Shown in pieces: positions 1-64,000 of a DNA stretch of 64,000 bases (positions are counted from its first letter, which is position 1; each line of letters opens with the position of its first letter). Where the stretch lies: NCBI GenBank assembly GCA_964629335.1, contig CAZVRH010000001.1, forward strand, positions 14,788 to 78,787, in the 5' to 3' direction. A program made the translations under genes and the position numbers. The notes under the pieces were generated by a model. That model had not been told where the DNA came from. It did no database searches and was given only the letters and a program-made list of their open reading frames with translations. The stretch comes from an uncultured Woeseia sp. (GTDB lineage Bacteria > Pseudomonadota > Gammaproteobacteria > Steroidobacterales > UBA11654).

Positions 1-346
1 CTAAGTCTCCTAAAAATGCAAAAACTATGCCGTACTTCTCTTCTGTTGGATAAGCATCTATTCTCGTTCTTTTTGGAATTTTTGCATCCTTGCCTAAAGA
101 TGGAATTCTCTTGCATTCTCCCTGGCCATTAAATCTCCAACCATGATAGGGGCACTGGATACAATCCTCTCTGATAACACCTCCAGCCAATGATCCGCCT
201 CTATGAATACATGTATCACTCAGAGTCTGAGGTACACCTTTGGAATCTCTGAAACTAACAAAATTCTGACCCAACATTCTGACTCTTACAGGCTCATCTT
301 TTAATTCTTCACTGAAAATTACTGGATACCAAAAATTGATATACAC
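1..346 (-). CDS. Rieske [2Fe-2S] oxygenase alpha subunit, N-terminal 115 codons only (gene runs off the window start)
   Basis: Not in the ORF track because it is truncated. GTG start at 346-344 with GGAGGAG just upstream and an in-frame TGA above it. My minus-strand translation is VYINFWYPVIFSEELKDEPVRVRMLGQNFVSFRDSKGVPQTLSDTCIHRGGSLAGGVIREDCIQCPYHGWRFNGQGECKRIP... This carries a CxH-X16-CxxH Rieske motif with a VanA/phthalate-dioxygenase-like N terminus. Confidence 0.8.
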   Translation of the reverse strand, partial: MYINFWYPVIFSEELKDEPVRVRMLGQNFVSFRDSKGVPQTLSDTCIHRGGSLAGGVIREDCIQCPYHGWRFNGQGECKRIPSLGKDAKIPKRTRIDAYPTEEKYGIVFAFLGDL

Positions 347-455
347 TTTCTCCTCCCTTCAAATTACATAAAAGTACAACTGACTAATATTTTAATCTAA
401 TTTCCTTAACAGTAGAATACGATATATGAATCAAAAAAGATTCGTAACTGATATA

Positions 456-478
456 TTAATTAACTGATTTAATTAACT
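456..478. repeat. tandem 10-bp direct repeat TTAATTAACT (2 copies, 13-bp period), each containing the palindrome TTAATTAA; possible operator
   Basis: Read directly: atata-TTAATTAACT-gat-TTAATTAACT-ta. It lies 24-46 nt upstream of the ATG at 502, in the divergent Rieske/monooxygenase intergenic region. Confidence 0.5.
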
Positions 479-501
479 TAAGAGATGAAAGAGGTAGCAA
501 C

Positions 502-1113
502 ATGGCTATGATGCAAGGAAGCAATAAACCAAAAAATGAAGAAAAACCGAGTGGAGGCCCTCCGTTGGAGGCTATGACAGCAGAAACTCTAGCTCCCCCG
601 ACAGGCATGGAAGGCAGAGAAGAAGATCTGGCCAAAGCTATGCAAATCTTAGTGAAAACAATGAAAATACAAAAACCTTATCCTCATGACACAAACGATG
701 CTTTGCTAAAAGCGCATTTGAATGCTGTTCAATTTGCTAAGAATAATGGCCTCCTTGAAGCCTATATTGAGCATGATTTAAACACTATGATGCCATTGCT
801 TGAACGCACCAAAGCTATGATCGAAACCACAGGTGATAAGGAACTGGCTTTGGTCATGAATTTTGAAAGAACTGGCTGCTTTTTCCAAATGTTTCTAGAT
901 CCGCAAGCTGAGCCAGGTAAACGAACATTTACCTTTCCATTTAGGAAGGTGCTCAATGCCGCAAGAGGTATAGGCCAATTTGATCTCACTGAAGAAGAAG
1001 TCTTTGATAAATGGTGGCGACCAAGATATCTCGGCTACGGTAAAGCAGTGGGGGTTGAACTGAAGATTTCTGATATGGATGAGGATGGAAAGGTGACCGT
1101 AGAAATTGCGTAA
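502..1113 (+). CDS. hypothetical protein, 203 aa, no family recognised
   Basis: ATG preceded by an AAGAGG-like SD. Stop lies 3 nt before the next gene (operon). The N-terminal ~45 aa are Pro/Gly/Glu/Lys-rich low complexity. I can place no catalytic motif. Confidence 0.6.
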   Translation: MAMMQGSNKPKNEEKPSGGPPLEAMTAETLAPPTGMEGREEDLAKAMQILVKTMKIQKPYPHDTNDALLKAHLNAVQFAKNNGLLEAYIEHDLNTMMPLLERTKAMIETTGDKELALVMNFERTGCFFQMFLDPQAEPGKRTFTFPFRKVLNAARGIGQFDLTEEEVFDKWWRPRYLGYGKAVGVELKISDMDEDGKVTVEIA

Positions 1114-1116
1114 TTT

Positions 1117-2358
1117 ATGGTGAAATCAGCTCAAAAAACATCCCATAGTAATATTCCCACCAGAGAAGAGATTACTAAAGCAGCCTCTGATTTAATACCA
1201 AAGCTAAGAGATAGAGCGCAGGAAGCTGAAGATCTTCGAACCATGCAAGAAGAAACCATTCAGGACATGAAAAATGCCGGTATTCATAAAATATTCACAC
1301 CAAAGCGATACGGTGGGTTTGAAATGGATTGGGGAGTTCAGGTTGATGTAGCTAGAGAACTAGGAAAAGGTTGTGCATCTGCATCATGGATGTCATCAGT
1401 GGTAATGTCACATTCATGGAACTTAGGAAGATTTCCTGCCGAAGCTCAGGAGGAATTTTGGCCGTCTTGCCCCGATGCAATCATTGCCACAGCTTTTGCT
1501 GGCGGAGGTGAAATAAAAGAAACGGAAGGAGGGTATATCCTTAATGGTTTATGGAGATTCGCCAGCGGTGTTGATCACTCTGATTGTTCAATTGTTGCAG
1601 GGCAATATAAAAATACAAATAGCAAATCTGGAACAGGCTTGGATTATAGGATGGCACTCATTATGCCAGATCAATATGAAATCATTGACACGTGGCACGC
1701 AGAAGGATTAAAGGGCACTGGCAGCAAAGACATTAAAGTGGTCGATGCTTTTGTTCCAGAACATAGAACCGTCAAATCACTTGAACTAGGTGGTAAAAAC
1801 CCACCTGGATCAGAGTTACACGAGAGTTACATATATCGAGTGGAGATGGGTATGTATTTTAATACGCTCCTATCAGGTCCTATTCTTGGTGCGACCCATG
1901 GATTATTGCTTGAATATTTGGACCAAACCAGAACAAGGTTTGGCTCAATGTTTGGTGAAAGAGTTTCAGAACAAGCGCCAGTTCAGCAGAAAATTGGGGA
2001 ATCTTATGAAGAGCTTAGGACCAGTGATTTAATAATTAATAATTTGTGTGATTTTCTTCATAAAAAAGGACAAGCAGGAGAATCTATAGTTGGCGATGAC
2101 CGATTAAAAATAAGAAGAGAAACCGCAATGGCTGCTCAACTGTGCATGAAATCAGGTTCTCGCCTATCTGGAATGATGGGTGTAACTGGTCAAACCGGAC
2201 GCAACCCTGCTCAAAGACATTTTAGAGACTTAAGAACAATGTCTACTCATGGCGCCATACACTGGGACAACGCTACAACTCCTACCGGTAGGTTTTTGCT
2301 GGGAATTGAGACCGGTGACCCCCTTATAGACAAGCACAATACATTTTTAGATGCATAG
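1117..2358 (+). CDS. acyl-CoA dehydrogenase-fold flavin-dependent monooxygenase, oxygenase component (HsaA/DszC/HPA-hydroxylase C2-like)
   Basis: 413 aa. The N-terminal pattern (EEITKAASDLIPKLRDRAQEAEDLRTMQEETIQDMKNAGIHKIFTPKRYGGFEMDW) and the C-terminal RHFRDLRTMSTHGAIHWD are typical of group-D two-component monooxygenases rather than true acyl-CoA dehydrogenases. Confidence 0.7.
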   Translation: MVKSAQKTSHSNIPTREEITKAASDLIPKLRDRAQEAEDLRTMQEETIQDMKNAGIHKIFTPKRYGGFEMDWGVQVDVARELGKGCASASWMSSVVMSHSWNLGRFPAEAQEEFWPSCPDAIIATAFAGGGEIKETEGGYILNGLWRFASGVDHSDCSIVAGQYKNTNSKSGTGLDYRMALIMPDQYEIIDTWHAEGLKGTGSKDIKVVDAFVPEHRTVKSLELGGKNPPGSELHESYIYRVEMGMYFNTLLSGPILGATHGLLLEYLDQTRTRFGSMFGERVSEQAPVQQKIGESYEELRTSDLIINNLCDFLHKKGQAGESIVGDDRLKIRRETAMAAQLCMKSGSRLSGMMGVTGQTGRNPAQRHFRDLRTMSTHGAIHWDNATTPTGRFLLGIETGDPLIDKHNTFLDA

Positions 2359-2361
2359 ATT

Positions 2362-3456
2362 GTGAATCAGGAAAATGCCAAAGTCCGATTACTGGTAACA
2401 ACCTTATTTCTTTTGCTCCAAGTTTCTCCACCCTCCTTTGCTGAAAATTCAATAACGCCTGAAAAGTTTGCTGAATTGGCACTAGAATGTGTGCATAAGG
2501 AATACCCAAATAAAATTTCTCACACCTTGCAAAATGATGACGATGTAAAGCCCCCAAGAGATCTCTATCCAGCATTCTATGGCTGCTATGATTGGCATTC
2601 TTCCGTACATGGTCATTGGTTATTAGTCAGACTGGCTAGACTTTATCCAGAAAATGAATTGAGCTCGGAGTCGGTCATAAAACTCAATATCAGTCTCACT
2701 GCTGAGAATCTATTGAAAGAGTCACATTATATTAGAGGAAAAGGTCGAACAGCCTTTGAGCGTCCATACGGCATCGCTTGGCTACTTCAATTGGTGAGTG
2801 AACTTGAGGAATGGACAGACAATAAATCCGCTAACCGATGGCGTGAAAATATTAGGCCCTTAGAGGATATTTTGTCACAACGCATCGAAGACTGGCTTCC
2901 AAAACTCACCTATCCTGTAAGAAGTGGTCAGCATTCGCAAACAGCTTTCGCACTGGGTTTAATCATGGATTGGGCAAAAACCACCGGCGATGAGGATTTG
3001 GCTTCTCTCATTGAGCAAAGAAGCGTTGATTACTTTATCAATGATAAGAACTGTCCTATTTCTTATGAGCCATCCGGTGCTGATTTTCTTTCCCCGTGCT
3101 TAGCAGAAGCTGATTTAATGAGAAGAGTATTACAACCTGCAGACTTCTCAATATGGCTCAATGACTTTATAAACATTCCTATAGGCGACAATGAGGATTG
3201 GTTAGAACCTGCAATAGTGAGTGATCCTTCAGATCCAAAGCTTGCTCATTTAGACGGCCTAAACCTCAGCCGAGCTTGGATGTTAGAAGGTATAGCAAGC
3301 GGATTACCGCCAGATGACCCAAGAATTGAAAGTTTATTGTCCGCGGCTACAGAACATTCAGATGTTGGTTTGGCAGCGGTAACCGGAGAATTCTATGAGG
3401 GAGGTCATTGGTTAGGAAGTTTTGCAACTTACCTTGTGACTCAAAGAGGTTTGTAG
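2362..3456 (+). CDS. DUF2891 family protein, probably exported
   Basis: GTG start 3 nt after the previous stop. Signal-like N terminus LLVTTLFLLLQVSPPSFA. The motif YPAFYGCYDWHSSVHGHWLLVRL is one I associate with DUF2891. Confidence 0.6.
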   Translation: MNQENAKVRLLVTTLFLLLQVSPPSFAENSITPEKFAELALECVHKEYPNKISHTLQNDDDVKPPRDLYPAFYGCYDWHSSVHGHWLLVRLARLYPENELSSESVIKLNISLTAENLLKESHYIRGKGRTAFERPYGIAWLLQLVSELEEWTDNKSANRWRENIRPLEDILSQRIEDWLPKLTYPVRSGQHSQTAFALGLIMDWAKTTGDEDLASLIEQRSVDYFINDKNCPISYEPSGADFLSPCLAEADLMRRVLQPADFSIWLNDFINIPIGDNEDWLEPAIVSDPSDPKLAHLDGLNLSRAWMLEGIASGLPPDDPRIESLLSAATEHSDVGLAAVTGEFYEGGHWLGSFATYLVTQRGL

Positions 3457-4131
3457 TTATTCAGGTTTCTTAAATTTGAGTATGAAACGGCTTGTGCGAT
3501 CTCTTATATGTTTTTCAAACACCATATCAGTTAACTCGTCTTCAGGATTCTCAAGAATTATTGACTCTCCATCATAAATAAAACCTGAAGAAGTCACCTC
3601 ATCGATAACAAATTCTTTCTCAATTCGATGAATATCGTGACAATTATCGATGCCTTGCCCCACCTTGGCATTATGATCGAGTATCCCATAGACTCCACCT
3701 GATTTAAGTGACTCAAAAATAGCGGTATTCATAGCGTTCCTATCAGCTTTGGTCCAAACTGAATCGTGATAAGTCATAATATTGAAAATCTTGTCCAGTT
3801 CTTCAGGAAATTCAGGGGATTCCATCTCACCCACCACAGGAAATAAATTATCTTGAGGAAACTCACTGAGTCTCTTTTCAATAGGGTTTCCTTTCCAACG
3901 TTTTACGCTCATTGGCGAAGTATGGGCATAAACTAAACCTCCTTCTATTAATGCATGAGCCATAATTGAGGAAAAGTAGCCTCGCCCAGAATTCATTTCA
4001 CCAACTTTATCGGTTGTTTTAATGTTAAAAAAATTCAGAAGCTCGGCCGGCTTTCTATTGGCATCGCGTTCACGGTCTGAATCTGGCCTATTTTTATGTG
4101 CTACAGCATTTAATATATAGTCTGCAATCAA
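3457..4131 (-). CDS. class I SAM-dependent methyltransferase (COG4798-like)
   Basis: 224 aa. VGEMNSGRGYFSSIMAHALIEGGLVYA resembles the GxGxG SAM-binding loop of the predicted-methyltransferase COG4798 family. Lies 3 nt downstream of the deacylase gene. Confidence 0.6.
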   Translation of the reverse strand: MIADYILNAVAHKNRPDSDRERDANRKPAELLNFFNIKTTDKVGEMNSGRGYFSSIMAHALIEGGLVYAHTSPMSVKRWKGNPIEKRLSEFPQDNLFPVVGEMESPEFPEELDKIFNIMTYHDSVWTKADRNAMNTAIFESLKSGGVYGILDHNAKVGQGIDNCHDIHRIEKEFVIDEVTSSGFIYDGESIILENPEDELTDMVFEKHIRDRTSRFILKFKKPE

Positions 4132-4134
4132 TGT

Positions 4135-5712
4135 TCACTCCTTATTTTTTAGTAAAACTCTTCCTGGAAGTTGACCACTAAACTCCCCATTGTCTAGAAC
4201 CCTGATTCCGTTGATCCAGACTGAATGAATCCCTTCTGATTTTAGTGTTGGGTTTGCAAAAGTTGAATTGTCCTTAGTATTATCCGCATCAAACATCACT
4301 AAATCTGCAAAGGCACCTTCTTTGATCACACCTCTGTCTTTTAAACCTATGTTTGTTGCAGATAAAAGCGTCATCTTATTGATAATTCGCTCAAGGGGTC
4401 CTAGGCCATTTTCACCTCGGTATTTAGAAATCACTTTAGGAAAACTACCGCATCCTCTTGGATGTGAGCAAACTAATTCTCCATCGCTGGTTACATTGCT
4501 GTAAGGCCAATTAAGAAGCAGACGAATATCAGCATCCAACATGCCCTTAGCAACTACGTACTCAACTGGAGCGGCTGCTGTGCTTAATGCATAGCTTTCT
4601 TGACTTAATTCAGAAAGCATCTCAGCCTCACTTTTATCGTTCTCTTTTGCGATTTCTGCGACTGTCTTTTGAACATAATGAGGATGCAGTGAGTGATAAA
4701 CGAAGGTTATATTCTCAGCGGACGATAGATTCTCCAATATAAATTTTGTTTCCACTGGATCCTCAAAATTTCTCTCAGGATACAAAGTGGTGATACTGCT
4801 AGACCAAGCTTCATATGGATAAACATCCGTGGTGACATTGATCCCCTCCTCTCTGGCTTTATCCAAAATCGATAAAATCTCGTCTGTTCGCCCATAGTTA
4901 AATTTCCCATTTAATTTGAAGTGATCAATATTGACCGGAATGTTTGCCTGTCGACCTATTTCTATTGTTTCATCTATAGCTTGCCAATATTCTCTGTCCT
5001 CGCTTCTGATATGGCTTTTGTATTTTCCATCATAACTTTGAGAAACTTTAGCCAGTTCAATTAGCTCTTGGGTAGCAGCAAATATACCTGGGTCATACTC
5101 TAGTCCCGTGCTTAATCCATAGGCTCCCGATCTCATGTCTAAATCAACTAGGGATGCCATCTGCTCTATTTCTTCTTCAGTGGCTTCTCTTTTAAAATCT
5201 TCTCCCATAACTTCTAGACGAATACTGTTATGAGCTGAAAAACTGGCTACATTGATAGCAACCGGAATCGTTCGGAAATACTCTGCATACTGATTCACTG
5301 TAAAATAATCTGTATCTTCTGGTCCATCTGAAAATCCGTCCATTCCCCTAACAATAGTAGTAACACCCTGAGTGATCAAAGCAGATGCTTCTGGTTCTAC
5401 ATCTAGACCAATATCATGATGAGAATGTGTATCGATAAAACCAGGTGCCAAATCTAAACCCATGCCTTCAATAACCTGACTATCAGAACTTATTTCTGGA
5501 GGGTTACCCCGCTCTATATTTAGAATTCTATCTCCCTTTATCCTGACTTGTCCCTTAAAGGGCACGGCGCCGGTTCCATCATAAACCACTACATTTTTTA
5601 TCAATATTGTGGAGGAACCATCAATAAGTATTTCTTCTACAGCGACAGTCTTAGGATTAACCAGAAGGATTAAGAACAAGATATAAATTGTTTTATTTAT
5701 TAAACGAACCAA
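4135..5712 (-). CDS. N-acyl-D-amino-acid deacylase (D-aminoacylase) family amidohydrolase, exported
   Basis: 525 aa with a TTG start. Signal peptide IYILFLILLVNPKTVAV. Has the metal-binding DTHSHHD motif, and its length and layout are typical of D-aminoacylases. Confidence 0.75.
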   Translation of the reverse strand: MVRLINKTIYILFLILLVNPKTVAVEEILIDGSSTILIKNVVVYDGTGAVPFKGQVRIKGDRILNIERGNPPEISSDSQVIEGMGLDLAPGFIDTHSHHDIGLDVEPEASALITQGVTTIVRGMDGFSDGPEDTDYFTVNQYAEYFRTIPVAINVASFSAHNSIRLEVMGEDFKREATEEEIEQMASLVDLDMRSGAYGLSTGLEYDPGIFAATQELIELAKVSQSYDGKYKSHIRSEDREYWQAIDETIEIGRQANIPVNIDHFKLNGKFNYGRTDEILSILDKAREEGINVTTDVYPYEAWSSSITTLYPERNFEDPVETKFILENLSSAENITFVYHSLHPHYVQKTVAEIAKENDKSEAEMLSELSQESYALSTAAAPVEYVVAKGMLDADIRLLLNWPYSNVTSDGELVCSHPRGCGSFPKVISKYRGENGLGPLERIINKMTLLSATNIGLKDRGVIKEGAFADLVMFDADNTKDNSTFANPTLKSEGIHSVWINGIRVLDNGEFSGQLPGRVLLKNKE

Positions 5713-5781
5713 GGTATCGCCCCTATATTGATTGAAATTATTTAATATAATGCGCCTAGGATAATAATAATTTTAATCTCC

Positions 5782-7038
5782 ATGGATCACAAAGAAAAAA
5801 TTCTTGGCAGAAGCTTTAGAGCTCTAAGACCTCTACCTGAATATGCAGATGATGTCATAGCTCCTCCGTACGATGTTGTTACTTCAAAGGAAGCCAGAAT
5901 CTTAACTAAGGGTAGGCCTTATAGCTTTCTGCACATCTCAAAACCGGAAATAGGTTTAACAGAAGATGTCCGTCCGGATGATCCCTTGGTTTATAAGCAA
6001 GGATTAGAGAATTTAAATTCAATGATCAGTGAGAATATTTTGGTAAGAGATGACGAAGAATCTTTATATGTTTACAAGATGTCCACAAAAGATCTCGATC
6101 AACTTGGGATCGCTTTTGTAGCTTCAATCGATGCCTATGAAAGTAATGCGATAAAAAAACATGAGTACACCAAACCTATAAAAGAAATGGATCGAATTAA
6201 TAACATGAAAGCACTTAATGCTCAGACAGGGCCCGTCTTGATGACCTATGTTGATAACTCTGAATTGAATGCCCTAATCAACCAGTCTATCTTCGAAAAC
6301 GAACCCATCTATGACGTTATGAGTAAAGAAAATATCAATCACACAATTTGGAAGATTGATGATACTAACGCCATTCATAATCTCACTTCAGCACTAAATA
6401 GCTTGCCATCTCTCTATATTGCAGACGGTCATCATCGTTCTGCTGCTGCCAGTAAGGTAAGAGAAACAAGAATGAATGACAATCCCAAGCATGACGGCAG
6501 CGAGGGATATAATTATTTTCTTGCTGTTGCTTTTCCCAAAAGCCAGCTAACAATACTAGACTACAACCGTTTAGTTAAGAGCACTAATGGACACTCTCTG
6601 AATGAACTAATCGCTATGATTGAAAAAAATTTCAAATGCGTGCCTTCAGATATCCCAGTAAAGCCGTCTATAGACAAATCATTTGGAATGTATATTGATG
6701 GGCAATGGTTCAGACTTGAGTTAACCCAAGATTATAATAATTTCAGCCCAGTGGAATCATTAGATGTCAGCATATTGCATACTTTCATTTTAGACCCAAT
6801 ACTGGGGATCAAAGATGAAAGAGTGGACTCCAATATTGATTTTGTTGGTGGAGCCAGGGGCTTGTCAGAACTTGAAAAAAGGGTCAATTCAAAAGAAATG
6901 GCAATAGCGTTCTCACTCTATCCAACACCCATCGATTCCTTAATCTCAGTTGCGGATGCCGATCTAATCATGCCGCCTAAATCAACATGGTTTGAGCCTA
7001 AACTATTAGACGGACTACTATCGCATATCATTGATTAA
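5782..7038 (+). CDS. DUF1015 domain-containing protein
   Basis: 418 aa. The N-terminal FRALRPLPEYADDVIAPPYDVVTSKEAR and the internal IADGHHRSAAA are hallmark DUF1015 motifs. Confidence 0.8.
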   Translation: MDHKEKILGRSFRALRPLPEYADDVIAPPYDVVTSKEARILTKGRPYSFLHISKPEIGLTEDVRPDDPLVYKQGLENLNSMISENILVRDDEESLYVYKMSTKDLDQLGIAFVASIDAYESNAIKKHEYTKPIKEMDRINNMKALNAQTGPVLMTYVDNSELNALINQSIFENEPIYDVMSKENINHTIWKIDDTNAIHNLTSALNSLPSLYIADGHHRSAAASKVRETRMNDNPKHDGSEGYNYFLAVAFPKSQLTILDYNRLVKSTNGHSLNELIAMIEKNFKCVPSDIPVKPSIDKSFGMYIDGQWFRLELTQDYNNFSPVESLDVSILHTFILDPILGIKDERVDSNIDFVGGARGLSELEKRVNSKEMAIAFSLYPTPIDSLISVADADLIMPPKSTWFEPKLLDGLLSHIID

Positions 7039-7119
7039 TTTTTTTAGCCTCCTTACTTCATGTTTTCTTAAAAATTTGACACAATCAATGCTAATTACAT
7101 TTATTTAAAGGAAAAAATA

Positions 7120-7320
7120 ATGGACGCAGAAGCAATTAAAGAAAAAGCCAACAGCGCAGCAGAAGGGATTACTTTTAATGACTGTGCTTGTGAAACATTA
7201 ACTCAGGTTCCAGATTTTGCCATGGATATGGCTATTAGTCATATGGTTAATGCCGCTCAGGAACAAGGTGTTGACACAATTTGTTGCGACTTCTTAGAAG
7301 CTAACAACCCTATGGGTTAA
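7120..7320 (+). CDS. small Cys-rich protein (66 aa), possible PCP_red-like helical domain
   Basis: AAAGGA SD 8-12 nt upstream. By eye, residues 19-62 align to the C-terminal PCP_red domain pattern (A-x3-L-x3-P-x-F ... A-x-E-x-G-x-x-T-I ... L). The protein carries CAC and CC motifs. Low-confidence family call. Confidence 0.45.
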   Translation: MDAEAIKEKANSAAEGITFNDCACETLTQVPDFAMDMAISHMVNAAQEQGVDTICCDFLEANNPMG

Positions 7321-7324
7321 AACT

Positions 7325-7401
7325 TGGTGGTGATGGGTGGGATTGAACCACCGACCTTCGCGTTATGAGTGCGACGCTCTAACCGGCTGAGCTACATCAC
7401 C
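7325..7401 (-). tRNA. tRNA with CAU anticodon (elongator Met, or Ile2 if C34 is lysidinylated)
   Basis: Reverse complement is GGTGATGTAGCTCAGCCGGTTAGAGCGTCGCACTCATAACGCGAAGGTCGGTGGTTCAATCCCACCCATCACCACCA. It has a perfect 7-bp acceptor stem, D and T arms, a CTCATAA loop and encoded CCA. It is not an initiator: pair 1:72 is matched and there is no GGG/CCC anticodon stem. Confidence 0.9.
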
Positions 7402-7489
7402 GAAGTTCTCTAAAGGTTGGATTTTCAATCTCAAATGCCTTTCTGTCAAGTAGAAGAGCTATTTTCAACTAAATTTGTGATATTGGATT

Positions 7490-8692
7490 ATGTCAAATAG
7501 AAAGAAATATTTTTTTATACTCTTGTTCTCCCTAGGGTTCATTGCTCCTATTTCAGGGCAATCTAAAGAATTTCCAGGCGATGAATGGGTAACAAAATCT
7601 GCCTCAGAACTTAATATTGATCAAGAAAAAGTGGACCGATTATTTGATCTTTCCTTTGAGGACAATGCAACCCAAGGAGTTGTTTTAATTAAAGACGGAT
7701 ACCTGATTGGAGAGCGTTACGCTGAAGGTTTTGACGAGAATTCTTTTGGAACCTCTTGGTCAATGGCAAAAAGCTTCTATGCGAGCCTAATAGGCATATC
7801 AATTGACCGAGGAGAAATTAAGAGTCTGGACGACAAAGTAAGTGATTATTTGGATTACTTCAATGATGAAAGATCAGCAATCACAATAAGAGACATCCTC
7901 AATATGGCATCAGGCCTGCAATTCCCAGAACATGAACACGAGCTAATGTTTTTCAAAAAAGATCATCTGACTTATGCAAAAAATATAGGGGTAGAAAAGC
8001 AACCTAATCAACTCTTTGAATACAACAATGTCAATTCGATGTTACTTGGTGACATTTTACTGATAGCCACTGGAAAGAAAGCGGATGAGCTTCTTAATGA
8101 AAGAATTTTAAAGCCTATCGGCGCTGATAATTCAACACTATGGAGAGACAGCTCAGATAATGTTCTAACCTATTGTTGCATTGATATGTCAGCGCGAGAT
8201 TATTCAAGATTTGGCCTCCTCTTTTCCAGAAATGGTAAATGGGAACAAAATCAAATAATCTCATCCGATTATGTTAATGAAACTTTCACGCCTTATTGGG
8301 AATTTACTCCAGAAAGATTTACAGATCTGAACCGCGGTTATTCTCTTCATTGGTGGTTTTCAAAAAATGACAATGAAGGACAAATCTTTAATGCCAGTGG
8401 GAAATTTGGCCAATATATCTTTGTTGACCGAGACAATGATGTGATCTTTACAAGAATAACCAAATATTTTCCAACCTCTGGATCTAAACAAGACTGGGGG
8501 ATCCTGGAGAGATTCAATGTTAAGGATATTGAAAGATTTCTAAAAATCTCGCGTTTCCTCGAAGCAATAGGCCTTTTAGACATGGAAGATGACATCAAGA
8601 CACCAAACACGAGGTCTGAAGGTGAGTCTGAGGAATTTTATGCAAGCTATTCTGAGATCATAGATGCTATGGCTGATCTGAGTAGAAACTAA
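7490..8692 (+). CDS. serine hydrolase, beta-lactamase/PBP-related (COG1680-like), exported
   Basis: 400 aa with a signal peptide. Has an SxxK motif in TSWSMAKSFYASLIG. The overall pattern matches class-C-like esterase/transpeptidase-fold proteins. Confidence 0.7.
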   Translation: MSNRKKYFFILLFSLGFIAPISGQSKEFPGDEWVTKSASELNIDQEKVDRLFDLSFEDNATQGVVLIKDGYLIGERYAEGFDENSFGTSWSMAKSFYASLIGISIDRGEIKSLDDKVSDYLDYFNDERSAITIRDILNMASGLQFPEHEHELMFFKKDHLTYAKNIGVEKQPNQLFEYNNVNSMLLGDILLIATGKKADELLNERILKPIGADNSTLWRDSSDNVLTYCCIDMSARDYSRFGLLFSRNGKWEQNQIISSDYVNETFTPYWEFTPERFTDLNRGYSLHWWFSKNDNEGQIFNASGKFGQYIFVDRDNDVIFTRITKYFPTSGSKQDWGILERFNVKDIERFLKISRFLEAIGLLDMEDDIKTPNTRSEGESEEFYASYSEIIDAMADLSRN

Positions 8693-9786
8693 ACATTGAA
8701 TCTGAAATAAATTACATCTCCCTCCTTAACAATATAATCCTTTCCTTCTAGTCTTAGCTTGCCTTGAGACTTGCTACCTTGTTCACCTTTATATTTGATG
8801 TAATCATCATATGAAATTACTTCGGCTTTAATAAAACCTCTTTCGAAATCTGTGTGTATTGCTGCAGCTGCTTTTGGAGCCTTTGAATTTCGTTTGACAG
8901 ACCAGGACCTTACTTCCTTGGGACCTGCTGTGAAAAATGTTTGAAGATCAAGTAGTGTGTACGAAGACCGTATTAATTTATTGATTGCTGGCTCATTTAG
9001 CTGAAGCTCTTTCAGAAACTCTTCCTTCTCAGCAGTATCTAATTTAGAAATCTCAGCTTCTAGTGAAACGCAAAGAGAAACTATTACTGTGTCTTGAGTT
9101 TCATCCACATACTTCTCTAATTGCTGAACATGTTTATTAACATTAGTTATCGAAGACTCATCAATATTTGCTACGTACAACATGGGCTTTCCTGTAAGTA
9201 GGCATAATTCTTTCATCAACTGTTTTTCATCCTTAGCCACTGAAAATGACCGGGCTGGATGATTTGAGCTTAAATGATCCATTAGATTTGTTAAAAAAGC
9301 TTTTTTTGCTAATTGCTCCTTATCACCCGTCTTAGATTGCTTTTCTGCTCTTAAAAGTTGTTTTTCCAAGGTTTGGATATCGGCTAGTAATAGTTCAGTG
9401 TTGATAATCTCAAGATCTTCTAATGGGTTAATCTGATCAGAGACATGCATGATATTTCTATCCTCAAAACAACGAACGACATGAATAATGGCATCTGTTT
9501 CTCGAATGTTTGCTAAAAATTTATTACCCAATCCTTCGCCCTCTGAGGCGCCTTTAACCAGTCCTGCTATATCAACAAACTCAATAACACTAGGTATGAC
9601 CTCTTCTGGATTAGCTATTGCTGCTAATTGATCCAACCTTTGATCGGGAACACTGACAATACCAATATTTGGCTCAATGGTAGTAAAAGGGTAGTTCTCA
9701 GCTTCAGCGGATCCGTCTGATAAGAGGTTAAATAGTGTCGATTTCCCAACATTTGGAATTCCGATTATGCCGCATCGAATACCCAT
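8689..9786 (-). CDS. ychF: redox-regulated ribosome-binding ATPase YchF
   Basis: 365 aa. P-loop [15 protein letters not shown], a TGS-like C terminus, and the conserved position next to pth. Confidence 0.95.
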
Positions 9787-9788
9787 TG

Positions 9789-10826
9789 CTATAAATTATT
9801 ATTGATCTGTTTATAAGCCAACTCGGCACCTAGACCCAAAGCTCTTATCTTTCTCTTAGCAACATCTACAGAAATTGGAGCCATGCCACAATTACTGCAG
9901 GCAATTAATCTTTCAGAATCCATATGTTTAAGCGCTTCTAAGATATTGTCTTTGACCTCATCTGCCGTTTCTATATGATCATTAACTACTCCAATCACTC
10001 CAACCATGATTTCTTTATCTGGGAGTAGACGCATGAGTTCTGGTGGAACATTTGAACCAGCAAATTCTAATGAAATCTGGTCAATATTACTTTTATTGAT
10101 TTCAGGAAAAAGTGATTCGTATTCTTTCCATTGATCTCCCAATGTTTTTTTCCAATTAAGATTTTCCTCTATTCCATAACCATAACAAATATGAACAGCA
10201 GTCTTGCAATCAAGATTAGCTGCAGCTATTCCCAATGCCTCCATACCCCAGTCAATAGATTCATTGGTGAATGAGTTAAATGCTGGCTCATCAAATTGAA
10301 TGATATCAATCCCTGCGTTTGCTAGTTCCTTGGCTTCATCATTTAGAAGCTCTGCGAAATGCATGGCCATATCCTGTGATGAGGTGTAATAATCGTTGGC
10401 AATTGTATCGGAGATGGTAAGTGGTCCGGGGAGAGTAAATTTAGTGATGCTTTCTGTATTTTCTCTTAGAAAACTGGCTTCCTTAAGATGCACAGAGCCT
10501 TGTCTTTGAACCGCATCAGTTACCGTGGGGACTTCTACTGTGTATCGGTCATTTCTAATGCCCATTTGGGTTTTTTTATCCCAATCTATACCGCTGATCT
10601 TTTCCAGGAAGCCATGAACAAAATGTATACGAAATTGCTCGCCTTCAGAAACAATCTTTAAGCCTGCATTTTCCTGCTCCTCAATCCAAAGCTTGGCTGA
10701 TTTTTTTTGCTTATCCCAAAGCTCATCACCTGAGACCTTCCATTGAGGCCATAAAGTTTGTGTCTCAGCAAGCCAATCATATTTTGGCAAGCTTCCAGCA
10801 GTGGTCGCTTTAAAAATTTTTTTCAT
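9789..10826 (-). CDS. single-domain cobalamin-independent methionine synthase family protein (core-MetE, Meth_synt_2 domain only)
   Basis: 345 aa. Has IIQFDEPAF, the Zn ligands H-I-C (VHICYGYG) and a C-terminal Cys (ACSNCGM). There is no N-terminal folate-binding barrel. Confidence 0.75.
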   Translation of the reverse strand: MKKIFKATTAGSLPKYDWLAETQTLWPQWKVSGDELWDKQKKSAKLWIEEQENAGLKIVSEGEQFRIHFVHGFLEKISGIDWDKKTQMGIRNDRYTVEVPTVTDAVQRQGSVHLKEASFLRENTESITKFTLPGPLTISDTIANDYYTSSQDMAMHFAELLNDEAKELANAGIDIIQFDEPAFNSFTNESIDWGMEALGIAAANLDCKTAVHICYGYGIEENLNWKKTLGDQWKEYESLFPEINKSNIDQISLEFAGSNVPPELMRLLPDKEIMVGVIGVVNDHIETADEVKDNILEALKHMDSERLIACSNCGMAPISVDVAKRKIRALGLGAELAYKQINNNL

Positions 10827-10827
10827 T

Positions 10828-11412
10828 TTACTGGTTAAAATGATTCATGGCCTCATCAAGACCGCGATCTAATATTATTTCAATGCTCTCTATTGCATCA
10901 AGTTTTGAACCTTCTATTTTGTCTTTATCGTTTTGTGAAGGGTTCTTAAGTACATAGTCAATCACCTCTCCTTTTGATGGATGACCTATGCCAATTCTGA
11001 TTCTTGTAAAATCTGAACTTCCACAACATTGGATGATATCTCTTAAGCCGTTGTGTCCAGCATGCCCTCCTCCAAACTTGAGTTGCAGGTTGCCTGGCTC
11101 TATATCCAGATCATCATGAATCACACAAATGTCTTCGGGTTTTAGTTTATAGAATTTTATTAACTGATTAACTGAATAACCACTCTCATTCATAAATTTT
11201 GACGGCTTAAAGAGAATAATCTCTTGATCTCTTAGATTTGTCTTAATAAATACACCAGAAACTTTTGCATGTTTCTTGAAATCAATTAAGTCATATTTAT
11301 CCGAGAGCTTATCTAAAACTTGATAACCAAGATTGTGTCTGTTTCTAGTGTAGCGTTTACCTGGATTTCCCAACCCAATAAAGACTCTGGGAATAAGTTT
11401 TTGAGGTCGCAT
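10828..11412 (-). CDS. pth: peptidyl-tRNA hydrolase
   Basis: 194 aa. Carries the FIGLGNPGKRYTRNRHNLG signature. Confidence 0.95.
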   Translation of the reverse strand: MRPQKLIPRVFIGLGNPGKRYTRNRHNLGYQVLDKLSDKYDLIDFKKHAKVSGVFIKTNLRDQEIILFKPSKFMNESGYSVNQLIKFYKLKPEDICVIHDDLDIEPGNLQLKFGGGHAGHNGLRDIIQCCGSSDFTRIRIGIGHPSKGEVIDYVLKNPSQNDKDKIEGSKLDAIESIEIILDRGLDEAMNHFNQ

Positions 11413-11430
11413 AAGAATACTATACTATTG

Positions 11431-12153
11431 CTATTCTTTATTTTCCTCGGTATCTCCTTCAGCAGCCTTATCTCCAGTCTCCTCAGCTCCTTCAGCTCCT
11501 TCTTCGCCTTCAGCTTCAGCCCCTTCTTCAAGAGCTTCCTCATCAGCTTCGGGTTCAATCTCCTCTTCTGCAATTCTAAGTAATCTAACAGCAACGATTG
11601 GCTCATTAACAGGTTCCTCTTGAGTGAGTAGAGAAATTTCAACACCTTCTGGAAGAACAATATCTTCCAAATAGAGCATCTCATCTAATTTAAGATCGAT
11701 GACATCCACCTCAATTTTTTCAGGTAAATTTTTCGGTAAGCAACTGACTTCTATTTCATTCATTAGTGGTGTTACTGTGCCTCCCTCAAGTTTTACACCT
11801 TCAGACATTTCTTCATTTATAAATTGAAGAGGAATGCTCACTTTAATAACCTGATCCGCTATAACTCGTTGGAGATCTAGATGTATTATTTGTCGCTTTG
11901 AAGGGTGAACTTGTACATTTTTTATAAGAACAGATTCTTGTTTATCATCAATTTGTATATTGAGAATACTATTGAGAAAACTTTCATTAGCTAATTTTCT
12001 TAGGAGTTGATTATGATCAATGGCCAGGTTTAAGGTCTCTTTTTCAGCACCGTAAATAACTGCTGGAACCATACCAGCATGCCTCATTCGTCTAGAATGA
12101 GAAGTTCCAGATTCGTCTCTTGATTCAGCAATTAAATCTATTTCATTAGCCAT
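11431..12153 (-). CDS. rplY: 50S ribosomal protein L25/general stress protein Ctc, with acidic C-terminal tail
   Basis: 240 aa. N terminus SRDESGTSHSRRMRHAGMVPAVIYG is typical of L25/Ctc. The last ~45 aa are Glu/Ala/Gly-rich. Confidence 0.9.
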   Translation of the reverse strand: MANEIDLIAESRDESGTSHSRRMRHAGMVPAVIYGAEKETLNLAIDHNQLLRKLANESFLNSILNIQIDDKQESVLIKNVQVHPSKRQIIHLDLQRVIADQVIKVSIPLQFINEEMSEGVKLEGGTVTPLMNEIEVSCLPKNLPEKIEVDVIDLKLDEMLYLEDIVLPEGVEISLLTQEEPVNEPIVAVRLLRIAEEEIEPEADEEALEEGAEAEGEEGAEGAEETGDKAAEGDTEENKE

Positions 12154-12249
12154 GATTTTTCTTTTAGAAACTATTTATCCTTAAAATGGGGGGAAATAAT
12201 AACCGATGTTGTGATATGTGGCTAGTGAAAAATATTTCTTCAGTAAAGA

Positions 12250-13203
12250 CTAATCGGCATAGAGAGAACTCACAGACGCATCATCAATCATTCTCTGTAT
12301 GGTTTCACCTAATAGCTCAGCTATGGATAATTGCCTAATCTTACCAATGGCTTGAGCTTCCTCACACAGCGGTATTGTGTCTGTGACAACTAGTTCATCG
12401 AGTTCTGACTCTTCTATCCTTTCAAGAGCAGGTCCAGACAAGACAGGGTGTGCTGCGTATGCCACGGTTTTAATAGCCCCTTTTTCTTTAAGAGCTGAAG
12501 CTGCATTGCACAACGTTCCAGCTGTGTCGACCATGTCATCAAATAAGATTGTTGTTTTACCATCTACATCTCCAATGATGTTCATGACTTCTGATTTATT
12601 AGCTGCTTCTCTTCTTTTGTCAATGATAGCTAGACCTGCATTATCAAGGCGTCTTGCTATAGCTCGAGCACGTAAAACACCTCCCACATCAGGGGAAACA
12701 ATCACTTGTTCATCATATTTCTGTCTCCAAATATCACTTAGCAGCACTTGCGATGAATAAATATTATCTACAGGAATTGAGAAAAAACCCTCTATCTGGT
12801 CCGCATGAAGGTCTACCGTGATGAGTCTCTGTATGCCAGCAGTTTCCATCAGATTAGCGACCAGTTTTGCTGAAACAGGGCCCCGAGTGTTTCTTGGTCT
12901 TCTGTCTTGCCTTGAATAACCAAAGTAAGGAACGACTGCTGAGATAGACTTTGCAGATGCCCGCTTGCAAGCATCTGCCATCAATAAAAGTTGCATGAGA
13001 TGTTCATTGGCCGGTTCATATGTAGACTGCATAAGAAAAACATGCATCCCTCGAATATTTTCTGAAATCTCTATGCTGGTCTCCGAATCACTAAACCGAT
13101 TGACCTGCATCCAGCCAAGAGGTTGATTGAGATAACGTCCTACTAAGCTCCCTAATGCGCTAGATGCTGGACCCGCAAATAGAATTAATTTATCTCTATC
13201 CAT
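12250..13203 (-). CDS. prs: ribose-phosphate pyrophosphokinase
   Basis: 317 aa. Has [12 protein letters not shown], the PRPP-binding DDMVDTAGT motif, and conserved synteny. Confidence 0.95.
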
Positions 13204-13245
13204 TGTACTCTTGACTCGTTTTTGTGTTATTAATCATATGTCTTC

Positions 13246-13320
13246 TGGCTGGGGTGGCAGGATTCGAACCTGCGAATCACGGGATCAAAACCCGTTGCCT
13301 TACCGCTTGGCTACACCCCA
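13246..13320 (-). tRNA. tRNA-Gln (UUG)
   Basis: Reverse complement is TGGGGTGTAGCCAAGCGGTAAGGCAACGGGTTTTGATCCCGTGATTCGCAGGTTCGAATCCTGCCACCCCAGCCA. It forms a cloverleaf with a TTTTGAT anticodon loop and is near-identical in layout to enterobacterial tRNA-Gln. Confidence 0.95.
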
Positions 13321-13350
13321 TGATAAAAACTTTTTTATTACAATGGGGTC

Positions 13351-13379
13351 ATTCTGAAGTTGCTTGATTACCGTGTCAA
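13351..13379 (-). promoter_or_regulatory. candidate sigma70 promoter for tRNA-Gln (and possibly prs)
   Basis: Minus strand reads TTGACA-17 nt-CAGAAT, ending ~30 nt upstream of the tRNA 5' end. This is sequence match only. Confidence 0.35.
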
Positions 13380-13397
13380 GCGAGTGGTTTGGATAAT

Positions 13398-14039
13398 TCA
13401 TTTGTTTTCAAAAAATTTTTGAGAAAAAGTTAATTCATAAAACTCATTTGAAACCAAAACTTTCTTTGGTAAAAAAATATCTTCAAAATTTGTATACGTC
13501 TCAAAACGGATATCGTGATAGGGAATTTCAATTGATTCCAGCATACCCAATTTACCTCTAACCATCTTGTTTACTGGTAAAGATGAGGTGCGAGCTATCA
13601 ATAGAGAGGATAAAGTAAAGTTTAATGACTCAATAATTTCTAGCTCTGTGCTTGAAAACGATATATTTGAATTCTTGAGCAGGGCTTTTAAATCCTCCGC
13701 ATTAGATGAAAGTACGCTTCTACCAAAGAAATCTGTTAATAAGATATAGTCTTTGTTATCTTGATGGTCTATTTTGTAATTCCCTAAAAAATTATCCTCT
13801 TTTGTTTTTAATGACACGGCTCCTGAAATACTGAAGTTACGAGTATTTTGGATTCTCATTTGGTTATTTTCCCAGTTAACTGTTTGATTTTTAAGCTGAA
13901 CATTACTGCAGCTCAAAATAAAGGATGTGACTACAATAATGCCCAAGATCGATAAATAACGACTCTTTATATATTTTTTGAGTATAAAATAGTCACTGAA
14001 TATTTTTTTTATACCTATGAAAGATTCAATCATAAACAA
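13398..14039 (-). CDS. lolB: outer-membrane lipoprotein LolB (start uncertain: TTG 14039 or ATG 14033)
   Basis: Lipobox FILSC. The pattern W-x3-Q-x9-F-x-x-S-G-A and DYILLTDFFG resembles LolB. Its position next to prs, divergent from prfA, matches Pseudomonas. Confidence 0.65.
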   Translation of the reverse strand: MFMIESFIGIKKIFSDYFILKKYIKSRYLSILGIIVVTSFILSCSNVQLKNQTVNWENNQMRIQNTRNFSISGAVSLKTKEDNFLGNYKIDHQDNKDYILLTDFFGRSVLSSNAEDLKALLKNSNISFSSTELEIIESLNFTLSSLLIARTSSLPVNKMVRGKLGMLESIEIPYHDIRFETYTNFEDIFLPKKVLVSNEFYELTFSQKFFENK

Positions 14040-15099
14040 ACTAACGATTATTAAGGAACAGTACCATTCTATTGGAAATCAACTGTCAGATGAAGCTACG
14101 CAAAAGAATAATAAGTTGATGGTTGAACTCTCCAAAGAAATCTCCCGTATAGAACCGGTTGTAAAACTATTTGAAAAATATTTATCTTTAATGCAAGAAC
14201 AAGAGAACACGACAGTACTCATTACAGAAAAAGACGGTGATCTACAAGCGCTAGCTAAAGAAGAAATTGAAATTATTGATAATCAACTCCAAGAGATAGA
14301 GCAAGAAATTCTTCCGCTCCTGCTTACGGATGACCCAAGAGATAAGAGCGACATCTATTTAGAGATAAGAGCAGGCACAGGCGGTCAAGAAGCAGCTATT
14401 TTTGCAGGTGATATTTTCAGAATGTACGCCAGATATTGTGAAGAACAAAACTGGTCTGTAGAAATATTAAATCAGAATGAAAGCGGTCAAGGAGGATTTA
14501 AAGAAATTATAGCTCGTGTTCTAGGCCAAGGTGTATTCTCCAAACTTAAATTTGAGTCAGGTACGCACCGCGTTCAAAGAATTCCTAAAACTGAGTCACA
14601 AGGCAGAATTCATACTTCGGCTTGTACTGTCGCTGTTATTCCTGAAGTCGATGAAGTAGACGAAATTGAAATCAATGCCAATGATCTAAGAGTTGACACT
14701 TTTAGGGCATCCGGTGCAGGTGGACAGCATGTCAACAAAACCGATTCAGCAGTTCGTCTCACTCACATTCCAACGGGGACAGTTGCTGAGTGCCAGGACA
14801 ATAGATCTCAGCATAAAAACAAAGCCAAAGCCATGAGTCTCCTTAAAGCTAGAATTTATGACATGGAGCAAAAAAAGATAGCGGATCAACAAGCTCAAGA
14901 AAGAAAGATGATGGTAGGGAGTGGCGATAGATCTGAAAGAATTAGAACGTATAACTTTCCACAAGGCAGAATTACCGATCACCGTATAGGACTGACCCTT
15001 TATAATCTTGCAGAAGTAATGGAAGGGGATTTGAGCAACCTAATTGAGTCCTTGGCTCAAGAAAATGCAGCTAAACAAATGTCCCAGTTAGATAATTAA
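14017..15099 (+). CDS. prfA: peptide chain release factor 1
   Basis: 360 aa. Has the GGQHVNKTDSAVRLTHIPTG motif, a PxT tripeptide (PKT), and N terminus MKDSIINKL like RF1. Confidence 0.97.
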   Translation: MKDSIINKLTIIKEQYHSIGNQLSDEATQKNNKLMVELSKEISRIEPVVKLFEKYLSLMQEQENTTVLITEKDGDLQALAKEEIEIIDNQLQEIEQEILPLLLTDDPRDKSDIYLEIRAGTGGQEAAIFAGDIFRMYARYCEEQNWSVEILNQNESGQGGFKEIIARVLGQGVFSKLKFESGTHRVQRIPKTESQGRIHTSACTVAVIPEVDEVDEIEINANDLRVDTFRASGAGGQHVNKTDSAVRLTHIPTGTVAECQDNRSQHKNKAKAMSLLKARIYDMEQKKIADQQAQERKMMVGSGDRSERIRTYNFPQGRITDHRIGLTLYNLAEVMEGDLSNLIESLAQENAAKQMSQLDN

Positions 15100-15106
15100 T
15101 CAATTC

Positions 15107-15952
15107 GTGATGAAAGAACATTCTAGCGATAATATTATTGAACAAGCCACTAATTATTTATCGTCAATTACAGAAAATCCGAGATTAGAATCTGAAATTT
15201 TACTGGCTGATCTGTTGCAAAAAGACAGAACAGATTTTTACAAGAGAAACATATCGATTGATGATGCGTCGTATAGAAAATACCAAACTATATTATCTAA
15301 AAGGCATCTAGGCATGCCTCTAGCTTATCTCACTGGTAAGAAAGAATTTTGGTCAGTTCTCTTAGAAGTGAATGAACATGTACTAATCCCTAGACCTGAA
15401 ACAGAACTGTTAGTTGAGCAATGTCTTTTAATTATCAATAACTATGAGAACCCTAGCGTTCTAGAACTTGGTACTGGCTCAGGGGCAATATCAATAGCAT
15501 TAGCAAAAGAACATTCTCAAATTCCATTCACAGCCACTGATCTTTCGACTAAAGCACTTAATTTAGCAAGGCAAAATGCCATTCAAAATCATGTAACCAA
15601 TGTTAGCTTTAAACAATCCGATTGGTTTCAAGGGATCTCTGAACAATTCAGCATCATCGTCAGCAATCCACCTTATGTGGATCGAGATGAATTAACGCGA
15701 GACCAGATTTTGAAACTATATTATGAACCTGAAATAGCTTTATACGCTGATGATTCAGGACAATCTGCTCTGAGTCATATTATTAAAACCAGCCATCAGT
15801 TTTTAAATAAAAATGGGTTTCTTTTATTAGAGCATGGCTACAATCAACAAGATTTTTGTCAAAAACAGATGCATGAGAGTGGGTACACTAACGTCATGAC
15901 CTATAAGGACTCCAATCATCTTCCAAGAGTTACAATGGGACAAATCAAGTAG
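15107..15952 (+). CDS. prmC: release factor glutamine N5-methyltransferase PrmC
   Basis: 281 aa. Has LELGTGSGAISIAL and the NPPY motif (VSNPPYV), and follows prfA. Confidence 0.9.
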   Translation: MMKEHSSDNIIEQATNYLSSITENPRLESEILLADLLQKDRTDFYKRNISIDDASYRKYQTILSKRHLGMPLAYLTGKKEFWSVLLEVNEHVLIPRPETELLVEQCLLIINNYENPSVLELGTGSGAISIALAKEHSQIPFTATDLSTKALNLARQNAIQNHVTNVSFKQSDWFQGISEQFSIIVSNPPYVDRDELTRDQILKLYYEPEIALYADDSGQSALSHIIKTSHQFLNKNGFLLLEHGYNQQDFCQKQMHESGYTNVMTYKDSNHLPRVTMGQIK

Positions 15953-15954
15953 AG

Positions 15955-16689
15955 ATGGCTAAGAGTTTAAGATACATAAGTCATCATAACCTAGAGGGTT
16001 TTGGTGAAAAAGCTCAGCAAAAGCTATCTAAAAGTTCTGCGGTAATAATTGGGATTGGCGGTCTTGGTTCAGCTGCAAGCCTTTATCTGACAGTGTCAGG
16101 ATTGGGTAGATTAACTTTGATCGACTACGATACAGTTGATGAATCTAACCTGTCTAGACAGATTTTATTTCAGAAAACAGATATCGGTATGAATAAAGCA
16201 CACGTTGCTAAAGAAAAACTCAAGAAATTTAATGAAACTGCTTCAATTCATTCTGTAAATAAAAAACCTTCGATAAGTGAGCTTAAAAATTACGTGAATG
16301 AATGTGATGTAATTATCGACGCAACGGACAATCTTGAATCGAGGTTAATGATAAATCAAGTTGCATATGAGCTAAAAAAACCTCTTTGTATCGGAGCAGC
16401 AATCCGTTATGAAGGACATCTGATCACTATTTTAAATAAAAGAACCGATCAAAGTTGTCTCAATTGTCTCTATGATTTAGGTGATGATAGTCTTCTAGAT
16501 TGTCAAGGAATTGGGGTCATTTCACCCGTGGTCGGGATCATGGGCTCCATGATGGCAATGGAATGCATAAAAACCATTTCAGGTTTAAATAACAATCAAA
16601 CAAATAAGGTTTCAATCTTTGACTTTAAAAATAATATCTATAACAGTATCGGTCTGAATAAGAGTGATGATTGCCCTGTATGTTCTTAG
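15955..16689 (+). CDS. moeB: MoeB/ThiF-family adenylyltransferase (molybdopterin-synthase adenylyltransferase-like)
   Basis: 244 aa. Has IIGIGGLGSAASLYL...DYDTVDESNLSRQILF and CxxC pairs (CLNC, CPVC). The position after prmC matches Pseudomonas. Confidence 0.8.
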   Translation: MAKSLRYISHHNLEGFGEKAQQKLSKSSAVIIGIGGLGSAASLYLTVSGLGRLTLIDYDTVDESNLSRQILFQKTDIGMNKAHVAKEKLKKFNETASIHSVNKKPSISELKNYVNECDVIIDATDNLESRLMINQVAYELKKPLCIGAAIRYEGHLITILNKRTDQSCLNCLYDLGDDSLLDCQGIGVISPVVGIMGSMMAMECIKTISGLNNNQTNKVSIFDFKNNIYNSIGLNKSDDCPVCS

Positions 16690-16754
16690 ATATTCTTTAA
16701 TATTGATGTTAAATGATTTGATCTTCGTTGATCTTCTTAGAAAAAGAATATACC

Positions 16755-18191
16755 TTACTTAGACAATTCTTCAACCATCAGCTCATTGACTAGTCTTGGA
16801 TTAGCTGTACCTCGAGTCTTTTGCATCACTTGACCGATTAAAAACCCTAAAACCTGTTTTTTACCTGCAAGATATTGATTCTTTTGATCTTGATGTTCCG
16901 TTAACACTTCTCTAACCACTAATTTGATCTCGTCTTTGTCACTAATTTGTTTTAATCCTTGCTGTTCTATCAGATGATCAACCTCTAACGCGCCGTCTTT
17001 TAATTGTTGAAGCAAATTTTTTGCTATTGTTGTAGATATGGTACCGTCATCAATTCTCTCGATTAATTGAGCCAATGATTTTGGAGTTACAGATAGATCT
17101 TTAACCGGGATATTCTCTTTATTACTAATGGCCATGATTTCTGAAAGTAACCAGTTAGCCAAATGTTGCGGTTGACCATTGTATGCTTTAAGAGCGTCTT
17201 CAAAATAATCGATCAAGTCTATACTTCTTGTAATTTCATAGGCATCTTCTTTCTTAATAGCTAGTTGATTAATATATCGATCAACTTTTTCTTCAAGTTT
17301 TTCTGGAAGAGTAATAGCGATTGCTTCTATGAGGTCTGCATCAATACTTATAGGTAATAAATCAGGGTCTGGAAAATATCTATAATCGTTCGCCTCTTCC
17401 TTGTTCCTCATAGATCTTGTTTCATCAAGATTAGAATCATAAAGACGTGTCTCTTGAATCACTTCTTTACCCTCCTCCAATAGCTCCTTCTGTCTTTCAA
17501 TCTCGTAATTTATTGCATTCTCTACAAACCTAAAAGAATTAATATTTTTTATTTCAGCTCTGGTTCCAAGTTTCTTATCACCTTTAGGCTTTAATGAAAC
17601 ATTAGCATCGCATCTAAAAGACCCTTCCTGCATATTTCCATCTGAAATTTTAAGGTAACGAACCAACTGATGCATTTTTTGCATATAAAGAGACGCTTCT
17701 TTGGCAGAACTAAGCTCCGGTTCCGAAACAATTTCCAAAAGGGGAGTTCCGGCTCTATTGAGATCAATTGCTGTCTCATTATCAAACTTATCGTGTATGG
17801 ATTTACCCGCGTCCTCCTCTAAATGTGCTCGAGTCACACCAATCCTTTTTTCCGTTCCATCATCAAGTCGAATAACCAATGATCCTGCCGCAACAATAGG
17901 GAGTTCGTATTGACTGATCTGATAACCCTTAGGCAAGTCAGGATAAAAATAGTTTTTTCTAGCAAAGATGGATCTGTTTGCAATCTTGGCATCTATCGCT
18001 AAACCAAATTTGATTGCCATCATCACAGCCTCTTTATTTAAGACCGGTAAAACGCCCGGATAGCCTAGATCCACTAAAGAAGTGTTGGTATTTTGCTCAG
18101 CACCATAACCTGTTGAAGCTCCTGAAAAAATCTTACTCTTGGTTGATAACTGAACATGAATCTCAAGACCAATGACTGTGTCCCAACTCAC
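16755..18191 (-). CDS. gatB: Asp-tRNA(Asn)/Glu-tRNA(Gln) amidotransferase subunit B
   Basis: 478 aa. N terminus WDTVIGLEIHVQL, in the gatCAB operon. Confidence 0.97.
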   Translation of the reverse strand: MSWDTVIGLEIHVQLSTKSKIFSGASTGYGAEQNTNTSLVDLGYPGVLPVLNKEAVMMAIKFGLAIDAKIANRSIFARKNYFYPDLPKGYQISQYELPIVAAGSLVIRLDDGTEKRIGVTRAHLEEDAGKSIHDKFDNETAIDLNRAGTPLLEIVSEPELSSAKEASLYMQKMHQLVRYLKISDGNMQEGSFRCDANVSLKPKGDKKLGTRAEIKNINSFRFVENAINYEIERQKELLEEGKEVIQETRLYDSNLDETRSMRNKEEANDYRYFPDPDLLPISIDADLIEAIAITLPEKLEEKVDRYINQLAIKKEDAYEITRSIDLIDYFEDALKAYNGQPQHLANWLLSEIMAISNKENIPVKDLSVTPKSLAQLIERIDDGTISTTIAKNLLQQLKDGALEVDHLIEQQGLKQISDKDEIKLVVREVLTEHQDQKNQYLAGKKQVLGFLIGQVMQKTRGTANPRLVNELMVEELSK

Positions 18192-19645
18192 TTCTTGACC
18201 TCATTGATAATATCAGGCTCCTGAAGATGCCAATCGGTCTCCAATTGATACTTGTGTGTAAAATTTAAAAGTTGATGCTCATGGAAATGTGGTGAAATTA
18301 TCTGCATCCCAAATGGAAGGCTATCAGCAAAACCGATAGGGTGTGAAATTGCTGGGAGCCCAGATAAATTTGCAGAAATAGTGTAGATATCATTCATATA
18401 CATACTAACTGGGTCATCTATTTTTTCACCGAGCTTAAAGGCTGAAGTTTGAGTGGTTGGACCCATAATTGCATCAACGGTTTTAAAAGCAGTGACAAAG
18501 TCTTGATTAATTAATTGCCTAACCTTCTGAGCTTTAAGATAGTAGGCATCATAATAACCCGCAGATAAAACGTAGGTTCCAGTAATGATTCTTCTCTTAA
18601 CCTCTTGTCCAAAACCTTCTTGTCTATTTGATTTGTAGAATTCATCTAAATCATCTGTTTTATTTGACCTGTGCCCAAATCTAATCCCGTCAAATCTTGC
18701 AAGGTTAGAGGAACATTCGGCTGGTGCAACCACGTAATAGGTAGGGACAGAATATTTAATGTTTGGGAGGCTTATCTCTTTGAATTCTACTCCAAGCTTC
18801 TTATAAACTTCCAAACAGTTTGAAACCAGATTCTGATAGTTAGCATCTATACTTCCATCAAAAAATTCTTTTGGCAAACCAACTGTTTTACCGGAAAGAT
18901 CATTGTCTAAATGTTTTGTGTACTGTGGAACTTCTTCCGGAGAAGATGTGGAATCATAAGGATCAAACCCGGCCATCAATTCAAGAAACATAGCCGCATC
19001 CTCAGCTGTAATAGATAAGATGCCTGCTTGATCTAGACTGGATGCAAAAGCAATCATCCCATATCTAGAGCATCTGCCATAAGTTGGCTTGAGCCCAGTT
19101 ATACCCGTGAATGCTGCGGGCTGCCTGATAGAACCTCCAGTATCTGTACCCAGGGCTATAGGAGCTAGGCCTGCTGCAACTGCTGCTGCTGATCCACCCG
19201 ATGAACCGCCCGGGGTTCTTTTTATGTCCCATGGGTTTTTAACTTCACCAAAAAAACTGGTCTCGTTAGAGGATCCCATCGCAAACTCATCCATATTGGT
19301 TTTACCTAATAGGGTCATGCCGCCATCTTTTAAATTCTTCACCACAGTTGCATCGTATGGAGGAATAAAATTCTCTAGCATCTTGGAGCCGCATGTAGTC
19401 AGAACTCCTTCCGTACAAAAAATATCCTTAACCGCACAGGGGATTCCTGCTAAAGGCTGCTCTTCGTCTGACCTGCTATTATTGGGATCTGAGATGGTAT
19501 CTGTTTTAGTAATATAGGCATTGATTTTAGGGTCTATCGCATCGATCCTTGCTTGATAGATTTTGACTATCTCTTGAGTATTTACCTCTCCTGAATTAAG
19601 CATCCCCTTTAATTGCTTTACCGTATAACGCTCCACGTCACTCAA
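18188..19645 (-). CDS. gatA: Asp-tRNA(Asn)/Glu-tRNA(Gln) amidotransferase subunit A
   Basis: 485 aa. Has the amidase signature GGSSGGSAAAVAAG. Confidence 0.97.
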   Translation of the reverse strand: MSDVERYTVKQLKGMLNSGEVNTQEIVKIYQARIDAIDPKINAYITKTDTISDPNNSRSDEEQPLAGIPCAVKDIFCTEGVLTTCGSKMLENFIPPYDATVVKNLKDGGMTLLGKTNMDEFAMGSSNETSFFGEVKNPWDIKRTPGGSSGGSAAAVAAGLAPIALGTDTGGSIRQPAAFTGITGLKPTYGRCSRYGMIAFASSLDQAGILSITAEDAAMFLELMAGFDPYDSTSSPEEVPQYTKHLDNDLSGKTVGLPKEFFDGSIDANYQNLVSNCLEVYKKLGVEFKEISLPNIKYSVPTYYVVAPAECSSNLARFDGIRFGHRSNKTDDLDEFYKSNRQEGFGQEVKRRIITGTYVLSAGYYDAYYLKAQKVRQLINQDFVTAFKTVDAIMGPTTQTSAFKLGEKIDDPVSMYMNDIYTISANLSGLPAISHPIGFADSLPFGMQIISPHFHEHQLLNFTHKYQLETDWHLQEPDIINEVKK

Positions 19646-19925
19646 TCACTTTAGGGACTTTATAAAAACCACTTTCTGTATGCTCTGTATTTTTTTGATA
19701 ATCATCTCTTCGATCAAACTCAGAAACTTCATCTGCCCTTAATCTTTGAGTCATATCTAGCGGATGAGCCATCGGCAAGATGTCACCATCTTCCACGTCT
19801 TGAAGTTCTTGAATCATGTTCAAAATAGATTGCATTTGTTCTAAAAAAACAGCTTTTTCTTTGTCTTCCAGTTGGAGTTTTGAAAGATTACAGAGGTGCT
19901 CGATGTCTGATTTTTTGATACTCAT
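19638..19925 (-). CDS. gatC: Asp-tRNA(Asn)/Glu-tRNA(Gln) amidotransferase subunit C
   Basis: 95 aa, overlaps the gatA start. Shows the typical GatC pattern LSKLQLEDKE... Confidence 0.9.
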   Translation of the reverse strand: MSIKKSDIEHLCNLSKLQLEDKEKAVFLEQMQSILNMIQELQDVEDGDILPMAHPLDMTQRLRADEVSEFDRRDDYQKNTEHTESGFYKVPKVIE

Positions 19926-20030
19926 AACGAAGGACTAAAAAATATATAAGGTTATGATAACTTCCTGTTGCTCAAAATCCTACTCGTTGTTAGAGTATCC
20001 CTTCTACCTTAATTTTTTTTTAACGGTTAA

Positions 20031-21077
<1,047 letters not shown>

Positions 21078-21114
21078 TTGTCTTCAAAATCAATAATAAC
21101 GGACGAGACTAAAA

Positions 21115-21954
21115 ATGCCGTTAAACCCACAACAAAGAATAAATAGGTTTGAAAAAAACTTCTCCTCATATAGGTTAATTTTCGTCGTAATTTTATCCTG
21201 TGTCTTGATGTATCAAGATTATCAGAGAACCTACACAGAGGAGCTAAGAACTTACCTTTCTGCAGCTCTATACCCGATTCAATATCTAGTTAACCTACCC
21301 AGAAAAATTGGCAAGAGTGTGTATGGAAAATTTTTGGATAAAGAGCAAATTATCAATGAAAATAATAAATTAAAAGAAGAAAATTTAAATCTAAGAATAG
21401 AGGCACAGAAAGTTTATAGCTTAGAATCTGAAAATAAGGGGCTGCGTGAAATAATTAATATTGAACCTAGACCAATCGATAGTTCAATATTTGCAGAAAT
21501 TATTTCGATAAACCCAATACCAAATAACCATCAAATCTTAATCAACAAAGGAAGCAGAGACGGCACTAAAATAGGCTCAACAGTGATAGATTCAACTGGT
21601 ATTGTAGGCCACATCATTCGTGATCAAATTTTTGCATCCGAAGTCTTGCTCGTTACTGACCTGGAGCATGCCATTCCAGTTGAAATTGTCAGAACTCAGC
21701 AGAGAACAATAGCCGTAGGGACCGGTGATTATAATAAGCTTAGGATTAACAGCCTTGCTACTGATGCTGATATTAAGCAGGACGATGTAGTTGTGACATC
21801 GGGTTTAGGCGGTCGTTATCCGAAAGGTTGGCCCATTGGGACCGTAAAAGAAATTACAAGCACAGTTGGCAATTCTTACCTAGAAATTGATATTACACCT
21901 TTTGCGGACTTAACAACGATCAATCAAGTCTGGATTTTGACACAAGGCAATTAG
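21115..21954 (+). CDS. mreC: rod shape-determining protein MreC
   Basis: 279 aa. Has an N-terminal TM, a coiled coil, and GIVGHI...VTSGLGGRYPKGWPIG. Confidence 0.9.
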   Translation: MPLNPQQRINRFEKNFSSYRLIFVVILSCVLMYQDYQRTYTEELRTYLSAALYPIQYLVNLPRKIGKSVYGKFLDKEQIINENNKLKEENLNLRIEAQKVYSLESENKGLREIINIEPRPIDSSIFAEIISINPIPNNHQILINKGSRDGTKIGSTVIDSTGIVGHIIRDQIFASEVLLVTDLEHAIPVEIVRTQQRTIAVGTGDYNKLRINSLATDADIKQDDVVVTSGLGGRYPKGWPIGTVKEITSTVGNSYLEIDITPFADLTTINQVWILTQGN

Positions 21955-21979
21955 AAATGAAGCTGCCATTGGAAGAGTT

Positions 21980-22462
21980 ATGAGTAGAAACATTAAAAAT
22001 TTATTATTTATCTGGAGCGTGATTCTGCTCTCTATGGTTCTCACCATAATACCTCTTCCTGATGCAATTAACTCTTTTAGGCTCCCATGGCTAATGATGG
22101 CGGTTATATATTTTTCTATATTTAACGTATCTCTTATCGGCGTAATCTCTGCTTGGCTCTCAGGTCTCATACTTGACCTTCTAACAGGAGGATTAATGGG
22201 TGAAAATGCAATGATTCTGGCTGTACTGTCTTATCTATCCTATCGATTTAGATTTCAAATAAGGGTTTATCCTATTTGGCAAATCATGGCGGTTGTTTTA
22301 ATTCTTTTATCGTTTGGTGAATTGTTATCAATATGGATTCAAGGGGTTAGTGGCAACATGCATTTTGCTATTACCGCATGGATCAACATAGCAATTGCTG
22401 TAATTCTATGGCCAATATTCATGGGCATTATTCAAAAAATGGAATCTATATTTTTATCTTAA
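21980..22462 (+). CDS. mreD: rod shape-determining protein MreD
   Basis: 160 aa polytopic membrane protein following mreC. Confidence 0.85.
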   Translation: MSRNIKNLLFIWSVILLSMVLTIIPLPDAINSFRLPWLMMAVIYFSIFNVSLIGVISAWLSGLILDLLTGGLMGENAMILAVLSYLSYRFRFQIRVYPIWQIMAVVLILLSFGELLSIWIQGVSGNMHFAITAWINIAIAVILWPIFMGIIQKMESIFLS

Positions 22463-22472
22463 AAAGAGCGAC

Positions 22473-24323
22473 ATGGAATTTAAATCTTCTAACACTCAAC
22501 AAACTGAAAAAGAAATTTTTCTCTCTCGGATTCTGTTCTGCTCGATAGCTATACTTATTCTTGCCAGTATTATTTTTACTCGTCTATTTTATTTGATGGT
22601 CATTGAAACAGACGACTATAAGCTCAGATCCTTAAATAACACTATCAGAACTCAAGCAATGCCAGCTACAAGGGGCTTAATTTTTGATAGGAACGGAAAT
22701 ATATTGGCAAGCAGTCAACCCATTTTTCAATTGGAGATGATCCCAGAGCAAGTAATTAATATAGAAACGACTCTAGCTGAGTTAGTGGAACTTGGTTTGA
22801 TTGCTGAAAATAATATAAACAATATTAAAAAAAGAATAGATAAAAATTTACAATTCAAGAGCATAGTTCTAAAAAGAAACCTGACAGACACTGAAGTTGC
22901 TATTTTTGCAAACAATCGAATTAACTTTAAAGGAATCGATATTAGATCTAGATTATCTAGATATTATCCAAGAGGAGAGGCTTTCGCTCATGCCCTAGGT
23001 TATGTTGGCTCGATATCAAGCGCTGATTATTCTAGATTCGACCCCACTTTTTATACCGGCAAGGAACAAATTGGTAAAACCTCAATTGAAAGAAACTTTG
23101 AGCATTATCTTAGAGGTCAACCAGGCAGTCAGAAACTATTGGTTAATGTCAGAGGAAGAGTTATGGAAAGCATTAGTGAGAAACCCTTCCAGCCTGGTAA
23201 TAACCTCATATTAACTATTGATAGCAATCTTCAAGAAGTTGCTTATAAGGCAATGGGGGATCAAAAAGGAGCCGTGGTTATTTTAGATGCATCGAATGGA
23301 GAAATTTTAGTCATGCTCAGCACACCTTCCTTTGATCCGAATTTATTAAGTATCGGATTAAGCCAAAATGAGTTTAATGCTTTGACTAAAAATAAACATA
23401 GACCTTTATTCAACAGAGCTATTGCTGGCCAGTATCCCCCCGGATCAACTATTAAACCTATGCTCGCTTTGGGAGCTCTTGAAATGGGAATAGTTGAGCC
23501 AGATGTTTATATGCCTTGTGAGGGAAAATTCTTTCTTCCTAATTACTCACGTCCATTCAATGACTGGGAGACCCACGGTTCGGTTAATGTTGTTAGAGCC
23601 ATCCAAGCCTCTTGTGATGTTTATTTCTATGAACTGGCAAATAAAATGGGAATTGAGAAAATGAGTCTCTTTTTAAAGAATTTTAATTTAGGAGAGTCGA
23701 CCAAGATTGATATTGATTCTGAAAAAAAGGGTGTGATTCCTAATAGAGAATGGAAGAGGAATAATTTTAATTCCAGAGAAAATCAAAGTTGGTATCAAGG
23801 AGAAACTATAATTGCCGGTATTGGTCAGGGGTATATGCTAGCCACTCCCCTTCAACTGGCAGTAGCAACCTCCATAATTGCTAATAAAGGAAGCGCTCAT
23901 AAACCACATCTATTGAAAGCTATTGAAAACAAAAACTCAGGAGAGAATGAGTATATAACATCAGAGGAAATTAATTATCTTGAAAATATTAACGAAGAAA
24001 ACTGGGATCTCATACATCAAGGAATGGTTGCTGTGGTCAATGAAAGAAGAGGCACAGCTTATGGGGTTTTTCCTGAAAATTCTCCAATCGCAGGAAAAAC
24101 GGGGAGCTCTCAAGTTTTTAGCATGGATAAAGCAAGCGGAGATGAACTCCCTTTAGAGCTTAGAGACCATGGCTTATTTATTGGTTTCTCACCTTTGGAT
24201 AAACCTGAAATTATTGTGGCCATCATAGTTGAGAATGGAGGTGGAGGCAGAGTATCTGCGGCCCCCGTTGCTGAAAAAATATTTAACGCGTATTTGGCAA
24301 AGAGCTTACAAAATGCAAATTGA
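22473..24323 (+). CDS. mrdA: penicillin-binding protein 2 (elongasome transpeptidase)
   Basis: 616 aa. Has SxxK (GSTIKP) and KTG (GKTGSSQV), followed by rodA. Confidence 0.93.
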   Translation: MEFKSSNTQQTEKEIFLSRILFCSIAILILASIIFTRLFYLMVIETDDYKLRSLNNTIRTQAMPATRGLIFDRNGNILASSQPIFQLEMIPEQVINIETTLAELVELGLIAENNINNIKKRIDKNLQFKSIVLKRNLTDTEVAIFANNRINFKGIDIRSRLSRYYPRGEAFAHALGYVGSISSADYSRFDPTFYTGKEQIGKTSIERNFEHYLRGQPGSQKLLVNVRGRVMESISEKPFQPGNNLILTIDSNLQEVAYKAMGDQKGAVVILDASNGEILVMLSTPSFDPNLLSIGLSQNEFNALTKNKHRPLFNRAIAGQYPPGSTIKPMLALGALEMGIVEPDVYMPCEGKFFLPNYSRPFNDWETHGSVNVVRAIQASCDVYFYELANKMGIEKMSLFLKNFNLGESTKIDIDSEKKGVIPNREWKRNNFNSRENQSWYQGETIIAGIGQGYMLATPLQLAVATSIIANKGSAHKPHLLKAIENKNSGENEYITSEEINYLENINEENWDLIHQGMVAVVNERRGTAYGVFPENSPIAGKTGSSQVFSMDKASGDELPLELRDHGLFIGFSPLDKPEIIVAIIVENGGGGRVSAAPVAEKIFNAYLAKSLQNAN

Positions 24324-25425
24324 TCAATTCAAATTGAAAAACCCAGATATTATTGCTGATCGAGCACATATTGATATGCCACTTCTATCAGCTTTTTTAG
24401 TCATTTTCATAATTAGTGGGGTAGCGATTTTTAGTGCATCCAATGGAAATATTAGCTTTTTAATTGATCATTCCACAAAAATTATAGTTTCGATCATTGC
24501 CATGATCATAGCTGCTCAAATAAAGCCCATGGATTATATGCGGATAGCGCCTTGGCTTTATTTTATCTGCATCGTGCTTCTCATCTTAGTTTTGGTGATT
24601 GGAGAAACAAGAAATAATGCAACAAGATGGCTTAGCTTAGGTATAACCTTCCAACCTTCTGAATTGATGAAAATTGCTATGCCTCTAATGATTGCCAGAT
24701 ACATCTCTAATGGAACTCTGCCGGTAAAGAATCTTTCAATTATAATTTCATTATTTATTGTGCTATTCCCAACAGTGATGATTTTATTGCAACCCGATCT
24801 TGGTACCTCTGTTTTAATTGCTTTCTCTGGTCTAGTGATTATTTTTTTATCAGGCATTAAAAAAAGATACATACTCTCTGGCTTACTCGTCTTTATTGCA
24901 AATCTACCTCTAATTTGGAAGTACATACATCCGTTTCAGCAAAATAGAATTCTTACCTTTTTAAACCCAGAACAAGATCCATTGGGAGCTGGGTATCATA
25001 TTATCCAATCAAAAATTGCAATTGGTTCTGGAGGGTTGTTTGGTAAAGGTTGGATGAATGGTACCCAAGGTCAGCTTGACTTCTTGCCCGAAACCACGAC
25101 TGATTTTATTTTTTCCATACTGGCTGAAGAGTTTGGTCTCATAGGTATCTCAATTGTAATTATTATTTATTTATACATTGTTGCTAGAGGGCTTTTAATC
25201 GCGATAAACTCACAGGATCTTTTTTCTCGATTGCTAGCTTCAAGTATTAGCCTTACCTTCTTTATTTATGTTTTCGTAAATATGGGTATGACCACTGGAA
25301 TACTTCCTGTCGTTGGAGTGCCTTTGCCACTTATAAGCAAAGGGGGAACGTCAAGTGTCACCTTAATGATTGGTTTAGGTATTCTGATGTCAATAAGAAC
25401 CCATAAACGTTTGGTAACGAAATGA
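24313..25425 (+). CDS. rodA: peptidoglycan glycosyltransferase RodA (SEDS family)
   Basis: The track ORF begins at 24229, inside mrdA. I place the start at the in-frame ATG at 24313 (MQIDQFKL...), overlapping the mrdA stop, which gives 370 aa. It is FtsW/RodA-like with 10 TM segments. Confidence 0.9.
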   Translation: MQIDQFKLKNPDIIADRAHIDMPLLSAFLVIFIISGVAIFSASNGNISFLIDHSTKIIVSIIAMIIAAQIKPMDYMRIAPWLYFICIVLLILVLVIGETRNNATRWLSLGITFQPSELMKIAMPLMIARYISNGTLPVKNLSIIISLFIVLFPTVMILLQPDLGTSVLIAFSGLVIIFLSGIKKRYILSGLLVFIANLPLIWKYIHPFQQNRILTFLNPEQDPLGAGYHIIQSKIAIGSGGLFGKGWMNGTQGQLDFLPETTTDFIFSILAEEFGLIGISIVIIIYLYIVARGLLIAINSQDLFSRLLASSISLTFFIYVFVNMGMTTGILPVVGVPLPLISKGGTSSVTLMIGLGILMSIRTHKRLVTK

Positions 25426-26441
25426 ATGCAGTACAACTTAAAACACTAACAATTTTTTTATTATTATTTTTTTTCTCTTTCTCTCTCTTTGCAGAAGATA
25501 TGCACAACTCTGCCTATGATATAAAGATTGCTAAATCTGAACTTATGAATGAATTAATTAGAGATCATGGCTTTGATGAGCAATACATAAGCAATGTTTT
25601 CAATGAAGCCAAATTCTTACCTGAATTAATTGAATCAATCTCGAGACCTGCTGAAAAAACAAAGACCTGGCAAGAGTACCGGGCCATTTTTCTTACACCA
25701 AAAAGAATTGCCGCAGGTGTTCTGTTTGCTAACCAACATAAAGCGTTGCTAAATCGTGCGGAACAAGAATTAGGTGTACCCAGAAAAATCCTGCTTGGCA
25801 TTTTAGGAGTTGAAACGTTTTTTGGTAATATTCAAGGGCGTTATAAGGTCATAGATTCTTTATACACATTAGCAATCGGTTACCCGCCTAGAAGTGAGTT
25901 TTTCAGACAGGAGCTCATTAATCTTTTTTACTTATGTCGGGAACAAGACCTCTCGATTTCTAGCATCAAAGGATCATACGCCGGGGCTATGGGTGCGCCT
26001 CAATTTATTGCGTCAAGTTACAGAAACTATGCTGTTGATGGGGATGGTGATGGTAAAATTAATTTATTTGATTCATGGGACGATGTTTTAATGAGTATTG
26101 GTAATTATCTGAACAGAAATGGTTGGGATACATCAAAAAATATCATGACTGAGGTAATCATTGATGCCGAGCAAAGGCAGCAATTGTTATCCAGCACGAC
26201 TAAGCCTAAAGGCAATCTTAAAGACTTGATAGCACTCGGTATTGCTCTCGACTCCGAATTAGAGCAAACTCAAAAGGCCCAACTTATTTATCTTGAAGGT
26301 GAAGAGCATAAAAACAATGCGATTGTAGGTCTTCATAATTTCTATGTTGTAACGACTTATAATAGAAATGTGATGTATGCACTTGCTGTCATAGAGTTAG
26401 GTGAATCAATAGAAACAATTCTATCCGCAGATGTATTTTAG
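25422..26441 (+). CDS. mltB: lytic murein transglycosylase B
   Basis: 339 aa with a signal peptide. Has the catalytic-Glu context GILGVETFFG and YAGAMGAPQF. Confidence 0.88.
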   Translation: MNAVQLKTLTIFLLLFFFSFSLFAEDMHNSAYDIKIAKSELMNELIRDHGFDEQYISNVFNEAKFLPELIESISRPAEKTKTWQEYRAIFLTPKRIAAGVLFANQHKALLNRAEQELGVPRKILLGILGVETFFGNIQGRYKVIDSLYTLAIGYPPRSEFFRQELINLFYLCREQDLSISSIKGSYAGAMGAPQFIASSYRNYAVDGDGDGKINLFDSWDDVLMSIGNYLNRNGWDTSKNIMTEVIIDAEQRQQLLSSTTKPKGNLKDLIALGIALDSELEQTQKAQLIYLEGEEHKNNAIVGLHNFYVVTTYNRNVMYALAVIELGESIETILSADVF

Positions 26442-27252
26442 TCGTAACACAATAAATGTATCGATTTTAATGGTTACTCTTTTGGTTTCTAGCTGCTCTG
26501 TGCAAAATAATTTCTCTGGTCCAAAAATGAGCAAAAAAGAAGTAACTGAGATATTAAATGATGGATGCACCATCAAACGAAACACAAGAGAAACTTATCG
26601 CATCAATGGCAAAAGATACAGAACTCTGTCTTCAAGCAAGGGATATAAAAAAAGAGGGGTTGCTTCTTGGTATGGATCTCAATTTAATGGGAAGGCAACG
26701 GCTTGTGGGGAACAATACGATATGTATAAATACACCGCTGCACACAAAACATTACCCTTGCCCTCCTATGTTAACGTCAAAAATCTAACCAATGGTAAAT
26801 CTGTCATTGTCAAAATTAATGACAGAGGTCCATTTGTCGATAATCGGATTATTGATCTATCTTATGCTGCTGCAAAAAAAATTGACATGCTGTCTGCAGG
26901 CACTGCTTTTGTAAGAGTCGTCAATGTTTCAGAAGAGGAAGCAGCTCAAGCAATAAAGAAAAATACTAGGGGTATATTTTCAACAAATATTTTTGAAAAG
27001 ATTGTTACCAGAAATAAAAATAAAATTATCATGCAAGTAGGAGCATTCACTAATGAAGATGGTGCTCAAGAGCTCAAGAAGCAAATTAAAAATCTAGGGG
27101 TTAAATCAGCTTTCATCGATAAAACAAGATCCGGAACTAGAATTTTTTACAGGGTTCGAATTGGTCCCATCAGGACAGTGGAAAACTATGAAGAAATTAT
27201 CAGTAAATTGACTTCATTGAACCTTGATATCAACTTAATTTCACAAAAATAA
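26431..27252 (+). CDS. rlpA: septal ring lytic transglycosylase RlpA (DPBB + SPOR domains), lipoprotein
   Basis: Lipobox LVSSC. DPBB core GVASWYG...TACGE...AAHKTLPL...V.VKINDRGPF, with a C-terminal SPOR-like repeat. Confidence 0.9.
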   Translation: MYFSRNTINVSILMVTLLVSSCSVQNNFSGPKMSKKEVTEILNDGCTIKRNTRETYRINGKRYRTLSSSKGYKKRGVASWYGSQFNGKATACGEQYDMYKYTAAHKTLPLPSYVNVKNLTNGKSVIVKINDRGPFVDNRIIDLSYAAAKKIDMLSAGTAFVRVVNVSEEEAAQAIKKNTRGIFSTNIFEKIVTRNKNKIIMQVGAFTNEDGAQELKKQIKNLGVKSAFIDKTRSGTRIFYRVRIGPIRTVENYEEIISKLTSLNLDINLISQK

Positions 27253-27337
27253 GATTTTCAATGTCATACCTATGTTGAACATATATAATAAAGTTCAGTC
27301 AATTAAGACCCTCTAAAAGAACTAAAAATTTGATTAA

Positions 27338-28501
27338 ATGAAAAAATTTTACTTCACTATTTTTCTGTCATTAATGATGTCAACTTCACAGATTGAAGCT
27401 ATTGTCATTGTACCTAAAGCACCTACTATTGATGTCAAAAGCTATGTTCTCTTAGATGCTGAGACTGGCACAATTATTGCCAGTTTTGAAGAAACAGCCG
27501 CTATTAAACCAGCAAGTATTACAAAATTGATGACAGCTTATGCTGCTTTTCAAGCAATCAAGGAAGAACAAGTAAGATTGGACGACTCGGTTAGAATAAG
27601 TCAACGTGCTTCGTCAATCGGTGGCTCAACGATGTTTCTTAATCCTTACATGGATGTAACGGTAAACGATCTTTTACAAGGAATGATTATTATTTCAGGT
27701 AATGACGCAAGCGTTGCTTTGGCTGAACATTTAGCAGGCTCTGAAGAAACTTTTGCAGAATACATGAATATGTATGCTGAAGTTCTGGGTCTAAAGAGCA
27801 CCAATTACACCAATGCAAGCGGTTTAGATGACGACGATCATTATTCTTCGGCCTTGGACATAGCGATGCTGGCCTCTCAAATCATTAATGAATTTCCAGA
27901 ATATTTCCATCTATATTCACAACGTTCCTATACCTTTGATCAAGCCAAAGATCCTAAAACGAAAGAACCGATAGTCCAATATAATCGTAATAAGCTTCTT
28001 AGAAGGGATGCAAGCATTGATGGTATGAAGACTGGTTATACAAGTTCTGCGGGATATTGCTTGGTTGCTACTGCTAACAAAAATTCAATGCGTTTAATTG
28101 CAGTTGTTACCGGGGCAAAATCAAGTGAAGATCGAAATAATTCTGCATATGCATTATTAAACTATGGCTTTAGGTTTTTTGAAAAACAGACCTTAATTGA
28201 AAAAAATAAAAGCTATGGCAAGGCAGAGATTTGGAAAGGTACTGGCGATACGGTTGAGTTGATTGCAAATGAAGATGTAGTAAAAACAATCACTAAAGGT
28301 ATCTCTAAAGATATCGAAAGAACCGTAGATATTTTTGATCCAGTCATTGCACCACTCAACACCACTGATCCTATCGGCAAGCTTACGATTACCTATGAAG
28401 GAAAAAGCTTGGCAGAATCCCCACTGTATGCAAAAACTGCAGTTGAGCAGGATAATTTATGGGGTCGACTTTATGACTCAGCGTTGTTGCTTTTTAAATA
28501 A
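27338..28501 (+). CDS. dacA: D-alanyl-D-alanine carboxypeptidase (PBP5/6 family)
   Basis: 387 aa with a signal peptide. Has SxxK (ASITKLMT), SGNDA and KTGYT motifs. Confidence 0.92.
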   Translation: MKKFYFTIFLSLMMSTSQIEAIVIVPKAPTIDVKSYVLLDAETGTIIASFEETAAIKPASITKLMTAYAAFQAIKEEQVRLDDSVRISQRASSIGGSTMFLNPYMDVTVNDLLQGMIIISGNDASVALAEHLAGSEETFAEYMNMYAEVLGLKSTNYTNASGLDDDDHYSSALDIAMLASQIINEFPEYFHLYSQRSYTFDQAKDPKTKEPIVQYNRNKLLRRDASIDGMKTGYTSSAGYCLVATANKNSMRLIAVVTGAKSSEDRNNSAYALLNYGFRFFEKQTLIEKNKSYGKAEIWKGTGDTVELIANEDVVKTITKGISKDIERTVDIFDPVIAPLNTTDPIGKLTITYEGKSLAESPLYAKTAVEQDNLWGRLYDSALLLFK

Positions 28502-28581
28502 AACTCCACCTGAATAGTCTTCGACAATCCATACTTTTTAAGAACTTAGGTATCACTAACTATTCTGATACCCTCAAGAAA

Positions 28582-29130
28582 ATGCAACAATTTAATGCAA
28601 CTAGGGGGGAAGATACCCCGGATGAAGTCTGGCTGCTGGAGCACGAAGCTGTCTATACTTTTGGTATCAAAACGAGCAAAGACGACATCCCTGAAAATAC
28701 GGCTCTGCCTCTCATAAAGTCTGATCGTGGAGGCGAGATTACTTTTCATGCCCCTGGTCAGCTTGTGGTGTATCCATTGCTAGATTTAAAAAGACGGTCC
28801 ATGAAAGCAAGAGAATTTATCCATAGTTTTCAAGAAGCGATACTGAACAGTCTCAGCCATTATCACTCGAATCTAAAAATTAATAATAGCGACCCTGGGA
28901 TATACATTGATAATAAAAAGCTAGTAAGCTTTGGCTTTAAAATTACCAAACAAGGCACCTATCACGGCGCCTCTATAAATGTTTCTATGGATTTGGCACC
29001 TTGGAAAAATATTACGATTTGTGGAAACTATAAAACTGAAGTAATAGATCTGCAGAGCTTGGGCTGTAATGCCCCCCTAAGCAACATTAAGCATTCCATA
29101 AATAAGATTCTTTCTGATAAATTTGAATAA
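28582..29130 (+). CDS. lipB: octanoyltransferase LipB (true start probably upstream of this ATG, see findings)
   Basis: Has DEVWLLEHEAVYTFG, SDRGGEITFHAPGQLVVYPLLDLKR and HGASINVSMDL. The conserved N-terminal strand ILFKNLG is encoded in frame upstream at 28528-28551. Confidence 0.88.
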   Translation: MQQFNATRGEDTPDEVWLLEHEAVYTFGIKTSKDDIPENTALPLIKSDRGGEITFHAPGQLVVYPLLDLKRRSMKAREFIHSFQEAILNSLSHYHSNLKINNSDPGIYIDNKKLVSFGFKITKQGTYHGASINVSMDLAPWKNITICGNYKTEVIDLQSLGCNAPLSNIKHSINKILSDKFE

Positions 29131-29210
29131 ATAATAATTGCTTAATCTATGCATCCCAGCGTCTAGATCATTGACTGCATCATAGAGGTTTGCTGTTGAA
29201 TCGTCTCTTT

Positions 29211-29891
29211 TTACTCATTCGATGCTTTACAAATTTGTTCCTCAGCTTTATTTAATCTTTCAACAGTACCAACATCAAGCCAATCACCAGAAAACAACTC
29301 GCCTGAAAAATTATTAAGATGAATATGCTCTCTAAAGATAACAGCTAATGATGAATGCCTCTCTGAGGCTTCCAAAAAAATTCTAGGGGACAGAAAGCTA
29401 ATACCGCTAAAAGTAAATCTCTGACCTACTCCAGAGGTCACTCTTGAAGCTTGCAAGCCAAAATCTCCGTTAGTGTTATGATCTGGATTAGGCACTAAAA
29501 TTAAATGTCCAAGCGTGTTTTCTTTAAATTGAATGATTGGGAAATTATAGCTTGATAACACATCGGAATTTACTACCCAGAAATTCTCCTCCAAGAAATA
29601 CCCATTATCTTGGGCATTAAAGATAGCACCTGCGGTTCCCATTGGTTGCAATCCTTCATCTATAAAAGAAATTTCCAATCCCGGTATATCAATTTCACTT
29701 ATGGCTGAATCAATTTGTTCACCAAATTTAGAGCCATTGATAACCATTTCCCTAATTCCGTATTTATGCAAATGAATAATGTTTCTTTCTAATAAGCTCA
29801 GTTTGCCAACTTTAACCAGAGGTTTTGGCTTGTGTTCTGTCAAAGGCATCAGTCTAGTCCCCAGTCCTGCAGATAGAATCATTACTTTCAT
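29211..29891 (-). CDS. murU: N-acetylmuramate alpha-1-phosphate uridylyltransferase MurU (nucleotidyltransferase)
   Basis: 226 aa. Has ILSAGLGTRLMPLTEHKPKPL, overlaps the amgK stop, and lies divergent from lptD as in Pseudomonas. Confidence 0.8.
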   Translation of the reverse strand: MKVMILSAGLGTRLMPLTEHKPKPLVKVGKLSLLERNIIHLHKYGIREMVINGSKFGEQIDSAISEIDIPGLEISFIDEGLQPMGTAGAIFNAQDNGYFLEENFWVVNSDVLSSYNFPIIQFKENTLGHLILVPNPDHNTNGDFGLQASRVTSGVGQRFTFSGISFLSPRIFLEASERHSSLAVIFREHIHLNNFSGELFSGDWLDVGTVERLNKAEEQICKASNE

Positions 29892-30877
29892 ATTGAATGA
29901 ACTTCGTTGATAAAATTATGGAGGGGTTTAAGAAAATTATACTTGTTTGAGATGATTTTCAAATAATGAATAGTTCTAGGAATATCGTTCATGTAATTGA
30001 GTTTCCCATCTCTATGCTTAAGGCGTGAGAAAATACCAATAGCTTTTAAATGCCTTTGACAACCCATCAAATCAAAATCAGTTTCAAATTCTTTAAAAGT
30101 GATATTAATCATCTCTTCTTTGATTAATCGTTGGTATACCAGTTCCAGCCAATATTTGATTTCGTTTTGCGATAACTCAAAATAGCAATCTCTTAGCAGA
30201 GAAACCAAATCATAAGTAACCGGACCTAAAACAGCATCCTGGAAGTCAACAATGCCAATACCCCCTAAATTCGAAACAACAATATTTCTAGAATGGTAGT
30301 CCCGATGAACAAAGACTTGTTTTTGTTTCAAAGCACGGTTGGATAAATCCTTAAAAATATCCTCTAAATAGGATTTTTTTAAGCTTTTATAATTGATTCC
30401 AAGCTCTTTAATGCAGTACCAATCTAAAAATAAATTCATTTCATTATAAAGAAGATCAAAGTCATAGACAGGCAGTTGGTTCTGAAAACTTATCCCGTTT
30501 CTCTGAATTGATAAAAGTAGTTCTATGGCTTGCTTATAGAATTCTTGGCGTTTTATTTGATCCGATAAATTCTGATCCAGCATCGTTGTTGGGCCGAGAT
30601 CGTTTAACAGAAGAAAGCCCTTAGACAAATCATGCTTTATAACTCTGGTGGCTGGAATCCTCATTTTCTCTAAAAAGCCAGAGGTCAGAAGAAATTGCTG
30701 ATTATCTTCTTTATCGGGAGGCGAATCCATAACAACATAACTAGATCCCCCATCAAAGACACGAAAGAATTTTCTAAAACTAGCATCTGAATTAATAGGT
30801 TCGATTGAAGCCCCTGATGAGTTCACACTTTTTCTAACCCAACTTTTTAATAGTTGATATCTTTTGTCTGGATTCAT
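29888..30877 (-). CDS. amgK: anomeric MurNAc/GlcNAc kinase AmgK (aminoglycoside phosphotransferase fold)
   Basis: 329 aa. Has the APH-type catalytic HRDYHSRNI and DFQDA motifs, with conserved amgK-murU synteny. Confidence 0.8.
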   Translation of the reverse strand: MNPDKRYQLLKSWVRKSVNSSGASIEPINSDASFRKFFRVFDGGSSYVVMDSPPDKEDNQQFLLTSGFLEKMRIPATRVIKHDLSKGFLLLNDLGPTTMLDQNLSDQIKRQEFYKQAIELLLSIQRNGISFQNQLPVYDFDLLYNEMNLFLDWYCIKELGINYKSLKKSYLEDIFKDLSNRALKQKQVFVHRDYHSRNIVVSNLGGIGIVDFQDAVLGPVTYDLVSLLRDCYFELSQNEIKYWLELVYQRLIKEEMINITFKEFETDFDLMGCQRHLKAIGIFSRLKHRDGKLNYMNDIPRTIHYLKIISNKYNFLKPLHNFINEVHSI

Positions 30878-30917
30878 ATAAAATTAGTTAACTATTGATT
30901 TTACGAATTATAGAATC

Positions 30918-33098
30918 ATGAATTATTCTAGACTGTATGCCATGTCCTTAATAGCTTTTATTGCTATTACTCTAAGTCCTGCTTGGGTGTATGCCAATAC
31001 TTGTCTAGCTCCAACCATCAGTAGTCAATCTGATTTATTTTCTAACGATGAATCATGGACAATGCAAACAGGGAAGTTAATTGGTGAAATTGGTCAAGAA
31101 ATTAAAATCAAGGACAAAATTAAAATTGTCTCTGGACCAAATAAGATCACAGCTGAAGAGGTCGTCTACAATGAAGAAGTCGGAAGGATCAGGATCAACA
31201 AGGGCTTAATTCTAGAAAATAATAACTTATTAGTCTTTGCAGAAGGAGCTGTGATTAAAACAGATAATAATAATGCTGTGATTACTAACACTGAATACCA
31301 ATTGTTCTCCCCCCAAGCTAGAGGAACAGCTGAAGAAATTAGAATAAATTCAGAAAGCAATTTTACTTTAATTAAGCCTGTATATACCACTTGCGCCAGC
31401 AATGATGATTCTTGGAGCCTTGAAGCAGAAGCCATACAAATTAAAGCTGATGAAGGCATTGCAAAGAACTTAGTTTTGAAAATTGGAAATGCTCCAATAC
31501 TGTTTCTGCCCTATTTATCTTTTCCAGCATCTGAACAAAGGAAATCAGGTCTTCTTGTTCCTAACTTTGGTTCCTCGTCTAAAAAAGGCACTGAAATTGA
31601 GATTCCCTATTATTGGAACATTGCACCAAATATAGACATGATAAGCACGATGAACTGGATGAGTAAACGAGGAATCCAGTTCAACAATAGTTTCAGATTT
31701 CTGACGCCTAAACAATACGGTGAAATAGAATTTAATATCCTGCCTAACGATGATATCTCCAAAAGCACCCGTAATTACCTAGCGATCAATCAAGAATTAA
31801 AATTACTGTCAAATTGGAGATTAAGAATGAATGGAGAATACGCTTCTGACAGTGAATATTTTGAAGATTTAACAAGAAGTGTAAATTCAACAAGCAAAAC
31901 TCATTTATTCCGGACTGTCCGTGTTCAAGGCTTTTCTGAAAATTGGTTTATCAATATAGGCATGGATAATTTTCAGATCTTAGATCAGTCTATTTTACCC
32001 GAGGATAAACCTCAAAAAATATTACCGTACCTTGATTTTGATGGTCAGTGGGTGAGTCAAGAATTCAATCTATCTTATGGCCTAGATGCAAATCTTGCTC
32101 ACTTTGAAAGCAATGTGAATATGTCTGGTACGCGATTCCATTTGATGCCTAATCTCTCTAAAACTTTTAATCTCAGCGGTCTCCAAATCAAACCAGAAAT
32201 CCAACTTGATCTCACCTCCTATAATCTGGATAGCTCTAATAACGATGCCATGAAGACAGATAGACCCAATAGAACTGTGCCAATATACAGCCTGGATATA
32301 CAAGCATTGTTGAAAAAGAATTGGGAGCAAAAGGGATACATACAAACATTAGAACCCAGAATCCTGGGTGTCTATATACCTTTTAGAAATCAGGATGATT
32401 TTCCTATTTTTGATTCGCTTGTTCCCGATAGAAATGTCCATGAGTTGTTCAGGAAAAACAGATACCTTGGTCAAGATCGGGTGGGTGACACATCTAAATT
32501 ATCCTATGGAATTGTTTCTCGAATATACGATCAAAAAAGCTCATCTGAAGTTTTCAGCTTTACATTTGGCAAAACCCAGCACTTTAAAGACCGGAAAGTT
32601 AGGTTACCGAATGAATTACCTCATGATCATCATTCATCTGCCTACCTAGCCTCTATGCAATGGTCCATGAATCCGAAATGGAGATTACAACTAGGTCATA
32701 GTTGGGATTCAGATTATGACCTATCGGATAAAACACAAATTGGCCTTAGGTATAAATCAGAAGGTTCAAGAGTAATTAATTTCTCCTATCGATACAGAAA
32801 AAATAATTTGAAACAATTGGATACTTCATTCTCCTGGCCCATCAAGGACAAGTGGAACATAGTGGGTCGATACAATTACTCTATCGAGGACCGAAAATCA
32901 TTGGAGCACTTTTTTGGTGTTGAATACGAGACATGCTGTTGGGGGATCAGAGCGATTTCTAGAAAGCATTTAATATACCGAAACGGAGAAACCGATAGTT
33001 CTTTTTCAATACAGTTTATATTCAAAGGCCTAGGTGAGGTTGGCATGCCAATAGAAAACCTTCTGGAAGAAGGAATATTGGGCTATGATGTTCCATAA
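30918..33098 (+). CDS. lptD: LPS-assembly protein LptD
   Basis: 726 aa with a signal peptide. Has an OstA-like N-terminal domain and a large beta-barrel, followed by surA-pdxA-rsmA. Confidence 0.92.
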   Translation: MNYSRLYAMSLIAFIAITLSPAWVYANTCLAPTISSQSDLFSNDESWTMQTGKLIGEIGQEIKIKDKIKIVSGPNKITAEEVVYNEEVGRIRINKGLILENNNLLVFAEGAVIKTDNNNAVITNTEYQLFSPQARGTAEEIRINSESNFTLIKPVYTTCASNDDSWSLEAEAIQIKADEGIAKNLVLKIGNAPILFLPYLSFPASEQRKSGLLVPNFGSSSKKGTEIEIPYYWNIAPNIDMISTMNWMSKRGIQFNNSFRFLTPKQYGEIEFNILPNDDISKSTRNYLAINQELKLLSNWRLRMNGEYASDSEYFEDLTRSVNSTSKTHLFRTVRVQGFSENWFINIGMDNFQILDQSILPEDKPQKILPYLDFDGQWVSQEFNLSYGLDANLAHFESNVNMSGTRFHLMPNLSKTFNLSGLQIKPEIQLDLTSYNLDSSNNDAMKTDRPNRTVPIYSLDIQALLKKNWEQKGYIQTLEPRILGVYIPFRNQDDFPIFDSLVPDRNVHELFRKNRYLGQDRVGDTSKLSYGIVSRIYDQKSSSEVFSFTFGKTQHFKDRKVRLPNELPHDHHSSAYLASMQWSMNPKWRLQLGHSWDSDYDLSDKTQIGLRYKSEGSRVINFSYRYRKNNLKQLDTSFSWPIKDKWNIVGRYNYSIEDRKSLEHFFGVEYETCCWGIRAISRKHLIYRNGETDSSFSIQFIFKGLGEVGMPIENLLEEGILGYDVP

Positions 33099-33109
33099 AT
33101 TTTAAGTAA

Positions 33110-34417
33110 ATGAAAAAACAACTGACAATCATGGTCCTCTCTCTGATGTTATTTACTTCAGAGATAGACTCACAAACACGAGAACTCAGCAGCACGGGTG
33201 AATTTCTCGATAGTGTTGTTGCCATCGTTAACGATGGGATAGTGTTAAGAAGTGAACTTGAAAATCAGCTCAGCCTTATAATATCAAATCTAGAACAACA
33301 AGGCGGTCAACTCCCTCCCATCGAAACCATCAGAGAAAATCTGCTTGAGCGTCTTATTCTTGAACGCATCCAGTTACAAAGAGCGGATCGGTATGGCATA
33401 AGAGTCACTGACGAAATTCTAAATAATGCAATCGCAAATGTTGCTAGTAATAACAACGTTAGTTTTGAAGAATTCCCTGCGGTTCTAGCTCAGGAAGGTA
33501 TCAGTTACAACGATTATAGAAGTGAGTTAAGACAACAATTAACAATTGAACAGTTAAGACAAAGAGAGGTCATTTCAAGGATTGCTGTTACTGAGAGTGA
33601 ATTGGATAGCTTTCTGGTATTTCAAAAAGAGCAAGATGCTCTAAATTATGACTATAATTTATCCCATATACTAATACCAACGAGCTCAAGAGCCGGAACC
33701 AAAGAGATTGCAAGCAAAGAATCTTTAATCTATGAAATTCAAGAAATAATCAATGAAGGTGGAGATTTTGCTCAACTAGCAAAGGAAAATTCCAAGGGTC
33801 AACAAGCTGCTTCAGGTGGAAATTTAGGGTGGATGAAAGGAAACCAATTGCCTGAAATCTTTATTAAAGTGACCAGTCAACTTCAGTCAGGTGAATTAAG
33901 CCAACCCTTTCAAACCACTAGTGGGTTTCACCTACTCAAACTCAATGAAATAAAAGGAAATGATCCAATTCTTGAAGAACAGATTCAGGTGAGGCATATA
34001 CTCATCAAAACCAATGAAGTGCTCGATGATTCCGCTGCTGAAGAAAAGCTAAAAACCATACGTCAACAAATCGTTGACGAAGGTAATTTTGGTGCGGTTG
34101 CTGCCGCTGTGTCAGAAGATATTGGTTCTGCTCAAGACGGTGGAGATATGGGCTGGGCTCCTCAGGGTTTCTTTGTTCCTGAATTCGAAGAGATAGCCTA
34201 TGCATTGGAGGAAAATGAAATTAGTCAACCGTTTCGGTCTAGATATGGATGGCATATCATTCAATACTTGGGCAAGAGAATTTTTGATAATACTGAAGAA
34301 ATTCAAAAACGAAAAGCTATATCAGCGATTAGGAATTCTAAACTTTCAAATGAAATAGAAATATGGTCTAGAGAACTCAGAGATGAGGCATTTGTTGAAA
34401 TCCTACCTTACAACTAA
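33110..34417 (+). CDS. surA: periplasmic chaperone/PPIase SurA
   Basis: 435 aa with a signal peptide. Has two parvulin domains (GGNLGWMK..., GGDMGWAP...). Confidence 0.93.
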   Translation: MKKQLTIMVLSLMLFTSEIDSQTRELSSTGEFLDSVVAIVNDGIVLRSELENQLSLIISNLEQQGGQLPPIETIRENLLERLILERIQLQRADRYGIRVTDEILNNAIANVASNNNVSFEEFPAVLAQEGISYNDYRSELRQQLTIEQLRQREVISRIAVTESELDSFLVFQKEQDALNYDYNLSHILIPTSSRAGTKEIASKESLIYEIQEIINEGGDFAQLAKENSKGQQAASGGNLGWMKGNQLPEIFIKVTSQLQSGELSQPFQTTSGFHLLKLNEIKGNDPILEEQIQVRHILIKTNEVLDDSAAEEKLKTIRQQIVDEGNFGAVAAAVSEDIGSAQDGGDMGWAPQGFFVPEFEEIAYALEENEISQPFRSRYGWHIIQYLGKRIFDNTEEIQKRKAISAIRNSKLSNEIEIWSRELRDEAFVEILPYN

Positions 34418-34438
34418 GAACCATTTTGTAAACAATAA

Positions 34439-35434
34439 ATGAACTCACCTTTTGTTGTTACTTCAGGGGAACCAGCAGGGATTGGTCCTGACATATGTCT
34501 AGCAATTGCAAAGAGAGAGGATAATTCTGATTTTGTTATCTTTGGCAGTATGGAACTGCTCAATCAACGAGCGTCAATGCTTGGTTTAGAGCTCTCACTC
34601 ATAGAATATAACCCCTCTAAAGAACGATCAAAATTAAAAAAAAATGAGATATTCGTATCTAACTTTGATCTCTATGAGGAATGTCGTGCAGGCTTGCTGA
34701 GTAAAAAAAACAGTCCTTATGTAATTAATATGATTGAGGCTGCTGTTCAGGGATGCCTGAGTAATGAATTTTCGGGTTGCATCACTGGTCCGGTTAGTAA
34801 GAAAGTTATTGCTGACTCAGGTTTTCATTTTACAGGTCATACAGAATTTTTAGGTGAACTGTGTGGCAAAAAGCCCCTGATGTCATTTATATCTGAGACC
34901 ATGAGGTTAGCACTTGCGACAACACATGTGAGTCTTAAAGAAATACCAGAGTTGATCAACGCTGACATGATTGCTAGTGCATGTGAAATTATTTCAAACG
35001 ACTTAAAGCTTTATTTTACGAAATCAGAACCAACAATAGGCATCTTAGGTCTTAACCCTCATGCAGGAGAAAATGGGTTATTGGGTAGTGAAGAACAGGA
35101 GATCATTATTCCAGTTATTGAACAATTACAACAACAAGGCTTTGATATTTGTGGACCACTGGCAGCCGACACCGCCTTTTTGCAAGAACTGAATTTAGAT
35201 CTTGTTCTCAGCTTTTACCATGACCAAGCGCTACCACTGTTTAAATATGTGAACCCGCACTTAGCTGCCAATGTTAGCTTGGGCCTTGGAATTATAAGAA
35301 CATCAGTAGATCACGGGATAGCTCTAGATCAAGCAGGCTCTCAAGGAGCCAATCATCAAAGCTTATATTTTGCATTAAACACAGCAAAAGAAATGGCCAG
35401 TCATGCAGAAAACAAGAACAGTCACACCGCGTAA
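34439..35434 (+). CDS. pdxA: 4-hydroxythreonine-4-phosphate dehydrogenase
   Basis: 331 aa. Has TSGEPAGIGPD, TGHTEFL and NPHAGENG motifs. Confidence 0.95.
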   Translation: MNSPFVVTSGEPAGIGPDICLAIAKREDNSDFVIFGSMELLNQRASMLGLELSLIEYNPSKERSKLKKNEIFVSNFDLYEECRAGLLSKKNSPYVINMIEAAVQGCLSNEFSGCITGPVSKKVIADSGFHFTGHTEFLGELCGKKPLMSFISETMRLALATTHVSLKEIPELINADMIASACEIISNDLKLYFTKSEPTIGILGLNPHAGENGLLGSEEQEIIIPVIEQLQQQGFDICGPLAADTAFLQELNLDLVLSFYHDQALPLFKYVNPHLAANVSLGLGIIRTSVDHGIALDQAGSQGANHQSLYFALNTAKEMASHAENKNSHTA

Positions 35435-36185
35435 ACGCTTCAGTCAAAACTTCTTGCACGACAAGAACACGATCAACAACATTGTTGCTGTCATCGGACC
35501 GTCGGAGGATGATCATATTGTGGAGATTGGACCTGGCCAAGGCGCACTTTCTTTTGTGTTGCTTGAAACAATTAATCAGATTGAAGTGATAGAGATAGAT
35601 AGGGATTTAGTGAGCATGCTCAAGAGAAACAATCTTAAAAATAACATGATTATTCATCAAGCAGATGCCTTAAAATTTAACTTTGCATCTTCATACAATG
35701 ACAAAAAAATTAGAATTATTGGTAATCTGCCATATCATATCTCCACCCCTTTAATTTTCCATCTTATTAAATACAGTGAATATTTCCTTGACTTGCACCT
35801 AATGGTACAAAAAGAAGTTGCTGCAAGAATTGTGAGTGAGCCACATTCTAAAATATACGGAAGACTTTCTGTATCTATGCAAGCAAGATGCCATGTTGAA
35901 AGTGTGTTGGATGTAAAACCAAATGCCTTTTACCCAATTCCAAAAGTGATGTCTTCTCTGCTTAAAATCATACCTAAATCACCCCTTGATAAGCGGATTG
36001 ATACTCAACTTAATCAAATACTCACTTTAGCCTTTAATCAAAGACGAAAAAAAATTAGAAACTCATTAAAAGACATCTTCACCCCTGATGAAATGAGAAA
36101 TTTAGAGATTGATCCAGAATTAAGACCTGAAAACCTAACGGTAAAAGAATTTTTACGTTTATCTGCAGCAGGTATCAACAGATGA
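35403..36185 (+). CDS. rsmA: 16S rRNA (adenine1518/1519-N6)-dimethyltransferase
   Basis: 260 aa. Has RKRFSQNFL, EIGPGQGALS and GNLPYHISTP. Overlaps the pdxA end by 32 nt. Confidence 0.95.
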   Translation: MQKTRTVTPRKRFSQNFLHDKNTINNIVAVIGPSEDDHIVEIGPGQGALSFVLLETINQIEVIEIDRDLVSMLKRNNLKNNMIIHQADALKFNFASSYNDKKIRIIGNLPYHISTPLIFHLIKYSEYFLDLHLMVQKEVAARIVSEPHSKIYGRLSVSMQARCHVESVLDVKPNAFYPIPKVMSSLLKIIPKSPLDKRIDTQLNQILTLAFNQRRKKIRNSLKDIFTPDEMRNLEIDPELRPENLTVKEFLRLSAAGINR

Positions 36186-36994
36186 CCACCTATGCTATTG
36201 GAGATGTGCAGGGTTGTTATGAGGAACTCAGACTCATGCTTGATCACATAGAGTTTGATCCTGGTAACGACAAGCTATGTTTTACAGGCGATCTTGTAAA
36301 CAGGGGCCCTGACTCATTAAAGGTATTAGAATATTTGTACTCAATCAATGAGTCGATTATTAATGTTCTGGGTAATCATGACTTCCACCTTATCGCTTTA
36401 GCTTTAAGTGATGGAGGCTTTAAATCAAAGGATCATTTACTGGCACCAATATTATCTGCCTCCAATAAAATCAATCTAATCGAGTGGCTTCGCCATCAGC
36501 CTCTTGTACATTTTGAAAAAGATACTGATGTATTGATTGTCCATGCGGGTATCCATCCCTACTGGGAATTAAACACAGTTAAAGAATTCGCAGAAGAAAT
36601 AGAGTCAATTATTAGAGGAGCAGATGCCGGTCAATTTTTTAAGGCCATGTACACTGATGATTCATGGTCAACCGGTTTGATTGGCAACAAACGATTTAAT
36701 GCTATCGTTAATACTTTCACAAGGATGCGGTATTTAAACAAACGTGGCGGATGTAACTTTGAAGAAAAGAATTCCCCAGAAAAGACAGATATTAATCTCG
36801 TTCCTTGGTATTTATATCCAAAACGTGAAATAAATAATCTGATAATTTTTGGACATTGGTCATCACTTGGCTATTTTTGTGACCATAATGTCGTGTGCCT
36901 TGACGGTGGATGTGTTTGGGGAGGAGAGCTTATTGCGATTGATATAGACAAGCCCAGAACGCCTATTAGGATCAACAGCGTTAAATCGAAATAG
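36182..36994 (+). CDS. apaH: bis(5'-nucleosyl)-tetraphosphatase (symmetrical)
   Basis: 270 aa. Has [23 protein letters not shown] and GNHD motifs. Confidence 0.93.
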
Positions 36995-37817
36995 GTGCTT
37001 TGATGTTAGGATGGCTCTGATAATTCACTAATTCAAAATCCTCATAAACATAGTCGTAAATTGAATCTGGCTTTCTGTTGATCTTCAGTGTAGGCAATGC
37101 ATAGGGCTGCCGTGAAAGCTGCTCTCTAGCTTGTTCGGTATGGTTGAGATACAAATGAACGTCACCTCCAGTCCAAATAAAATCTCCCACATCTAAGTCA
37201 CATTGTTGTGCAAGCATGTGTGTTAATAAACTGTAGGAAGCGATATTAAAACCCAAACCCAAGAAGGTGTCGCAACTTCGCTGATAAAGTTGGCATGATA
37301 ATACGCCTTGTGAGACAAAAAATTGAAACAAAGTATGACACGGTGCTAATGCCATTTTTTGGTTCTTTACATTATCTTGAGGGGATATATGTTCATCCGG
37401 TAAATCAGCAACATTCCAAGCACTTACAATCATTCTCCTAGAGCTCGGGTTGTGTTTAAGCTGGTCAACAACATTGTGTATTTGGTCGATGGTTTGCCCG
37501 CTGTTATGGTCTTGCCAATGTCTCCATTGATGTCCGTAAATAGGCCCTAGTTCACCGTTTTCATCTTCCCATTCGTCCCAAATATGAACTTGGTTTTTCT
37601 TCAATTGATTATTGTCAGTTGAGCCATCTAAAAACCAAAGCAACTCATGCACCACCCCTTTAAAGAAAATCTTTTTTGTGGTTAATAAAGGAAACCCCTG
37701 ACTGAGATCAAACCGCATTTGATGGCCAAAAAAACTTCGAGTGCCTGTGCCGGTTCTATCTTCTTTGATTTCTCCTTCATCCAGGATCTTTTGAAGTAGT
37801 TCTAAATATTGCTGCAC
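36981..37817 (-). CDS. thyA: thymidylate synthase
   Basis: GTG start, 278 aa. Has [12 protein letters not shown] and [10 protein letters not shown] (catalytic Cys). Confidence 0.96.
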
Positions 37818-37848
37818 TCACATCCCCTTATTTCAAAAAAATATCTGA

Positions 37849-38634
37849 TTATTTTACCTTTAACTTATGGGTAATAATAATCCAAAATCCGATTATCATC
37901 ATTGGCAGCGTTAACAATTGTCCAAGTGTCATCCAGCCTCCATATAGATAACCGATGTGTGCATCTGGCAACCTGAAAAATTCGATAAAAATTCTAAAAC
38001 ATCCATACCCAATTAAGAACATTGCAGAAGGGAATCCAAGTGGTCTTTTCTTTCTGGTATAGAACCACAAAAAAACAAACAAGACCAAGCCTTCAAGAGT
38101 GGCCTCATAAAGCTGAGTGGCATGTCTTGTGGTTCCATTCACCAGAAAACCGAGAACTGAATCTGTAGGTGCTCCCCACAGTTCTCCATTGATAAAATTA
38201 CCAATCCGTCCTAAACCAAGACCAATGGGAACTAAAGGGGCAACAAAATCAATCACCTTAACAAAAGGTTGTGAAATCTGCTTTGAACAAATCAACGCTG
38301 CACATAAAACTCCAAGTAATCCGCCATGAAATGACATGCCGCCCTTCCACAATTGAGGTAGAGCGATCAACCAACTGATTGGGTCACTGATCAATTGGCT
38401 GGTATCGTAGAAAAACATATAGCCCAGCCTACCTCCCAAAATTACTCCAAAAACAGAGTAAAAAATTAAATCGTCAACTTGATCTTTTGCTAGTGGAGAC
38501 CATTCTTGCTGAACTCTTAATCCTGCTAAGAGATAAGAGGCTATAAACCCTAGCAAATACATAATCCCATACCAAGCAATGGAAATGGGGCCAATACTTA
38601 TGGCTACTGGGTCAATCTCAGGATAGATAAACAT
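37849..38634 (-). CDS. lgt: prolipoprotein diacylglyceryl transferase
   Basis: 261 aa polytopic protein. Has GRIGNFINGELWG and conserved lgt-thyA synteny. Confidence 0.95.
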   Translation of the reverse strand: MFIYPEIDPVAISIGPISIAWYGIMYLLGFIASYLLAGLRVQQEWSPLAKDQVDDLIFYSVFGVILGGRLGYMFFYDTSQLISDPISWLIALPQLWKGGMSFHGGLLGVLCAALICSKQISQPFVKVIDFVAPLVPIGLGLGRIGNFINGELWGAPTDSVLGFLVNGTTRHATQLYEATLEGLVLFVFLWFYTRKKRPLGFPSAMFLIGYGCFRIFIEFFRLPDAHIGYLYGGWMTLGQLLTLPMMIIGFWIIITHKLKVK

Positions 38635-38651
38635 TTATCAACTATTTAAGG

Positions 38652-39497
38652 CTACCAAGGAATAATGCCCTTATCGTAGTTGATAGCTTTTCCTCTATTT
38701 TTCCTGTTTGTTGTTGGATTTATTTCCTCAATAACTTCTATTAAACCCAGTGCACTTTGGTCGATGGTCACTACTCCAGGTCCAGATAAAGGATAACCTG
38801 ATGCTTCAAGCAATGCTGTTTCCACCATGCCGGGTGCAATTAAAGCTGAAAGTATCCCTTTAGACTTTAAACTCACATTCATGGCTATCACACCCATGTT
38901 TAAAGCCGCCTTGCTCATCCTGTAGAAATAAAATCGATCAGTATTACCCGTGATTTGCATAGAGCCTAATCCACTTGTCATTGAAACAATTTTTTTCTGG
39001 TCGCTGAGAGCCACATTATCGGCAAATGCTTCTCCAACTTTTAAAGGGCCATAGGCATTTACTAACATAACTTTCTCAAAAGTAGATTGATCAAGGGATC
39101 CAAAACTCTGCGCTTGAACATCTCCAAGAATGCCTGCATTGTTAATCAGGACATCAATGGGTACACCTTCATATTTGTTTGCCAACTCATCGATCTCAGC
39201 TAGATCTGTCACGTCCAATTCTTCAATTAATATATTGGGATAATCACTGGCAAGCTTTTTAAGCTCTTCAGCGCGATCAGGGCTTCGGCATGTGGCGATC
39301 ACGTTCCAGCCTTTTATTGCATAGTTTTTTGCTAAACCAAATCCAATGCCTCTATTTGACCCTGTAATAAAGACTGTAGGCTGATTCTGATCATGTACTT
39401 TGACATCAGAATGATCGCTATGAGCCATTGATGTACCGCTCAGCAGAAAACAAAAAAAAGCGATTGAAAATATTTTTATGTTTGATGATTCTTTCAT
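38652..39497 (-). CDS. SDR-family oxidoreductase with N-terminal Sec signal/anchor
   Basis: The track ORF starts at TTG 39512, but that codon lies inside a GAGGAG SD sited 7 nt upstream of the ATG at 39497. The protein starts MKESSNIKIFSIAFFCFLLSGTSMA|HS. It then has TGSNRGIGFG (the TGxxxGxG motif) and catalytic YRMSK. Confidence 0.8.
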   Translation of the reverse strand: MKESSNIKIFSIAFFCFLLSGTSMAHSDHSDVKVHDQNQPTVFITGSNRGIGFGLAKNYAIKGWNVIATCRSPDRAEELKKLASDYPNILIEELDVTDLAEIDELANKYEGVPIDVLINNAGILGDVQAQSFGSLDQSTFEKVMLVNAYGPLKVGEAFADNVALSDQKKIVSMTSGLGSMQITGNTDRFYFYRMSKAALNMGVIAMNVSLKSKGILSALIAPGMVETALLEASGYPLSGPGVVTIDQSALGLIEVIEEINPTTNRKNRGKAINYDKGIIPW

Positions 39498-39610
39498 CTG
39501 GTTGCTCCTCAATTGAGTTCTCTATTGTAAATAATAGTATAGCTTATTCATAACTCATTCTTGTTGACCATCCATTTAGGTCTTACAATAGTATTAAAGG
39601 AGTGAAAGTT

Positions 39611-40006
39611 ATGAACAATCGGAAAGTATTATTTCTGTCCTGCATGTTTTTAATGGGATTCCATGGATCCTTATTGCAAGCAAGCAATCATCATGGAAGT
39701 GAATCTAACAAGCCGAGTGGAACCGGTCATTGTACTTATATGTCTGATAACCCGTTTGCTGGAGAACCTTACAAAGCTTGCAGAACCAATGTTTCAGAGC
39801 ATTTTTGTGAGAGCTATTCTGATGTGGGTGACGGCATGGTCAATATTATTGATCCAGTTTATGCAGAAGGTGATTGCCCTAGGGAAGGTTCAGTTGGATC
39901 TTGTGAAAGAGGCGGATGGGAAGAAGTCTATTATGAAGACAGCAACACAGGACCGATGGGAGTCGAATTTGGATGCAACTTTGCAGGAGACTGGTTAACG
40001 CCTTAA
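39611..40006 (+). CDS. secreted Cys-rich hypothetical protein (131 aa, six Cys in mature part)
   Basis: AAGGAG SD at 39597-39602 lies 8 nt before the ATG at 39611; the track start GTG 39602 overlaps the SD. Signal peptide VLFLSCMFLMGFHGSLLQA. No family recognised. Confidence 0.65.
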   Translation: MNNRKVLFLSCMFLMGFHGSLLQASNHHGSESNKPSGTGHCTYMSDNPFAGEPYKACRTNVSEHFCESYSDVGDGMVNIIDPVYAEGDCPREGSVGSCERGGWEEVYYEDSNTGPMGVEFGCNFAGDWLTP

Positions 40007-40076
40007 GATAGCTTTTTTTAAATCCGAACTTCTGTCTCAATCGAAAGTTTAGGTGGTTTAATAAAAAAGTTATCAA

Positions 40077-40703
40077 ATGGTACAACCTGCAAATTTAATA
40101 CATTTAAAATCGAGAAGAATGTCAACTGTGCAATCGGATAATGATAATTCAATTCTAGCGAGGATAGCCGCAGGTGAAAATGGCTCCTTTGAGTTATTAA
40201 TAGAGAAATATGGAAACCTCGTGTGGTCAATCGGTAAAAAATTCCTCTACAGACAATCTGACGTAGAGGATGCTGTGCAAGAGGTGTTTATTGCGATTTG
40301 GAAATCTGCAAATAAATTTGATCCCCAGAAAGCCAAAGAAATAACCTTTGTTTCAATGATTGCCAGACGTCGATTCATCGATCATCTAAGAAAAGTTTCT
40401 AAACATAAGAACCTTGAATCCATCGATGATAAAAAAAGTGGGCATCAACTATATAAAGAATCAATGTTAAATGAGTCCACAGATCTCCAGCTGATAAAAC
40501 AAGCAATTGAAAGTCTGGATATCGATGATCAAGAACTGCTGAACCTATCTATATATCAAGGATACAGCCATTCTGAAATTGCAAAGTTACTGAATTTGCC
40601 TCTTGGGACCGTGAAAACTAAGATCAGGAGAAATTTGATAAAGCTAAAAGGAATTTTTAAAAATAACGAAATCGCAACTATTGTTAACTTGAATAATGTC
40701 TAG
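40077..40703 (+). CDS. ECF-type RNA polymerase sigma factor (alternative start ATG 40119)
   Basis: Sigma70 region 2 (VEDAVQEVFIAIWKSANKFD) and region 4 HTH (GYSHSEIAKLLNLPLGTVKTKIRR). Confidence 0.88.
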   Translation: MVQPANLIHLKSRRMSTVQSDNDNSILARIAAGENGSFELLIEKYGNLVWSIGKKFLYRQSDVEDAVQEVFIAIWKSANKFDPQKAKEITFVSMIARRRFIDHLRKVSKHKNLESIDDKKSGHQLYKESMLNESTDLQLIKQAIESLDIDDQELLNLSIYQGYSHSEIAKLLNLPLGTVKTKIRRNLIKLKGIFKNNEIATIVNLNNV

Positions 40704-41502
40704 AGTAGAGAAAAAAGAAGAAAGACTAATGGATTTACTGGCACTTGAGGCCGTCCAAAAACTGTCAATTGAAGAGCAACAGGAATTAAAAATGCTCCTT
40801 GATTTATTTCCTGAATATACACAGGATCATTTCCATGAGATGACCGCACTGGCTCAGGTTAGTTTTTATACCCAAGACAACTACAATAATGAATCGATTC
40901 CTAGACAAATGCGTAAACGAATTCTTCATGCCTATAAAGCAGAACTTGGTCGGACGACTTTTATGGACCATGTCAATCACTACATGAGGGTCTTTTTCTA
41001 CAAGCCTCAATATGCCTGGACTCTAACGGTACTTATGACTATTGGCTTGTCTTTTTCCATGATTGAATTTAAAGATTACGAGAATAATTTTAAATACTTA
41101 CCACTGAAAAGAGCTGTTCTAGAAATGACGGCTAATGACATCATTCAGTTTCCTTGGTACTCAAGGTCTATTGACCTTGAAGGCATATCGGGCAACATCA
41201 TCTGGTCTGATGAAGGTCAGAAAGGATTTATTAAGCTAACTGGCATGCCAATGAATGATCCAACTCAAAATCAATATCAGGTTTGGATAGTCGATCCATT
41301 GAATCATGAGCAACCTGTGGACGGCGGTGTTTTTGATGTGACGCAAACAGATCAATCGGTGATTATTCCGATTAATCCTAAACTTCCTATTTCAAGAGCT
41401 GTTGGTTTTGCTATTACATTGGAGCAACCCGGTGGAGTGGTTGTTTCCTCTCAACCGATACTGCTAACGGCACCTAAAGAACGCCCTCAAATCACAATCT
41501 GA
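40696..41502 (+). CDS. anti-sigma factor, single-pass, RskA-like periplasmic domain
   Basis: Overlaps the sigma gene stop by 8 nt. Has an N-terminal anti-sigma helix region, a TM segment (WTLTVLMTIGLSFSMI), and a C-terminal YQVWIVDP...GGVF pattern as in the anti-sigma-K RskA domain. There is no HxxxCxxC zinc motif. Confidence 0.7.
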   Translation: MSRVEKKEERLMDLLALEAVQKLSIEEQQELKMLLDLFPEYTQDHFHEMTALAQVSFYTQDNYNNESIPRQMRKRILHAYKAELGRTTFMDHVNHYMRVFFYKPQYAWTLTVLMTIGLSFSMIEFKDYENNFKYLPLKRAVLEMTANDIIQFPWYSRSIDLEGISGNIIWSDEGQKGFIKLTGMPMNDPTQNQYQVWIVDPLNHEQPVDGGVFDVTQTDQSVIIPINPKLPISRAVGFAITLEQPGGVVVSSQPILLTAPKERPQITI

Positions 41503-41635
41503 ATTTATTTTTATTGCTTATTTTGGAGAGTAGGCAGTTATCTACTAATTGCCTTAGGGGACTACAGCTCATAAACTACCTACTCACTAATATTTTCGTA
41601 AAAACATATAATTTAGATGCCCAATTGAAAAACAA

Positions 41636-42592
41636 ATGAAACAGCACTTTAGAAAAATTTTTAGACTCATCTTAGGATTAATCATTTTCAGCTACGCTTC
41701 CCTAATCATTTATGCCTATGTGCCCATGAAAGAAATCCCGAGCAAAGAATTGGCGACCACAGAGGATCGGTTTGTTGAAGTGAATGGTTATGCAATCCGC
41801 TATCGACAATATCTCTCTGATAGAAAGGGTAGTCCGAATCTAATATTGATTCATGGGTTTGGAAATAATTTGAATTCTTGGAGGTTAATCACACCAATTC
41901 TTTCCCAGAGTTACAATATTTATGTCTTTGATTTATTAGGCTTTGGGCTATCAGATAAACCCACGGATTATGATTACACTAATGCTAACCAAGCAAGGAC
42001 CGTAGATAAGCTTGTAAACAAACTGAATCTCGATGCCTTCATTGTTGGTGGCCACTCTTTAGGTGGTGCGATTGCTTTTCACGTTGCGATGAATAATAAA
42101 AAAACACAAGGATTAATCTTATTTAATCCAGGCATCATAAACACAGGCGTTCCTGAGTTTGCAAGATATCTTAACCTGGTGTTCCCTTTTGCGAGAGTTT
42201 CAGCAAAACAATTTGCCGATCGAGAGTTTCGAGAAGCATTTCTTAAACGGTCTTATCATGATCCATCTATTGTTGATAATAAGGTTATGGACGAGATCAT
42301 GCTTGGAACCAGATCGGAGGGTTACCTTAGAGGAACCACCAGTATGCTGAATAAGTTCTATGACGCTAATGAGGCTCAATTGATGCATAAAGTGACCCTG
42401 CCCACACTAATTGTTTTTGGTGTTGAAGATCGCAATAAAACAATGGAGGAAGCTCTAGAATTAAAAAATGGTTTTGTAAATAGTAAACTGGAACTAATTC
42501 AAAATGCTGGGCATTATGTTCATGAAGAATCACCGAAGATTGTGTCTGAGAGTATTATTAGAGAGATGACTTTTCTAGCAAAAAAAAGCTAA
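41636..42592 (+). CDS. alpha/beta hydrolase, N-terminal membrane anchor
   Basis: 318 aa. Has HGFGNN, the nucleophile elbow GHSLGG and a C-terminal GHYVHEE. Confidence 0.8.
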   Translation: MKQHFRKIFRLILGLIIFSYASLIIYAYVPMKEIPSKELATTEDRFVEVNGYAIRYRQYLSDRKGSPNLILIHGFGNNLNSWRLITPILSQSYNIYVFDLLGFGLSDKPTDYDYTNANQARTVDKLVNKLNLDAFIVGGHSLGGAIAFHVAMNNKKTQGLILFNPGIINTGVPEFARYLNLVFPFARVSAKQFADREFREAFLKRSYHDPSIVDNKVMDEIMLGTRSEGYLRGTTSMLNKFYDANEAQLMHKVTLPTLIVFGVEDRNKTMEEALELKNGFVNSKLELIQNAGHYVHEESPKIVSESIIREMTFLAKKS

Positions 42593-42601
42593 GATTAACC
42601 T

Positions 42602-43057
42602 ATGTCTAGAATTGTCCAAGCAGAAATAGAACACCTTAATGAACTATCAAGACTGTTCAACCTCTATAGGATTTTTTATAAGGAGGAAGATAACCTTCAG
42701 GGTGCATATCAATTTATTAAAGAAAGACTAGAAAATGGAGATTCAACCATCTTTGTTTCAAGTAATGATGAGGGAAACCTGGACGGTTTTGTGCAATTGT
42801 ATCCCTCGTTTTGTTCGGTAAGCATGATACCCATTCTGATCCTGTATGATTTATTTGTTGACCCAGACATGAGAGCCGGTGGCATAGGAAGAAATTTAAT
42901 GAATAAAGCAAAAGATTACGCCAGAGAAAATGGTTTCAGTCGATTAGAACTCTCTACAGCAAAAGACAATGTAATTGGTCAAACTTTATATGAATCTCTA
43001 GGTTATGAGGTTGATAATGAATTTCTGCACTACAGTTTAGAGATTAACAAGGATTAA
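42602..43057 (+). CDS. GNAT family N-acetyltransferase
   Basis: 151 aa. Acetyl-CoA motif A: VDPDMRAGGIGRNLMNKA. Confidence 0.8.
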   Translation: MSRIVQAEIEHLNELSRLFNLYRIFYKEEDNLQGAYQFIKERLENGDSTIFVSSNDEGNLDGFVQLYPSFCSVSMIPILILYDLFVDPDMRAGGIGRNLMNKAKDYARENGFSRLELSTAKDNVIGQTLYESLGYEVDNEFLHYSLEINKD

Positions 43058-43067
43058 ATTGATTTAA

Positions 43068-43358
43068 TCAACCGGGGTCAGGCATTCCTTGTCTTACTCG
43101 TTCCCTGTTCTGCTGATCCCTTAAAATTCTTTGGCTTTTTTCTGCCATGGCTTCTTCTTCTTCATTTGTCATACAAATCTCTTTTTTCAGCCTACTCCCG
43201 GAAACCTTGACTTTGCGACAATTACTATTATCTTTTTTTACCGCCTGAGATACTTGAGTTTGATTGGAACTTGTGTTGCTATTTTCTCCAGCCTCTTGGT
43301 TTGTAACGCATCCAATAAGCAAAAGAAATATAGGGGCAATGCTTAATAAAATTTTCAT
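43068..43358 (-). CDS. small lipoprotein, hypothetical (96 aa)
   Basis: The track ORF (to 43475) overlaps the upstream gene, so I start at the in-frame ATG at 43358 (MKILLSIAPIFLLLIGC, lipobox LIGC). The mature part has a C-x7-GSRL-x4-C pattern and a charged C-terminal helix. Confidence 0.6.
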   Translation of the reverse strand: MKILLSIAPIFLLLIGCVTNQEAGENSNTSSNQTQVSQAVKKDNSNCRKVKVSGSRLKKEICMTNEEEEAMAEKSQRILRDQQNRERVRQGMPDPG

Positions 43359-43386
43359 ATTTGAATGATAACAAATTTTAAAGGTT

Positions 43387-44343
43387 TCACGAAGATATAC
43401 TAAACTCAGCAACTCCGCCAAAACTTCTTTTTGGAACTGCAAAACCAGTATCAATTGACCCAATAACTTTTCCATCCTCCAAACTAACTTTTAACATAAT
43501 TCCTGAAAAGATATTTGCAGTAAAAAAGTGTTTGCCGTCAGATGATGGAGTTATTTGAGCTATGCCCCATCCGTGTTCATTTAGGTCAATGGTTTGAATC
43601 ACATGGCCCTGTTCATCTAAGATCTCGATATAGTCGCCCCGAGAATGCAGCAATCTCCCATCAGGTAGATAATTGATTGCAATGGCCACCACCCTATCTG
43701 TCAAATCACCAGGCAGGACCACCAGGTCATCCATTTGCTGATGATTCACAATATCGTATCGCATAACCTTTTTCCCTATTTCAGTGGTGTAAGTAATAAA
43801 TTTTTCACTGGGGTGCATGGTTGAATGGGTGACCCCTTTAAATTGATGAAACTCAGGAGAATAAGCAACATCAAAAATTTCAACCAACTCTAAATCTGAA
43901 TTAAACTTGTGTATATTTGCGTAACCCAATAAATCAAGCCCAGGTAAACGTTTCATGTAACTTCCTGGGTATGGGGTATTCCCGACCAGGGCTTCGCCTA
44001 AATAGATATTGCCATCTTTATCAAACGTTGCGTTTGAAAATGCACGATCTCCAAAATGATAATTTGGCATTTGTTGACCATCTGGAGAAACCCTCACGAC
44101 CACATGATTATGCATATCAAAACCCCATAGAGTGCCTTCTTGGTCAAAAGTTAATCCAATCACTAAATGCTCAGTGCCCTCAGTCCATAGCACGCCTTTA
44201 GGTTGAAGATTTTTGTCATATTGTAAGATTCTTCCATCACCTTTGTGATCATCAGTTTCATCGTTCAAATAAGTACAACCAAGAAAAATGTCCCCATCTT
44301 CAAAAGGTTTCATCGTGTTCTCTTTTATGTTTTCTTTATTCAT
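43387..44343 (-). CDS. hypothetical protein, probable beta-propeller repeat fold, no signal peptide
   Basis: 318 aa. Recurrent ~45-aa blades with the D-x-x-G-x-(I/L)-(W/Y/L) pattern (DQEGTLWGFD, DKDGNIYLGE, LPDGRLLHS, SSDGKHFFTA). The family is not identified. Confidence 0.55.
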   Translation of the reverse strand: MNKENIKENTMKPFEDGDIFLGCTYLNDETDDHKGDGRILQYDKNLQPKGVLWTEGTEHLVIGLTFDQEGTLWGFDMHNHVVVRVSPDGQQMPNYHFGDRAFSNATFDKDGNIYLGEALVGNTPYPGSYMKRLPGLDLLGYANIHKFNSDLELVEIFDVAYSPEFHQFKGVTHSTMHPSEKFITYTTEIGKKVMRYDIVNHQQMDDLVVLPGDLTDRVVAIAINYLPDGRLLHSRGDYIEILDEQGHVIQTIDLNEHGWGIAQITPSSDGKHFFTANIFSGIMLKVSLEDGKVIGSIDTGFAVPKRSFGGVAEFSISS

Positions 44344-44357
44344 GTTTTCACAATTGA

Positions 44358-44380
44358 AGCTATATCGATAATATATAGCT
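44358..44380. repeat. perfect 8-bp inverted repeat AGCTATAT-N7-ATATAGCT; possible operator
   Basis: Read directly in the 75-bp divergent region between the propeller gene (start 44343) and the hydrolase gene (start 44419). Confidence 0.5.
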
Positions 44381-44418
44381 AATATTAGAGTTGATTACAC
44401 AATAGTTAAATAAATTTT

Positions 44419-45387
44419 ATGCTAAAAAAAATCTTTAAACGGGGGCTGATCGCTTTCATTTCTATGCTAGGTATCTTTTTACTGAGCCTTGTATTTGGTG
44501 CTCGTTATCCCATGGATAAAAGTGTTGAGGAAATTGAGGCAAAATACTTATTAAATAGTTCATCGTTTAAAACTATTGACGGTGTAAATATTCACTATAC
44601 TGATCAGGGCACAGGACCCGTAGTTCTATTGCTGCATGCCAACTATGCAAACTTGATTGACTGGAATCCATGGGTTACAAAACTGTCCTCAGATTACAGA
44701 GTTATTAGGCTGGATATCCCTGGTCACGGATTAACAGAGGCAGATTCTTCAAATGATTATTCAATGTCTAGAACGTTGTTTTTAATTGAAAAGTTACTGA
44801 GTTCCTTAGACATAAAAAATTTGAGTATAGTCGGTGCGTCCTTAGGTGGAACGATTGGCATTCATTTTGCTAGCAATAATCCCGAATCGATAGACAATCT
44901 TATTTTAGTTAGCCCAGGAGCACTTAATCCAAGAATCAGGGGGAGCAATGAACCTGCAACAGTACCCAAAGCCTTTGGTTTAATTACACAAATAACCCCA
45001 AGATCATTGGTTAAAGGTCTACTATCAGCAGGTTTTGGAGATCCTGCTAATGTAACTGAGGAATTAATTACCAGGTGGCATGACCTGCTATTAAGAGAAG
45101 GCCAGAGAGATGCTCAAATGGCTAGGATGAAGCAATATGTGTCAGGAGATATTGATGAAGTCATTAGGCGAGTTAAATCGCCTGTGCTGATCATGTGGGG
45201 TAAAAAGAATAAAGTGGTTCCGGTCGAATTAGCTTATGAAATGAAAGATCTCTTAATAAATTCAACTTCCATTGAAATGATTATATATGAATCGGGGGGT
45301 CACCAACTTGTTCAAGAATTAGGTCAGAAGACTGCTGTTGATGTCATGGAATATCTATTACAATCAAACAAAGGAGCTATACAATGA
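44419..45387 (+). CDS. alpha/beta hydrolase, N-terminal membrane anchor
   Basis: 322 aa. Has HANYAN, the nucleophile elbow GASLGG and a C-terminal GGHQLVQE. Confidence 0.8.
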   Translation: MLKKIFKRGLIAFISMLGIFLLSLVFGARYPMDKSVEEIEAKYLLNSSSFKTIDGVNIHYTDQGTGPVVLLLHANYANLIDWNPWVTKLSSDYRVIRLDIPGHGLTEADSSNDYSMSRTLFLIEKLLSSLDIKNLSIVGASLGGTIGIHFASNNPESIDNLILVSPGALNPRIRGSNEPATVPKAFGLITQITPRSLVKGLLSAGFGDPANVTEELITRWHDLLLREGQRDAQMARMKQYVSGDIDEVIRRVKSPVLIMWGKKNKVVPVELAYEMKDLLINSTSIEMIIYESGGHQLVQELGQKTAVDVMEYLLQSNKGAIQ

Positions 45388-46751
45388 AATTATCTATAAA
45401 AGTTCTAATTCTAACAACAACCTTGACCTGCAATCCGGCATTGAGTTCAGAGACTTACTTGGAACTAGGGACATCGATACTTTCGGATTTAGTGGCTATT
45501 GAGTCGACTGCCGATATGGGCCTTGCAACCGAGGTTAGTAGACTTTCAAAAACAATTCTTCTGAAGAATGGGTTTAATAATGATGACCTTAAAGTTACTG
45601 GACCAACGGAGTCTTCTCGAGGCTTATATGCAGTATATAAAGGTAAATCTTCAATAAAACCCATTCTGGTTATGGCCCATATTGATGTGGTTCCTGCGGT
45701 AAAAAATTCATGGGATACCGATCCTTTTAAATTAGAAGAAATTGATGGCTTTCTTCACGGCAGAGGCGCCAGTGACAATAAGGGTGGTGCTGCGGCATTG
45801 TTGACGACTTTTATACGCCTTAGAAAAGAAGGGTTTGTGCCTGAGAATGATATTATTATGCTGTTAACTGGCGATGAAGAAACCGGTATGGATAGTATCA
45901 GATATTTTCGCGATAACTTTGAGTCTGTAAAACTCGCCTCTTTCGCGTTTAATTCTGACGGTGGCTTTATTACCGGAACCATGGAAAACCCTGAAGCATT
46001 CAGATTACAATCAGCTGAAAAAGTATACATGACGGTGAACATGACCACTTCAAATCGTGGAGGCCATAGCTCAATTCCAAGACCAGATAATGCTATTTAT
46101 GAATTAGCTGATGCAATCAAGAAAATAGAAGCATATAAATTTCCAATTAGCTTAAATGAAACCACAAGAGCCACCCTTGAATTTGCTTTAAATGAAGCTC
46201 AAGGAAGTGTTAAAGGTGAAATCAAGGCTATTCTTCAAGGAGACACAGAAACTGAGTTTGATATCGTTAATAATAATTCAGAAATCAATGCTATTTTGAG
46301 AACCACCTGTGTGGCAACCCAGCTTGAAGCTGGGCATGCAGAGAATGCCTTACCGGTCTCTGCAACTGCAACTGTAAATTGCAGAATATTGCCTCACGAG
46401 GATCCTAAAGAAATTTTCTCAACACTGCAAACACTGGTGGGCAATAAGGTTAAAGTGTCTTCTGTTTCAGACTTTCAGAAAAGCCCTGTGTCTCCAATTA
46501 CCCCCGAAATACAACAAATTATTGGTCAAGCTATTGGCAAGGTTTTCCCTAATATGCCGCTGGTTCCAACCATGTCTTCAGGGGCAACTGATGCTCTTCA
46601 TCTAAGGAGTATTGGAATCCCTGTTTACGGGACCAGCGCCATGATGACTGATCCCACTGGGTATAGGGGTCATGGCCTAAATGAACGAATAGAAATTACT
46701 GCTTATAAAGCATCGCTTGATTTTTGGTATGGAATTATGAAACAGTTATAA
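45384..46751 (+). CDS. M20/M25/M40 family metallopeptidase, exported
   Basis: 455 aa with a signal peptide. Has AHIDVVP, GRGASDNKGG and TGDEETG metal-ligand motifs. Confidence 0.85.
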   Translation: MKLSIKVLILTTTLTCNPALSSETYLELGTSILSDLVAIESTADMGLATEVSRLSKTILLKNGFNNDDLKVTGPTESSRGLYAVYKGKSSIKPILVMAHIDVVPAVKNSWDTDPFKLEEIDGFLHGRGASDNKGGAAALLTTFIRLRKEGFVPENDIIMLLTGDEETGMDSIRYFRDNFESVKLASFAFNSDGGFITGTMENPEAFRLQSAEKVYMTVNMTTSNRGGHSSIPRPDNAIYELADAIKKIEAYKFPISLNETTRATLEFALNEAQGSVKGEIKAILQGDTETEFDIVNNNSEINAILRTTCVATQLEAGHAENALPVSATATVNCRILPHEDPKEIFSTLQTLVGNKVKVSSVSDFQKSPVSPITPEIQQIIGQAIGKVFPNMPLVPTMSSGATDALHLRSIGIPVYGTSAMMTDPTGYRGHGLNERIEITAYKASLDFWYGIMKQL

Positions 46752-46754
46752 GTA

Positions 46755-47420
46755 ATGAATGATATAAAAATATACAGTTTCGACAAGTGTCCTTTCGCTC
46801 AAAGAACCAGAATGGTTTTGATTGAGAAGGGTCTTGATTTTGAATTAATTGAAATTGATGTTTATCAAAAGCCTGAATGGTTCCATGAAATTTCACCTTA
46901 TGGAAAAGTCCCGGTGATTGTCCATGAGGGACAGACAATATTTGAATCAGCAATCATTAATGAATATTTAGAGGAAAGGTATCCAGAGGTTGCTCTAATG
47001 CCTTTGGATCATTATCAAAGAGCACGAGCAAGAATCTGGATGGATTACTGTTCAAATTATTATTTACCGGCATGCACGAGGTTGCTCCGTGACCATAAAA
47101 ATGAGGAACTTCAGGAACAAAATCTAAAGAGAATTAGGGACCGATTGCTTTACATTGAAAAGGAATGTTTCGAAAAAAATGAGGACGGTGTTTTCTGGAT
47201 GGGTAATCAAATAACTTTGGTTGACTTACATTACGCACCTTTCTTTGAGCGCTTTAGTGCCTACGAACACTTATTTGATGCTAAGTGGCCTGATGAGTGT
47301 ATAAACATAAGATCTTGGTGGGATGCTATGCAAGAAAGACAAAGTTATTTGGAAACTTTCTTACCGACCGAGTCTCATATAGAAACCTACTCGGAGATGA
47401 TGCAGAGAATAGCTTCCTAA
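46755..47420 (+). CDS. glutathione S-transferase family protein (Cys-type, omega-like CPFA active site)
   Basis: 221 aa. Has a thioredoxin-like N-domain with KCPFAQRTR and GKVPVIVHEG..IFESAIINEYLEE. Confidence 0.8.
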   Translation: MNDIKIYSFDKCPFAQRTRMVLIEKGLDFELIEIDVYQKPEWFHEISPYGKVPVIVHEGQTIFESAIINEYLEERYPEVALMPLDHYQRARARIWMDYCSNYYLPACTRLLRDHKNEELQEQNLKRIRDRLLYIEKECFEKNEDGVFWMGNQITLVDLHYAPFFERFSAYEHLFDAKWPDECINIRSWWDAMQERQSYLETFLPTESHIETYSEMMQRIAS

Positions 47421-48619
47421 TCGGTTCTCAAAGCTTCAATGGGATCAAGTTGGGCTGCCGATCTTGCCGGAAGATAGCCAGCAACCAACCCGATAAATAG
47501 TGAAATCAGAATTGCATAGAGGATATATTCCCAAGCAATTGCAATTGGCATATCTGGATACACGGTAAGGGCTAAATTAACCGCTAGAAATCCTATAGAT
47601 AAACCTAAGATTGCACCTAAGATCGCTAGAAAAATAGATTCCAACAAGAACACATCTTGGATTCTTCTTCTGGATGCTCCGATCGCTCTTAACACCCCTA
47701 TCTCAGACGTTCTCTCATTCACTGCAACCGTCATAATTGTAAAGATGCCTACTCCTCCAACTAAAAGTGAGATGCCCCCAAAAGCAGCAACGGTAAATTT
47801 TAGCCATTTCATAATTTCATCCAAAGACTCTAACATGTCTGCTTGCGTGGTAATGGTTGTGTCGTCACCGCCGTGACGACTAATTAATAATCGTTTTACG
47901 GAAGCCACGGCTTCATCGGCAGTAACGTTATCTTTATGAATCACATCAATTTCTTGAAAGCCATTTCTATTAAACATTGTGTTAAATTTAGCAATCGGAA
48001 TATAAACAGCATCATCAAGATCCATACCTAAAAAATCACCCTTTGAAGGCAGCACGCCTATGACACGGAATCGAGTCGAATTCACGCGAATAGTTAATCC
48101 CAATGGATTTTTTTCACCAAATAATTCTTCTTTCATTTTTGGACCTAAAACTACATACGATCTCGGTGTCTTGGGGTTATCATCAGGAAGATATTCACCA
48201 ACCATTTTGCCTTCTGAGCCAACAATAATATCGTAGTCGGAGCCTGTGCCTACAACCATCGATCGTCGCATCCGAGTGTCGCTTTCAATTTCGCCACTAC
48301 CACCAGACACAGGAACCACGACGTCAATAGTCGAGAGCCTTTCGAGCGCTTCTGCGTCTTCAAACGATAACGGTCTTACCGTTCCAAAGACACCTATCGG
48401 TGCTCCCATTGTTTGTTCTTTTCCAGGTTGAATAGCAATAATGTTGCTACCGAATTGAGTAAATTGTGAGACGATGTAGTCTTGTAAGCCTTGGCCTAAG
48501 CTGGTTAAAAAAATTACACACACAACTCCCACAGCAATCCCAAGAGAAGTGAGAAAACTCCTCATTTTCTGAGAAATCACTGAATAGGATGAGAAAATAA
48601 AAATGTCTTTAATCTTCAT
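47417..48619 (-). CDS. ABC transporter permease, MacB/FtsX type (subunit 2)
   Basis: 400 aa. Has TM1, a large periplasmic domain and 3 C-terminal TM (FtsX) segments. It ends with a LPARSAAQLDPIEALR-like motif. Confidence 0.88.
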   Translation of the reverse strand: MKIKDIFIFSSYSVISQKMRSFLTSLGIAVGVVCVIFLTSLGQGLQDYIVSQFTQFGSNIIAIQPGKEQTMGAPIGVFGTVRPLSFEDAEALERLSTIDVVVPVSGGSGEIESDTRMRRSMVVGTGSDYDIIVGSEGKMVGEYLPDDNPKTPRSYVVLGPKMKEELFGEKNPLGLTIRVNSTRFRVIGVLPSKGDFLGMDLDDAVYIPIAKFNTMFNRNGFQEIDVIHKDNVTADEAVASVKRLLISRHGGDDTTITTQADMLESLDEIMKWLKFTVAAFGGISLLVGGVGIFTIMTVAVNERTSEIGVLRAIGASRRRIQDVFLLESIFLAILGAILGLSIGFLAVNLALTVYPDMPIAIAWEYILYAILISLFIGLVAGYLPARSAAQLDPIEALRTD

Positions 48620-48620
48620 G

Positions 48621-49835
48621 TCATTTGTTCCCAGACAACGCTATCACCGGATCAAGCTTAGCGGCCCTTCTCGCGGGCAGTAAGCCAAAAACAACGCCTG
48701 AAACTAAAGCCACAAAAAGAGAAACAAACGATGCCCACAGTGGAGGCAGAAAATTAAAAGTAGGAAAAGCTACTTTTAGAATCTGAGTAACAGTGTGCCC
48801 CAAAACTAATCCCAATATTGCTCCTGATCCAGATAAAATAATTGCCTCGGTAATAAATAAGTGGTTTATCTGGTTATTTTTAGCCCCGATGGCTTTCAGT
48901 AAACCAATTTCTGCTTGTCGTTGTGATACAGCAACCAACATCACATTCATAATAAGAATACCAGCTACAAATAAGCTGATGGAAGCAATAGAACCCAAAG
49001 CCATGGTTAAAACATTAAAGATGTTATCAAAAGACTTCATGACTGCATCTTGTCTGATTACAGTAATATCCTCCTTGCCCTGATGCCGTTTTTTGATAAT
49101 TCTTATGATGTCTTTTTTAATCTGCTCCATCTCCCAAGTGCTTCTGGCTTCAATCCCAATTCTAAATAATGAAGGCCGGTTAAATAAGGCAGTGGCTAGA
49201 CTAACTGGCATTACAACTACCTTTTGAGCATCAATGCCTACAGCTCTTCCTTCTGTGCCAATAATACCGGTAACACGACATCGTCTATCCCCGACTCTCA
49301 GCCATTGACCAATAGCTTTGTTTTTACCAAACAGCTCAGACTCTACTTCCTTGCCAATTACACAAACTGGGGGTGAACGATCCAATGTGACTCCTGGCAG
49401 AAAATTACCAGATGCCATTTCCCATTTTCTAACTGCTAAAAAAGAAGGGGTCGAACCGATTATCGGTACCGTTCGTTCTAAACCATTGAATTGAGCAGGG
49501 GTTTCACCAATGACAATGGGTGCGATATTTTTGATTGCCTCAATTTGTCTTAAACTAATAGCGTCTTCAATCGTCAGGTCTCTTGGTGCAACACCGGCTA
49601 AATCCACGGGTGAAGATCCTCCTGAAGTTTCATTTTTGCCGGGCATAACAATCAGTAGATTGGTGCCCATATCTCTAAATTCACCCGTGATATAATCCCG
49701 AGCACCTTCGCCTACTGCGGTTAATAGAATGACAGCCATCACTCCGATGGAAGTTGCAATAAGTAACATGAGCGTCCTCAATGGATATCGAACCAGGGTG
49801 CTAAAGGCTAAAAATATAAGATCATAAAAACGCAT
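48621..49835 (-). CDS. ABC transporter permease, MacB/FtsX type (subunit 1)
   Basis: 404 aa, a paralogue of the downstream permease. Ends with LPARRAAKLDPVIALS. Confidence 0.88.
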   Translation of the reverse strand: MRFYDLIFLAFSTLVRYPLRTLMLLIATSIGVMAVILLTAVGEGARDYITGEFRDMGTNLLIVMPGKNETSGGSSPVDLAGVAPRDLTIEDAISLRQIEAIKNIAPIVIGETPAQFNGLERTVPIIGSTPSFLAVRKWEMASGNFLPGVTLDRSPPVCVIGKEVESELFGKNKAIGQWLRVGDRRCRVTGIIGTEGRAVGIDAQKVVVMPVSLATALFNRPSLFRIGIEARSTWEMEQIKKDIIRIIKKRHQGKEDITVIRQDAVMKSFDNIFNVLTMALGSIASISLFVAGILIMNVMLVAVSQRQAEIGLLKAIGAKNNQINHLFITEAIILSGSGAILGLVLGHTVTQILKVAFPTFNFLPPLWASFVSLFVALVSGVVFGLLPARRAAKLDPVIALSGNK

Positions 49836-49837
49836 AG

Positions 49838-50512
49838 TTAGTTCTTTTTATCGTTAATAATTTTACCGTCTAGGAGCTCAATTAATCGATCTGAACGTGC
49901 TCCCATCTCTGCATCATGAGTAACCACCACAAGAGTTAACCCACCTTGATTGAGTTCTTCTATTAATCTGATAATTTCTTTACTCGAGGCTGAATCTAGA
50001 TTTCCAGTGGGTTCATCCGCCAATAATACATCGGGCTCCATAACAATGGATCTGGCTATAGCAACACGCTGCCTTTGACCTCCAGAAAGCTGTTCTGGTC
50101 GATGATCTGATCTATCGGTTAAACTCACTCTAGCCAATGCATTGTCCACCTTTTCCTGTCTTTCTTTAGGGCTTAATCCTGACAAAACCATTGGCATTTC
50201 AACATTTTCTGCAGCGGTTAATCTGGGAATTAAATGAAACGATTGAAAAACAAACCCTATTTTTGTAGATCGAATATGAGCCATTTCATCATCATTCATC
50301 TTCGATGTATTAATTCCGGATAAAATATAATCCCCAGAGGTTGGGGTATCTAACAACCCCAGGATGTTCAATAGTGTCGATTTCCCAGAGCCAGACACAC
50401 CCATGATTGACACATATTCTTTTTGATTGATGACTAAGTCAACTTCGTCTAAGGCACGAACTATCTGGTTGCCCACTTCAAAATGTCGGCATAAATTATC
50501 TAGGCTAATCAT
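49838..50512 (-). CDS. ABC transporter ATP-binding protein (MacB/LolD-like)
   Basis: 224 aa. Has Walker A GVSGSGKST, the signature LSGGQRQR and Walker B LLADEPT. Confidence 0.93.
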   Translation of the reverse strand: MISLDNLCRHFEVGNQIVRALDEVDLVINQKEYVSIMGVSGSGKSTLLNILGLLDTPTSGDYILSGINTSKMNDDEMAHIRSTKIGFVFQSFHLIPRLTAAENVEMPMVLSGLSPKERQEKVDNALARVSLTDRSDHRPEQLSGGQRQRVAIARSIVMEPDVLLADEPTGNLDSASSKEIIRLIEELNQGGLTLVVVTHDAEMGARSDRLIELLDGKIINDKKN

Positions 50513-50526
50513 TGATCAATGATATC

Positions 50527-51684
50527 TTATCCGATTTCTATCTCGACAGAGTTAGTCTCACTGACATCGTCCTGGTCTTGGTCTTTTTTTGTTTCTTCAA
50601 TATTGACTTTAACGCCGTCTTCAAGTCCTTTCCTGTCAATGGATAGAACAATTTGATCATCAATGCTAAGACCGCTTAATACTTCGGTAAGCTGCCAATT
50701 CGAAAGACCAACTTCAATTTCTTTTGCAGAGATAGTTCCATCTGAATTAATAAGATAAACAGAGTTACCGCTCATTACTGCCTGAGAGGGAATACTCAAG
50801 GTTTCTTCAGATGTATCAATGACAATTGTAATATCAGCACTATAACCAGGAAGGAGAAATTCTTGAGGATTATCAAAAACAGCTTCAATTTCAACCGTTC
50901 TTGCCTGTTTTTCCAAATCAAGAACATAGGGAGCAACTCGTCTTACTGTTGATGGAAATTCTTTTTGTCCAAAAGCATCCATAGTAATTCTTGATTTCAA
51001 ACCAGCAACCACTTCGGGGGCGTCGATTTCATCAATCGGAGCTTTGATATAAATACAGGTGTTATCTATGAGGTCTAGAGTTGGTTTGGTGGCAACACCC
51101 ACGGGTGAGGGTGTAACGTATTCGCCCAATTCACCTTCAATTTCAGCCACAATCCCACCGAATGGTGCAATCAGTTGGGTCCTCTCTAGTGAAGCCTTAG
51201 AAACCTCCACTTGTGCTTTTGCAGCATTGCATGCAGCGAGCCCAGACTCAGCATTGGTCACTGCTGCTTCTTTGGCTTCCTCTGAAGCAAGCCCTTTAGC
51301 AAACAGTTCATTGGTTCTATCGGCATCTCGTTGGGCTTTAGCAGAAATGATACAGGTCTGCTCAGCGCTTCTCTCAGCAGCTTTGACTCTCGCCTTGGTT
51401 TCTTTATTCCAGAGTTCTAAGAGTATCTGATCTTTTTCAACCATATCCCCTTCTTCCACTGCCAGTGTTGCAATCTGCCCTCCCATGGCAGGTGACATTT
51501 TTGATCGTCTACAGGCATCAATCGTCCCAGCTCTAGTGTTGGAGACTGTTTGTTCTACGGTTTTAATTTCTGGTTTAACAGCAAGCACTTTGATTGCCTC
51601 TTCAGCTCCGTCGTAAAAGAAGCTTGAAACAACCAAGAGCAGAATAACAACTGCTATAATTTTTTTGTTTCTGTCGATCTTCAT
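50527..51684 (-). CDS. efflux periplasmic adaptor (membrane fusion protein, HlyD/MacA family)
   Basis: 385 aa. Has an N-terminal anchor, a lipoyl-like half, a coiled-coil hairpin and a beta-barrel pattern (APFGGIVAEI...). Confidence 0.85.
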   Translation of the reverse strand: MKIDRNKKIIAVVILLLVVSSFFYDGAEEAIKVLAVKPEIKTVEQTVSNTRAGTIDACRRSKMSPAMGGQIATLAVEEGDMVEKDQILLELWNKETKARVKAAERSAEQTCIISAKAQRDADRTNELFAKGLASEEAKEAAVTNAESGLAACNAAKAQVEVSKASLERTQLIAPFGGIVAEIEGELGEYVTPSPVGVATKPTLDLIDNTCIYIKAPIDEIDAPEVVAGLKSRITMDAFGQKEFPSTVRRVAPYVLDLEKQARTVEIEAVFDNPQEFLLPGYSADITIVIDTSEETLSIPSQAVMSGNSVYLINSDGTISAKEIEVGLSNWQLTEVLSGLSIDDQIVLSIDRKGLEDGVKVNIEETKKDQDQDDVSETNSVEIEIG

Positions 51685-51831
51685 AAATAATTTCGAACAA
51701 TTGTATACACTTCAGGAAAGAAAGCCATTCTAAGATACAATTAGTTACACCAAAAGAGCATAAAGCTAAACCTCATTGTTTCTTCATAATCTAGTGATAT
51801 ATTCTCCTTATACCCTTAAAAGGATTTGTTT

Positions 51832-52278
51832 ATGAAATATTTATCTATAATCTCGAAAAATATTTTTACTGCTTGGTTCTCCTTCTATATTGGTATTAGA
51901 GTCTATATAGTTTTCTCTCTTTTCATTATTTCTATTTCTGGCTGTGTCGTTAATAGTTCTAGCTCAATACTTGAAGGCTCAAAACCTATTATCGATACCA
52001 AAGGTGTAAATATGTCGCAGTATGAAATTGATCTTGAAGAATGCTCAAGCTTTTCTGAAGATATATCAACGGGAAAAAGTATTGCTAAAGGGGCTGCAAC
52101 GGGTGCAGCTGTTGGTGCAGTCATAGAAGCCATCACTGAGGATGCAAGGTCAAGGCGAGATGCCATAGAAGTCGGTGCTGTAACCGGCGGAGCAAAATCA
52201 GGCATCAGAGCGGTTAGAGAAAAAGAACAAATTCTAAAACGTTGTTTAAGAGGACGCGGATATAAAGTTCTAAACTAA
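51832..52278 (+). CDS. lipoprotein with glycine-zipper motif
   Basis: AAAGGA SD before the ATG at 51832 (track start is TTG 51826). Lipobox ISISGC and glycine zipper GAATGAAVGAVIEA...GAVTGGA. Confidence 0.65.
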   Translation: MKYLSIISKNIFTAWFSFYIGIRVYIVFSLFIISISGCVVNSSSSILEGSKPIIDTKGVNMSQYEIDLEECSSFSEDISTGKSIAKGAATGAAVGAVIEAITEDARSRRDAIEVGAVTGGAKSGIRAVREKEQILKRCLRGRGYKVLN

Positions 52279-52887
52279 TTACGTGGATGGATTAAAAGCA
52301 ACACCGCAACCGCCGTGTCCACAATACCCGTCGGGGTTTTTTGCTAAATACTGCTGGTGATAATCTTCTGCATAATAAAAGGTTTGAGTCTGCAGAACTT
52401 CTGTGACAATCCTGCCATAACCAGCATCCGTTAAACTGGATTGATATTGTTCTTTTGATGTTTCAATCAATTCAAGCGTTCTTTGGTCAGGGTAAAAAAC
52501 TGCTGAGCGATATTGGCTTCCAACATCACTACCCTGCCTCATATACTGTGTTGGATCGTGCCCTTCCCAAAACACTTTTAGTAATTTCTCTGTAGAAATC
52601 TGCTCAGGTTGATAAACAACTGAAACAACCTCTGCATGACCTGTGGTACCAGAGCATACCTCGCGATAAGTTGGCTTATCCTTGGTTCCACCACTGTAGC
52701 CAACGCTGGTGATATGCACACCTTCCAATTGCCAGAATACTTTTTCAGGTCCCCAAAAACATCCCATGCCCACTATTAATTCTAAACAGCCATCGGGAAA
52801 GGGAGCGTGCATATTATTCCCGTTTACAAAATGTGTTTTTGAGATTTCCATCTTTGAATTTTTATTATCACTTTGTCGTAAAAACAA
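52279..52887 (-). CDS. msrA: peptide-methionine (S)-S-oxide reductase MsrA (TTG 52887 or ATG 52851 start)
   Basis: Has the GMGCFWG active site, GYSGG, HAEVV, and C-terminal YHQQYLAKNPDGYCG. Confidence 0.93.
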   Translation of the reverse strand: MFLRQSDNKNSKMEISKTHFVNGNNMHAPFPDGCLELIVGMGCFWGPEKVFWQLEGVHITSVGYSGGTKDKPTYREVCSGTTGHAEVVSVVYQPEQISTEKLLKVFWEGHDPTQYMRQGSDVGSQYRSAVFYPDQRTLELIETSKEQYQSSLTDAGYGRIVTEVLQTQTFYYAEDYHQQYLAKNPDGYCGHGGCGVAFNPST

Positions 52888-52950
52888 ACAAATATGATAA
52901 ATTAATAATTAACTAACTTAAAGCTAATCAAGGAATGAGAAGAAAATACA

Positions 52951-54312
52951 ATGCATAGAACTGCGGTTTATTTGACAGGACTCATAATTGTTGTCTCATT
53001 CTTGATTCCGGTTGGATCAAACGATATAGATTCAACTGAGAAACTGAAAGAAAGAAAAAATTTCCAGCAGGATTTCCTAGAGCTGTATGATGCTGAGCGA
53101 TTTCAGCAAAGTATCCTACCAGCCAAACAAGTTGTTTCTCTCACTGAAGAAATCTATGGTGAGAAAAGCTTTAAACTGATAACGCCTCTTAATAATCTTG
53201 CAAGTGCCTACTTCATGATTGAGGATTTTGAAAATGCCCAATCTTTATTCCTCAAATGTATTGACTTAATTGAAGTCAATCAAAATATTATTTCCCCAGA
53301 ATTAATAGAACCCCTGTATGGTTTCGGTTTAACCCTGAATCGATTTGGACAATACGAGGAAGCCATTGATATTCTGGAACGAGCTCTCAGAATTAATCAT
53401 GTCAATCAAGGGTTCCACAATCTCGCTCAACTCAAAATTCATGACACATTGACTGAAAGCTTCATTGGTACTAAGGATTTTAAACAAGCCAATCACCACC
53501 AAACGTTTCAAGTTTATGTGCACAAACAACACCACGGAGTAAACAATTCAAATGTGGATGAGTCCCTTATAAAATTGGCTAATTGGTATAAACGAACTGG
53601 CCAAGTTTTTCTGGAAAGAGAAATTCATAATGAACTCTTGAAGAGGCGTGAACTTCAAGATTCTGCAGACATCAAAGCCCTTATTGAAACATATAAAAAT
53701 ATTTCTTTTTCTCATCGTAGAGAAGCCATTGATCTATATAAAAGTTTAAACCCACTCAAAAAAGCTTTGGAAGTTATCGAATCAACAGAGAATCCAGATT
53801 TAAGAATGAAGTTCGAGGTGTTGTTAGATTTGGGAGATACTTACACCAGTTTTGGAAGAGTTCAATCCGGTGTAAAAGCTTACAAAGACTGTTGGGCCAT
53901 TATTGAAGAAGATGAAAACATGAAGGATCTTATTACAGAACGCTTCTCACAACCTGTGAAGGTTCGTAACATTTTAATTCCTAACACCTATCCAGTCCCA
54001 GAAAATATAGATGAAAACAATTCTTATCAAAAAGGCTATATTTCTCTGCGTTATGACATTGGAATTGATGGCAAGACAGAGAATATTAATATTATAGAAG
54101 CGGACCCAAAAGATTTGATTGATCGAGTTGCCGTATCAGTCATCAAAAACACAATTTATAGGCCTGTATATATTGATGCTGAAGCTCAAGAATCAACAGG
54201 GATTAACTTTAGACATGAATACAACTACCCCGCTCAAGATGAGTCAGAGAAGAAACCTCAAAACACACCTGAAAATATAGAAGACAAACCCTTAGAAAAT
54301 CCGATTGCTTAA
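52951..54312 (+). CDS. membrane-anchored TPR-repeat protein with TonB C-terminal-like domain
   Basis: 453 aa. Has an N-terminal TM and TPR-like helical repeats (LNNLASAYFMIEDFENAQSLF..., YGFGLTLNRFGQYEEAIDILERAL). The C-terminal segment YISLRYDIGIDGKTENINIIEA...AVSVIKNTIYRP resembles TonB_C. Confidence 0.6.
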   Translation: MHRTAVYLTGLIIVVSFLIPVGSNDIDSTEKLKERKNFQQDFLELYDAERFQQSILPAKQVVSLTEEIYGEKSFKLITPLNNLASAYFMIEDFENAQSLFLKCIDLIEVNQNIISPELIEPLYGFGLTLNRFGQYEEAIDILERALRINHVNQGFHNLAQLKIHDTLTESFIGTKDFKQANHHQTFQVYVHKQHHGVNNSNVDESLIKLANWYKRTGQVFLEREIHNELLKRRELQDSADIKALIETYKNISFSHRREAIDLYKSLNPLKKALEVIESTENPDLRMKFEVLLDLGDTYTSFGRVQSGVKAYKDCWAIIEEDENMKDLITERFSQPVKVRNILIPNTYPVPENIDENNSYQKGYISLRYDIGIDGKTENINIIEADPKDLIDRVAVSVIKNTIYRPVYIDAEAQESTGINFRHEYNYPAQDESEKKPQNTPENIEDKPLENPIA

Positions 54313-54316
54313 ATTT

Positions 54317-55477
54317 TTAACCGTCTCTTAACTTGCCAGAAGCGCTGGATCCGATGAAGATTATGAGGTAAATCAATCCCACCACGGCCATAAACCAACC
54401 AAACGCATTGTGGCCAAACAAATCCATTGCAGCACCTACAACCGGAGGCCCTAATATCTCCCCTAAAGATAGAAAAAAGATAAAACTAGCATTAGCAGAA
54501 GCTAAAACCTTTCCTTTAAATTGCTGTCCAAGCAAGGTGAGGCCTAGTGAGTAGAAACTCATGATTGACCCACCGATAATGAAGAGAAATAAAAATCGCA
54601 TAACAGGAACTTCAAAAATGACTGGCAAAATAGCCAAAGTAATAACACTTACGCTTGAAATATAAATCATTAGTCTAGTTTTATCGTATCGATCAGCCAT
54701 CCAGCCTACAACAAGTGGCAATGTTAATTCTCCACTTGCTAACCAAGCAACTGTCCTTGATGATTGGGCATAATCTTCTTGCACGTAAGGAAGAGCAAAA
54801 ATAGGCAATAAAGCTGCGGTTGCTGCATACAAAAAACCCATAACCCAACTAGATCCCATCAGACCTGGTGCTGTGACCAAGTATCTATAAAAGGAAATAT
54901 CTTCCACTACATCAAAATCTGGCAAATCCTCCATATTCCATAGTGGCACTGCGGCGATGAGAGCAATACCAGCAGACACAAAAAACCCAGCACCGCTTTC
55001 AACCGGAAGCAATGAGGAGACCAAAACCCCCACGATAAGGCCCAAAGAAATCAATGAAGAATAAACGGCAATGATCTTGCCTCGATGCTGATCCTCGGCA
55101 AAGGCATTAATCCACACTTCACTTAATAACCAAATTCCTGTGGCTGCAACACCAATGATAAATCTGAGAACAAACCAGAGATAAATGTTTTGAAAAATAG
55201 GCAAGAACACAATAGTTATGGGTAAAACCATTAAACAAAACCTCATGATTTGCATTTGCCCAAAGCGGTTGATCAGTTTGGAAAAGAAAGGAGTAATAAT
55301 CACGGTTGCCAGACCGGTCATAGATGCTGCAAAACCAATCACCGAAGTTGACGTGCCCCAGGTTTTAAGGGTCAATGAACTTAAAGGAAGATTGATACCG
55401 ATCATCACACCCACCAGCGTGATAGCTAGCATTACTTTTGCAAGGTTCTTTAATCTGTTCGGATTACTCATATTCAT
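54317..55477 (-). CDS. MFS transporter (YcaD-like, 12 TM)
   Basis: 386 aa. Has MFS loop motifs SKLINRFGQMQIM and GWMADRYDKTRLM, plus WFVLRFIIGVAATGIW..SE as in YcaD-type permeases. Confidence 0.85.
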   Translation of the reverse strand: MNMSNPNRLKNLAKVMLAITLVGVMIGINLPLSSLTLKTWGTSTSVIGFAASMTGLATVIITPFFSKLINRFGQMQIMRFCLMVLPITIVFLPIFQNIYLWFVLRFIIGVAATGIWLLSEVWINAFAEDQHRGKIIAVYSSLISLGLIVGVLVSSLLPVESGAGFFVSAGIALIAAVPLWNMEDLPDFDVVEDISFYRYLVTAPGLMGSSWVMGFLYAATAALLPIFALPYVQEDYAQSSRTVAWLASGELTLPLVVGWMADRYDKTRLMIYISSVSVITLAILPVIFEVPVMRFLFLFIIGGSIMSFYSLGLTLLGQQFKGKVLASANASFIFFLSLGEILGPPVVGAAMDLFGHNAFGWFMAVVGLIYLIIFIGSSASGKLRDG

Positions 55478-55481
55478 GAGC

Positions 55482-56483
55482 TCATTGAGCTTGAAATTCT
55501 TGTTTTCCTGCGTTAATTAAATCAACCAATTCATTTGACCGTCCCCCGATCTGGTTAGCCAATCGTTGCACTTGACCTTGGGTTGCGTCTTTCCATAATT
55601 TCCGTTGATCTTTGCTTAACTCATAAACTGTAATGCCCATTTTTTCTGCATTAGATAAATCTGATTCAGCTTCAGCTCTTAATGAACGCCTGGATTCTTT
55701 TGCTTCTGGCCAAGCTTGTTTTATTATCTTTTGTTGCTCAGAACTTAGCTCATCCCACCAAGCTTTTCTTGCCACCATAATGGACATTCCAAGAGAATGC
55801 TGGGTTAACGTGTAATGAGGGGCTTCTTGTTCTTTTCCACTTTTAACGTAAAGAGCGACTGAATTATCACCTGCTTCAATTAAACCGGTTTGCAATGATT
55901 GAACTATTTCACCGTAACCCATTGGAAACAGATCAGCACCAATGGCTTCTGCAAAATAGCGAGAACTTAAGCTTGCAGACACTCTATAACGCGTTCCCTT
56001 TGCATCTGCAGGTGTCAGGATGGGTTCTTTTGCATAAACATTGTGGAATCCTATCTCACTCCAGGCAACAAATTGCAATCCCTTCTCTGCCAATAATTCT
56101 GTAAAAATAGAGGTTAAATAATTATCGTATATAAAATCAGCCTCTGCAGCAGAATCAAACAGATAAGGTGCGTACAATAATGCAGCTTCGGGAACTAGTG
56201 TGGACACAATAATTGCTGACAGATTAGCAAATTGAACTCTATTTCTTCTCAAACCAGAAACCAAATTCTCCTCAGAGCCCAACTGTCCATAGACCAGCAG
56301 CTTGGTTTCCATTTCTGGTATGCCTAGATTAACGCCCTGCTCAAAGTCTAGGAAATGCTGCTCGCCAACGGTGTTGGGTATGCCCGTTCCTCCGACTGTC
56401 ATGGATAAAGAATTCTTTTCACGGTTAGCATCGCATCCGGTGATAACAATGATTAAAGCAAGTAAAAGAGATTTGTAATTCAT
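55482..56483 (-). CDS. DctP-family (TRAP-type) solute-binding protein, lipoprotein
   Basis: 333 aa. Lipobox VITG|C with Asp at +2. DctP-like core: LVYGQLGSEENLVSGLRRNRVQFANLS..., GFHNVYAKEPILTPADAKGTRYRV, and EIVQSLQTGLIEAGDNS. Confidence 0.8.
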   Translation of the reverse strand: MNYKSLLLALIIVITGCDANREKNSLSMTVGGTGIPNTVGEQHFLDFEQGVNLGIPEMETKLLVYGQLGSEENLVSGLRRNRVQFANLSAIIVSTLVPEAALLYAPYLFDSAAEADFIYDNYLTSIFTELLAEKGLQFVAWSEIGFHNVYAKEPILTPADAKGTRYRVSASLSSRYFAEAIGADLFPMGYGEIVQSLQTGLIEAGDNSVALYVKSGKEQEAPHYTLTQHSLGMSIMVARKAWWDELSSEQQKIIKQAWPEAKESRRSLRAEAESDLSNAEKMGITVYELSKDQRKLWKDATQGQVQRLANQIGGRSNELVDLINAGKQEFQAQ

Positions 56484-56578
56484 AGTTAGCCTCAGTAGGA
56501 ATCCAACATTGTCTCATTTGACTAGGTTGGCGTCCATCCACGAATCCGTTAAGATACGCATATATTTATTAAGGTTTT

Positions 56579-57544
56579 GTGATGCGATTAAAAAGAAACT
56601 CAAAAGATAGAATCAAGACATCAGAGATTACACCAGAATCTATTTATCTTAATCGTCGCTCAATTCTTCAAGCATTTGGAACATTAACAACTGGATTAGC
56701 AACCAATCTTGTTTCAATGAGCTCCGTGAGTGCCAATGAAAGGACGTTGCAATTTATTAATAACGCAAAATACTCAACCGATGAAACTATCAATAGTTTT
56801 GAAGATATAACGACTTACAATAATTTCTATGAGTTTGGTATGCAAAAAAGTGACCCCTTCAACAACAGCAGTGCATTTGAACCTAAACCCTGGACAGTAA
56901 AAGTTAGTGGCAAAGCAACAAAAACAGGAATTTTCGATCTGGATGATCTTATTGACTTCAATGCTCTAGAAGAAAGGATCTATAGATTAAGGTGTGTGGA
57001 AGCTTGGTCGATGGTGATTCCCTGGATTGGAATCCCACTTGCTTCGATCATAAAAAAATTAGAACCCACATTGGATGCAAAATATGTTGCATTTGAGACC
57101 GTTTATAGGCCTGAACAAATGCCAGGACAAAGGCGCCGTATTCTAGACTGGCCTTATATTGAAGGACTGACGATGCCAGAAGCAATGCACCCTCTAACAA
57201 TTATTGCTGTTGGTTTATATGGCAAAGAATTATTAAATCAAAACGGTGCCCCTATGCGATTGGTGGTTCCTTGGAAGTACGGCTTCAAAAGCATTAAATC
57301 AATAAATAAAATTCATTTTTCATCAAATCAACCTCGAACCAGTTGGAATATATCAGCACCCAATGAATACGGCTTTCTTGCTAACGTTAATCCAAATGTG
57401 GATCATCCTCGATGGAGTCAAGCACAGGAACGAAGAATAGGCTCAGGGTTCTTTGGAGCAAAACAACCCACACTTATGTTCAATGGTTATACAGAGGAAG
57501 TTGCAAACCTGTATACAGGGATTAATCTTCAACGCAATTTTTAA
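56579..57544 (+). CDS. msrP: protein-methionine-sulfoxide reductase catalytic subunit MsrP (YedY), molybdoenzyme
   Basis: Tat-like [10 protein letters not shown]. Has [24 protein letters not shown] and [18 protein letters not shown] 56579 or ATG 56582 start. Confidence 0.92.
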
Positions 57545-57562
57545 GTTAACAAGACACACAGA

Positions 57563-58147
57563 ATGAAAATTTTAGTTCAACTCGTTCTGGCGGCCAGTTT
57601 GTTACCTTATCTTTTGCTTAATTTTAGAGCCTTTGGATTTTTTGGTGGGCTGGGTGCTAACCCAATTGAGGCCATTATTCATGACACCGGTCTATGGGGT
57701 ATAAGGTTGCTGATTATCACCTTATTGTTGACGCCTATATATCACTATTCAAATCAAGAAATCTTTAGACGATTACCCAAACCGATTGGTTTGATTGCCT
57801 TTTTTTATGTCTTAAATCATTTTCTCTGTTATGCAATCATAGATCAGTCGGCTAACCTTGGCGTTATTGTTGTCGATATAATAGAAACTCCCTACTTAAT
57901 TGTTGGATGGGGAGGCTTTCTATGTTTGCTGGCTGTTGGTTTAGCGTCCTTTAATTCATTTGAAGATTGGTTTAATAAAAACAGATCTTCGATGAGCGGT
58001 TTAGTCTACACTGCAGCAATTCTTGGTGTCTGGCACTATTTCTGGCAAGAAAAAGTTATTGGTTACGAAGCTTTGATTGACACTGTTTTAATATCATTGC
58101 TTATCCTATGGCGTCTGCGGATTAGTGTCGATAAAGCCAAGAGTTAG
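57563..58147 (+). CDS. msrQ: protein-methionine-sulfoxide reductase heme-binding subunit MsrQ (YedZ)
   Basis: 194 aa with 5-6 TM segments and conserved His residues (IHDTG, LNHF, WHYFW). Follows msrP. Confidence 0.88.
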   Translation: MKILVQLVLAASLLPYLLLNFRAFGFFGGLGANPIEAIIHDTGLWGIRLLIITLLLTPIYHYSNQEIFRRLPKPIGLIAFFYVLNHFLCYAIIDQSANLGVIVVDIIETPYLIVGWGGFLCLLAVGLASFNSFEDWFNKNRSSMSGLVYTAAILGVWHYFWQEKVIGYEALIDTVLISLLILWRLRISVDKAKS

Positions 58148-59589
58148 TTATTGCTAACCGCCCAGTTGAGAAGGTCTGTTGTAAAGGTCGCAGTTTCAGA
58201 AGAATGATCAGAAATACTGTTGTGAAGAAAAACAAATGCGTATTCTTTCCCAGAAAGCCCCGTAATAAAACCAGCTAAACCTCTAACTCCGTCCAATGTG
58301 CCTGTTTTAAGCTTGAGTCGGTTTGTGAGCAAATCTGATTTATATTTATTCTCTAACGTTCCATCCACACCAGAGATTGGAAGTGACTTTAAAATTATTT
58401 CTGAAGATGGATGTCGCTTGATTGCTTTAAGTAAACTTAAAACAGCCTCAGGACTGATTGTTGACTTTCTGGAAAGTCCCGATCCATTCTCAAAAAAAGT
58501 ATCGGAATTAATTACCACACCATGATCTATCAGCACATTATTCATAATTCTTCGAGACGTCTTGTAGTTTTTCTGCCCTAAAGATTGGTTGAGGCTGAGA
58601 AATAAATTACGGGCAATCAAATTATCGCTCTCCTTGACAGCTTCGATAATAATTTCCTCAAGACGTGGCGAATCAAACGCTATGATTGGTCTTTTGAGAA
58701 ATCCTGCTTTTCCTTCTCTAATGTATCCGTTGAACAGCCCCCCCGATTCTAACCAGATTTTTTTAAAAGAACCCAAGAAGTAATGATTCGCATCAGTCAG
58801 AGAAATATCGTGCTCAAACTGATTACAATTTCTTGGATATTGACCGTTGACTAGAATAACAAAATTAAACGGTTTTTTTTCTCTGTTCATCTGCGAAAAA
58901 TTCACATGCTCTCTAAAATCACTACATGAACCAGACCCTAGTTCTAACTCGTTAGTAACCGATACATTGTCAGGTAAAAATTCTGGGTTGATCTGGATTG
59001 TGTTATTTGAATTTTTTGTGATTTTAAAATCAATCCTATTGGAATTAATTAGAAATGAACTGTGGGATATATTGTATGGACGAAGTGGATCATCATCGAA
59101 ATCAGCTGTGGAAATTTGGGGTTGCTGAAAAAAATTCTGGTCCACAATTAAACCGTCATTAATGGTCTTAATTCCTAGATTTCTCAATTGTAAAACCATC
59201 TTTTCCAGGCGCTCTATGGTTATATAAGGATCACCACCGCCTTTAAAAATTAGTGAGTCTACTGCTCCATCGTTCACACTGTCTGTACTATAAACTTCTG
59301 TGGTCCAATGAAAATCAGGCTCTAGATGTTCGATTGCTACAAAGGCAGTAAATAGCTTCAGAACGGACGCCGGTGTTCGATTCATCTCTGGATTGAGATT
59401 AATTAACCTGGTGTCGGCATCTACTGGTTGCATGATAATACTGAGGCTTTCTATGGGAATCCCATATTTGTTTGCCAATACTTCAATCTCTTTGGGTAGA
59501 ATCTTTTCTCCATAAGCTGGAGAACTGATGAAAGAAATAACAAGAAGGACGAACAGCAGAGGTTGTTTATTAACGCAACTACTGAACAT
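58144..59589 (-). CDS. dacB: D-alanyl-D-alanine carboxypeptidase/endopeptidase PBP4
   Basis: 481 aa with a signal peptide. Has SxxK (ASVLKLFT), SGLS and KTGTL motifs. Confidence 0.9.
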   Translation of the reverse strand: MFSSCVNKQPLLFVLLVISFISSPAYGEKILPKEIEVLANKYGIPIESLSIIMQPVDADTRLINLNPEMNRTPASVLKLFTAFVAIEHLEPDFHWTTEVYSTDSVNDGAVDSLIFKGGGDPYITIERLEKMVLQLRNLGIKTINDGLIVDQNFFQQPQISTADFDDDPLRPYNISHSSFLINSNRIDFKITKNSNNTIQINPEFLPDNVSVTNELELGSGSCSDFREHVNFSQMNREKKPFNFVILVNGQYPRNCNQFEHDISLTDANHYFLGSFKKIWLESGGLFNGYIREGKAGFLKRPIIAFDSPRLEEIIIEAVKESDNLIARNLFLSLNQSLGQKNYKTSRRIMNNVLIDHGVVINSDTFFENGSGLSRKSTISPEAVLSLLKAIKRHPSSEIILKSLPISGVDGTLENKYKSDLLTNRLKLKTGTLDGVRGLAGFITGLSGKEYAFVFLHNSISDHSSETATFTTDLLNWAVSNN

Positions 59590-59600
59590 TAAGTCATTGT

Positions 59601-60656
59601 CTATTTATAGCTATTGAGTAACTCATTGAGTGCTTTTGAACCTGGGCATAAATCATCATAACCAATCGCGTTCAAGGGGCCATCAATTGTGTTTTCAACT
59701 TCTGAAAAATCAGGCTGAGACTCATTGATATATAAAAGACCCGTTAACACCTCGCCCTTATCAGCAGCCTCTTTAATACCGCGAATCGAAGCTGTCTGAT
59801 CCAACGGGCTAAAACTGTCGTCTGTTTTGCGTAAAACAACTTTCCCCCCTTCATGGAGATCTACTTCTAAACTAGAACCTGCTTCGTATTCAACTTCTAT
59901 TTCTGCGAATGGAGGAATGTAGTCAGCATAAACCGCTTCTCGTTTCGTCTCTCGGGTACTCATGTAGCTTTTGGTAGAGCCTTCATGATCGTTGAATGTC
60001 ACACAGGGCGAAATAACATCTATCATTGCAAAACCACGGTGCATTAAGCCGGCCTTAAGTAATGGAACCAGTTGATCTTTATCACCTGAAAAACTCCTTG
60101 CAACAAAAGTCGCTCCTAAAGTGATAGCAACCATGCAGGGATCAATTGGTGTTTGGACATTAGCCGCTCCTTTTTTTGCTGTTGAGCCTATATCAGCAGA
60201 GGCGGAAAACTGGCCCTTGGTTAATCCATACACTCCATTATTTTCAATCAGATAAAGCATATTCAGATTTCTTCTAATGGCATGAGAGAACTGCCCCATC
60301 CCAATCGAGAGAGTATCCCCGTCCCCTGAGACACCAATACATAGAAGCTGATTATTTGCAGCGTTAGCTCCAGTTGCGACCGACGGCATTCGGCCGTGAA
60401 CAGAATTGAAACCGTGGGACTGACTGGCAAAATAGGCTGGTGTTTTTGATGAACACCCAATTCCACTTAACTTAATCATCCGATGAGGCTCTATATTTAA
60501 ATCAAAGACTGTTTGAATAATTGCCCCTGTAATAGAATCATGCCCGCAACCTGCACAGAGAGTTGACATGACACCTTCATAGTCGTCAAAAGTCATTCCG
60601 AGCTTATTTCTGGGATCGTTATCTCTTATTATTTTTGGCTTCTTTATATAGCTCAT
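59601..60656 (-). CDS. korB: 2-oxoacid:ferredoxin oxidoreductase beta subunit (TPP-binding, KorB-type)
   Basis: 351 aa. Has LCAGCGHD, GIGCSS and GDGD..SIG..(TPP motif)..NNGVYGLTKGQ. Confidence 0.9.
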   Translation of the reverse strand: MSYIKKPKIIRDNDPRNKLGMTFDDYEGVMSTLCAGCGHDSITGAIIQTVFDLNIEPHRMIKLSGIGCSSKTPAYFASQSHGFNSVHGRMPSVATGANAANNQLLCIGVSGDGDTLSIGMGQFSHAIRRNLNMLYLIENNGVYGLTKGQFSASADIGSTAKKGAANVQTPIDPCMVAITLGATFVARSFSGDKDQLVPLLKAGLMHRGFAMIDVISPCVTFNDHEGSTKSYMSTRETKREAVYADYIPPFAEIEVEYEAGSSLEVDLHEGGKVVLRKTDDSFSPLDQTASIRGIKEAADKGEVLTGLLYINESQPDFSEVENTIDGPLNAIGYDDLCPGSKALNELLNSYK

Positions 60657-62461
60657 GCTACTTTTCCTGTATTCAGTTCTGTTTGAATCTGTTCGACAAC
60701 ATCTTTTGGAAAAATTGGTACTCCGTTATAGAGCCGAACAGATTTAATTTTCTTCGCATCCACTCCCGTTTCTGAAATAAGCAATTGTGCCAATTGCCCA
60801 TCACGATTCTGCTCAACAACAAATATCTTTTTATGTGCATCGAGAAACTTGTCGACCTCTTTGGTGAAGGGAAACGCTTTCACCCTTAAATAATTCAATC
60901 GTTGATCCTGTTCTTTCATGATATCCCTAGCTTCCCGAATGGCGTCATCACAACTACCAACACTGATAATGCCTATATCGTTATTCTTGGAGTACGACAC
61001 TGAAGGCTTTGGTACCATCGACTTTGCTGTTTCCCATTTAATCAATAAACGATCGACAACGTCTTGATATTCCGCAGCATCCTCAGTATAACCACCAAAC
61101 CTATTATGACCAGACCCTCTAGTAAAGTATGCTCCCTTCGGATTGGTTCCCGGTATGGTTCGATAAGGTATTCCATCACCGTCGACATCTAAATATCGAG
61201 AATAATTCTCCATTTTTTCTATTTCATCAGAGGACAAAACCTTGCCTCGGTTAGGTTTAAATTTGTCATCCCATTCTAGATCTTTGATCATCCAGTCGTT
61301 CATACCTATATCTAAATCACTTAAAACAAAAACAGGTGTTTGTAATTGTTCAGCGAGATCGAATGCCTCCACCGAAAGATAAAAAGCTTCTTCAGGATTC
61401 GCTGGATAGAGACACACATGCCTAGTATCGCCGTGGGAAGCATAAGCACACAAAGAAATATCTCCTTGTTGGGTTCGAGTGGGCATTCCGGTAGACGGGC
61501 CTGTTCGTTGCACATCAAAGATCACCGTAGGTATTTCAGCGTAATACCCAAAACCAATAAACTCACTCATTAAAGAAATCCCTGGTCCGCTGGTGGGCGT
61601 GAATGATCTGGCACCATTCCATCCTGCTCCGAGTGCCATTCCAATTGCTGCTAATTCGTCTTCAGCTTGGATGATGGAGTAGTTGTTCTTTCCGGTTTTC
61701 TCATCTTTTCTGTAATAAGAGCAATAGCTGGTGAATGCGTCCATTAATGATGTTGATGGGGTAATTGGATACCAAGAACCAACAGTTGCACCAGCAAACA
61801 CACACCCCAATGCAGCGGTTGCATTGCCGTCAATCATAATATACCCGTTAGTCTTCTTCATTGGTTTACTCTTGAAAGGTAGAGGACATTTAAAATGCTC
61901 TTTTGCATAATTAAACCCCATATCAAGTGCCAATTTGTTAGCGTCTATAAGGTGCGTCTTAGAACCGAAAGTGTCTAAAAGTAATTGCTCAATAACTTTT
62001 ATATCCATCTCAAGCAAAGCGGCTAAAACACCTACATAAGCCGTGTTCTTCATTAAAGTTCTCGATCTAGCGGTATCAAAACTCTCATTACACATGTTTG
62101 CAAGTGGAGCTCCTAGAACAGTAACGTCATCTCTTGTCATTAAATCCTCTCTGGGACGAGAAGAGTCGTAAATAAGATATCCACCTGGAGCCACTGACGC
62201 TAAATCTTCACGATAAGTTTGTGCGTTCATAGCAACCATTATGTCTATGCTTCCTGAAGGAGCCAGGTACCCTTCATTACTAACCCGGACTTCGTACCAA
62301 GTTGGGAGACCCTGTATATTTGAAGGAAAATAGTTTTTTCCAACCACTGGTATACCCATTCTAAAAAGACTCTTCATGAACATTCCGTTAGCACTAGAGG
62401 AACCTGTTCCATTAACATTGGCAAACTTTACTGTGAAATTATTATTGCTGGCCTTACTCAT
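60653..62461 (-). CDS. korA: 2-oxoacid:ferredoxin oxidoreductase alpha subunit (fused gamma-alpha, KorA-type)
   Basis: 602 aa. Has an N-terminal gamma-like domain (NVNGTGSSSANGMF) and an alpha domain (GNATAALGCVFAGATVGSWYPITPST). Confidence 0.9.
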   Translation of the reverse strand: MSKASNNNFTVKFANVNGTGSSSANGMFMKSLFRMGIPVVGKNYFPSNIQGLPTWYEVRVSNEGYLAPSGSIDIMVAMNAQTYREDLASVAPGGYLIYDSSRPREDLMTRDDVTVLGAPLANMCNESFDTARSRTLMKNTAYVGVLAALLEMDIKVIEQLLLDTFGSKTHLIDANKLALDMGFNYAKEHFKCPLPFKSKPMKKTNGYIMIDGNATAALGCVFAGATVGSWYPITPSTSLMDAFTSYCSYYRKDEKTGKNNYSIIQAEDELAAIGMALGAGWNGARSFTPTSGPGISLMSEFIGFGYYAEIPTVIFDVQRTGPSTGMPTRTQQGDISLCAYASHGDTRHVCLYPANPEEAFYLSVEAFDLAEQLQTPVFVLSDLDIGMNDWMIKDLEWDDKFKPNRGKVLSSDEIEKMENYSRYLDVDGDGIPYRTIPGTNPKGAYFTRGSGHNRFGGYTEDAAEYQDVVDRLLIKWETAKSMVPKPSVSYSKNNDIGIISVGSCDDAIREARDIMKEQDQRLNYLRVKAFPFTKEVDKFLDAHKKIFVVEQNRDGQLAQLLISETGVDAKKIKSVRLYNGVPIFPKDVVEQIQTELNTGKVA

Positions 62462-64000
62462 TAACCTACTTTCTTAGCTCCCATGGTTTTTGAGGATTGA
62501 TCTTCATCAACAGCATAAGGAATTTCCAATGTAAATTTTTTCATATCAAACGCTGCGGTTGGGCAACGTTCAGCACAAAGTCCGCAATGAATACAAACGT
62601 CTTCGTCTTTGACCATCACCCTTTTAGTTTGAGGCAACTCTTCGGACACAAAGAGCGCTTGTTCTATATTATCAGCCGGAGTTTTTATGGACTTTCTTAA
62701 TTCAGATTCATCGGCATTCTCCGCAATCATAAGGCAATTCACTGGGCAAACGTCAATGCATGCATCGCATTCAATACAAAGTTTGGCTTCAAAGTCGGTC
62801 TGTATATCACAGTTTAGACAACGCTCGACCTCTTTTTTAAACTGACCTGGTTCATAACCAAGCTCAACTTCTATATTGATGTCTTTAAATCTTTTATCCA
62901 TGGGCACGGTGGGAACCTCAAATCTTTTGTCGTACCCATAATCGTTACTGTATGTCCACTCGTGTATACCCATTTTCGCAGTCACTAGATTCATTCCGTA
63001 CGGCAGTCGATCCGTGAGCGATTCGTTTGAACAATACTTATGTATGGAGATGGAAGCTTGATGTCCATGTTCAACCGCTTCGATAATGTTTTTTGGTCCA
63101 AAAGCCGAATCTCCACCAAAAAATATCCCTGAGATAGTAGATTCATAAGTTACGGGATCAACAACAGGCACTTCCCATTGATCAAAATCTAATCCGATAT
63201 CACGCTCCACCCATGGAAAGGAATTTTCCTGCCCGATAGCAAGGATCACTGTATCGCATGGAATAATTACTTCGTCTACTTTTGTTGATGTTAATTTACC
63301 GTTCTCGTCTTCCTCCCATTCAAGAACAGCAAACTTCATACCAACTAAAGTGCCGTCTTCTACAATGTATTCTTCAGGAGAGTGATTTAAAACCAATTCA
63401 ATGTCTTCTTCGAGGGCTGGCTCCAATTCCCAATCAGACGATTTCATTCGATCTCTGGTGCCTCTGTATAGAACCTTAACATCTTTTCCACCAAGTCGAA
63501 GCGATGTGCGACAACAATCCATAGCTGTGTTTCCACCACCAATAATAAGTACGCGTTCTCCCACAGAGTCAATGTGCTCGAACGCAACCGACTCAAGCCA
63601 AGCAATACCAACGAAAATTTGGTCTGTATCGTATCTTCCTGGCAAATCTAGTTCCCTACCCTTTGGAGCTCCCGTGCCTACAAAAATTGCATCATATTCT
63701 TTTTCTAATAAGTCTTTCATGCTTTCTATAGGGTGATTCAAATGAAGATTCACGCCCTGATCCACAATCACATCAAATTCTTCATCTATGACTTCAGGAG
63801 GCAATCTAAATTTAGGAATGTTGCTTCTAATCAATCCACCCATTTTAGGCAGTGATTCAAAAACATCTATTTCATATCCAAGCGGCAACAGGTCATTAGC
63901 TACGGTTAATGATGCACATCCTGCCCCGATGCAAGCAATTCTTTTCCCGTTTTTTTGTTTTGGCACCGGTGGTAAGTGTTCTTTAAAATCAGCTTTTAGA
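62461..64000 (-). CDS. GltD-like NAD(P)H-dependent FAD oxidoreductase fused to a 2x[4Fe-4S] ferredoxin domain (5' end probably outside window)
   Basis: Has IACIGAGCASL (FAD) and LIIGGGNTAMD (NADPH) Rossmann motifs. C-terminal CLNCD...CIECDACIDVCP and CIHCGLCAERCP. The frame stays open upstream of GTG 63966 to the window end (LKADFKEHLPP...). Confidence 0.8.
   Translation of the reverse strand, partial: LKADFKEHLPPVPKQKNGKRIACIGAGCASLTVANDLLPLGYEIDVFESLPKMGGLIRSNIPKFRLPPEVIDEEFDVIVDQGVNLHLNHPIESMKDLLEKEYDAIFVGTGAPKGRELDLPGRYDTDQIFVGIAWLESVAFEHIDSVGERVLIIGGGNTAMDCCRTSLRLGGKDVKVLYRGTRDRMKSSDWELEPALEEDIELVLNHSPEEYIVEDGTLVGMKFAVLEWEEDENGKLTSTKVDEVIIPCDTVILAIGQENSFPWVERDIGLDFDQWEVPVVDPVTYESTISGIFFGGDSAFGPKNIIEAVEHGHQASISIHKYCSNESLTDRLPYGMNLVTAKMGIHEWTYSNDYGYDKRFEVPTVPMDKRFKDINIEVELGYEPGQFKKEVERCLNCDIQTDFEAKLCIECDACIDVCPVNCLMIAENADESELRKSIKTPADNIEQALFVSEELPQTKRVMVKDEDVCIHCGLCAERCPTAAFDMKKFTLEIPYAVDEDQSSKTMGAKKVG

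Follow-up and report, generated by a model that had tools for sequence, protein, structure and literature searches.

The window analysed here, a stretch of DNA 64 kb in length, includes the gene for a DctP-family (TRAP-type) solute-binding lipoprotein (SBP) followed immediately by the gene for an MFS permease, here called MFS-A, and, judging from related genomes, this SBP-MFS operon is real and conserved and appears to be selectively maintained. From the gene context, it is a sensible candidate for a case in which an MFS has recruited an SBP within a single lineage. Our full reading, namely that in this maintained operon an SBP of a type otherwise encoded alone has been recruited by an otherwise self-sufficient MFS for carboxylate uptake, is possible but is put forward tentatively. 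That this would be the first binding-protein-dependent MFS transporter, in which a DctP-type SBP that has left TRAP delivers a carboxylate to a rocker-switch MFS and which evolved twice with two unrelated MFS partners, we consider rather unlikely.

The SBP gene (positions 55482–56483, minus strand) encodes a product of 333 aa, and that for MFS-A (54317–55477, minus strand) one of 386 aa with 12 TM helices. The SBP stop codon, TGA, occupies 55482–55484 and the ATG of the MFS gene begins at 55477, as read from the sequence, leaving only 4 nt (GCTC, 55478–55481, minus strand) at the junction. Another ATG is found 6 nt inside the first one. The pair is tightly bordered, by a convergent gene (52951–54312, plus strand) for a 453 aa protein with TPR and TonB_C domains (Pfam TPR_12 and TonB_C), which ends 4 nt from the MFS gene, and by a 95 bp intergenic region that separates the SBP gene from the divergent msrP gene (56579–57544, plus strand; Pfam Oxidored_molyb). 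The latter is accompanied by msrQ (57563–58147, plus strand; Pfam Ferric_reduct), and both msr genes are conserved neighbours that lie outside the transporter unit. The coordinates, family assignments and borders proposed for this pair in the original prediction, including the 4 nt spacer, all hold. In a consensus scan around the pair, no terminator was found between the SBP and MFS genes, and the counts of promoters and terminators did not exceed the shuffled expectation. The GC and GC3 values of the MFS gene are like those of the neighbouring genes, which indicates a resident gene, and a horizontal-transfer signal was rejected on the same grounds.

A search of the window for DctQ or DctM found neither, as had been predicted, and this was confirmed by a review of the polytopic membrane ORFs, the complete set in the 64 kb being MreD, RodA, Lgt, two MacB/FtsX permeases, MsrQ and MFS-A. 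The neighbourhoods of SBP orthologues were surveyed in 80 species-level genomes, using 13 kb per genome and counting genes within 6 kb of the SBP gene as neighbours, and DctQM was present in none of the 80 loci. TRAP SBP genes are overwhelmingly found in operons with QM (PMC12344293). The lack of DctQ and DctM in both the window and the 80 loci favours an SBP-MFS partnership, and in the 80 loci it counts against the alternative of mechanistic independence within one transcript, the SBP serving a distant DctQM or some other partner and the MFS, working alone, having merely landed and stayed in the SBP unit. This alternative is nonetheless a possible one, if doubtful. A DctP-DctQ fusion, 38 % identical to the SBP, is among its nearest relatives outside the family, so a TRAP partner encoded elsewhere stays plausible and an obligate SBP-MFS partnership is disfavoured, and orphan TRAP SBPs are on record in reviews. 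No DctP-MFS (Rosetta-stone) fusion was found among the best 150 representatives of 1.84 billion proteins, and the long matches among those 150 were the DctP-DctQ fusion and a tandem DctP-DctP.

The assignment of the SBP to the DctP family is firm, profile searches agreeing with the original call. The protein matched Pfam DctP (PF03480) with an E value of 7e-42 and 144 bits (cut-off 23.4) and NCBIfam TRAP_S1 (NF037995) with 179 bits (cut-off 50), and scored 106 bits against TIGR00787, under the cut-off of 175. When its AF2 model (pLDDT 76.8, low at residues 197–227) was compared to the PDB using Foldseek, the best matches were all TRAP SBPs, with TM values of 0.70–0.78 (e.g. 4p47, TM 0.77), consistent with the two-lobed alpha/beta fold of that class. 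In a profile alignment to TRAP SBPs in the PDB, the segment YRVSAS of the SBP aligns with kiRtlqs and klRvmqn, and Arg167 (codon 55983–55985, minus strand) is the equivalent of the carboxylate-binding Arg of TRAP SBPs, R147 of SiaP. Both R167 and N207 (codon 55863–55865) are invariant in the 16 family members compared. Since these ligand-binding residues and the TRAP SBP fold have been kept, the SBP is predicted to be a working binding protein and this, together with the resident nature of the MFS gene, favours the partnership.

The SBP starts with a signal peptide that includes the lipobox VITG-C17 (56433–56483, minus strand; read from the sequence), and the lipobox Cys is found in most members of the SBP family. 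It had been argued that Asp at position +2 would retain the lipoprotein on the inner membrane. The lipobox and the Asp (Asp18, 56430–56432, minus strand, also read from the sequence) are indeed present in the window, but the +2 residue is not conserved in the 17 related SBP-MFS loci, where it was called as Asp in ten and Gly in six and was uncalled in one (L006), in which the lipobox pattern was unmatched, yet the sequence (...MACDTS) gives Asp too. The Lol-avoidance rule on which the argument relies is that of E. coli and may not be that of the SBP's host lineage, and the mixture of residues at +2 speaks against an obligate partnership.

MFS-A matched Pfam MFS_1 (PF07690) with an E value of 2e-32 and 112.9 bits (cut-off 33.4), and its AF2 model (pLDDT 89.3) consists of 12 long helices joined by very short loops of 3–6 residues, consistent with the two six-helix halves of an MFS and with no periplasmic domain. 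It had been described as YcaD-like, a label that proved weak; scoring 64.6 bits where NF002962 demands 361, MFS-A was rejected as a YcaD equivalog. Foldseek matches included NorA, MdfA and DgoT (TM 0.77–0.83), the closest solved folds being those of NorA, MdfA and VMAT at 16–18 % identity. Most of the proteins to which MFS-A is weakly matched by family or fold are of efflux or antiport types (MdtG, YdeE, FslB, NorA and MdfA) which, like the lack of a periplasmic domain, weighs against our reading. Such matches would suit an export or hand-off pair resembling the mycobacterial LprG-Rv1410c, with the MFS exporting a carboxylate compound and the lipoprotein receiving or chaperoning it in the periplasm; that pair is a precedent for an operon of a lipoprotein and an MFS (PMC4709180), and TonB_C/TPR genes are recurrent near the SBP gene. 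However, at only 13–18 % identity, and with the importers DgoT and G6PT also among them, the fold matches do not indicate the direction of transport. DctP-family proteins are known solely as uptake or sensing receptors, and no genes that would make a product for export were seen adjoining the pair. We regard export as improbable.

Though adjacent in the window, the two genes are not generally found together. In approximately 59 of the 80 orthologous loci the SBP gene has no MFS gene alongside, and hence the SBP can presumably function without one, a finding that disfavours the partnership and, in that most of the orthologous SBPs are orphans, suits mechanistic independence. The DctP subfamily to which the SBP belongs is, as far as gene neighbourhoods can indicate, ancestrally a lone gene. 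Orphan orthologues are carried by the closed chromosomes OZ244928.1, CP070671.1 and OZ244979.1. The lone SBP genes are mostly located within a conserved block of msrQ-msrP, SBP, TPR-TonB_C and msrA genes, with msrP divergent to the SBP gene in 64 of the 80 loci, msrA nearby in 55 and a TPR-TonB_C gene beside it in 43. The two msr associations could be taken to mean that the SBP serves mainly in sensing or is connected with the repair of oxidative damage, e.g. as a receptor for methionine sulfoxide or a similar oxidised carboxylate, the MFS being an accessory importer in one clade, and SBPs do feed signalling receptors (PMC8050422, PMC8461474). However, the block also holds functionally unrelated genes, those for PBP4 and a 150 aa lipoprotein, and as shared ancestry accounts for the synteny, we have down-weighted the msrPQ/msrA association as a clue to function. 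In some genomes DUF547, ADH and other genes intervene between the SBP gene and its neighbours, and no sensor kinase, receptor or chemoreceptor gene was seen adjoining it, making a primary role in sensing or repair quite unlikely.

The MFS-A gene was found downstream of the SBP gene in all 17 species-level genomes of the clade that includes the window, which is pelagic and Woeseia-like, and in no other clade. The adjacency is thus conserved among relatives in this clade but not across the SBP family. In 16 of the 17 genomes the SBP and MFS-A genes are −4 to +18 nt apart, and four junctions are ATGA/GTGA start/stop overlaps, even though within the clade the SBP can be as little as 68 % identical and the MFS as little as 52 %. 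So tight an operon favours the partnership, and the keeping of overlaps and gaps of 4–10 nt over deep divergence is difficult to reconcile with two mechanistically independent proteins. The clade is low-GC and gammaproteobacterial.

A promoter-like element, GATTC-N3-GATgGACG-N17-TGAGACAAT (56508–56546, minus strand), lies upstream of the SBP gene and has been kept, between flanks that diverge, in every one of the 17 related SBP-MFS loci. Its layout is that of a −35 box, usually TAGACG, with an extended −10, and it is absent upstream of the orphan SBP orthologues. Because no Rfam match was found for this conserved 5′ intergenic element, it is interpreted as a promoter and a riboswitch was rejected. 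The conservation of an element specific to this clade favours the SBP-MFS partnership.

In a second clade, represented by four genomes (L019, L030, L042 and L068), a gene for another permease, MFS-B, is found directly upstream of the SBP gene, the two overlapping by 4 nt in L019, and a metagenome locus (L112) contains an MFS-B/SBP operon as well. MFS-B shares no sequence similarity with MFS-A (BLASTP E >1). As MFS-A is found downstream of the SBP only in the window's clade and the unrelated MFS-B is upstream of it in the second, the SBP-MFS operon formed twice, independently. In one genome of the second clade, L068, the SBP gene also has an MFS-A orthologue, 39 % identical along its whole length, at a distance of 1.7 kb. 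The second operon with a dissimilar MFS and the orthologue in L068 both favour the partnership, and two separate operon fusions, to MFS genes only and to no other transporter type, in approximately three clades, are unlikely to have arisen by chance, as mechanistic independence would demand.

Independence nevertheless draws support from the relatives of the two permeases. No DctP gene was seen beside relatives of MFS-A in six contexts (a Woeseiaceae-like contig and Alphaproteobacteria), and among the 63 metagenomic relatives of MFS-B for which the sequence continues 1 kb or more downstream, only one was followed by DctP. Hence, both MFS families appear from their gene contexts to be normally stand-alone, which disfavours an obligate partnership. 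One MFS-A homologue (in L081) has no SBP, and related TPR-TonB_C genes lie beside it. When distance-matrix covariation was examined using a mirror-tree approach (16 genomes, neighbour-gene background removed), the residual r for the SBP and MFS was 0.17, not above that for unrelated neighbours; there was no covariation specific to the pair, as independence would predict, and the comparison is uninformative.

Overall, the partnership proposed in the original prediction is partly supported by the adjacency in the clade, the second operon, the lack of DctQM nearby and the firm DctP call, but it is weakened by MFS families that usually lack an SBP, by the DctP-DctQ relative and by an adjacency that is not family-wide. 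Measured against what is expected of an SBP-dependent secondary transporter, an operon of an SBP gene and a membrane carrier gene was found (in the window at 4 nt, in 16 of 17 relatives and in the second clade) and consistent co-occurrence of the SBP and carrier families across their range was not. In our reading, that of an SBP recruited by an MFS, a membrane-tethered, putative carboxylate-binding DctP-family lipoprotein would be coupled at the level of translation to a minimal MFS with 12 helices. The SBP would capture an organic acid, that is a substrate with a carboxylate, on the periplasmic face of the inner membrane and may then either boost the local supply of substrate to the outward-open MFS or dock directly onto it, and the MFS would import the substrate, driven by the proton-motive force. 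The recruitment would be lineage-specific, the MFS being otherwise self-sufficient, and would not represent an ancient obligate system.

MFS carriers are regarded as self-sufficient. MFS carriers are not known to use an SBP, and the secondary transporters accepted as SBP-dependent (TRAP, TTT and, as a recent proposal, TAXI-GltS) are all, as far as is known, elevator-type. A literature search found no description of a system in which a DctP/TRAP SBP operates together with an MFS, in keeping with the original remark that the architecture seemed undescribed; the nearest precedent was TAXI-GltS, and MFS are nowhere mentioned in one paper on SBP repertoires. If recruitment by an MFS is correct, SBP dependence would reach beyond ABC and elevator-type transporters (TRAP, TTT and GltS) to the MFS, the largest family of secondary carriers, SBPs would be exchangeable between unrelated transporter folds, and abundant oligotrophic marine bacteria would gain cheap, ATP-independent, high-affinity uptake. 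On the negative reading, the data would define a systematically 'orphan' DctP subfamily that is widespread among related MAGs of Gammaproteobacteria.

The SBP resembles those of the TRAP transporters (DctPQM, SiaPQM; TCDB 2.A.56) in its DctP-family profile, fold and carboxylate-binding Arg, but neither DctQ nor DctM accompanies it in the window, the 6 kb surroundings of the 80 orthologues likewise lack both, and the partner gene encodes a rocker-switch MFS rather than the elevator-type DctM. TTT (TctABC) is likewise a class of SBP-dependent secondary transporters with many orphan SBPs, the 'Bug' SBPs, whose genes have no membrane partner next to them (PMC5812351), though TctC and TctAB are unrelated to the SBP and MFS studied here. 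The orphan signalling SBPs (PMC8050422, PMC8461474) have no cognate transporter nearby, as is the case for approximately 59 of the 80 members of this family, but no receptor, kinase or chemoreceptor gene adjoins the SBP gene here. LprG and Rv1410c (P55) of Mycobacterium tuberculosis, which act together, are encoded by a two-gene operon (PMC4709180) that likewise combines a ligand-binding lipoprotein with an MFS; however, LprG does not have an SBP fold, and the LprG-Rv1410c system exports lipids and is actinobacterial. The closest parallel is the TAXI-GltS system of Bordetella pertussis (BP0403-GltS), in which, as proposed in 2025, a TRAP-type SBP serves a neighbouring non-TRAP carrier (PMC12344293). 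It favours the SBP-MFS partnership as a precedent for the recruitment of a TRAP-type SBP by a non-TRAP secondary carrier. In both cases a TRAP-type SBP is encoded beside a non-TRAP secondary carrier and gene context revealed the association, but the TAXI SBP is elongated and dimeric, has an additional domain and is paired with GltS, whereas the pair described here, known from its genes, consists of a DctP lipoprotein of ordinary length and an MFS.

The original prediction described two minus-strand genes, one for a DctP-family (TRAP-type) solute-binding lipoprotein (SBP) and one for an MFS permease (here MFS-A), and the pair is confirmed as an observation by the coordinates and stop/start spacing read from the sequence. 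The SBP frame (55482-56483, minus strand) encodes 333 aa and that of MFS-A (54317-55477, minus strand) 386 aa, with GCTC between the TGA of the former (55482-55484) and the ATG of the latter at 55477. The predicted flanks, one convergent and one divergent, are a plus-strand gene (52951-54312), whose product carries TPR repeats and ends in a TonB_C domain, and msrP, which starts at 56579. The other polytopic membrane proteins of the 64 kb window are only MreD, RodA, Lgt, two MacB/FtsX permeases and MsrQ; DctQ and DctM are not among them, in agreement with the prediction. The locus therefore falls outside the TRAP transporters, whose defining QM components it lacks in its surroundings. The GC content of the window is 38 %, and the MFS-A gene is native in composition. 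The two MacB/FtsX permeases belong to a MacAB-like efflux operon (47417-51684, minus strand) with an HlyD-type adaptor and an ABC ATPase, and an operon of the same type is found near the SBP gene in L025.

Profile, fold and a conserved arginine all place the SBP in the DctP family, and the predicted assignment was borne out by matches to Pfam DctP (PF03480, E 7e-42) and NCBIfam TRAP_S1 (179 bits, cut-off 50). When a profile built from 16 family members was run against solved structures, 80 solved TRAP SBPs were matched, the top match being 4p47 (E 1e-37). In the profile alignments, G-x-R-Y-R167-V-S-A-S lies opposite the TRAP SBP arginine strand and A-G-D-N207 opposite the GQEN motif, and neither R167 nor N207 varies within the SBP family. 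The TRAP SBP counterpart of R167 is known to act as a carboxylate selectivity filter (PMC4646407). The AF2 model of the SBP (pLDDT 76.8, weak at residues 197-227) aligns with TRAP SBPs at TM 0.7-0.78 and only 18-23 % identity. The SBP is thus a predicted working TRAP-type receptor and, as the carboxylate-binding R167 and the TRAP SBP fold are kept, its ligand is probably an organic acid, which, given the low identity to TRAP SBPs of known structure, is not nameable from characterised SBPs.

MFS-A was described as a YcaD-like permease with 12 transmembrane segments. It does match MFS_1 (E 2e-32), but as a YcaD equivalog it scores 64.6 bits, far under the cut-off of 361. The twelve segments were recovered as long helices in the AF2 model (pLDDT 89.3), and the loops are only a few residues long, so that MFS-A is without a periplasmic domain. 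Weak family and fold matches tend to drug/H+ antiporter types (NorA, MdfA, MdtG and YdeE), though at 13-18 % identity they say little about the direction of transport; an export or hand-off pair resembling LprG-Rv1410c (PMC4709180) is a less likely reading of the locus.

Scanning a single genome for each species yielded 80 loci with SBP orthologues (44-86 % identity); at each locus the window neighbours were mapped, all hydrophobic flanking ORFs were clustered, the clusters were identified by Pfam, and an SBP tree was built. The nearest genomes, with an SBP identity of 86 % in L001, are MAGs and single-cell genomes from pelagic 'Woeseia sp.' and gammaproteobacteria. The SBP loci fall into three clades. 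Clade I (the window, L001-L016 and L062) has msrQ and msrP pointing away from SBP and MFS-A, the TPR/TonB_C gene facing the pair, and msrA beyond it in the direction of the pair. Clade III (about 47 loci) shares this msrQP, TPR-TonB_C and msrA frame, with the SBP alone and no MFS, and DUF547 and ADH genes inserted beside the SBP in some loci. Clade IIa (L019, L030, L042 and L068) has a different permease, MFS-B (411-418 aa), directly upstream of the SBP, and clade IIb, which is Steroidobacteraceae-like, has a lone SBP in other contexts. Adjacency is therefore conserved within clade I (MFS-A beside the SBP in 17 of 17 loci), but this fails across the SBP family, most orthologues being without an adjacent MFS. 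DctQ or DctM was found within 6 kb of the SBP in none of the 80 loci, where the flanking membrane proteins are Amt, EamA, MFS, MacB/FtsX, MBOAT, TauE, MarC and similar. This is unusual, because the vast majority of TRAP SBP genes are in operons with their membrane components (PMC12344293).

From Asp at +2, the original prediction also placed the SBP on the inner membrane, beside its permease. The N-terminus, MNYKSLLLALIIVITG-C17-D18, has this residue, but the retention rule is established in enterobacteria and not in the lineage of the window, and the feature is not general: among the 17 clade I loci residue +2 is Asp in ten and Gly in six, and L006, missed by the lipobox pattern, reads ...MACDTS. 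L019 and several clade IIb SBPs have ordinary signal peptides.

Most of the 80 genomes retain a block of PBP4, msrQ-msrP, SBP, TPR-TonB_C, msrA and a 150 aa lipoprotein (52279-59589 in the window; L001-L078). msrP adjoins the SBP in 64/80 loci and msrA is nearby in 55/80. This synteny may be functional, for instance through an oxidised-methionine ligand, or it may be inherited, and a role of the SBP in sensing or in connection with msr is likewise a less likely reading. TPR/TonB_C proteins lie beside the SBP in 43/80 loci, with a different form directly after the SBP in L068 (7033-8076) and two copies near an SBP-less MFS-A homologue (L081:9531-12304). The predicted lipoprotein (51826-52278, plus strand), which is Gly/Ala-rich in its C-terminal half and has no Pfam match, is syntenic after msrA in 33/80 loci.

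Several observations point to a functional link. In clade I, 16 of 17 loci have an SBP-MFS gap between -4 and +18 nt, four loci have ATGA/GTGA overlaps, and the junction is conserved though MFS-A identity falls to 52 %. In the msrP/SBP intergenic region (56508-56546, minus strand), the element GATTC-N3-GAT(A/G)GAC(G/T/A)-N17-TGAGACAAT scarcely varies across the 17 related SBP-MFS loci, in contrast to the divergent sequence around it in the 79-142 nt upstream region. It is absent 5' of orphan SBP orthologues, has no match in Rfam, and reads as a -35 box with an extended -10 promoter, possibly also holding an operator. Two separate times the SBP family gained an operonic MFS neighbour, once on either side and each from an MFS lineage unrelated to the other (no BLASTP similarity was found between MFS-B and MFS-A, and MFS-B and SBP overlap by 4 nt in L019), and it gained no other kind of transporter in the 80 loci. 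The native composition of the MFS-A gene also counts in favour of a link.

Set against this, neither MFS family depends generally on SBPs. The MFS-A orthologue of L068 (39 % identity over the full length), which lies 1.7 kb downstream of its SBP, has a 77 % identical homologue in L081 whose neighbours are two TPR-TonB_C genes and genes for a phosphatase and a protease, with no SBP. In both of these Woeseiaceae-like loci the MFS-A homologue is divergently paired with a minus-strand gene for a protein of ~190 aa with no Pfam match (L068:8093-8680, L081:5303-5869). Alphaproteobacterial homologues (34-43 % identity to the L068 copy) lie in a conserved topA-rnr-DUF983-NUDIX-MFS-rpmG block (L083-L086, L167 and L169), with one more distant homologue outside it, and this housekeeping setting hints at a conserved role for the MFS-A family. 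The SBP-family HMM found no match at the MFS-A homologue loci. Among 80 metagenomic MFS-B relatives (38-55 % identity), 63 are followed by 1 kb or more of sequence and only one of these, L112, essentially the L019 organism, had a DctP gene there. A mirror-tree test gave no SBP-MFS covariation above shared phylogeny. When 1.84 billion proteins were searched exhaustively, the best 150 representatives included no DctP-MFS fusion; they did include two unusual architectures, a DctP-DctQ fusion (P0388, 536 aa, 38 % identical to the window SBP) and a tandem DctP-DctP protein (P0419, 678 aa). Given the former, close relatives outside the family count as ordinary parts of TRAP systems, and it is conceivable that a DctQM encoded far away partners the SBP.

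Interpretation of the pair as an SBP-dependent MFS is thus partly supported. The reading we tentatively prefer is a lineage-specific recruitment, in which a self-sufficient MFS and an unpartnered, ligand-binding lipoprotein of the DctP family would have been brought into one translationally coupled operon because they share a carboxylate substrate, which the SBP would concentrate at the MFS or pass on. The structure, conservation and twofold origin of the operon and the lack of DctQM close by are observed, whereas the hand-off, the transport direction and the substrate belong to the proposal. Nearly as likely, and also short of probable, is co-transcription without mechanistic coupling, with a DctQM from another part of the genome as the partner of the SBP; the SBP would then be an ordinary orphan sharing a transcript with an ordinary MFS. 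Recruitment, if functional, would be a new form of SBP-dependent secondary transport, in which a rocker-switch carrier would appear for the first time; full-text searches of the literature gave no account in which DctP or another TRAP SBP works with an MFS. The nearest precedent, the proposed Bordetella pertussis pairing of a TAXI SBP with GltS (PMC12344293), was, like the window pair, recognised through gene context, but differs from it in that the TAXI SBP has an extra domain and the carrier is GltS.
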